36,416 nucleotides of DNA from positions 1-36,416 of the forward strand of contig JAFDXB010000112.1 of assembly GCA_018268175.1 (NCBI GenBank), written 5' to 3'. Made by a program: the position numbers and the translations under genes. This document shows, piece by piece, positions 1-36,416 of this stretch. The notes under the pieces were generated by a model that did not search any database, was not told where the DNA came from, and worked only from the letters and a program-made list of their open reading frames with translations. Position 1 is the stretch's first letter, and the number at the start of each line of letters is the position of its first letter. The stretch is from Bacteroidota bacterium (GTDB lineage: Bacteria > Bacteroidota > Bacteroidia > Chitinophagales > Chitinophagaceae).

Positions 1-1889
1 GGCCCCACACTTCTTACAGAAAACCCTCTTAAAGAATTTGTTCCACCAATAATATATTGTTTTGTAAAAGGAAGCAAAGCAGAATTATTATATGGTATTC
101 CAATGCCCAATTGAAAACGGTTTGCAAGATCTAATGTCTTACTTAATTTCCTTGTATATCTTACATCGAAATCAGTTTTAACATATTGGGCAAAAGGAGT
201 TCCCAGAATTTCCTTCTCCCGGAAATGCTTTGCACCGGTAATAAGCCCGGCCAGGTTTCCGGATAAATCAAGCCCTGCGGTAAAGAACCATTGATTTTTT
301 CTGTTTCTACTAAGATGTTTTAGTGAATATGATAAATAAGTTCCCAAAATGGCTTCAGAATATACATTCAGCAGCAAGGAAGGAGTAACGGCTGCTTGCT
401 TCATAAATGTATCTGAAATATTTGTAGCATTAAGATAGCTTAAAGAAAAAGGTGCAAAAGTGAACTGCTGTTTATTATCCGGTTTCCACGTAAAATCATA
501 TTGCGCATGGAAAAGGTTTTTATTGTAAAATAATTTTTTAATGAGCATTTCATAACCTAAACTAATATTAGTAATAGGCGGATAAAAATAATTCTCCGGA
601 ATATTAATAAATGGAATTGCATAGCGCGGAATTCTTAAAGTTGCATCAGCACCAATCCTGTAATTGCTGTTTTTTAAAGAGTCTGAATAACCATATTCAA
701 TACCGCCAAAACCCTTTATACTTAATTCCTCTGAGCCTTTAAAAGTATTTCTGTTCTTCCAGTTAACACTCAATTGTGTTCCCACATAATTATTATCTTT
801 TGAAAAAGCATCTATTCCAAATTGAATTGATTTTTTCTTAGCCGGAGTTAAATAGTAGTAAACATTTAAATTATGGTTAGCAGAATCTGCAATTTCAAAT
901 CTGTTCTTTACAAATTTGAATGAACCAAGGTTTATAAATCTGTTTAAAGTTGCGTTTTGTGTTCTTGTAGAATATAAATCGCCGGGGCGGTATGTGATTG
1001 CTGTTTTAAAAATGCGAGGCTTGAACTTGTTTTCGTTATTTTTTATGTATATACTGTCGTACATAAAAAAATCATTCCGGCTTGTATCTGCATTTATTTC
1101 TGCAAGAGAATACGTTGGATAAACAACAATATCATTTATTTTATACGAGTACTTCGCAACCTCCGGGGTTGTGGATTTCAGATTAAGAAATAAGTTTACT
1201 TTTCTACCGCCAACAGTACTATCCGCATAGGCCATAATATAATCAGGATTGAAAAAATAGTAACCCCTGTTTTTTAAAATTAAATCTAATCTTGTTCTTT
1301 CATTTGCTATATCATCAAGATTATAGCCATTCCCCTTTTTTAGTAGTGATCTTGTCTGCCCTTGAATTCGCCTGAGTTGATTTATAACTTTTATAGAATC
1401 ACCCGGCCAGCTTATTTCATTAATCGTATATTGAGGAAACACCTGCACTGTATAATGAGCTTTCGTAAAATAACTTTTATTGGTTGTATCGCCTTGTGCT
1501 GTTGAATGAAAGTAACCAAGGTTCTCTAAGCGCCCCTCAATATTTTTTGCAGTGTTTTCAGCATTTACGCGACTGCTTAAAACCGGAGGCTCACCTAATT
1601 TATTTCTTAAAAAAGCTTTTAATCCTTTTTCCCGCCGCGGCGGACCTATTGTGTACCACCACCACACTTTCCATGGCTGGCCTAAAAAAAATTTATTAGG
1701 CCTGGGCTGTATTGCTATTTTAATATCAGACTTTATAGATTTTGAAGATGTTGTTAGTTCAGGATGTTTTTCAATTTTTATACTTGCTCCGCGATAAAGC
1801 CTTTCGCCGGGAGGTAAATACCGCTTTACACTGCACGACGATAAAAGCGCAGTTATAACTACTACAAAAAATATTTTACTTTTTAGCAT
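1..1889 (-). CDS. tamL: Omp85/TamA-family outer-membrane lipoprotein (TamL), 3' end runs off the window
   Basis: Not in the ORF track (truncated); ends translated by hand. ATG at 1889 gives MLKSKIFFVVVITALLSSC-SVKRYLPPGERLY (lipobox LSSC). The same frame near the window start reads YIIGGTNSLRGFSVRSVG, the Omp85 (V/I/L)RG(F/Y) lid motif. Overlaps the tamB stop by 14 nt. Confidence 0.88.
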   Translation of the reverse strand, partial: MLKSKIFFVVVITALLSSCSVKRYLPPGERLYRGASIKIEKHPELTTSSKSIKSDIKIAIQPRPNKFFLGQPWKVWWWYTIGPPRREKGLKAFLRNKLGEPPVLSSRVNAENTAKNIEGRLENLGYFHSTAQGDTTNKSYFTKAHYTVQVFPQYTINEISWPGDSIKVINQLRRIQGQTRSLLKKGNGYNLDDIANERTRLDLILKNRGYYFFNPDYIMAYADSTVGGRKVNLFLNLKSTTPEVAKYSYKINDIVVYPTYSLAEINADTSRNDFFMYDSIYIKNNENKFKPRIFKTAITYRPGDLYSTRTQNATLNRFINLGSFKFVKNRFEIADSANHNLNVYYYLTPAKKKSIQFGIDAFSKDNNYVGTQLSVNWKNRNTFKGSEELSIKGFGGIEYGYSDSLKNSNYRIGADATLRIPRYAIPFINIPENYFYPPITNISLGYEMLIKKLFYNKNLFHAQYDFTWKPDNKQQFTFAPFSLSYLNATNISDTFMKQAAVTPSLLLNVYSEAILGTYLSYSLKHLSRNRKNQWFFTAGLDLSGNLAGLITGAKHFREKEILGTPFAQYVKTDFDVRYTRKLSKTLDLANRFQLGIGIPYNNSALLPFTKQYIIGGTNSLRGFSVRSVG

Positions 1890-4800
1890 TTTTCCTTTTT
1901 TGAAACAATTCTTTAAACTTGTCATAATCCATGGTCATTAAAAATCCAACACCTGTTTCCGTTACATAACCATCAAGCACAACCTCAAACTGACTTTTTC
2001 TGTAAGCCTTCAACATATACTTTCCATCTTTGCTAAGTTTATAACCAAAAGTTATATCCGGAATGTAAGCAGTGGATTTTGATGATGCGTTTTGCCCTTC
2101 GAGTTCAAAATTTTTACCAACGGTAACGGTAAGACGATCGTTGAGGAATGATTTAGATAATGATAGGTTTAAATCAGTTTTTTGAACACTACCCGTTCCC
2201 TGATAATCAGTGTAAGACTGCAAGCTTAAATCAACATCAACGCCTTTAAATATATCGTCCGCTATCTGGTTTAAGGCAGATGACAAAAACTGACTAACAC
2301 TTTGGCGTGCAAGTTCATCAAATCCACCTCCTTCGCCGGCAGAGAAGAAATCAGAACTTTGTTCACCAACAAACCTGTTTAATAACAACAATGAGAAAAC
2401 TTGTTTATTCATTGCTGATTCATCTCCACGAAGTTGAATGAGCTTATTTTCAACAGTTGTTCTGAGATTAGAATTAATTTTTGAATCAGATTCCTCATCC
2501 GGTAATTGTATATCGAATTTTATATCAGGCTTACTCATAACTCCTGATAATTTCAAAATTACCCTGTAGGGAATTTTTTGATTAAAAGAATTTGCCAAAA
2601 CAGCATCTGCATTTGCCACTTCATTTGACAGCAATTCCTTTGATGAAGTAGATGCAATGTATTCAGCAGTTATATCAACTCTGGCGTTCATCGGCTCACC
2701 GGCAAATGTAATTGTACTACCCTTATCTAAAACAAACTTCCTTTGCAGGAATTGATAATTTAAAACATAAGAACCTTTATCGAGAATATAAGTACCGGAT
2801 AGTATGATATTTCCCCCCGGATCAACACCGGCATTAAGTTGCGCATCGCCCTGAACCCGAAGCTCATCACCGGTAACGGGGTCTATAACAATGGTAAGAG
2901 CCGCATTTTTACTTATGCTAACATTTAAATTATAATTAAATGACTTTACGAAAGTCGGAGCTTCATCCTTCTCCCTTTTAAATCCTGATTGAGCCTTTGC
3001 AATATCAAAAGTGTCAAGATCAACAAAACGTACAATAGATTTTGACTGATCTTTATCAAAGCTTCTTTCGGGAAGGATAATAGATATATCACTTTCATCA
3101 TTTACAGAAACACTTCCTTCAATTACCGGCGCTTCCGATGTTCCTTTAATATTTATCTCGGTGTTAATTGCGGCGTAGCCGGAAATTTGATTATCAATTG
3201 CCTTCGGCTGATTAACGATTATAAAATCTGTTGCATTTACATCAAGGTTCAAATCGTACTGAGATAATGACCTTGATTTTATAGTGCCGTCAATAACAAG
3301 CGGATGATTCAACGAATCTGTTATCTTAAAATTATTAAAAGATATATTTGGATAGTTTAGATAAATTGTTTGATTATCTATTTTAAGAGGTGCGCCAAAT
3401 TGAGATAATGCAAATGAAGTGGTATCAAAGGTTATTGAGCCATTCCACCGTGGATCAGAAATTTTTCCTGATATAGAAACATTTCCATGAAGTTTTCCTG
3501 ACGACCTCTCTAACTGGCCTCCAGACAAACCTTCCAGCGTTTTAAAATTTAATGATGCAATATCTATATCTCCATCCAATCCTTCCGTATTTAAATTATA
3601 CTTTAATTGTGCCGTTATATCATTGTTGTTGCCTGAAAGTTTTAGTTCTGAGGAAATATTATTTTCATCCTGCTTGGCAGCTGTGAAATTTAAATTACCA
3701 ATTGGATTTTGTTTAAACTCCAGGGCAGTAATACTTGCCTCACCTTGAAATGCAGGTAGGGATTTCTTAAAATCACTAACTACCAAATCTGCATTTAAAA
3801 TGCCTGCAAGAAAAACTGTATCCTTATTAACAAAAGAACTTAAGCTTTTTAAATTAAAATTATCAACAGACACATCAATAGGACTATCAGGAATGTTGTC
3901 ACGGCTGTTAACAGATATCTTTGCTGTATCACTCGTTAATGTAAAATTATTTACAAGAATTCCATTCTTAGAATATTGAAAGTAATTATCAGGGTTCACA
4001 TTCCACGTTTCATAATTTAAGATCATATTGTCGGTTAAGCGAACAGTGTAAACATCATTAGCAGATGCAAGTGTGGCATTCAACCCAAACCATTTTTTTC
4101 CTGATTCATCGTTTGTTAGCACAGAAGTAGAAATGCTATCATTAGCGGCAGCGCCGGAAATATTACTAGAATAAAATTGATTGTTACCGGCTTTTAATTC
4201 TTCAAGTTGCAAATTATAATTTATCTTTTCATTTTTAGAGTTGACAGTAAAGTCCCCACCCTTTAAATCTATTGTATTGTAAACTAAATGAGGAATTTTC
4301 ATTTGAAAATTTAAAGCGCTGTCGCCACGCGATGAATTAAATTGTCCGTCAAAAGTAACTCTGTCAAAACCTTTTAGCCCTTTCACAACATCCATAAAAA
4401 TTGGGTGCGGTTCAATGCTACCTGATATTTCAATTTGCTGAGGCTCAGTTACCGGTTTTACTTTAGCTAAGGGATAATAATTATTAATGTAGTTAATAAC
4501 AGCATCTGAAATTTTAGTATAGTCAAAATCACCGGCAGCGGTTAGGTTTGCGAATTCGCTTTTCAAATAAACAGAATCAATTCCTTCAACAGTCTTGGCA
4601 TAAAGTTCAACCGAATCAAAAGAATAATGTTTGTTTTTAAGATCAACCATTATCGAATCAATTATTGCAAATGCATTTAAGCCATGAGGTTTAAGGCTTT
4701 GAGCATTTACATTTGCAGTAAGAGAAAAGTTTAGAGAATCAGGATATAGCTTTAAGGTTTTTAATTGTGCGGTATCAATCCTTACAAAACCGTTAATAAT

Positions 4801-7101
4801 AGGATAATCACTTTTTACATTTCCACTAATATCAAAATTAAGTTTTAGAGCAGGATCATTGATGTTGCCATTACTTATAATTTCACCGTTATTAAATTTT
4901 GCGTCAATTTTAGCATTGGTATAATTATACCCATTGAATTGCAGTTCAGAAATATCTGTATTAATATTAGACACCATTGTTTTATAATCGAAACCCTTTC
5001 CTTTTGCTACCACATTTACTGATACAATTCCTAAGCTGTCGTTACCAATTAATTTTCCTACGTTGAATTTATAGGTTGAAACATCCAAATCATACCTTGC
5101 AGTTTTAGGGTCGGAAAAATTGTTGATAAATCCTTTCACTGAAGCATCACCATAATCAGTATTTATTCTTACATCAGCTTTCAGGTTGTTAGAATTTCCT
5201 GCCAAAGAACCTTTTGCCGAAATATTTTCCGGAAGTGAAAATCCTTCAGGTAAAGAATTAGGAGGTATGAAACTCAAAATAAAATCACGTGTAAATGTTC
5301 CTTGATTAACTATTACACCATATTTTAATTTAGCCGGATCAGAGAAGTTTTTGACATTTACAACACCATTGAAATTGGCACCGGTAGCTTTAAGGTTAAT
5401 GTTTGCAGCTACCTCTTTTGTGTTTCCTATTAATCTCCCGCTAAAAGCGAAGTTTTCAGGCAAATCTTTAAATGACGCCATTTTATCTGCCGGTACAAAT
5501 TTTAAAATGTCGGATTTTTTAAAATTGCTTCCAAATATTGTGAGATCATAAGCAAACCTTTCTGCATCCTGCAGATTATATAGAACTCCTTTTGCATTGA
5601 TATTACTTCCATCAAGCCCGCCAATTTTTAATGAAGGAATAAATAGTTTCTTTAATGATCCATTAAGACTGGTGTTGATTGAAAGATATTTATTTTTGAA
5701 TTGTGATGGATCTAAAGATTTTTTAATAGCAGGCACTAACAGGTAAATATCATTAAACGCTATTCTGGTATTATTAAGATCAACATCTACAGAGGTTCCT
5801 GCAGGATTAAGTTTTATTCCTTCAATACTATCGTAAGACATTTCAAAATTTCTGCTTATAAAACTTTGAGGTGTTTTAATTACAAGATCTTTAGCATATA
5901 ATTTTTTATTGGAATAGAAAAGGGCAGCAGTGGTTGAATCAAGTACAAAACCACTTTTTTCGTTAAAAGCAAGTTGTTGTATGTTCGCTGAAATAGTATC
6001 CGGCGAAAATGTTAATTCAGAAACATCAGCAAAAAGTTTTGTAGCATTTATGTGATTTAAATCAACACCTTCTGTTGCAGGCGCAACAGTATTATTATTG
6101 AAAATAATGTTGTCATTCTTGAGTGAAATTTTATCAACCAAAAACCTCCAGGTAGATGGTGAAGGAATGTTAGTGGAATCAAAGGTTGAATCAGAAGTTA
6201 CCGGAGTATTAAAAATAATTTCTGATGAATCTAAAGAAATTAATTTAGCTTTTCCAACAGTTTTGGCAACATCAAATAGTGCATCTTCAAGAGTCAAATT
6301 TTTTACATCATTTGAATAAAACATCCCGCTAGTTTTATCATCAACACTAACAGTTACATTGTTTAATTTCAACCCTCCTGCGGTAACAAATAAATTGTAA
6401 GGGCTTAAAATTGAATCGGGAATTTCACCGGGAGTTTTCAACAATGGTTTTCCTGCAAACATTTCCATATTAAACTTCACTCCATCAGCAAAAAAATCTT
6501 TAATTTCAAATGCAAGCCTGTCCGGTTGGAATCGGTTAAGCTCAGTGTTTAAAGTATCTATTGCTGCATTAAAAACAGTTCCACCAAATTGATCATTAAA
6601 ATTTAGTTTTACCTGATTCAATATCAAATTATCTAAAGAAAGTTTTAAAGCTGCTGTATCTTTTACTGTTGTTTCCTTTTTATTACCGGTGAAGGCATCA
6701 ATTATAAATTGATAATTGAATACCGAATCGTTGTTTTGACGATACACTTTTGCTAAAATATTTTTAAGATATACTTTCCTTATGTGTGTATTTCCATTAA
6801 TCAGTTTTAGCATTTCAAGGTCAACTGACAATTCCTCGCCAAACAATAAAGTATCTTTTTTTTGATCTTCGATATATACATTCTTAAGTTCCACCCACTT
6901 TGGTAAACTGTAGTCAATTTCCCCGATAGAAATATTTGTTTTGAGTTTGGAATGAAGAAAACTAACAACGCGATTTTTTACAAATGTTTTCCCTGAATTA
7001 GTATTGAGCCAAATAAAAATTATAACGATAAGTGCAAGTATGCCAAGAATAAGATATAAAAATATCTTTCCTGTTTTTCGCAGTATCGTATTAGCTGTCA
7101 T
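1876..7101 (-). CDS. tamB: Translocation/assembly module TamB (AsmA-like, C-terminal DUF490), 1741 aa
   Basis: N-terminal transmembrane anchor, long beta-rich body and a DUF490-like C-terminus (QVFSLLLLNRF...LNDRLTVTVG...YKLSKDG). Adjacent to an Omp85 gene. Confidence 0.9.
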   Translation of the reverse strand: MTANTILRKTGKIFLYLILGILALIVIIFIWLNTNSGKTFVKNRVVSFLHSKLKTNISIGEIDYSLPKWVELKNVYIEDQKKDTLLFGEELSVDLEMLKLINGNTHIRKVYLKNILAKVYRQNNDSVFNYQFIIDAFTGNKKETTVKDTAALKLSLDNLILNQVKLNFNDQFGGTVFNAAIDTLNTELNRFQPDRLAFEIKDFFADGVKFNMEMFAGKPLLKTPGEIPDSILSPYNLFVTAGGLKLNNVTVSVDDKTSGMFYSNDVKNLTLEDALFDVAKTVGKAKLISLDSSEIIFNTPVTSDSTFDSTNIPSPSTWRFLVDKISLKNDNIIFNNNTVAPATEGVDLNHINATKLFADVSELTFSPDTISANIQQLAFNEKSGFVLDSTTAALFYSNKKLYAKDLVIKTPQSFISRNFEMSYDSIEGIKLNPAGTSVDVDLNNTRIAFNDIYLLVPAIKKSLDPSQFKNKYLSINTSLNGSLKKLFIPSLKIGGLDGSNINAKGVLYNLQDAERFAYDLTIFGSNFKKSDILKFVPADKMASFKDLPENFAFSGRLIGNTKEVAANINLKATGANFNGVVNVKNFSDPAKLKYGVIVNQGTFTRDFILSFIPPNSLPEGFSLPENISAKGSLAGNSNNLKADVRINTDYGDASVKGFINNFSDPKTARYDLDVSTYKFNVGKLIGNDSLGIVSVNVVAKGKGFDYKTMVSNINTDISELQFNGYNYTNAKIDAKFNNGEIISNGNINDPALKLNFDISGNVKSDYPIINGFVRIDTAQLKTLKLYPDSLNFSLTANVNAQSLKPHGLNAFAIIDSIMVDLKNKHYSFDSVELYAKTVEGIDSVYLKSEFANLTAAGDFDYTKISDAVINYINNYYPLAKVKPVTEPQQIEISGSIEPHPIFMDVVKGLKGFDRVTFDGQFNSSRGDSALNFQMKIPHLVYNTIDLKGGDFTVNSKNEKINYNLQLEELKAGNNQFYSSNISGAAANDSISTSVLTNDESGKKWFGLNATLASANDVYTVRLTDNMILNYETWNVNPDNYFQYSKNGILVNNFTLTSDTAKISVNSRDNIPDSPIDVSVDNFNLKSLSSFVNKDTVFLAGILNADLVVSDFKKSLPAFQGEASITALEFKQNPIGNLNFTAAKQDENNISSELKLSGNNNDITAQLKYNLNTEGLDGDIDIASLNFKTLEGLSGGQLERSSGKLHGNVSISGKISDPRWNGSITFDTTSFALSQFGAPLKIDNQTIYLNYPNISFNNFKITDSLNHPLVIDGTIKSRSLSQYDLNLDVNATDFIIVNQPKAIDNQISGYAAINTEINIKGTSEAPVIEGSVSVNDESDISIILPERSFDKDQSKSIVRFVDLDTFDIAKAQSGFKREKDEAPTFVKSFNYNLNVSISKNAALTIVIDPVTGDELRVQGDAQLNAGVDPGGNIILSGTYILDKGSYVLNYQFLQRKFVLDKGSTITFAGEPMNARVDITAEYIASTSSKELLSNEVANADAVLANSFNQKIPYRVILKLSGVMSKPDIKFDIQLPDEESDSKINSNLRTTVENKLIQLRGDESAMNKQVFSLLLLNRFVGEQSSDFFSAGEGGGFDELARQSVSQFLSSALNQIADDIFKGVDVDLSLQSYTDYQGTGSVQKTDLNLSLSKSFLNDRLTVTVGKNFELEGQNASSKSTAYIPDITFGYKLSKDGKYMLKAYRKSQFEVVLDGYVTETGVGFLMTMDYDKFKELFQKRKNAKK

Positions 7102-7130
7102 TAAAACTTAAAAATTTTCTTTACATAATA

Positions 7131-7146
7131 TAAAGAATTATGCCTT
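7131..7146 (-). promoter_or_regulatory. Sigma-54-like -24/-12 promoter for tamB-tamL
   Basis: Minus strand AAGGCATAATTCTTTA (GGCAT-N5-TT-TA), ending 30 nt before the tamB ATG. The same motif occurs at the same distance before two neighbouring genes. Confidence 0.5.
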
Positions 7147-7218
7147 AAATGCGAGGGTGAAATTACGGCAGAGCTATAATATTTTCGGGAAAATAATTCC
7201 CCATGTTAAGATAATATA

Positions 7219-7788
7219 CTATTTTTTGTTCTTCGCCAGCCATTTATTGATAGGTGAACTTTTTGGTGTGTGGTCTTCACTGTTATAATTTTCCTTAGCA
7301 TATTTATCGCGGTGTTTAATCAAAAGCCAACTATTATCATCTGAATTTTTAAGTTTTACCAATGCAAATTCACCTTTAAGTTTTCTTCCCTTCATAGTGA
7401 ATTTTAAATTTCCCTCATGGAGCATTTTTAGGAGGTCTTTTTCCGGGTTATCAGATTTTTCAATTGTTGTGTAGGTTCCTTTATCCCAAATTTCTACAAT
7501 ACCGGCTCCATAGCCGGATGGAATAACTCCTGCAAAATCTTTATAATCATAAGGGTGGTCTTCAACCATCATTGCAAGCCTTTTATCGGCAGGATCTAAT
7601 GATGGCCCTTTTGGTACTGCCCAACTTTTTAAAACTCCCTTCATCTCTAAACGGAAATCATAATGCAGGTGAGATGCCTTATGACGTTGAACCACAAACG
7701 AAAGCGTTTTTTCATTATTACTTTTGCCACCTGTTGGTTCAGGAGATGATTTAAAATCTCTTTTAGATTTATATTTACTTAAACTCAT
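7219..7788 (-). CDS. Stand-alone LigD 3'-phosphoesterase (PE) domain protein
   Basis: Motifs YxxKRDFxxSPEP, FVVQRHKASHLHYDFRLE, LKSWAVPKGPS, VEDHPYDY and YGAGIVEIWDKGTY are the LigD PE signature. Ends at 189 aa with no ligase or polymerase domain. Confidence 0.93.
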   Translation of the reverse strand: MSLSKYKSKRDFKSSPEPTGGKSNNEKTLSFVVQRHKASHLHYDFRLEMKGVLKSWAVPKGPSLDPADKRLAMMVEDHPYDYKDFAGVIPSGYGAGIVEIWDKGTYTTIEKSDNPEKDLLKMLHEGNLKFTMKGRKLKGEFALVKLKNSDDNSWLLIKHRDKYAKENYNSEDHTPKSSPINKWLAKNKK

Positions 7789-8567
7789 TAGCTTGCTTTT
7801 TTACGTTTATTACTGCCAAGACTTTCTTTCAATTGTGCCATCAGGTCATTAGTTTTACTATGCACAACTTTCATTTGAGGCACTTTGGTTTTAATACCTT
7901 TTGCTTTAGCGTTAATTAGTTTTAGTAATTCTTCAGTATATGTGTCTTTGTATTTGCTTATATCAAATTTTGATGTTAGCTGATCAATAAGAGTAACAGC
8001 CATTTTAAGTTCGGCGGGCTTCAAATCTGCTTTAGCAGGAATGTTTAATTCAGCGGTATCTCTAATTTCTTCTTCAAAGCGAATGCGGTTTAAAATTATT
8101 ACATCATCTTGAGCCCTTATAACAGCTAATGCTTCCTTATTTCTAAGGACAAATGTTGCTACTCCGGCCTTCTTTGTTTTTTTTAAAGCTTCTCTAAGAA
8201 GTGAGTAGGCGCGAACGCCGAGCTTATCGGGAACCAAATAATAAGGGGTTTCATAATACACTGAATCTATATCTTCAGCATTTACAAAATCCGTAATTTC
8301 TATTAATTTAGTTTTAACAGCATTTGCTTTTTCAAAATCTTTATCATCAAGAATTACATATTTACTTCCTACCATGTAGCCTTTAACAATATCTGAGTAT
8401 TTTACTTCCTTACCTGTTTTTTCGTTTACCCTTTTAAATTTTATATTGCTTTTGTCATGCTTATCAAGCATGTCCAAATTAAGAGTGCTCGATTCAGTTG
8501 CACTATAGAGTTTTACAGGAATATTTACGAGCCCAAAAGCAATTGCACCTGTCCATATCGGTCTCAT
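7788..8567 (-). CDS. ku: Non-homologous end-joining protein Ku
   Basis: MRPIWTGAIAFGLVNIPVKLYSA start, YYETPYYLVP, YSLLREAL, DLMAQLKESL and a short basic tail. Stop overlaps the PE start (TAATG). Confidence 0.97.
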   Translation of the reverse strand: MRPIWTGAIAFGLVNIPVKLYSATESSTLNLDMLDKHDKSNIKFKRVNEKTGKEVKYSDIVKGYMVGSKYVILDDKDFEKANAVKTKLIEITDFVNAEDIDSVYYETPYYLVPDKLGVRAYSLLREALKKTKKAGVATFVLRNKEALAVIRAQDDVIILNRIRFEEEIRDTAELNIPAKADLKPAELKMAVTLIDQLTSKFDISKYKDTYTEELLKLINAKAKGIKTKVPQMKVVHSKTNDLMAQLKESLGSNKRKKAS

Positions 8568-8586
8568 AATTTTTTAATTTAATTGT

Positions 8587-9702
8587 TCAACTATGATAAG
8601 CTTTTTGAAGAATTGCCATAATTATTTCTTCTTCCGGCGATAAAAGGCCATTTTCTTTATTTTCTAAATACTGTTCATACTTTTTAAAATAATTTCTAAG
8701 AGTATGGTTCTCATAAAAATTAAATACATCAGGATGAATGTAATATTTCTTACAAACAGCCCTTGTATTTCCCAACAAAGCAGCAACTTTATCTAAAGTT
8801 GTTACAATATTTTTTTTAATGGCTGAGGCTGTTTCGCTTTCCCCACATTCTTTAAGGCTAAGAAATGCATTAACTGTGCCAGCCCACGTCCTGAAGTCTT
8901 TTGCAGTAAAGTTAGATCCGCTTATTTCTTTTATGTAATCATTTAGCATCCCTGAATCTATGGGATGTTTATTTCCGTTATCATCATAATATTGAAACAA
9001 TTCCTTTCCCGGTATTTCTTTGGTTTTCTGAACAATACTTGCAAGTTTTCTGTTTTTAAGGTTAATAACATGTTCAACACCCTTTTTTCCTTTGAACGAA
9101 AATTTTAAGGTTCCTCCGTTAATTGTAACATGCTTATTCTTCATAGTAGTTAGTCCGAATGAGCCATACAATTTTTCATATACTTCATTACCAATTCTTA
9201 TATTAGTTTGCTCCATTAAACTTAATACCGTAGCAAGAATCTTTCGTTCATTAAGTTCTTTGCAAGCCAGATCTTTATTCACCTGCTCTCTTATATTTGG
9301 CAACGCTTTTCCGAAATCTATCATTCTGTAAAATTTTGTATGGTTTCGCAAAGCATTCCACAGTTCATGGTATTTGTATTGCTTTCTTCCTCTAACATCA
9401 ATTCCTGTAACTTGCAAGTGGCCGTTATCTTTTTCGCATATCCAAACGTTTGTCCATGCAGGTGGTATTACCAAATGCTTTATGCGCTGCAGAATTTCCT
9501 GATCTTTTATTTGTTCGCCTTTAAAAAAGTATTTAAAATTGGGAGCCCGGCCTTTTCTTTCTATTCCCGGCTGATGATCAGAAACATAACGTAAATGCAT
9601 AGCTTTAGCCGAAAGTTCCGGATCATGCATTAACTTTTTTAATTTTTTAGCCGGTATTTTATTTATGATATTGGTATCAACCGTTGATGATTTCGCCGCC
9701 AT
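8587..9702 (-). CDS. Bacterial (poxvirus-like) DNA topoisomerase IB
   Basis: IPPAWTNVWIC, GHLQVTGIDVRGRKQYKYH and the catalytic set RIGNE / KGKKG / KDFRTW / LGNT / CKKYYIHP. Start moved from 9816 to the ATG at 9702 (MAAKSS) to avoid a long overlap with the SDR gene. Confidence 0.94.
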   Translation of the reverse strand: MAAKSSTVDTNIINKIPAKKLKKLMHDPELSAKAMHLRYVSDHQPGIERKGRAPNFKYFFKGEQIKDQEILQRIKHLVIPPAWTNVWICEKDNGHLQVTGIDVRGRKQYKYHELWNALRNHTKFYRMIDFGKALPNIREQVNKDLACKELNERKILATVLSLMEQTNIRIGNEVYEKLYGSFGLTTMKNKHVTINGGTLKFSFKGKKGVEHVINLKNRKLASIVQKTKEIPGKELFQYYDDNGNKHPIDSGMLNDYIKEISGSNFTAKDFRTWAGTVNAFLSLKECGESETASAIKKNIVTTLDKVAALLGNTRAVCKKYYIHPDVFNFYENHTLRNYFKKYEQYLENKENGLLSPEEEIIMAILQKAYHS

Positions 9703-10543
9703 TGGGATGTAGTATTTGTCCGGTAAAATAAGATCCATCTTTGCTTGCCAAAAACAGATAGGCGGGTGCAATTTCATTAGGCTCGCCGGCCCGCCCCATA
9801 GGCGAATCTGAACCATGTGTTGCTACATCTTCCTTTTCAAAAGTAGCAGGTATCAACGGTGTCCATACCGGACCGGGCGCAACACCATTAACACGAATTT
9901 TCCGGTCAATAAGATTTGCAGATAAACTTCTTGTGAAACTTACAATTGCACCTTTGGTGGATGAATAATCAATTAAACCACCGCTCCCTCTGTAGGCAGT
10001 AACTGAGGTTGTGTTTATTATACAACTTCCTTCCTTCATATATTTTAAAGATGCTGCAGTTAAATAAAACATTGAAAAAATATTTGTAGAAAAAGTTTTT
10101 AATAACTGTTCTTGTGAAATGTCTTCAAGAGTTTTTTGAACAAACTGAACGCCGGCATTGTTAACTAAAATATCTATGGTGCCAAATTCTTTAATTACTT
10201 GCTCTACAATGTTTTCACAGTGCTGCTTTTGGCCAACATCTCCCGGCAGGAGTAAGCATCTCTTGTTATAACTTCCAATTATTGATTTCGCTACTTCACT
10301 AGCATCATCATCTTCACTTAAATAAGATATTGCAATATCTGCTCCTTCACTGGCAAACAACAATGCAACGGCTTTACCTATTCCACTGTCTCCTCCTGTA
10401 ATTAATGCTTTTTTTCCTGTTAGCTTCCCTTGTTTTGGTTCAACAGGTTCACTTTTAGGTAATGGCTTCATTTCTGATTCTTTACCCGGCAATGTTTGCG
10501 ATTGCGGTGGCCTTACATTTTTTTCTTCCTTTGATTTTTGCAT
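9677..10543 (-). CDS. SDR-family oxidoreductase, general-stress type (YghA/YhxC/Gsp39-like)
   Basis: TGGDSGIG Rossmann motif, NNAG, YSSTK catalytic motif, N-terminal PPQxQxxPGxExxMxPxP extension and C-terminal GQILHPNGG. Likely start is the ATG at 10543 (MQKSKEE). Confidence 0.92.
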   Translation of the reverse strand: MQKSKEEKNVRPPQSQTLPGKESEMKPLPKSEPVEPKQGKLTGKKALITGGDSGIGKAVALLFASEGADIAISYLSEDDDASEVAKSIIGSYNKRCLLLPGDVGQKQHCENIVEQVIKEFGTIDILVNNAGVQFVQKTLEDISQEQLLKTFSTNIFSMFYLTAASLKYMKEGSCIINTTSVTAYRGSGGLIDYSSTKGAIVSFTRSLSANLIDRKIRVNGVAPGPVWTPLIPATFEKEDVATHGSDSPMGRAGEPNEIAPAYLFLASKDGSYFTGQILHPNGGEIING

Positions 10544-10568
10544 TAGACTATTTTTTATTTCAATACAT

Positions 10569-10584
10569 AGAAATATTGTGCCTT
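10569..10584 (-). promoter_or_regulatory. Sigma-54-like -24/-12 promoter for the SDR-topIB-ku-PE operon
   Basis: Minus strand AAGGCACAATATTTCT (GGCAC-N5-TT-CT), ending 26 nt before the ATG at 10543. Confidence 0.5.
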
Positions 10585-10650
10585 CGCTAAAAGTGATTAA
10601 GGTAGAGAAGAAATTTCTACAAAACATTACTCAATCGAGATTCGCCGGAT

Positions 10651-10666
10651 ATGGTATGAACTTTGA
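10651..10666 (+). promoter_or_regulatory. Sigma-54-like -24/-12 promoter for the PNPOx-like gene
   Basis: ATGGTATGAACTTTGA (TGGTAT-N5-TT-GA), ending 28 nt before the ATG at 10694. Confidence 0.52.
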
Positions 10667-10693
10667 AAATATTGATTGTATAAAATTAACCTT

Positions 10694-11185
10694 ATGCAAC
10701 AATTAACAGATACCAACCTTAAATTTCTAGTAGATAAAATTCATGATATAAAAGTTGCTTTATTTAAGCCTGAAATGAATTCAGAACTTAAGCTTCCAAA
10801 CAATATAATTCAGGTTATTAAAACCGATAATAGCGGGAATGTTTATTTTTTTACTTCATGTATGAATGAGCAGGCAAAAAATCTTGAAAAGTGTTTTTAT
10901 GCTTATCTGGATTTTTACAAAAAAGGTTCAGAAGAAAGATTAAAAATAAGCGGCAAAGCTTCAATTGTAAGTGATGAAGAATTAACTCATATTCTGTTTA
11001 AGGAGGGCTTATATTCTGCCGGAACAGCTCCACGGCTTGTTCTAATAAAATTAAATATTTTACAAGCTGAATTTTCTGAAGCAAGACTGCCTGTTTACAA
11101 AGATTTTTCTTTAATGTCTAAAATAAAATCTGCATTTCTTTCAATTTTCTTTACTCCATCGCACAGGCAATTTGATTTTTCTTAA
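10694..11185 (+). CDS. Pyridoxamine 5'-phosphate oxidase-like / general stress protein 26-like FMN split-barrel protein (divergent)
   Basis: Pattern LVDKIHDIKVALF ... DNSGNVYFFTS ... LKISGKASIV ... LVLIKLNILQAEF resembles the Gsp26/PNPOx-like fold. ATG 10694 preferred over TTG 10676. Confidence 0.65.
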   Translation: MQQLTDTNLKFLVDKIHDIKVALFKPEMNSELKLPNNIIQVIKTDNSGNVYFFTSCMNEQAKNLEKCFYAYLDFYKKGSEERLKISGKASIVSDEELTHILFKEGLYSAGTAPRLVLIKLNILQAEFSEARLPVYKDFSLMSKIKSAFLSIFFTPSHRQFDFS

Positions 11186-11235
11186 AATTTAATTTTTAAA
11201 ACATAAACGTTTATATTTATTGTTTATAAAAGTTT

Positions 11236-11967
11236 ATGAAAAAAGAAATTTCCTCGTGGCATAGTCCTGCGCTTAATAAAGATATGCCTGTGGCAATATA
11301 TGGCGATTATGGTTTTGCACTGTTGTTAGTTCCTACTGCTGCCGCAGATTTCCTTGAATACGAAAGGTTTCAGCTAATAGAATCATTGGCTCCTGTTATT
11401 GATAGCGGTAAAGTAAAAGTGTTTTCTGTTAACAGCATTAATAATGAAAGCTGGTTAAATAACAATATGGCCGGCGAACATAAAGGCATCAGGCATAATC
11501 AGTTCAACAATTACATTTTTAATGAAATAATACCTTTTATAAAAAACAACACTTCAGAAGAAACTCCCATAATAACTTGTGGCGCATCATTTGGCGCTCT
11601 TCACAGCATGAATTTATTTTTAAAAAGACCCGACTTAATAAACGGTGTTATTGCAATGAGCGGTGTATATGACCTTATGGAATATACCAAAGGATTTTAT
11701 GATGAACAGGTATATTTCAATTCTCCACAGCATTATGTTCCCAATCTTACCGATGAATGGTATCTTCAGAAAATAAAGGAAAGCCATCATATTCACTTAC
11801 TTACAGGAAGCGGCGATTATGAAGATCCCGAAGCATCTCGAAAATTTTCAGATGTTCTATGGAAAAAAAACATTTCTCATTCGCTCGATATTTGGGGGCA
11901 TGAATGGAAGCATGACTGGCCTACCTGGCGGGCTATGTTGCCATATTACCTAAGAGAAAAATTTTAG
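11236..11967 (+). CDS. Alpha/beta-hydrolase esterase family protein
   Basis: Nucleophile elbow GASFGA, C-terminal HDWPTW catalytic His motif and N-terminal WHSPAL typical of this esterase family. Confidence 0.88.
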   Translation: MKKEISSWHSPALNKDMPVAIYGDYGFALLLVPTAAADFLEYERFQLIESLAPVIDSGKVKVFSVNSINNESWLNNNMAGEHKGIRHNQFNNYIFNEIIPFIKNNTSEETPIITCGASFGALHSMNLFLKRPDLINGVIAMSGVYDLMEYTKGFYDEQVYFNSPQHYVPNLTDEWYLQKIKESHHIHLLTGSGDYEDPEASRKFSDVLWKKNISHSLDIWGHEWKHDWPTWRAMLPYYLREKF

Positions 11968-12018
11968 TTGATATCTGTTTGAATTTTGAGCAGCCATGTT
12001 TTGTGGCACACGAAACAT

Positions 12019-14049
12019 TCAAAGCTTTTTCAAATCTGCTTGCATTTTAAGCATCATATCCCGTAGCCTTGCTGCTTCCATGAAATCCATGTCTTTCGCT
12101 GCTTTTTCCATTTCCTTTTTAATTTTAGCAATAGCTTTTTCGCGTTGTGGGATAGTTAAAAGCATTTCTTGTTGATCTTCGGCAACATTGGCAAATGGCT
12201 CTTCCTGTTGGGCGTAAGGGTTTGAAGGATCATAGCCTTTAACATCAAGTACACTTCCCTGAGCTAAAACCTGTTCCCGTGATTTAATAATCGTCTGTGG
12301 TATAATGTTATGTTTTGTATTATATTCAATTTGTTTTTCACGCCTCCGTGAAGTTTCATCAATGGTTTTTTGCATGCTTTCAGTAATCTTATCTGCATAA
12401 AAAATAACAAGGCCGTTCACATTCCTCGCCGCACGGCCTGCAGTTTGTGTAAGGCTTCTGTCATTTCTTAAAAATCCTTCCTTATCTGCATCCATAACGG
12501 CAACCAGGGAAACTTCCGGCAAATCAAGGCCTTCTCTCAAAAGGTTTACTCCAACCAAAACATCTATTATCCCTAATCGTAATTCTCTTAAAATCTCCAC
12601 ACGGTCAAGTGCAGTTACTTCACTGTGAATGTATTTAGATTTTATGTTAATGCGGTGCAGATATTTGTCCATCTCTTCTGCCATTCTTTTTGTAAGAGTT
12701 GTAACAAGAACCCTGTCGCCCATTTTTATTCTTTTATCTATTTCATCAAGCAAATCATCTATCTGATTAATTGATGGCCGCACCTCAATCGGCGGATCGA
12801 GAAGGCCTGTGGGCCTCACAACTTGCTCCACAACAACGCCGCCGGTTTTTTCAAGTTCATAATCTCCCGGTGTTGCAGAAACAAATATTGCCTGGTTTAA
12901 CAGGTTTTCAAACTCATGAAAATTTTGGGGACGGTTATCCATCGCCGAAGGCAAACGGAACCCATAATCAACTAAAGTCAATTTCCGGCTACGGTCTCCA
13001 CCATACATTCCGCTTATTTGTGGAATAGTTTGATGGCTTTCATCAATCACCATTAAATAATCTTTCGGAAAATAATCAAGAAGGCAAAATGGCCTTGCTC
13101 CCGGTTTTCGCCTGTCAAAGAACCGGCTGTAATTTTCAATACCATTACAATAGCCAAGTTCCCGTATCATTTCAATATCATAATTTACTCTTTCTGTAAT
13201 TCTTTGAGCTTCAATATATTTACCTGAGCGTTTAAAATATTCTTCCTGTGCAGCGCACTCATCCTGAATTTCATGAATCACTTGTGTAAGCATATCTTTT
13301 GGAGCGAGATATAAATTTGCCGGAAAAATGGCGGCATGTTCAACATTTGAAATTCGTTTTCCGGTAGAAAGTTCAAGTGTTTCTATAGATTCTATTTCAT
13401 CTCCGAAAAAACTTACCCTGTAGCCAAAATCTACATAAGGTAGATTTATATCAATAGTATCACCCTGCACCCTAAAAGTTCCCCTGCCAAAATCTCCCTG
13501 GCTACGGTGATAAAGTGAGTTAACAAGTGAATGCAAAAATCCCTGGCGTGAAATTACCTGGCCTTGTGAAATTCGGATAATTCCGTTTTCATATTCAGTT
13601 GGGTTTCCCATACCGTAAATACAACTTACACTGGCAACAATTATTATATCTCTTCTTCCGCTCAAAAGTTGAGCTGTGGCCTGAAGCCTTAGTTTATCTA
13701 GTTCTTCATTTATACTTAAATCTTTTTCTATGTAAACATTGCTTGTTGGTATATAGGCCTCCGGCTGATAGTAATCGTAATACGATACAAAATAGCCAAC
13801 AGCATTATCAGGAAAAAATTGTTTGAATTCGCCGTATAGCTGAGCTACGAGAGTTTTGTTATGGGTAAGAACAATTGTGGGTTTTTGTACATTTTGAATA
13901 ACGTTGGCAATAGTAAAAGTTTTACCGCTGCCTGTTACTCCCAATAAAGTTTGAAATTGTTCACCCGAAAGAACACCTTCAGATAATTGCTCAATAGCTG
14001 AAGGCTGGTCGCCCGCAGGTTTAAAGTTCGATGATATTTTAAAAGCCAT
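12019..14049 (-). CDS. uvrB: Excinuclease ABC subunit B
   Basis: Walker A LGVTGSGKT, YYDYYQPEAY beta-hairpin, DESH, NLLREGLDLPEVS, GRAARN and a C-terminal UVR motif. Confidence 0.99.
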   Translation of the reverse strand: MAFKISSNFKPAGDQPSAIEQLSEGVLSGEQFQTLLGVTGSGKTFTIANVIQNVQKPTIVLTHNKTLVAQLYGEFKQFFPDNAVGYFVSYYDYYQPEAYIPTSNVYIEKDLSINEELDKLRLQATAQLLSGRRDIIIVASVSCIYGMGNPTEYENGIIRISQGQVISRQGFLHSLVNSLYHRSQGDFGRGTFRVQGDTIDINLPYVDFGYRVSFFGDEIESIETLELSTGKRISNVEHAAIFPANLYLAPKDMLTQVIHEIQDECAAQEEYFKRSGKYIEAQRITERVNYDIEMIRELGYCNGIENYSRFFDRRKPGARPFCLLDYFPKDYLMVIDESHQTIPQISGMYGGDRSRKLTLVDYGFRLPSAMDNRPQNFHEFENLLNQAIFVSATPGDYELEKTGGVVVEQVVRPTGLLDPPIEVRPSINQIDDLLDEIDKRIKMGDRVLVTTLTKRMAEEMDKYLHRINIKSKYIHSEVTALDRVEILRELRLGIIDVLVGVNLLREGLDLPEVSLVAVMDADKEGFLRNDRSLTQTAGRAARNVNGLVIFYADKITESMQKTIDETSRRREKQIEYNTKHNIIPQTIIKSREQVLAQGSVLDVKGYDPSNPYAQQEEPFANVAEDQQEMLLTIPQREKAIAKIKKEMEKAAKDMDFMEAARLRDMMLKMQADLKKL

Positions 14050-14332
14050 TCTTTAATTGTAAATTTTTATTAGCAGAAGCCTGTGGTTTTGATAAATACC
14101 TTAAAACCCATGCAATAGTAAAAGTTGGAATAAAATCGGTAAATGGAAAAATTTCTTCAGCAAAGCTGATAGTAGCACCTATTTTTGAATTAAATAACTT
14201 AAAAAAAATAATGGCTGAAACAGGAGCCCACAAAATATCAGAAAATTCACCGATTGCCGGCAATATATAAGTGATATTTCCAATTATATCCAGAAAAACA
14301 CAAAGTAATAATGAGGGATTTTTTGGTTTCAT
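14039..14332 (-). CDS. Small conserved-looking membrane protein of unknown function
   Basis: 97 aa, hydrophobic, with GEFSDILWAP and EEIFPFTDFIPTFTIAW segments. Overlaps the uvrB start by 11 nt. Confidence 0.75.
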   Translation of the reverse strand: MKPKNPSLLLCVFLDIIGNITYILPAIGEFSDILWAPVSAIIFFKLFNSKIGATISFAEEIFPFTDFIPTFTIAWVLRYLSKPQASANKNLQLKNGF

Positions 14333-14436
14333 TTCTAATGATTTGTAAAATCAAATAATATGCAAGAAGACAATACGTCAGTTGCAATTTCTGATAATTT
14401 TTGCAAAATTTTCTCCGTAAAACCGTTGTAATGCTT

Positions 14437-14444
14437 TACCTTTG
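14437..14444 (+). promoter_or_regulatory. Bacteroidota housekeeping promoter -7 box for typA
   Basis: TACCTTTG matches TAnnTTTG and lies 58 nt before the ATG. No clear -33 TTTG. Confidence 0.65.
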
Positions 14445-14502
14445 CGCCTCTTCAAATGTTAGGAAGTTTTAAAATACATCCTTCCACATCTAAAAAACAT
14501 AC

Positions 14503-16314
14503 ATGAATATAAGGAACATTGCAATTATTGCACACGTTGATCACGGCAAAACCACTCTCGTTGACAAAATACTGAGAGCTACCAAAGTTTTCAGAGACAA
14601 CCAGGATACAGGTGAACTTATAATGGATAACAACGACCTGGAAAGAGAAAGAGGTATTACTATTTTCAGTAAAAATGCAGCGGTAACTTATAAAGATTAT
14701 AAGATAAATGTTATTGACACTCCCGGTCACTCTGATTTTGGCGGAGAGGTTGAACGTGTTTTAAAAATGGCTGACGGTGTTATTTTACTTGTGGATGCAT
14801 TTGAAGGGCCAATGCCACAAACGCGTTTTGTTTTGCATAAGGCATTGCAGTTAGGTTTACGGCCAATTGTTGTAATTAACAAAGTTGATAAACCCAATTG
14901 CCGTCCTGACGAAGTTCATGATGCAGTTTTCGAATTGTTCTTTAACCTTGATGCAACTGAAGAACAATTAGATTTCCCTACTTTTTATGGTTCCGGAAAA
15001 AATGGCTGGTTCAACGATTCTCTGACGCCTATAGATAATATTAATCCTTTGTTGGATGGAATTATTAAATATGTTCCTGAGCCGAATGTTAATGAAGGGC
15101 CTCTGCAAATGCAGATCACTTCATTAGATTATTCTTCTTTTCTTGGCCGGATAGCTGTTGGTAAAGTTACGCGTGGCTCAATTAAAGAAAATCAGCAGGT
15201 AATGCTGATGCATACCGATGGTGTAAATAAGAAAGTGAAGATTAAGGAACTTTATGTATTTGAAGGAATGGGAAAGAAAAAAGTTTCTGAAGTTAAGGCA
15301 GGAGATATTTGTGCCGTTGTTGGCCTTGAAGAATTTAATATTGGCGACACAATTGCCGACCCTGATAATTTTGAGGCTCTTCCCGTAATAAATGTTGATG
15401 AACCTACAATGAGTATGCTTTTCAGCATCAATAATTCTCCATTCTTTGGAAAGGAAGGTAAGTTTGTTACCAGCAGGCACTTGCGTGACAGACTTATGAA
15501 AGAAACTGAAAAAAATCTTGCTCTTAGAGTTGAAGACAGCGACAGCGCAGATAGTTTTATTGTGTTTGGCCGAGGCATCTTGCATTTAGGAATTCTTATT
15601 GAAACAATGCGCCGTGAAGGCTTTGAATTAACTGTAGGGCAACCTCAAGTTATTGTTAAACTAATAAATGGCGCAAAACATGAACCTTATGAAATTCTTG
15701 TTGTTGATGTGCCTGAACAATTCAGTGGCAAAGTGATTGATCTCGTTACCCAGCGTAAGGGAGAAATGCTTGTTATGGAAACCAAAGGTGAAATGCAGCA
15801 TCTTGAATTTGAAATTCCATCACGTGGTTTAATAGGCTTACGGAGCAATATGCTTACAAGTACTGCCGGTGAAGCTGTAATGGCTCATCGCTTTAGCGAA
15901 TATAAACCATGGAAAGGTGCAATTCCCGGACGGAACAACGGAGTTCTTTTATCTAAAACAACAGAAAAAACAACCGCTTATTCAATTGATAAACTACAAG
16001 ACAGGGGCAGATTTTTTGTTGATCCGGGAGAAGAAGTGTATGCAGGACAGATAATTGCTGAACATATTAAACCCGGAGACCTTGTTGTTAATGCAACAGA
16101 AGCAAAAAAACTAACCAACCACCGGGCAAGCGGATCTGATGATGCAAGCAGAATTGCTCCAAAAATATTAATGACTCTTGAAGAATGTATGGAATATATT
16201 CAGCAAGATGAATGTATTGAAGTAACCCCAAAAAATATTCGTCTTCGTAAGAATATTTTAAATGAAGAAGACAGAAAAAGGGTTGCAAAATCAATGTCGC
16301 AGGAAATAGCCTAA
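14503..16314 (+). CDS. typA: Translational GTPase TypA/BipA
   Basis: [59 protein letters not shown] and [11 protein letters not shown]. Confidence 0.99.
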
Positions 16315-16342
16315 CATCAATAACAATATATTTTTAATTTAT

Positions 16343-16371
16343 AAACTGCTGTCTTTAACAGCAGTTTTTTT
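16343..16371 (+). terminator. Intrinsic terminator of typA
   Basis: Stem AAACTGCTGT-cttta-ACAGCAGTTT followed by a T run. Confidence 0.85.
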
Positions 16372-16398
16372 ATAAATAAAAGTAGCCTTATTAATTAG

Positions 16399-16406
16399 TA
16401 ACTTTG
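16399..16406 (+). promoter_or_regulatory. -7 promoter box 4 nt before the start codon of the small CxxC gene
   Basis: TAACTTTG-ctct-ATG. Confidence 0.6.
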
Positions 16407-16410
16407 CTCT

Positions 16411-16635
16411 ATGAAAAAGATAATTGCTTTTTTATCATTATTACTTTTAATATCAGTTTCTCTATATTCTCAATGTTCATTATGTACAAAAACCGCTGCG
16501 CAATTAGGTGAAAAGCCGGCGCAGGGCATGAATTCAGGTATTATATATTTAATGGCCACGCCTTTTGTAATAATGGGATATATCGGTTACCGCTGGTTTA
16601 AAGATCAACAACGAATTAAAAGATCGCAGCAATAG
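16411..16635 (+). CDS. Small exported, membrane-anchored CxxC protein
   Basis: Signal peptide MKKIIAFLSLLLLISVSLYS, mature N-terminus QCSLCTKT, then GMNSGIIYLMATPF transmembrane helix and a basic tail. Confidence 0.8.
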   Translation: MKKIIAFLSLLLLISVSLYSQCSLCTKTAAQLGEKPAQGMNSGIIYLMATPFVIMGYIGYRWFKDQQRIKRSQQ

Positions 16636-16689
16636 TATTATCCCTATTTGCATTTAGTAATTGCACGAAAAAAAATACTACATTTTACA

Positions 16690-16850
16690 TTTTCAAAAAT
16701 AATGAGTGTGTAATACACAATAATTGATGTGTTTATACGCTTATATACTTGTTCGCTAATCAACACAATCTACCATTAAATTATTTAGCGATTTTTGTTA
16801 GGCACTACAGGACGAAGAGGCCCCGGAATTGGACGGGGTTTCTTCATTTA
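16690..16850 (+). ncRNA. Candidate small RNA (or long 3' UTR); 5' end approximate
   Basis: 212-nt intergenic region with an internal inverted repeat TCGCTAA...TTAGCGA and a terminal hairpin that pairs fully only on the + strand. Confidence 0.4.
16814..16850 (+). terminator. Terminator-like hairpin
   Basis: GAAGAGGCCCCG-gaattgga-CGGGGTTTCTTC: 12 bp with two G-U pairs on the + strand, followed by ATTTA. It may also serve the convergent gene. Confidence 0.7.
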
Positions 16851-17513
16851 TACGAAATACCATGCGGCAATTTGGCAAATAATTCCAACTGCAATTCCAA
16901 AATAAATATCAACCGGGCGATGAGAAGAAACCATTAACCGTGAAGTACAAACGAAACCGCCGATAATTAAAGCGGATGCTATCGGCCACGCCATAAACAT
17001 TGAAGAAGAGAAAAACATTAGCAGGAAAAAAGTTATCATTCCGCCCATGGCGATTGCATGCATACTTATTTTAAAATAAATATTTGCAATTAAGGCTGCT
17101 GATGCAGACAGAAAGGTTGCAAGTAAAAATTTTGTAACTAATATTGAATACTGTGGTTGCTCACGAAAAACATTAAACGCCCAGAAGAAAAATATGCCGG
17201 CAGCGATGTATGGAATTATCCTGTCTTTTCTTGTGTGTAATTGAATTGAACTTATAAAACCAAGAGCTTTTAAAAGTAAAATTGTTATAAGAGGAAAGAA
17301 AACTATATTCAATAAAATAATCAGAAGTACTCTGAATTTATCTGAAGATGTAAAGCCTGTAAAGGCAGAAGGGTGAACATACAATAAAAATGCAATTACA
17401 TACACCGGAACAAAGAGTGGATGAAAGACTGCAGATATAAAATTTCCAACTGCCTTTTCAACAATATTTGCATTAGGGTTGTATGGAATTACCGGTAGTT
17501 CTGGAGAAGCCAT
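16848..17513 (-). CDS. Multi-pass membrane protein, PAP2-superfamily-like
   Basis: Several transmembrane helices with ISAVFHPL, KISMHA and SRLMVSSH motifs. Starts 2 nt after the rpoN stop. Confidence 0.75.
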   Translation of the reverse strand: MASPELPVIPYNPNANIVEKAVGNFISAVFHPLFVPVYVIAFLLYVHPSAFTGFTSSDKFRVLLIILLNIVFFPLITILLLKALGFISSIQLHTRKDRIIPYIAAGIFFFWAFNVFREQPQYSILVTKFLLATFLSASAALIANIYFKISMHAIAMGGMITFFLLMFFSSSMFMAWPIASALIIGGFVCTSRLMVSSHRPVDIYFGIAVGIICQIAAWYFV

Positions 17514-17515
17514 AA

Positions 17516-18997
17516 TTAAAGGATTTTCCTAAGCCTTGCAACGGGAATATTAAGTTGTTCACGATATTTTGCCACAGTTCTGCGGGCAATGTTATATCCT
17601 TTTTCCTGAAGCATTTCAGTTAATTTTTCATCACTGTAAGGATGCTTTTTATTTTCTGCATCTATCATATCAGTGAGAATTTTCTTTACTTCCCTTGTGC
17701 TTACTTCCTCACCGGAATCAGTTTGTAAACTTTCACTGAAGAAAAATTTAAGCCTGTAACTTCCAAACTCCGTTTGAACAAACTTGCTGTTAGCAACCCG
17801 GCTCACTGTAGAAATATCAAGATTAGTAAGTTCAGCGATATCTTTTAGAATCATTGGTTTCAATTCAGTTTCATCGCCTGTAAGAAAGAAATTTCTTTGG
17901 TAATTCATAATTGCTTCCATTGTATTAAGCAAAGTATTTTGCCTTTGTTTGATAGCATCTATAAACCACTTTGCGGAATCAATTTTTTGTTTAATGAACA
18001 TTACTGCTTCCTTCTGCCTTTTATCTTTCTTTGAACCTTTGTCGTAATCTTTAAGCATGTCGCGGTAACCTTCGCTAATGCGAAGATCCGGCGCGTTTTT
18101 GCTGTTTAGCGACAATTCCAGTTTACCGTTATTGTTTACAATAAAGAAATCGGGAATAATATAATTTTCACCTTTACTTTGATCGTTTACAATACCACCC
18201 GGTTTTGGATTGAGTTTAATAATTATATTAATGATATCCCGAAGTTGCTGATCATTAAGATCGAGAGCTTTTTGTATTTTCTCGTAATGCTTCTTTGTAA
18301 ATTCATCAAAGTATTTATCAATTATCTTAATTGCAAGTTCGGTTTCCTGATTTTGTTCTTGTTTTCTCCTGAGTTGTATCAATAGGCACTCCTGTAAATT
18401 TCTGGCTCCAACTCCCGGTGGGTCGAACTGCTGGATTTTAGCGATAATATTATTTAATTCTTTTGGAGTTGTTTCAATTCCCTGCCGAAAGGCAAGGTCA
18501 TCAATCAAAGCAGTTTCTTCACGCCTTAAATAGCCATCATCATCAAGGCTGCCTACAAGATGAACTGCAATTTTTCTTTCTTCATCATTAAGAGTTAGCA
18601 ACCCAAGCTGGCTTAGCATAAGTTCATTAAAACTGGTTTCAACCTTATGAGGTATCACTCTGTTATCTTCAGAGTCGGGATAATTTTCATCGCGTAATCT
18701 GTAATCACCAACTTCATCATCTCCCTCATGCACATACTCACTTATATCAATATTTTCATAATCATCTGAACTGCCGTCAGGTTCAAAATCATCAGTGTTA
18801 TCTGCAAATTCATCATGATTGTCAGCCTCTTCTTCAACAGAATCTTCAACTTGTTCAAGAGCAGGATTTTCTTCAATCTCTTCTTTTATTCTTTCGTCGA
18901 GAATAGCAGTAGGCACTTGTAAAAGTTTCATCAGTTGAATTTGCTGAGGTGATAACTTTTGCAAAAGCTTTTGCTGTAAACTCTGATGTAATGCCAT
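17516..18997 (-). CDS. rpoN: RNA polymerase sigma-54 factor
   Basis: Gln/Leu-rich region I, DPPGVGARNLQECLLIQL, HTH DISTVSRV and RpoN box ARRTVAKYRE. Confidence 0.99.
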   Translation of the reverse strand: MALHQSLQQKLLQKLSPQQIQLMKLLQVPTAILDERIKEEIEENPALEQVEDSVEEEADNHDEFADNTDDFEPDGSSDDYENIDISEYVHEGDDEVGDYRLRDENYPDSEDNRVIPHKVETSFNELMLSQLGLLTLNDEERKIAVHLVGSLDDDGYLRREETALIDDLAFRQGIETTPKELNNIIAKIQQFDPPGVGARNLQECLLIQLRRKQEQNQETELAIKIIDKYFDEFTKKHYEKIQKALDLNDQQLRDIINIIIKLNPKPGGIVNDQSKGENYIIPDFFIVNNNGKLELSLNSKNAPDLRISEGYRDMLKDYDKGSKKDKRQKEAVMFIKQKIDSAKWFIDAIKQRQNTLLNTMEAIMNYQRNFFLTGDETELKPMILKDIAELTNLDISTVSRVANSKFVQTEFGSYRLKFFFSESLQTDSGEEVSTREVKKILTDMIDAENKKHPYSDEKLTEMLQEKGYNIARRTVAKYREQLNIPVARLRKIL

Positions 18998-19050
18998 AAC
19001 AATAATTTTTCGAGCCGTAAAATTAACGAATAACCATTAGTTATCCCTGC

Positions 19051-20244
19051 TTAATAAAAGTACTCCGCTTTGTAAGGATATCTTAATTGATACATTTTTC
19101 TAACATTATTGAGAATTGTCTGCCGCAATTCAGTAATGTTTAATTTTTCTGTAGCAGAAATAAAAACACAATTGCCTTTTGTAATTTCCTGCCATTTCTC
19201 CTTTAATTCATTTATAATTTGTTTTTTCACATCATCATCCAACCATTTATCAAAAACCAGTTCCTCAAATTTGTCCATTTTGTTGAATATGGTAATTGTT
19301 GGTTTTTCACCTGCGCCAAGGTCAGCGAGAGTTTTATTAACAACCTGTATTTGCTCTTCATATTTTGGATGTGAAATGTCAACAACATGAAGCAAAACAT
19401 CTGCTTCAATAACTTCATCGAGAGTGCTTTTAAAACTTTCAACGAGATGGTGCGGTAATTTTCTTATAAATCCAACAGTATCGCTTAACAAAAAGGGAGT
19501 CTGTTCAAAAACAACTTTTCTTGTTGTTGTGTCAAGAGTTGCAAATAATTTATTTTCAGCAAACACTTCACTTTTACTAAGAACATTCATCAATGTAGAT
19601 TTTCCCACATTGGTATAGCCAACCAGTGCAACCCTGATAAATTCTCCTCTTTCTTTTCGTTGAGTAAAGGCCTGTTTATCTATTTCCTGCAATCTCTTTC
19701 TTAAGAGAGAAATTTTATCTTTAACAAGGCGCCTGTCGGTTTCTATTTCCGTTTCACCGGGACCTCTTGTGCCCACACCGCCGCCTTGCCTTTCAAGGTG
19801 TTTCCACATACCTTTTAACCGTGGTAGCAAGTATTGGTATTGCGCAAGTTCTACCTGGGTTTTTGCTTGTGCGGTTTTTGCCCGCGAAGCGAAAATATCC
19901 AGAATAAGGTCAGAACGGTCAATAGTTTTTTTGCCAACTGCCTTTTCAATATTTATAATTTGAGAACCGGTTAATTCGTCATCAAAAATTACAAGATCTA
20001 TATCACCTTTGAAAATTATATAATTCTTGATTTCTTCAAGTTTTCCTTTGCCCAAAAAAGTTTTGCTGTCCGGCTTTTGCATTTTTTGAGTGAAGGTTTT
20101 TACGGTAACAGCGCCTGCTGTTTCTGCAAGAAATTGCAGTTCAGTAAGGTATTCATTAACCTGCTGTTCTGTTTCCCCGGCTTTTATCATGGCAACAAGA
20201 ATTGCCCGTTCTTCGCGATAAATATTTTGTTTTTTTTCTATCAA
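19051..20244 (-). CDS. hflX: GTPase HflX
   Basis: GPGETEIETDRR, GYTNVGKST, LFATLDTT, DTVGFI and NKMD. TTG start. Confidence 0.98.
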   Translation of the reverse strand: MIEKKQNIYREERAILVAMIKAGETEQQVNEYLTELQFLAETAGAVTVKTFTQKMQKPDSKTFLGKGKLEEIKNYIIFKGDIDLVIFDDELTGSQIINIEKAVGKKTIDRSDLILDIFASRAKTAQAKTQVELAQYQYLLPRLKGMWKHLERQGGGVGTRGPGETEIETDRRLVKDKISLLRKRLQEIDKQAFTQRKERGEFIRVALVGYTNVGKSTLMNVLSKSEVFAENKLFATLDTTTRKVVFEQTPFLLSDTVGFIRKLPHHLVESFKSTLDEVIEADVLLHVVDISHPKYEEQIQVVNKTLADLGAGEKPTITIFNKMDKFEELVFDKWLDDDVKKQIINELKEKWQEITKGNCVFISATEKLNITELRQTILNNVRKMYQLRYPYKAEYFY

Positions 20245-20265
20245 GTTTTAATTTTTGATGGCTTT

Positions 20266-20295
20266 AAACATAAAGCGTTCCGAAAACGGAACGCT
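20266..20295 (-). terminator. Terminator-like hairpin between surA and hflX (interrupted U tract)
   Basis: AGCGTTCCG-TTTT-CGGAACGCT, then TTATGTTT on the minus strand. Confidence 0.7.
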
Positions 20296-20301
20296 ACAAA
20301 A

Positions 20302-21657
20302 TTATTTTTTTACTGCAGTATCATTTACAATCCACCTTTTCATAGCGTTGCAGTTTTTGTATTCATCATCTACCATGATGTAGTATGTTTTTATTTTATC
20401 GTTGAACCATTTTTCAAGCGCCTCTTCCTTTTTTTCTTCTAAAGCCCTGGTGGCAACTTTGTTATAATCATTAAGAAGATTTTCCCGGTGAGGTTCTGTT
20501 TTCGTTTTCAGATAAACTATTCTTACACCCTTCTTACCACGTTCATCGGTAAATTCCACAGGTTGTGAAATTTCACCCACTTTCAGGTTTTCAATTAATG
20601 GTATCATGCTTTTATCAAGCTGGTCAATAGTTAAGAAGGTACCTTCTCTTCCCATTAACATACCGGCTGTAAACTTGCTTGATTCATCATCACTGTATTT
20701 AGAAACGGCAGTTCCGAAATCCATTGTATGTGCGATTATTTTTGCTCTTACACTGTCGAGTTTTGCATATCCTTCTTTTAATTCTTCCTGAGTAACTTTT
20801 GGAATTATTAAAATATGCCGTACAACAGCATCATCGCCAACCCTGCTTAATAATTGAATTATGTGATAACCAAATCGCGTTTTAAACGGATTGCTAATTT
20901 GACCTTCTTTTAAAGTAAAAGCTTTCGACATCCAAACAGGATCCATATCACGTTGAGTTCTGTTTATTTCATATTGTCCGCCTCTGTCTTTGCTACCTTC
21001 ATCTTCGGAGTAAATTTTAGCCATTGCACCAAAGTCACGCCCGGCCTCAATTTGCTTTTTAATATTTCCAAGTTGTTCCAGAGCATATTCTTCCGCTTCG
21101 CGGTTAGCTTTAGGATAAACAACTATTTGCCCTATTTCAACTTCTGATTCATAAAGAGGCAAGCTGTCAACAGGAATTTTGTCAAAATATTCCTTCACTT
21201 CGTTTGGAGTGATAGTAATATTTGAAACAATTTTATTTCTCATTGATTCAGCAAGTTTACGGTCGCGGAAACTTTGTTTAAAATCTTCTTTAATTTGATA
21301 AACAGTTCTTCCGGCAACGCGTTCAAGTTCATCTTTTGAGCCGTAAGCGTTTATAAAACCGCGTATTTGATTGTCAATTGCAAGTTCCACTTCTTCATCA
21401 GTAACCGGAAGTGAATCTTTTTCAGCCTGCAAAACAAGAGCTTTCAAACCCATTGCCTGTTCAAGAGTAAGGCAGCGGGCATCAGGTGGCAAATCTATTC
21501 CCTGACGTTGCATATCAAGCAAACTGTTTTCAATATCACTTTTCAAAATTACTTTGTTGCCAACCACGGCAGCAATTTTATCAGCAACAACTTTCTTAGG
21601 TTGAGCCTTAGCTGCCATTGCACAAAATAATATTGCGAAAGAAAAAATGTACTTCAT
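20302..21657 (-). CDS. surA: SurA-like periplasmic chaperone / parvulin peptidyl-prolyl isomerase
   Basis: Signal peptide, DKIAAVVG...ILKSDI SurA N-domain and two rotamase domains (FGAMAKIYSED...ISNPFKTRFGYHII; FGTAVSKYSDD...GEISQP). Confidence 0.9.
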   Translation of the reverse strand: MKYIFSFAILFCAMAAKAQPKKVVADKIAAVVGNKVILKSDIENSLLDMQRQGIDLPPDARCLTLEQAMGLKALVLQAEKDSLPVTDEEVELAIDNQIRGFINAYGSKDELERVAGRTVYQIKEDFKQSFRDRKLAESMRNKIVSNITITPNEVKEYFDKIPVDSLPLYESEVEIGQIVVYPKANREAEEYALEQLGNIKKQIEAGRDFGAMAKIYSEDEGSKDRGGQYEINRTQRDMDPVWMSKAFTLKEGQISNPFKTRFGYHIIQLLSRVGDDAVVRHILIIPKVTQEELKEGYAKLDSVRAKIIAHTMDFGTAVSKYSDDESSKFTAGMLMGREGTFLTIDQLDKSMIPLIENLKVGEISQPVEFTDERGKKGVRIVYLKTKTEPHRENLLNDYNKVATRALEEKKEEALEKWFNDKIKTYYIMVDDEYKNCNAMKRWIVNDTAVKK

Positions 21658-21666
21658 TTATTAATG

Positions 21667-24531
21667 TTAGAGTGTTCGTTTAATTTCAACTTCTTCAAAA
21701 GCTTCAACTATATCACCTACTTTAATGTCGTTATAATTTCTGATAACAAGGCCGCATTCCATATTAGATGAAACCTCTTTAACGTCATCACGGAAACGTT
21801 TCAGGCTCGCAAGTTCACCGGTAAAAATAACTATACCGTCTCTGATAAGCCTTATGCGATTGTTTCTTGCAATTTTTCCATCAAGAACAAAACATCCGGC
21901 CACGGTAGCTTTATCAAATTTGTAAGTTTCCCTTATCTCAACATTTCCAAGTACTTTATCTTCAACCGTAGGTTCAAGCATACCTTCCATAGCGCTCTTG
22001 ATTTCTTCAATTGCGTTATAAATAATTGAGTAAGTTTTTATTTCTATTGATTCAGATTCAGCAAGTTTGGCAGCCTGTAATGAAGGGCGAACGTTAAACC
22101 CGATTATAATTGCGTCAGATGCATTTGCAAGTGTAACATCACTTTCAGTTATAGCACCCACAGCTTTGTGAATTACTTTAACCACAATTTCTTCTGTGCT
22201 TAATTTCTGTAAACTGTCGCTCAGTGCTTCAACAGATCCGTCCACGTCACCTTTTATAATAACATTAAGTTCTTTAAAGTTTCCGAGAGCAAGCCTTCTT
22301 CCGATTTCATCGAGAGTAATATGTTTTTTAGAGCGAATTCCTTGTTCTCTTAAAATTTGCCCGCGACGTGTTGCAGTTTCTCTTGCTTCCGATTCGTTTG
22401 AGAATACTTTAAAAGTTTCTCCTGCCTGAGGCGCACCATTTAATCCAAGAATTAATGCCGGAGTTGATGGCGGAGCCGAATTAAGCCTTGTATTTCTTTC
22501 GTTGTACATTGCTTTAACCTTACCAAAAAACTGCCCTGATACGATCATATCACCGGTTTTCAAAGTTCCGTTTTGTACAAGAACTGTAGCAACGTAGCCT
22601 CTTCCTTTATCGAGCGATGCTTCAATAACAGTTCCGTTTGCGGGTTTTTCCGGATTAGCTTTAAGTTCGAGAATATCTGTTTCAAGTAATATTTTTTCAA
22701 GAAGAAGATCAACATTCAAACCCTTTTTGGCGCTGATTTCCTGGCTTTGATATTTACCTCCCCAACTTTCTACAAGAATATTCATCTGCGCAAGTTGTTC
22801 TTTAATTTTTTCCGGATTTGCAGATTCTTTATCCATTTTATTGATGGCAAAAATCATAGGAACTGATGCAGCCTGAGCATGGGATATTGCTTCTTTGGTT
22901 TGAGGCATAACAGCATCGTCGGCAGCAATTACTATAACTGCAATATCAGTAATTTTTGCACCTCTTGCACGCATAGCTGTAAACGCTTCGTGGCCGGGTG
23001 TATCGAGGAAAGTAATTGTTCTACCTGTTTTTGTAGTTACTTCATAAGCGCCTATATGCTGGGTTATACCACCGGCTTCACCACCAATTACGTTTGTGTT
23101 TCTTATATAATCAAGTAATGAAGTTTTACCATGATCTACGTGTCCCATTATTGTTACGATAGGTGAACGTGGAATTTGGTTTTCGGGGTCATCATCAGGT
23201 TCGTCTGTATCAATTTCTGCGGCATCATCAACACCTATAAATTCAACTTCATAATTAAATTCACCGGCAACAAGTTCAATTACGTCTGCTTCTAAACGTT
23301 GGTTAATTGAAACCATGATACCAAGGTTCATACATTTGCTGATAACGTCTGCAAAACTCACATCCATTAATCCTGCAAGTTCACTTACTGTAACAAATTC
23401 TGTTACCTGAAGTTTTGTGTTTTCATTTTCAGCGCCTGCCTGTTCAGCATGTTCTTCTCTTTTAGCTTTGCGGTATTTAGCTTTTAGGCTTTTTCCTCTG
23501 CCACCGGCTCCTGAGAGTTTAGCCTGAGTTTGTTTGAGTTTATCCTGAATCTCTTTCTCATCAATTACTTTATCTTCTCTTTTTGCGTGAGCATGACCCT
23601 GTTGTTTTCCATGGAATCTTTGTCCCTGGCCTTGGCCCGGGCGTTGATTTCCCGGACGGTTTTGGCGATCCTGCGGATTAGCAGGCTGGCCTTGCCCTGA
23701 AACAGGACGCTTTTGAACAGGAATACGCTTCCTTGGGCCTTTTGCATCAGTTCTTTTCGGGCGTGTATCGTGTTCTGTAGGAAGTTCAATTCTGCCTACA
23801 ACTTTAGGCCCTGTAATTTTCTGTGCTTGAATATTTTCAATAACTGCAGGTTCATCTTCTGCAGGTTTTGTTTCTTTTTGTTCTGCTGCCGGGGCAGAAG
23901 GTTCGGCTTCTTTTGCGGGAGCAGGAGGCACTTCTTTTGAAGGCTTTGGTTCAGCTTTTTTAGCTGATTTTTTTGGTTTGCCAATTTCCGAAAGGTCAAC
24001 AGTACCAACAATTTTCGGTCCTTCAATTTCCGGTGCGGTCAAATTAGAAATTTCAGGTGCAGGCGTTTCTTCCGCCTTAGGCGAAGGTGCGGGTTCCGGC
24101 TGCGCTTCAACCACTTGAGGCGTAGGTTCTTCTTTCACTTCTTCCTGAATTTTAACTTCAGGTTCAGGCTGTGGTTCCGCTTGGGGAACTTCCGGTTCTG
24201 CCGGCGCAACTACCGGCTCTTCAACTTCAACAAGTTTTGCCTTTACTTTTTCCTCTTTCCTTTTAAAGGAAATATCTTCTTCATCCTTCTTCTTTCTTTG
24301 CTCTGCAGTGGCACCTTTAGGTAGATCTATCTGCTCTGCCTTTTGTTTAGCAACCTTATCCTGCTGAAATTCCGACTGAAGAATACTGTACATATCTTCA
24401 GTAAGTTTTGCTGTAGGCTTAAGGTCGTCTGCATTAAAATTTTTAGACACAAGGAATTCAATCAGTGTTTGAGTACCGATATTAAATTCTTTGGCCGCTG
24501 CCATTAACCTTGGGGTTTTTACTTCTGCCAT
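21667..24531 (-). CDS. infB: Translation initiation factor IF-2
   Basis: [42 protein letters not shown] and a long Pro/Glu/Ala/Lys-rich N-terminal region. Start moved to ATG 24531 (MAEVKTPRL). Confidence 0.99.
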
Positions 24532-24606
24532 TCTGTTTTTTATGTTTTGCCCGCGCAAAACTCGTTTTAATTATTTTAAATCCATCCTTAAAAATGAACA
24601 GTTTAA

Positions 24607-25854
24607 TTATTCATTTTCAAATTCAGCTTTTAATATTTTTCTTACTTCTTCTATTGTTTCCACTTCAAGGTCTGTTCTTTTTTCAAGTTCCTTAACCGGA
24701 AGATCAAGAACAGAAAGGGCTGTATCACATCCAACTGCTTTTAAAGCATCAATGATCCAACCTTCAATTTCATCTGCAAATTCATCTAAGTCAATATCAT
24801 AATCCTCTTCCTCTTCATTATCACGGAATACATCAATTTCGTAACCTGTTAATTCTGAAGCAAGTTTTATATTAACCCCGCGTCTTCCTATAGCAAGAGA
24901 AACCTGATCGGATTTCAAATATACCTTTGCATGTTTTTTCTCCTGATCCAATTCAATTGAAGTAATTTTTGCAGGAGTAAGAGAGCGTTGAATTAAAAGC
25001 TGAACGTTTGAAGTCCAGTTAATTACATCAATATTTTCATTTTTTAATTCTCTTACAATTCCATGAATCCGGCTACCTTTCATACCAACACAAGCGCCAA
25101 CGGGGTCAATTCTGTCGTCGTAGCTTTCCACAGCAACTTTAGCTCTTTCGCCCGGATCGCGAACAATCTTTTTTACAACGATAAGCCCGTCAAAGATTTC
25201 AGGGACTTCAATTTCAAGAAGTTTTTCAAGAAAAGACGGACTGGTACGGGATAAAATAATAACTGCCTGACTGTTTTTTAATTCTACCTTTTTAACTACA
25301 GCACGAATAGTTTCGCCTTTTTTAAAATGGTCTGCCGGAATTTGTTCAGATTTAGGAAGTATCATTTCATTACCATCTTCATCTAATACCAAAGCTTCCT
25401 TTTTCCATGCCTGATAAACTTCACCCGTGATAATATCACCAATACGGTCTTCATATTTTTTTACCAGGAAATTCTTTTTAAGGTCATTAATTCTTGCAGC
25501 AAGAGTTTGCTTTCCGGCAAGAATTGCCCTTCTTCCAAATTCCTTTTGAATGTCCACTTCTTCATAAAGTTCTTCACCTACCTGATAGTCGGGTTCAACT
25601 TTAATGGCATCTTTGTATTCAATTTCAGTAAGAGTATTATAAAGATCATCGTTTTCCACAATAGTTCTTCTTCGGAATATTTCAAGATCACCTTTTTGGT
25701 CGTTTACGATAACGTCAAAGTTTTCGTCGCTGCCGTACTTCTTTCGTATAAGGGTTTTGAATACATCCTCCATAACCTTCATAAGAGTAGGCCTGTCGAT
25801 ATTTTCAGCATCCTTAAATTCCTGAAACGAATCTATTAAGTTAATACTTGCCAT
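24607..25854 (-). CDS. nusA: Transcription termination/antitermination factor NusA
   Basis: FGRRA, S1 domain, EVPEIFDG, DPVGACVGMKGSRI and SLAIGRRGVNIKLASELTG. Start at ATG 25854 (MASINLI). Confidence 0.99.
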   Translation of the reverse strand: MASINLIDSFQEFKDAENIDRPTLMKVMEDVFKTLIRKKYGSDENFDVIVNDQKGDLEIFRRRTIVENDDLYNTLTEIEYKDAIKVEPDYQVGEELYEEVDIQKEFGRRAILAGKQTLAARINDLKKNFLVKKYEDRIGDIITGEVYQAWKKEALVLDEDGNEMILPKSEQIPADHFKKGETIRAVVKKVELKNSQAVIILSRTSPSFLEKLLEIEVPEIFDGLIVVKKIVRDPGERAKVAVESYDDRIDPVGACVGMKGSRIHGIVRELKNENIDVINWTSNVQLLIQRSLTPAKITSIELDQEKKHAKVYLKSDQVSLAIGRRGVNIKLASELTGYEIDVFRDNEEEEDYDIDLDEFADEIEGWIIDALKAVGCDTALSVLDLPVKELEKRTDLEVETIEEVRKILKAEFENE

Positions 25855-25860
25855 ATAATT

Positions 25861-25889
25861 CCCGGCTTTATACACCTGCCGGGAGGTGT
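25861..25889 (-). promoter_or_regulatory. Predicted H-type RNA pseudoknot in the rimP-nusA intercistronic region
   Basis: mRNA ACACC-U-CCCGGC-A-GGUGU-AUAAA-GCCGGG, then AAUUAU-AUG. Both stems are perfect Watson-Crick. Confidence 0.6.
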
Positions 25890-25895
25890 TTGTTA

Positions 25896-26351
25896 TTAAA
25901 ATTTTATTTGCACTATTGTTTTTACAATATTTTCAAAAGGCACTTCAGGTGTGGTTTTTACAGCTTTCTTATTTTTCCCTTCCACAACTTCCAGCGTTAA
26001 AAATCCTTCATTTACATCAATTAATTTCCCTGCTATTACAGAGTCGTCTTTTAAAAAAACCTCAACATCTCTGCCTACATTTTTTTTATACTGGCGCAAT
26101 GTTTTTAAAGGTTCGCCAACTCCCGGACTCGAAACTTCCAGCGAAAAATCACCATCAGGAAAGATTGCTGCTTCTTCAAGTTTTTTATACAATGCCCGGT
26201 TTATTTTAATGCATCTTTCAATGGCTAACCCATTATCAGCATCAAGATAAACTTTTACATTATTGGTAGGTTTTATCCTTATTTCCACTAAAAAAGTATC
26301 ATCTTCAAGCAGTGGATTTAAAAACTCCTGTATCTGTTCTTCTTTATTCAT
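25896..26351 (-). CDS. rimP: Ribosome maturation factor RimP
   Basis: FSLEVSSPGVGEPL and QYKKNVGR motifs; first gene of rimP-nusA-infB. Confidence 0.98.
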   Translation of the reverse strand: MNKEEQIQEFLNPLLEDDTFLVEIRIKPTNNVKVYLDADNGLAIERCIKINRALYKKLEEAAIFPDGDFSLEVSSPGVGEPLKTLRQYKKNVGRDVEVFLKDDSVIAGKLIDVNEGFLTLEVVEGKNKKAVKTTPEVPFENIVKTIVQIKF

Positions 26352-26356
26352 CTTTT

Positions 26357-26388
26357 AATTAAAGAAGGGAACGCCTCCGTTCCCTTCT
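26357..26388 (-). promoter_or_regulatory. Attenuator-like hairpin in the rimP 5' leader
   Basis: Perfect 11-bp stem AGAAGGGAACG-GAGG-CGTTCCCTTCT followed by TTAATT, lying between the promoter and the ATG. Confidence 0.7.
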
Positions 26389-26408
26389 ATTCTTTCCTTA
26401 ATTCGCTG

Positions 26409-26439
26409 CAAAGATACATTAATATAATAATCTTTCAAA
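26409..26439 (-). promoter_or_regulatory. Housekeeping promoter of the rimP-nusA-infB operon
   Basis: TTTG-N19-TATCTTTG, a full Bacteroidota -33/-7 consensus. Confidence 0.8.
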
Positions 26440-26493
26440 AAAAACGGAATGTGTGGATGTTAAAATTTAACATCAATGTTCATAAATGACAGG

Positions 26494-26501
26494 TAATTTT
26501 G
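26494..26501 (+). promoter_or_regulatory. -7 promoter box 4 nt before the start codon at 26506
   Basis: TAATTTTG-ctga-ATG. Confidence 0.6.
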
Positions 26502-26505
26502 CTGA

Positions 26506-26727
26506 ATGAATATTTTCCGGCTTTTATTTGAATTGTTCCTTTTATATCTGCTGTACAAACTGGTTTTCAGGTTTATTATTCCCGTTTATCAAACAACCAA
26601 GATTATGAAACAAAAGATGAATAAAATGCAGGAAGACATTAACCGTTCCCGTCCCCAACCTCAACCGGAACCTCCAAAATCGAAAGATATTGAAGGGGAA
26701 TATATTGATTATGAGGAAATAAGATAA
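26506..26727 (+). CDS. Small single-pass membrane protein (DUF4834-like)
   Basis: N-terminal transmembrane helix, Gln/Pro-rich linker and C-terminal GEYIDYEEI motif. Confidence 0.8.
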   Translation: MNIFRLLFELFLLYLLYKLVFRFIIPVYQTTKIMKQKMNKMQEDINRSRPQPQPEPPKSKDIEGEYIDYEEIR

Positions 26728-27338
26728 GCCAATTGTTCTTCTATCCTTTCTTCCGGCTGAAGGTAATAAGTTTTAAAACCCATTCTTTTTGCTGCTTCAA
26801 TATTATTAATTGAATCATCAATAAACAAAGTGCCTTCCGCTTTTATGCCGGCATCATTCATCACAAATTCAAATACATTTTCATATGGTTTTCTATATCC
26901 TATTAAATGAGAATAATATGCCTTTTTAAAAAAGGAGGATAAAGAAGTATAATTTGTTTGTTGCAAAAGCATTTTATCAAACTCCCTTTTATGTGTAATG
27001 TTTGTATTACTAAGAAGGTACAGGTTGTACTTTTGTTTTAATAATTCCAGAAATTCCAGGCTTTCAATTCTATAGCTAAGTAGCATATCATTCCATGCAC
27101 TAATAATTTGTGCTGTAGATGGGGGCGGAGTTTTAAGAGATTTTAAAGTTTCAAAAAGTAGCTCTTCGGAAATATGGCCCTTTTCAAAATTTTCAAAAAG
27201 GCCATTGATTTTATATTGAGAAAATAATTCTTCAAAATTATTATAACCAAGTTTTTTGAAAGATTCAACAGTTCGGTTGTAATCAATATTGAGAAGTACA
27301 CCGCCGAAATCGAACAATAAATTTTTAAAATCCTCCAT
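26709..27338 (-). CDS. HAD-superfamily phosphatase (YihX-like)
   Basis: Motif I FDFGGVL, LLSNTN, RKP and FIDDS. Confidence 0.92.
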   Translation of the reverse strand: MEDFKNLLFDFGGVLLNIDYNRTVESFKKLGYNNFEELFSQYKINGLFENFEKGHISEELLFETLKSLKTPPPSTAQIISAWNDMLLSYRIESLEFLELLKQKYNLYLLSNTNITHKREFDKMLLQQTNYTSLSSFFKKAYYSHLIGYRKPYENVFEFVMNDAGIKAEGTLFIDDSINNIEAAKRMGFKTYYLQPEERIEEQLAYLISS

Positions 27339-27366
27339 TTTTTGTTTGCAAATATCTGTTTTTACT

Positions 27367-27374
27367 TACTTTTG
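27367..27374 (+). promoter_or_regulatory. Housekeeping promoter -7 box for the tRNA
   Basis: TACTTTTG with TTTG copies upstream; about 30 nt before the tRNA. Confidence 0.7.
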
Positions 27375-27403
27375 CACCTCATTAATTGTTTACAGTTAAT
27401 TGA

Positions 27404-27477
27404 GGGCCTATAGCTCAGTTGGTTAGAGCACCTGACTCATAATCAGGTGGTCCTAGGTTCAAGTCCTAGTGGGCCCA
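27404..27477 (+). tRNA. tRNA-Ile2 (CAU anticodon, lysidine-modified, reads AUA)
   Basis: Acceptor stem GGGCCTA/TGGGCCC-A, D arm GCTCAGTTGGTTAGAGC, anticodon loop CTCATAA and T loop GTTCAAG. G1-C72 is paired (not initiator), and C4-G69/C5-G68 are TilS determinants. CCA is not encoded. Confidence 0.93.
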
Positions 27478-27478
27478 C

Positions 27479-27509
27479 AAAAAAACCGCAATAAGTTTGC
27501 GGTTTTTTT
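27479..27509. terminator. Bidirectional intrinsic terminator (tRNA / lytic transglycosylase)
   Basis: AAAAAAACCGCAA-taagt-TTGCGGTTTTTTT. Confidence 0.88.
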
Positions 27510-27570
27510 ATTTGGAAATGTTTTCTTGCTGTTAAGCAAAATCTTATTAATTTCTTTTAATCAAAAATAC

Positions 27571-28389
27571 CTAAGAGTTATTTATCCCATTAAACAAAGG
27601 ATTTACAGGCCGTGTAATTATTGTTGGTTCAAACCTTAATTCATTATTTAAAAATTTATCGTAATTATTAAATATTACATTAAGAGTAATAAAATTCATT
27701 ACATATAATCTTGTTTCTTTTGGAGCATACTTTTTAATATCCCAGAAAGAAGGATTAGCTAAACCGGTTCTTTTCATAGCCTTACGAACATTTCCAATTC
27801 CCCAGTTATAACTTGCTGCAATAAGTAACCAATCGTTGTTTAACTCTTTTGCCCTGTCTTTTAAATAGCGGGCGGCAACAGCAGTTGATTTTGCAAAATT
27901 TGTTCTTTCGTCAATTATTTTTTTTCCGCTTTTTCTTGCTTTCGCAGATGGAATTTTTAATCCATAATCTTTTGCAACTGCATCCATCAGTTGCCAGTAC
28001 CCCACAGCGCCGGCTCTTGAAACTGCCTTTCCGTTAAACTGGCTTTCTAAAGCCATGAGAATTTTAAATTCGTCAGGAATTTCATACTTTTCAAAAACCT
28101 TTGAAACCTTACTAAAATATTTCTCGCTTTTTTGATATATTCTTATCAGATAATTCCGGTTTTTTTCTGCAAATTTTTCAATATATTCCAAAGTGTGTTC
28201 CTGATGGCCATCAAAAATTTCAGGATAGTCAACGTTTATATCGTAAACTTCAGTAACCATGCGGGGCGCAATTGAGGCTACAATTATTTTTTTGGAAGTA
28301 TCTGCTAATTCCGCTTTAGCGGGAAGTGATATAACGGTTGAGAAAAGTGATAAAGATAAAAATGCTTTTATAAATTTTACTGACTTCAT
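27571..28389 (-). CDS. Lytic transglycosylase (SLT/GH23, MltD-like, no LysM)
   Basis: ALESQF catalytic Glu, SRAGAVGYWQLM, ASYNWG and PKETRLYV. The signal peptide starts at ATG 28389; a TAAGTTTG box lies at 28459-28466 (minus). Confidence 0.93.
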   Translation of the reverse strand: MKSVKFIKAFLSLSLFSTVISLPAKAELADTSKKIIVASIAPRMVTEVYDINVDYPEIFDGHQEHTLEYIEKFAEKNRNYLIRIYQKSEKYFSKVSKVFEKYEIPDEFKILMALESQFNGKAVSRAGAVGYWQLMDAVAKDYGLKIPSAKARKSGKKIIDERTNFAKSTAVAARYLKDRAKELNNDWLLIAASYNWGIGNVRKAMKRTGLANPSFWDIKKYAPKETRLYVMNFITLNVIFNNYDKFLNNELRFEPTIITRPVNPLFNGINNS

Positions 28390-28473
28390 AAGATTTTTCA
28401 ACGAACAAAATTCGCTTCCGAACTTTGTTATTATTTTTATTTTTAAATTGGATTTGCGCAAACTTAGAAAAAA

Positions 28474-30381
28474 ATGAGGCTTTTATTGGTTTTATTGATG
28501 CTTGTTAACGAAATTTTCGCACAGGGCATTGAATGCAAAGACTTTACATTCGAAAGAAATTATGCTTTAAAAAAAATGACTGCAAAAAGAACTCAGGCAT
28601 CATCAAACTTTAAAGTTCATTATTATGATTGTACCTTTTATATTGATCCTGCTGTTTATAACATTGCGGGCAATGTAAACGTTCACTTTAAAGCAACATC
28701 TAACCTTACAGAAATTAGCCTCGACCTTAACAACACACTTTTTGTTGACAGCATTATTTATAATGGTTTACAAATAAATTTTGCTCACGATGAAGATGTA
28801 TTAAATATTTTTTTTCCGGCAACAATTAACTCAGGTTCTTACGATAGCGTAAAGATTTATTATCATGGTATTCCTGAAAATTCAGGAAATGGATCGTTTG
28901 TAAAAAGTTCGCATGCAGGTAAGCCAATAATTTGGACATTAAGTGAACCTTATGGCGCAATGGACTGGTGGCCATGCAAAAACGGCCTTGAAGAAAAAGC
29001 AGATTCACTCGATGTGAGAATTATTCATCCATCAGCTTATAAAGCTGCAAGCAATGGTTTGCTGCAATCTGAATTGCAATATGATGCTTCAACTACAATT
29101 ACACATTGGAAGCACCGTTACCCTATTGCAACGTATCTTGTATGCCTTGCTGTAACGAACTATTCTGTGTTTACAAACACAGTTCAGTTGCAAACTGCGC
29201 AATTGCCGATGGTTACTTATTGTTATCCTGAACAATTAAATACATGGGTAAATTATTCGCCACCGGTTTTAGAACAATTAAAATATTTTGACAGCCTTAT
29301 ATCGCCGTATCCTTTTATAAAAGAAAAATATGGCCATGTTCAGTTTGGTTGGGGTGGAGGTATGGAACATCAAACTTCAACATTTATAATTACACCCAAT
29401 GAAAGCCTTATGGCGCATGAACTTGCACATCAATGGTTTGGAAACCTTGTAACGAATTATTCGTGGAAAGACGCATGGCTCAATGAAGGTTTTGCCACTT
29501 ACTTTGCGAATATATTTATGGAGAAGAAGTATCCTCAAAATATTTTGCGTAACCGCAGAATGGAAGTTGAAGATATAACATCTGAACCCGGAGGATCAGT
29601 ATTTGTTGATGATACAACAGATATAAACCGGATATTTTCATCACGGCTTACTTACAACAAAGGCTCACATCTTGTTTACATGCTAAGGTTTTTACTTGGA
29701 GATGAAGCCTTCTTTGCAGGTTTGAGATCCTACCTTTCAGACCCCGCACTTGCATATAATTTTGTTTCAACTCAAAATTTAAAAACCCATCTTGAAGCTG
29801 CTTCGGGAAAGGACTTAACAACATTTTTTGATCAATGGTATAAGAAGGAAGGCTATCCTTCGTATAAATTAAAATGGACGCAAATAAGTGGAAACACGGT
29901 GAAGATAATTGTTGACCAACAAACATCGCACCCTTCGGTAACGTTTTTTAAAATGCCGTTGCCGTTGAAATTTAAAAACAGCAATTCAGAAAAAACAATA
30001 ATTGTTGATTGTGAATATAACGCCCAACAATTTATAAAAGATATAGGCTTTGTAGCAGATACTGTTTTGATAGACCCCGACTACGTTTTAATTTCAAAAA
30101 ACAATGAGTCTGAAAAAATTGAGATATCGCGAGAATTGAATGGAATGGATATTTTCCCTAATCCGGCCTCAGATGTTGTAAATGTCCAATTGTATAATCT
30201 GGAATGCCCTCAGATTAAATGGGAACTTTATAATGATATAGGACAAATTGTAAAGAAGAGCACGATGAATGTATTTGTGAATGAAATTTTTCAAATTAAT
30301 ATCAGCAACCTAAGTAAAGGAGTTTATTTTCTGAAGGTAATTTGCGGTACTGATGTAAGAATTAAAAAAATTATTAAATAG
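28474..30381 (+). CDS. M1-family zinc aminopeptidase with T9SS type A C-terminal sorting domain
   Basis: GGMEH exopeptidase motif, HELAHQWFGN...WLNEGFA zinc motif, YNKG, and CTD IFPNPA...LSKGVYFLKV...KKIIK. Confidence 0.95.
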   Translation: MRLLLVLLMLVNEIFAQGIECKDFTFERNYALKKMTAKRTQASSNFKVHYYDCTFYIDPAVYNIAGNVNVHFKATSNLTEISLDLNNTLFVDSIIYNGLQINFAHDEDVLNIFFPATINSGSYDSVKIYYHGIPENSGNGSFVKSSHAGKPIIWTLSEPYGAMDWWPCKNGLEEKADSLDVRIIHPSAYKAASNGLLQSELQYDASTTITHWKHRYPIATYLVCLAVTNYSVFTNTVQLQTAQLPMVTYCYPEQLNTWVNYSPPVLEQLKYFDSLISPYPFIKEKYGHVQFGWGGGMEHQTSTFIITPNESLMAHELAHQWFGNLVTNYSWKDAWLNEGFATYFANIFMEKKYPQNILRNRRMEVEDITSEPGGSVFVDDTTDINRIFSSRLTYNKGSHLVYMLRFLLGDEAFFAGLRSYLSDPALAYNFVSTQNLKTHLEAASGKDLTTFFDQWYKKEGYPSYKLKWTQISGNTVKIIVDQQTSHPSVTFFKMPLPLKFKNSNSEKTIIVDCEYNAQQFIKDIGFVADTVLIDPDYVLISKNNESEKIEISRELNGMDIFPNPASDVVNVQLYNLECPQIKWELYNDIGQIVKKSTMNVFVNEIFQINISNLSKGVYFLKVICGTDVRIKKIIK

Positions 30382-30382
30382 A

Positions 30383-31147
30383 ATGGCGAGGAAAAAAGGG
30401 AAGACCTGGCTTCCTGTGGTGGTAACTTTTGTGGCAATAGCATTTGTGGCAGCAGCATTTTTTTATGTTCGGAACCTGAATTTTATTACCGGAGCAAAAA
30501 CAAAATTTAAAGATTTTGGAATATATATTCCGCAGCAATATTCTATTCATGGAATTGATGTAAGCCGCTATCAAAAAGGCATTTCCTGGGATATGGTGAG
30601 TATTATGGAAGATGAAGGTGTAAAAATCGGCTTTGCATTTCTGAAAGCAACAGAAGGTATTTCAATTTATGATCCCAGGCATTATTACAATTATAAAAAT
30701 GCCAAGATGCATGGGCTCACCTGCGGAGCTTATCATTATTTTAAGCCGAATATAGACGGGAAACTGCAGGCTGATTTTTTTTATAATAATGTAAACCTGG
30801 AAGCAGGAGATTTACCGCCAGTTTTGGATGTAGAAGAAACCGGAAGTGTAAGCAACAAAGTTTTTATAGCACGGGTTGGGGAGTGGCTTAAGGTTACCGA
30901 AAAGAACTTTGGAGTAAAGCCAATAATTTATACAAATGCACACATGTATAACAAATATTTTTTAGGAAAATTTGATGATTATCCTTTGTGGATTGCTCAC
31001 TATCAAACCAATACACCGGCAGTGATGCGCAAATGGGATTTTTGGCAACACAGTGAAACCGGCCGGGTTAATGGGATAAATGCAAAGGTTGATTTTAATG
31101 TATTTTCAGGCGACAGTTCTGAATTCAGGAATTTACTTATTAAGTAA
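30383..31147 (+). CDS. GH25 muramidase (lysozyme M1-like) with N-terminal membrane anchor
   Basis: GIDVSRYQ, KATEG, GAYHYF, LPPVLDVE, LWIAHY, FWQHS and VDFNVF. Confidence 0.95.
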   Translation: MARKKGKTWLPVVVTFVAIAFVAAAFFYVRNLNFITGAKTKFKDFGIYIPQQYSIHGIDVSRYQKGISWDMVSIMEDEGVKIGFAFLKATEGISIYDPRHYYNYKNAKMHGLTCGAYHYFKPNIDGKLQADFFYNNVNLEAGDLPPVLDVEETGSVSNKVFIARVGEWLKVTEKNFGVKPIIYTNAHMYNKYFLGKFDDYPLWIAHYQTNTPAVMRKWDFWQHSETGRVNGINAKVDFNVFSGDSSEFRNLLIK

Positions 31148-31207
31148 CAACTCTAAGGTACAAACGTTTTAATAATATATAAGCTTAATCACTTGATAAG
31201 GCAGGTA

Positions 31208-31340
31208 ACCACGAAGTTTCAAAGGAATTGCACAAAGTTCACGAAGTTTATAAAAATATCTGCGTCAATCTCAAGCCCCGGCGGGGGGAAATATTAATAG
31301 CCAACAAATCCAAAATACATCATAGCTCCGGAGGAGCGAT
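31208..31340. repeat. Cluster of REP-like short repeats/palindromes
   Basis: CAC(G/A)AAGTT three times (31210, 31231, 31240) and two related hairpins AGCCCC-GGC-GGGGGG (31274) and AGCTCC-GGA-GGAGCG (31324). Confidence 0.6.
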
Positions 31341-31371
31341 ACAAAGTGTAAAGGTTTAAGGAAGGAAAATT

Positions 31372-33207
31372 TTAGTAACCTCGTTTATTTTTTCCTTCCA
31401 TAAAATTCATAAAGGCACGGTTACACACCTTGTTACCACCTTGCGTTGGATAATTGCCTGTAAAATACCAATCACCTAAATTGTTAGGGCATGCGCTGTG
31501 AAGGTCTTCAATTTTTTGGAATATAACACTAATGGGCAAACGAATATCTTCAGGAGTAATAAGTTCTGAAATTTTATTTGTTATTTCTTCGGTTGAAAAC
31601 GGTTTGTAAAGTTGTTTAACAAGATTTTCATTTTGAAGTTCGCCTTTGCTCTCGAGTTGTTTACAACGATCAAAAACTTCTGTTAACAAACCTTCCATCT
31701 TTCTTTCCTTAATGAGAGCCAGCACAGCTTTAAAGGCAATAAAATCACCAATCTTGCTCATGTCAATTCCATAGCAATCGGGATATCTTATCTGCGGAGC
31801 AGAAGAAACGATGATAATTTCTTTTGGCTTAAGGCGGGCCAACATACGCACAATACTTTCTTTTAATGTTGTACCGCGAACAATACTGTCATCAATTACC
31901 ACAAGGGTATCAATTCCTTTGCGTACAGTGCCGTATGTGATATCATAAACGTGCTGCACCATTTCATTGCGGCTGTTATCTTCTGTAATAAAGGTCCGCA
32001 ACTTCACATCTTTAATTGCAATCTTTTCAACTCTGATGCGGCGGTTTACCATTTCCGAAAGTTTTTCCTCATCAATATTTCCATTCCACGACAAAATCCT
32101 TTCGATCTTAATTTTATTCAGGTAATCTTCAGCGCCTTTTATCAGGCCATAGAAGGCCGTTTCCGCTGTATTCGGAATGAATGAAAAAATTGTATTTTTC
32201 AAATCGTATTCAATAGCTTTTAAAACTGTTGCGCTTAAATTATAACCGAGGGCAATTCTTTCCTTATAAATTTTTTCATCGCTGCCACGGCTGAAATAAA
32301 TTCTTTCAAAACTACAGGCCTTACGTTCAAGAGGAGGAACAAGTTGAATAATTTTAAATGAGCCGTCGGCTTTTGCAATCAGGCTTTCTCCGGGATTTAG
32401 TTCCTTAACCTCGTTTTCATCAAGATTGAACGCCGTTCTTATTGCGGCTCTTTCACTTGCAGCCACTATAACTTCATCATTTATAAAATAATAAGCGGGA
32501 CGAATTCCATGAGCATCGCGAAATACAAAACCATCACCATTGCCAATAACTCCTCCAACATGATAACCTCCATCAAATAATTTAATTGATTTTCTCAGAA
32601 CATTTTCAATATTAAGTTCTTCGGGATGAGCTTCATCTTCTTCTACTATATTCTTATGTATAACTTCCAGCATTGCTGCCAAATCACTTTCACAAAAATC
32701 CTGATCAAAATTTCTTAAAATCTCTTCAGTGTTTACAATATTAAAATTTCCCGCAAGGGCAATGTTCCTTGAAGGTATAGTATTGCGTTTTACAAACGGA
32801 TGGCAAAATTCAAGATCATTTTTTCCTTGTGTTCCATACCGCAAATGCCCTAAAAGCACTTCGCCTAATACATTAATATGGCCTTTCATTAAGCCCGGAT
32901 GATTTTTAATTTCCGGCTGATACTTTTCAACTTCATTTATTTCACTCCATATTTGCGAAAAAAGATCCGACAATGACTGTTTTGAATTATTGCGAAGCCT
33001 GTACATAAATGGATACCCGGGTTCTGTATTTACTTTTACAGTTGCAATGCCGGCACCATCCTGGCCTCTGTTATGTTGCTTTTCCATTAAAAGGTAAAGC
33101 TTATTGAGGCCATACAGAACAGTTTTATATTTTTGTTGATAATAGCTGAAAGGTTTCCTCAGCCTGATAAAAGCAAGACCACATTCATGTTTTATTGCGT
33201 CACTCAT
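31372..33207 (-). CDS. purF: Amidophosphoribosyltransferase
   Basis: MSDAIKHECG, QHNRGQDGAG, GHLRYGT, CSFERIYFSR, PRPP-binding VIDDSIVRGTT and YGIDM. Confidence 0.96.
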   Translation of the reverse strand: MSDAIKHECGLAFIRLRKPFSYYQQKYKTVLYGLNKLYLLMEKQHNRGQDGAGIATVKVNTEPGYPFMYRLRNNSKQSLSDLFSQIWSEINEVEKYQPEIKNHPGLMKGHINVLGEVLLGHLRYGTQGKNDLEFCHPFVKRNTIPSRNIALAGNFNIVNTEEILRNFDQDFCESDLAAMLEVIHKNIVEEDEAHPEELNIENVLRKSIKLFDGGYHVGGVIGNGDGFVFRDAHGIRPAYYFINDEVIVAASERAAIRTAFNLDENEVKELNPGESLIAKADGSFKIIQLVPPLERKACSFERIYFSRGSDEKIYKERIALGYNLSATVLKAIEYDLKNTIFSFIPNTAETAFYGLIKGAEDYLNKIKIERILSWNGNIDEEKLSEMVNRRIRVEKIAIKDVKLRTFITEDNSRNEMVQHVYDITYGTVRKGIDTLVVIDDSIVRGTTLKESIVRMLARLKPKEIIIVSSAPQIRYPDCYGIDMSKIGDFIAFKAVLALIKERKMEGLLTEVFDRCKQLESKGELQNENLVKQLYKPFSTEEITNKISELITPEDIRLPISVIFQKIEDLHSACPNNLGDWYFTGNYPTQGGNKVCNRAFMNFMEGKNKRGY

Positions 33208-33246
33208 GTGTGTAATTGAAGATGCAAATTAATTTATTAGTGCAAC

Positions 33247-33278
33247 AAAAAAGCCTTTGAAAAATTCCAAAGGCTTTT
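33247..33278 (-). terminator. Intrinsic terminator of the beta-barrel gene
   Basis: Inverted repeat AAAAGCCTTTG...CAAAGGCTTTT with a T run on the minus strand, just after the stop. Confidence 0.8.
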
Positions 33279-33282
33279 AATA

Positions 33283-33993
33283 TTATAAACCGCTAATAGT
33301 GAGGCCAACCTGTAACGTATTTATATCAGGCGCCACGCCGTCTTTAAACAAATTAGTAAAGGCATACGATCCGAATAAAGAAAAAATACCATAACCAACT
33401 CTTGCTGTTCCCGAAATGCGGGTGTTGTTAAAGAATGATTTTGATGAAAGTTTTTCTGTGTAATTCCTGATTAAATCTCCGTTAGCATTCCTCAATATCT
33501 TGCCTTTAGTTTGTGCTTTCAATAAAGCACCACCTTTCACGCCAAGTGCAATTTTTACAGCTTTATTAGGATTTTTAGGATCGCTCATAAACCTAAACTC
33601 CAATGGAACTTCAACATAAGTAGTTGCAAGTTTATATTTTTTAAAACTATTAGTTGAATCAAGATTGGTAAAAGGCAGAGTACCGTTATTGCTTGTAATG
33701 TCAACACTCATTTTTTTAAACATTATATTACCGGTGGAAATTCCAATTCCAAGTGCTGCACTAAATTTTGGATTGCCTTTAAAAGGTTTGTCAAACATGG
33801 CATAAACATTCAGGCCGCGGCTAAATCCTTTTATATGGTCTTTAATACTATCAGGAGCACCAATCCAATGATCTGAGCTCAATTGAATCAAGAGGTGGTC
33901 AGCAGGCCTGTTTGGCAGATTTAAAGATTTCTTCTGGCTGAAAGCCGAAAATGACACCAATAATAAAATGGTAAATAAAATATTCTTTTTCAT
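33283..33993 (-). CDS. Outer-membrane beta-barrel (porin-family) protein
   Basis: Signal peptide from ATG 33993 (MKKNILF...AFSQ), YVEVPLEFRF, ARVGYG and a terminal amphipathic strand. TAAATTTG and TACATTTG boxes upstream. Confidence 0.82.
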   Translation of the reverse strand: MKKNILFTILLLVSFSAFSQKKSLNLPNRPADHLLIQLSSDHWIGAPDSIKDHIKGFSRGLNVYAMFDKPFKGNPKFSAALGIGISTGNIMFKKMSVDITSNNGTLPFTNLDSTNSFKKYKLATTYVEVPLEFRFMSDPKNPNKAVKIALGVKGGALLKAQTKGKILRNANGDLIRNYTEKLSSKSFFNNTRISGTARVGYGIFSLFGSYAFTNLFKDGVAPDINTLQVGLTISGL

Positions 33994-34063
33994 ACATTTT
34001 TGATGCGGCAAATTTAGGCGCCGTGTCGTTAAATAAAATATAAGGCGTGCAAATGTAGGAATT

Positions 34064-35425
34064 TTATTTCGGCGTTTTATTGGAGGTATTAAATAAAAGC
34101 TTCATCCTTTTTGAAACTTTAAAAAACCTGCTGCTTAAGAATATTGCAGAAAATGTAAGCCCGGCAATAAAACCGGTCCATATTCCGGCGGCACCCATTT
34201 TATAATAAAACGCAAGCAGGCAGCCCAAAGGCAACCCTACAACCCAATAAGCAATTGCAATAAACCAGGTTGGCACTTTTACATCTTTTATACCGCGCAA
34301 TAAACCGGCAGAAACAGCTTGAACGCTGTCAGAAATTTGAAATAATGCTGCAAATAATAATAAATAGCCTGCAATTTCAATTACCTGAGCATTTTTATTA
34401 AAAATAAATGGAAGTTGGTTTTTAAATACTATGAATGTTATAGCGCACAAGCTTCCATAAACAAGAGCCATTAAAATTGCTCCTTTGCCAATAATATTTA
34501 TTGCATTAAAATTTTGCCGTCCTAAAGCATTGCTTGTTCTTATTGAGGCTGCTTGTGAAAGGCCCATTGACACCATAAAAGTAAGCGAAGCCATGCTCAA
34601 CGCAATTTGATGCGCCGCCTGGTCAATTGCACTTATTGTTCCAATTAAAACGCCCGACATTGCAAATGCCCCGGCTTCCATTGATATTTGAAAACTTGCA
34701 GGTACTCCAATTTTTAAAAGGTCTTTAATTGTTGCCAATCGCAATTTCCATTCATTTTCGCGAACTGCAATGTACCGGCGAAACTTGCCATGGTAAAGGA
34801 TTATAAGGCCAAGGGCAATAAATATTGCTGTTCTTGTAATAAGTGTTCCTAAGCCCGCTCCAATAAGCTCGAGGCGTGGGAAACCCCAGTTGCCATAAAT
34901 TAAAAGCCAGTTTAAGAAGAAATTAAGGGGCAATGAAATAATTGATAACATCATTGCGGTTTTGGTATGTTCCAGCCCATCTGTAAATTGCTTCAATGCC
35001 ATAAACATAATCATCGGAATAACCGAAAGGCCCATCAGTTGCAAATACGGTAAGGCAAGTTTTGCAACCTCAGCATCCTGATCTAAATGAAAAATAATAT
35101 TCTTTCCGGCCTCAAGGCCGAATGAAATAAGAATTGCTGCGGCGGCACAAAGCCAGAAACCATTGTATAAATAATGGCTTACAAGCTTTTTATTATTTTG
35201 TCCGCTTGCCAGCGATACCATTTGAGAAACTGAAATAGTTATTCCTATACCGAACACAAATGGAATGTTTATTACGTTCATAACTAAGGCAGATGCAGCG
35301 AGTTGTTTATACCCAATTGCACCAACCATAGCAGTGTCCATAATATGTAAAAACATTTGCGCCAACTCTCCAAAAATTATTGGGAAAGCTAGTTTTAATG
35401 TTTTTTTCGATTCGCTTAAAACCAT
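34064..35425 (-). CDS. MATE-family efflux transporter (NorM-like)
   Basis: LKLAFPI, DTAMVG, LNWLLIYGNWGFPRLELIGAG, AAHQIA, FQISDSVQ and GLLRG; about 12 transmembrane helices. Start could be 35425 or 35455. Confidence 0.94.
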   Translation of the reverse strand: MVLSESKKTLKLAFPIIFGELAQMFLHIMDTAMVGAIGYKQLAASALVMNVINIPFVFGIGITISVSQMVSLASGQNNKKLVSHYLYNGFWLCAAAAILISFGLEAGKNIIFHLDQDAEVAKLALPYLQLMGLSVIPMIMFMALKQFTDGLEHTKTAMMLSIISLPLNFFLNWLLIYGNWGFPRLELIGAGLGTLITRTAIFIALGLIILYHGKFRRYIAVRENEWKLRLATIKDLLKIGVPASFQISMEAGAFAMSGVLIGTISAIDQAAHQIALSMASLTFMVSMGLSQAASIRTSNALGRQNFNAINIIGKGAILMALVYGSLCAITFIVFKNQLPFIFNKNAQVIEIAGYLLLFAALFQISDSVQAVSAGLLRGIKDVKVPTWFIAIAYWVVGLPLGCLLAFYYKMGAAGIWTGFIAGLTFSAIFLSSRFFKVSKRMKLLFNTSNKTPK

Positions 35426-35472
35426 AGAAGAATGTAAAATTATACTGTGTAGCATAAAATAATTTTATTTTT

Positions 35473-36416
35473 ATGATTATGCAGCTATATTTTTATTTAA
35501 CCGGTTTTTTAATTCTTGTAGTAATAATCCTTTTAATTTATATAGTTCAAAAATTAGGATTTTACGAAAAATCATTGAAGGCATTTGAAGATAGCAGAAG
35601 GGAAATAGTTACAACCCTGGCATCGGGCAGGGAAGAAATGAACAACACTCTTTTTAAGATGTTAACTGCTCAAAATCAAGCCACCACTAATTTGGATGCA
35701 AGGCTTTTGGACATTCTCAATAAGATTGATCAAAATCTTTCATCGGGAAGAAAAGCAATGGTTGAAATTTCAGAACTTACTTCAAGGCAACTTTCTACTT
35801 TTGGAAATCAAACATCAGAATCACTTAAAAACTTTCAAGCTTCCCTTGAAACAAATATTAAATCTCTCAACGATTTGCAAAGGGAAAAGTTTGCAGCAAT
35901 GGATATAAAGCAAAGCGAACTTATAAAAGGAACAGAACAAAAGCTTGAAATAATAAGAAATACAGTTGAAGAAAAACTTGAAAAAACTTTAAATGAAAGA
36001 TTGGGGCAAAGTTTTGAAACCGTGGGTAAACAATTGATAGAAGTGCAAAAAGGCCTGGGTGAAATGCAAACTATTGCGCAGGATGTTGGCGGATTAAAAA
36101 AAGTATTAAGCAATGTAAAACTTAGAGGTGGAATAGGAGAGGTTCAATTGGCAATGCTTCTTGAGCAAATACTTGCTCCTAATCAATATAAGGCTAACGT
36201 AAAAATAAGCCCGTCTCGAAATGAAATTGTTGAATTTGCAATTTTACTTCCCGGCAGGGCAGAAGACGAAAACACTATTGTTCATTTGCCTGTTGATGCT
36301 AAATTTCCAAAAGATGTTTATGAGAACATGCTTAATGCTTATGAAACCGCGATTGTAGAAGATATAGAAACGGCATCAAAAGTATTGGAGTCAACTATTA
36401 GAAAAATGGCAAAAGA
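35473..36416 (+). CDS. rmuC: DNA recombination protein RmuC, 3' end runs off the window
   Basis: Not in the ORF track; translated by hand. N-terminal transmembrane segment, coiled coil, TVEEKLEKTLNERLGQSF, LSNVKLRGGIGEVQL and LPVDAKFP. Confidence 0.93.
   Translation, partial: MIMQLYFYLTGFLILVVIILLIYIVQKLGFYEKSLKAFEDSRREIVTTLASGREEMNNTLFKMLTAQNQATTNLDARLLDILNKIDQNLSSGRKAMVEISELTSRQLSTFGNQTSESLKNFQASLETNIKSLNDLQREKFAAMDIKQSELIKGTEQKLEIIRNTVEEKLEKTLNERLGQSFETVGKQLIEVQKGLGEMQTIAQDVGGLKKVLSNVKLRGGIGEVQLAMLLEQILAPNQYKANVKISPSRNEIVEFAILLPGRAEDENTIVHLPVDAKFPKDVYENMLNAYETAIVEDIETASKVLESTIRKMAK

Follow-up and report, generated by a model that had tools for sequence, protein, structure and literature searches.

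Probable sigma-54-type promoters before a general-stress-type gene set in a Chitinophagaceae genome

Three promoter-like boxes in a 36,416-nucleotide stretch of DNA from a member of the Chitinophagaceae (the whole of this stretch being referred to here as the window) are probably conserved sigma-54 (RpoN) promoters serving a set of general-stress-type genes, with a predicted NtrC-type activator acting on an 18-bp palindrome. Boxes and palindrome recur in related soil and water Bacteroidota, and through the palindrome one two-component activator likely switches on a general stress programme. The source genome (2.27 Mb, 93% complete) yielded no stress sigma factor of the RpoS or SigB type. The parts of the regulon are all of known kinds; the window adds mechanism, with a proposed circuit in which sigma factor, activator, kinase, binding site and targets including NHEJ can be named. 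A literature search found no published description of such a stress regulon in Bacteroidota.

Promoter boxes and the genes they precede

The first box (7131..7146, minus strand; GG at 7144-7143, TT-TA, 10.9 bits) precedes a TamB paralog of 1741 aa (1876..7101, minus strand, PF04357). The second (10569..10584, minus strand; GG at 10582-10581, TT-CT, 10.0 bits) precedes the SDR-topIB-ku-ligD(PE) unit, and the third (10651..10666, plus strand; GG at 10653-10654, TT-GA, 15.5 bits) a Pyrid_ox-like gene. All three 16-mers lie where the original prediction had placed sigma-54-like promoters, ending 30, 26 and 28 nt from the ATGs at 7101, 10543 and 10694, and the transcription start sites computed from them are ~7119, ~10557 and ~10678. 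The -24 element reads GGCAT, GGCAC and GGTAT respectively, with the GG in a TGGCAC-like context and a T before it in most orthologs. The -12 GC, due 10 nt after the GG, is absent from all three, its place being taken by the non-canonical dinucleotides TA, CT and GA that had been reported, and for this reason the boxes are not classed as canonical sigma-54 promoters but only as working like them. The next base is T, A and A, an A or T in this position being the base captured by E. coli sigma-N (PMC10083551). The TAnnTTTG box, said to be missing before these genes, is indeed absent within 100 nt upstream of tamB, SDR and the Pyrid_ox-like gene, as well as of ku.

The gene identities first proposed (TamB, LigD phosphoesterase domain only, Ku, topoisomerase IB, SDR, Pyrid_ox_like and RpoN) hold. 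The SDR is a PRK06701-like short-chain dehydrogenase (9677..10543, minus strand; NF005214, scoring 387 bits where the cut-off is 413), which we take to be the protein labelled YghA/YhdF. It is followed on the same strand by a DNA topoisomerase IB (8587..9702, PF01028 and PF21338, start codon uncertain), Ku (7788..8567, TIGR02772) and a stand-alone LigD 3'-phosphoesterase domain (7219..7788, TIGR02777); the ligase-polymerase part of LigD is encoded on contig C159 and has its own box of 16.4 bits. Here ku is without a box of its own (best upstream score -3.2) and would be transcribed from the SDR promoter; its gap to topIB is 19 nt, with no terminator-like site on the minus strand. The Pyrid_ox_like protein (10694..11185, plus strand, PF16242) is presumably the one labelled Gsp26. 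The TamB paralog is an extra copy of patchy occurrence alongside the universal tamB, the two forming separate score classes across 120 genomes, and is present in 17 of 80 ku loci. Elsewhere in the source genome boxes precede ligD and genes for GH15/trehalase-like, PfpI and KGG-repeat proteins, and box-bearing units lead to DUF892, YtxH and DUF2383, which places the general-stress markers Ku/LigD, DUF892, KGG, YtxH, PfpI, GH15 and SDR under one promoter type.

The evidence for the boxes is their position and conservation, not a count of the bare pattern. Enrichment is lacking in the window, where GGYAY-N5-TT has 22 matches against 22.4 +/- 5.0 in shuffles, and is seen genome-wide before starts, with 30 forward against 9 reverse matches at 30-59 nt (1050 genes with a gap of at least 40 nt). 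A matrix built from relatives scores at least 11 bits at 40 of 1217 genes; for the reverse strand the number is 10, and shuffles give 4.4. Conservation in orthologous upstream regions is also borne out, the box being found in close relatives at the Pyrid_ox-like gene (22/22), SDR (10/14) and the tamB paralog (7/11, five of these seven reading TT-TC), and family-wide at 26/29 Pyrid_ox-like genes and 14/28 SDR genes. Generality across the phylum was not borne out in a sample of 27 ku loci: seven, including two that belong to the same family as the window, had a box of at least 7.9 bits directly upstream, and two had a palindrome of at least 10 bits, scored directly upstream of ku only.

The palindrome and its predicted activator

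The palindrome, TGTRGAA-W4-TTCYACA, lies upstream of the stress promoters and is new in this analysis (de novo log-likelihood 323 vs 37 in shuffles); we take it to resemble the sites of GlrR and NifA. Its best match in the window (7186..7203, 16.8 bits, no strand assigned) is a candidate activator site for the tamB paralog, centred 50 bp upstream of the tamB GG, and six of the seven box-bearing close orthologs of this gene have the palindrome. The same site was rejected as a ligD terminator, having no U-run and no terminator-like hairpin (z = -0.87), and a dnaK-type element before the window tamB (13.9 bits) was treated as chance, being present in 0/11 close orthologs. A degenerate palindrome (10604..10621, 9.7 bits, no strand assigned) is common to the divergent SDR and Pyrid_ox-like promoters, 30 bp from the GG of the former and 40 bp from that of the latter; in the relatives L097, L099, L101, L102 and L104 a strong shared palindrome stands at 70-74 and 49-51 bp.

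In held-out recovery the palindrome was found at 19/25 Pyrid_ox-like, 27/48 ku, 5/13 SDR, 1/8 tamB and 0/29 dnaK upstream regions. None of the rpoN2 upstream regions had entered the training, yet 26 of 30 contained the palindrome, in most of them at 100-140 bp from the promoter that the rpoN2-activator unit has on its upstream side. At the 80 ku loci, with ku sites included in the training set, a box of at least 10 bits preceded 117 of 840 ORFs (19 on the reverse strand) and 63 of these 117 had the palindrome, at distances peaking at 45-54 and 70-74 bp. The tie in the source genome is weak, with palindromes of 10 bits at 4/91 boxes vs 25/1631 (p = 0.06) and of 8 bits at 6/91 vs 62/1631 (p = 0.17), only 32 of 277 matches being intergenic, and none at the box-bearing stress genes ligD, GH15, PfpI and one KGG gene. 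At the modal 49-50 bp strong palindromes stand before tamB and before a unit leading to a dps-like gene (18.4 bits), the dps identity being read from the sequence.

A candidate activator of the NtrC type, with receiver, AAA+ domain bearing GAFTGA and Fis-type HTH, is encoded by an intact 470-aa frame on contig C253 of the source genome (1216-2628). Beside it begins a receiver-bearing kinase gene, of which the contig holds the first 51 aa; these have no Pfam match and resemble the kinase of genome G103, where a complete REC-PAS-HisKA-HATPase protein follows the activator. The activator is present in 51/59 ku-positive and 15/61 ku-negative genomes, kin among these not being independent, and in 30 of 31 genomes with rpoN2, which in most lies directly before the activator gene. 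A second rpoN together with the activator is found inside the stress island in 31 of 120 family genomes. The palindrome stands upstream of the activator gene itself in only 3/30 loci, and direct autoregulation there was rejected.

In the mechanism proposed, RpoN holoenzyme would bind the boxes, the kinase would phosphorylate the activator under stress, and the activator would bind the palindrome and open the promoter with ATP. The boxes would be kept weak, a full -24 never occurring with a full -12 among enhancer-bearing promoters. Among 114 such promoters, a -24 CAY went with GC in 0/47 and with any G in 6/47, TAY with G followed by a base other than C in 27/34, and other -24 elements with GC in 16/33, a trade-off that is confounded with gene family. 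Weak boxes may tie the promoters to the activator bound at their own enhancer and shield them from a chaperone branch, in which RpoN would serve as well but the boxes are stronger and another upstream element is used.

It is less likely, and on balance improbable, that the boxes are RpoN promoters whose palindrome is occupied by some other protein (a repressor or architectural co-activator), with the universal activators of the family acting from solution. In favour of this reading, and against the main one, the sites are single and very close. No recurrent second site was found in 52 promoters and no IHF-like box in 48 spacers; spacing from the GG is 30-75 bp at most targets (100-140 bp at rpoN2), and phasing with the promoter is modest (Rayleigh p 0.02 at 10.5 bp, n = 30). 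Enhancers usually lie 70-150 bp upstream (PMC3844500, PMC7057263), often in tandem and assisted by IHF, and looping is difficult to picture over the mere 30 bp available before the SDR promoter. Such a protein would also suit the palindromes in G087 (97% complete) and the fragmented G077, G080 and G038, where no activator ortholog was found, the ku boxes without palindrome in G007 and G017, and the two other activators in nearly every genome checked. Against it stand the palindromes 100-140 bp upstream at the rpoN2-activator unit, the HTH of the activator itself, six genomes without a clear activator ortholog that have no palindrome of at least 9 bits before ku, and the complete same-genus genome G056, which lacks activator, ku and SDR and has lost both box and palindrome upstream of its Pyrid_ox-like gene.

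That genome, in which the system is gone, would suit a more doubtful reading, namely that the boxes of this small genome are decaying remnants or chance matches no longer driving a regulon. The chance-level count in the window, tamB and SDR boxes more degenerate than those of relatives (TA and CT vs mostly TC), and a shared palindrome that is weak and nearer to the promoters than in relatives point the same way. They are set against an intact activator, a cluster in which all genes are open, strong palindromes at the modal distance and the absence of a TAnnTTTG promoter from all three genes.

The -12 element and RpoN

The single rpoN of the genome (17516..18997, minus strand, TIGR02395) encodes a protein with Region I, the R336-equivalent and the RpoN box intact. 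Its HTH reads DIS where enteric RpoN has HES, and this phylum-wide change (H377D/E378I) may relax the reading of the -12 C, the argument for E378 resting on cross-linking text (PMC5505868). The C is missing from 26 of 29 dnaK promoters (GA 21, GT 5, GC 3), the next base of which often departs from A/T (C 15/29, G 6/29). It is missing likewise from 8 of the 14 SM4 sites of Flavobacterium psychrophilum (GC 6, GT 5, GA 2, GG 1; 14 of 95 sites) given in the part of PMC9723704 used here. A missing -12 C is thus largely the Bacteroidota norm, and a missing G is typical of the stress-island genes of Chitinophagaceae. RpoN2 as the reader of G-less promoters was rejected, since G-less boxes occur in single-rpoN genomes (ku 7/7, SDR 9/11) and the source genome has one rpoN.

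The original prediction had linked the lost -12 GC to altered activator dependence. A holoenzyme opening these promoters with little or no activator, so that RpoN acts in the manner of RpoS or SigB, is very unlikely. Changes at the enteric -12 are said to have been linked by Wang, Guo and Gralla in 1999 to leaky, activator-independent transcription; HTH and base-pocket residues here differ from enteric RpoN, and the G-less ku box of G007 is accompanied by no palindrome and no activator ortholog. Bypass mutants, however, lose Region I and R336 (PMC5505868), whereas Region I is present and the R336-equivalent kept in all 30 RpoN sequences compared across the phylum. The A/T after the dinucleotide is kept at all three window sites, the GAFTGA-bearing REC activator tracks ku, and the enhancer-like palindrome stands at 26 of 41 G-less ku promoters. 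Moreover rpoN is a single universal gene in a housekeeping context, which under activator bypass would give no stress specificity. With the palindrome, the tracking of ku and the retained activator-lock features of RpoN, the window boxes are most likely activator-dependent promoters.

Nor does rpoN lying 7 kb away, once taken as evidence, carry weight: within 6 kb each side, the housekeeping rpoN is in none of 80 ku loci (the paralog rpoN2 in two), so the nearby gene looks coincidental. From comparative genomics, then, the part of the RpoN stress-regulon proposal that is supported is that sigma-54-type promoters mark a general-stress-type gene set including NHEJ; the non-canonical -12 as a special feature, the lowered activator dependence and the proximity of rpoN are not. 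Since RpoN has chaperone targets too, it would be the activator, and not the sigma factor, that makes the response specific to general stress. The least probable reading, in which a second, short RpoD/SigA-like protein or an ECF factor reads the boxes, can point to two region-3-bearing sigma-70 factors, 11 region-2 matches in all (ECF factors listed among them) and a literature search that found no rpoN mutant data for any Bacteroidota, but is opposed by a fixed GG-N8-TT spacing and a position that match sigma-54 promoters, by the islands holding a second rpoN with the activator, and by the two RpoD/SigA-like factors themselves, which fall below the RpoS, SigB and RpoH cut-offs and have no upstream box.

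A wider scheme is put forward tentatively. In Chitinophagaceae general stress and heat shock may share one sigma-54, divided by a promoter code: stress promoters would match half of the consensus, pairing a good -24 with a G-less -12 or vice versa, and would need their own phosphorylated activator on a single close palindrome in order to fire, and chaperone promoters would be strong, with a different element 20 bp upstream. The phylum-wide change in the RpoN recognition helix would allow so loose a -12 to be read, and one family member in four would add a dedicated RpoN2 in a positive feedback loop.

Comparison with known systems

A close likeness is to the TSS-mapped SM4 ('Sig54') promoters of F. 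psychrophilum, whose features, namely TGGYAY-N5-TT, fixed spacing, a place 25-80 nt before the start codon and conservation in orthologs, were all found here. As far as the text used of that report goes, shared points are the relaxed -12 C, chaperone targets (dnaK, groES, grpE, clpB), an AsmA-family target and three activators per genome (PMC9723704). SM4 keeps the G at 14/14 of the sites examined (of 95), whereas of the window boxes only the Pyrid_ox-like one has it and most ku, SDR, tamB and topIB sites of relatives are also without it; the tamB and SDR boxes are therefore regarded as a variant of the SM4 type. Table 2A of the same report holds no NHEJ or general-stress genes, its consulted text names no enhancer or dedicated activator, and its assignment to sigma-54 is by motif likeness and promoter mutagenesis, not an rpoN mutant (PMC9723704). 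A PSSM survey of sigma-54 regulons likewise predicts control of Bacteroidota chaperones and proteases, and the Bacteroidota text seen makes no mention of NHEJ or general-stress genes, of -12 elements that lack the G, or of an enhancer (PMC12316311).

With NtrC-type two-component systems, as described in the passages used of PMC7057263 and PMC3844500, are shared the receiver-AAA+(GAFTGA)-Fis HTH activator, a neighbouring PAS histidine kinase (complete in G103) and a TGT-N12-ACA-type palindrome. The differences from the usual systems of this kind are that sites are single and at most targets centred as little as 30-75 bp from the GG, that the spacers yielded no IHF box, that the stress regulon is large, and that in roughly one family genome in four a second rpoN immediately precedes the activator gene.

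As candidate natural sigma-54 promoters in which the -12 GC is missing, the boxes would show how far the textbook promoter rule extends. SigB, SigG and RpoS regulons place NHEJ genes and typical stress markers under one control. So does the EcfG (RpoE2) general stress regulon, which in Sinorhizobium meliloti controls ku3-ku4 and ligD4 (PMC6379672, from the part consulted), the likeness extending to DUF892, KGG, YtxH, PfpI, GH15 and SDR. In contrast to EcfG, SigB and RpoS, the regulon here would be controlled by sigma-54 together with an activator that depends on ATP, no dedicated stress factor of the sigma-70 family having been found when the two RpoD/SigA-like factors of the source genome were compared with RpoS, SigB and RpoH. 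The proposed circuit would extend to culturable relatives such as Ginsengibacter hankyongi and Sediminibacterium ginsengisoli.

The ku island and conservation of its boxes

The genome under study (G000; 2.27 Mb, 285 contigs, 93% complete), of which the window is contig C14, carries on the minus strand of the window a second TamB paralog (1876-7101), a LigD phosphoesterase domain (7219-7788), ku (7788-8567), a topoisomerase IB gene and an SDR gene (9677-10543), with a Pyrid_ox-like gene (10694-11185, plus strand) divergent from the SDR unit. The nearest named relatives of Ku belong to Ferruginibacter and other Chitinophagaceae (identity up to 78%). The TamB gene is a patchy paralog travelling with ku islands (open frames of about 1650-1790 aa), and a universal TamB copy of about 1600 aa is distinct from it. 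LigD is split: its phosphoesterase domain comes after ku, and its ligase-polymerase part is on another contig (C159:3-1298) with its own sigma-54-type box upstream.

The GGYAY-N5-TT boxes before tamB (7146-7131), SDR (10584-10569) and the Pyrid_ox-like gene (10651-10666) lie at the distances from the starts originally described, and TAnnTTTG is indeed absent there. The predicted transcription starts fall 24-27 nt past the first G of each box, at about 7119, 10557 and 10678. As a bare pattern the box is at chance level in the window (22 matches, 22.4 expected) and by itself proves nothing; position and conservation carry the evidence. Across the genome, using our own gene calls, 30 forward and 9 reverse box matches lie 30-59 nt before starts, and a matrix trained only on sites that relatives carry before ku, SDR, Pyrid_ox-like and dnaK genes scores at least 11 bits at 40 of 1217 genes, where the reverse strand gives 10 and shuffles give 4.4. 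With one genome taken per genus of Chitinophagaceae, GG-N8-TT is found upstream of all 29 dnaK genes, 26 of 29 Pyrid_ox-like genes, 14 of 28 SDR genes and 6 of 22 tamB paralogs, and before ku in 57/106 (genus-sampled genomes pooled with loci of Ku relatives); many box-less cases look operon-internal. The closest relatives keep the box at 22/22 Pyrid_ox-like, 10/14 SDR and 7/11 tamB genes. On this comparative evidence, the original prediction of sigma-54-type promoters serving a stress and NHEJ gene set was right. The nearness of rpoN (17516-18997, minus strand, after hflX) to this set looks coincidental, as the housekeeping rpoN is present in 0 of 80 ku loci (up to 6 kb on each side). The genome also encodes two short RpoD/SigA-like sigma factors (C125:6186-6956 and C182:4133-5011), and the presence of a second one counts among the results against the proposed circuit.

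The -12 element and RpoN

The -12 GC was described as lost from all three boxes. The missing C is the family norm and not an exception: dnaK promoters read GA in 21, GT in 5 and GC in 3 of 29 genera. Loss of the G is restricted to island genes and is independent of a second rpoN; the G is kept in 24/26 Pyrid_ox-like boxes, 3/14 SDR boxes and 13/57 ku boxes (commonest TC 19, TT 9 and TA 8). Two of the three window boxes fail this G test of the canonical and SM4 consensus alike. SM4 is a TSS-mapped promoter class of Flavobacterium psychrophilum which its authors assign to sigma-54; its targets include groES, dnaK, grpE, clpB, lon, htpG, skp and an AsmA-family gene, promoter mutagenesis was done at remF, and in a sample of 14 of its 95 sites G follows TT every time, the next base being C six times, T five times, A twice and G once (PMC9723704).

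The RpoN helix-turn-helix (HTH) reads DIST(V/I)SR in all 30 proteins examined phylum-wide, where enteric RpoN has HESTISR, and this change (DIS for HES) may plausibly be linked to the relaxed C. In excerpts of the published work, promoter DNA can be cross-linked to E378, and the HTH touches DNA near -14 (PMC5505868), while an Ala-Cys scan gives 68 for the 377/378 pair, 2 for 379/380 and 0 for 383/384 in its first numeric column, the heading of which falls outside the excerpt (PMC2715252). The suggestion that the lost GC could mean altered activator dependence, taken as a hint of lowered dependence, was probably wrong in direction: Region I and the R336 equivalent are retained, and it is on their loss that activator bypass arises (PMC5505868). 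In the captured-base pocket, RpoN also has Q where the enteric protein has S335, and the captured base itself is C or G in 21/29 dnaK promoters (L177-L206), bases poorly tolerated there by E. coli sigma-N (PMC10083551).

A trade-off between the two elements was seen among 183 ORFs with a strong palindrome (described below), 114 of which have exactly one GG-N8-TT anchor; the informative positions played no part in picking it. Where the -24 reads CAY, the -12 bases are GC in 0, G with a non-C in 6, TC in 22 and neither in 19; with TAY, G with a non-C makes up 27/34; with any other -24, GC makes up 16/33. The significance of this is overstated because gene families dominate the table cells. The dnaK promoters combine CAY and G, and lack the palindrome. 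The island boxes may be read as deliberately weak, which would tie stress promoters to an enhancer-bound activator. Weaker promoters reportedly depend more on their enhancer in work on Klebsiella nifH. Activation from solution is described as weaker (PMC3844500).

An 18-bp palindrome and its candidate activator

A de novo EM search of the sequence ahead of 94 boxes at ku, SDR, Pyrid_ox-like and tamB genes returned TGTRGAA-W4-TTCYACA (18 bp; log-likelihood 323, against 37 for shuffled regions), with centres near 39, 50, 60 and 71 bp upstream of the box's first G. When gene families were held out, it was recovered at 19/25 Pyrid_ox-like, 27/48 ku, 5/13 SDR and 1/8 tamB regions and at 0/29 dnaK promoters, shuffles predicting fewer than one match per family. 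The best copy in the window (16.8 bits, 7186-7203) lies 50 bp before the tamB box, and a weaker one (9.7 bits, 10604-10621) sits between the divergent SDR and Pyrid_ox-like boxes; in five close relatives with this layout, the two promoters share a strong copy at 70-74 bp (SDR box) and 49-51 bp (Pyrid_ox-like box). The top promoter-linked copy of the genome (18.4 bits, at the locus C20:3515-4215) stands 49 bp before a weak box. These precede a small ORF and then a gene which, from its sequence, we take to be dps.

The tie between palindrome and box has its limits. Boxes in G000 show hardly any enrichment of the palindrome (4/91 vs 25/1631, p = 0.06), and its matrix, with 277 matches of which 32 are intergenic, has false positives, since strong matches fall within coding sequence (27217-27234, 16.5 bits; 29245-29262, 14.6 bits). 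It is absent upstream of the ligD, GH15 and PfpI boxes and from the ku boxes of G007 and G017, and outside Chitinophagaceae it was seen at 1 of 24 ku loci. Four genomes (G087, G077, G080, G038), three of them fragmented, have palindromes with no activator ortholog found. The sites are single and close to the box, with no IHF box found in 48 spacers; reviews place sigma-54 enhancers at 70-150 bp (PMC3844500, PMC7057263).

Three sigma-54 activators are encoded in G000, two having close counterparts in almost all of the genomes examined. The third (C253:1216-2628), with receiver, AAA+ (GAFTGA) and Fis HTH domains, neighbours yihY, two small genes that have boxes, and a probable kinase gene of which the contig holds the truncated start, and is likely to be the activator of the island promoters. 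Its orthologs (E <1e-135, plus two partial matches of 58-62% identity; six weaker-match genomes left out; 13 candidates scored per genome) are present in 51 of 59 genomes with ku and in 15 of 61 without it, related genomes not being independent. A divergent rpoN2 is present in 31/120 family genomes, 30 of which have this activator, and lies mostly directly upstream of its gene (L270-L299). In G103, some 10 kb away from ku, a ytxH-like gene is followed by rpoN2, the activator gene and a REC-PAS kinase gene, and these by yihY, topIB and a DUF892-like gene. The palindrome precedes rpoN2 in 26/30 loci (regions outside the training set), in most of them at 100-140 bp from a box whose -24 is poor and whose -12 usually reads TTGC; it could be shared with a divergent neighbour gene. 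A positive feedback loop of rpoN2 and activator is thus possible.

The complete genome G056, of the same genus, is a natural loss experiment: it has only the two universal activators and no ku or SDR match, and its ytxH-like and Pyrid_ox-like genes (C19, L356) are kept, their boxes lost, the latter with neither box nor palindrome. This loss, together with the degenerate SDR and tamB boxes of G000, allows that the stress circuit is eroding in the lineage of G000.

Known systems and the dnaK branch

The predicted circuit would work like an NtrC-type enhancer system, and its regulon does not belong to the SigB/RpoS class. EcfG drives ku and ligD in Sinorhizobium meliloti according to the available part of PMC6379672, a gene set predicted to be under sigma-54 here. 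A literature search, with subscription papers mostly outside its reach, found no description of a general-stress or NHEJ regulon under sigma-54 in Bacteroidota. Excerpts of two further studies describe Bacteroidota chaperones under sigma-54 in a PSSM survey (PMC12316311) and an unassigned second promoter motif, PM2, in B. thetaiotaomicron (PMC7366714).

The dnaK promoters have an element of their own, CTG(C/A)CA-W5/6-T(T/G)CA (C32 in G000; L177-L206), 20-22 bp before the sigma-54 GG in 28/29 genera and 32 bp in one. A heat-shock regulator is a candidate to bind it, perhaps the receiver-less universal activator on C86. G000 has weaker copies as well, upstream of clpB, of a secA-like gene and of one membrane protein gene.
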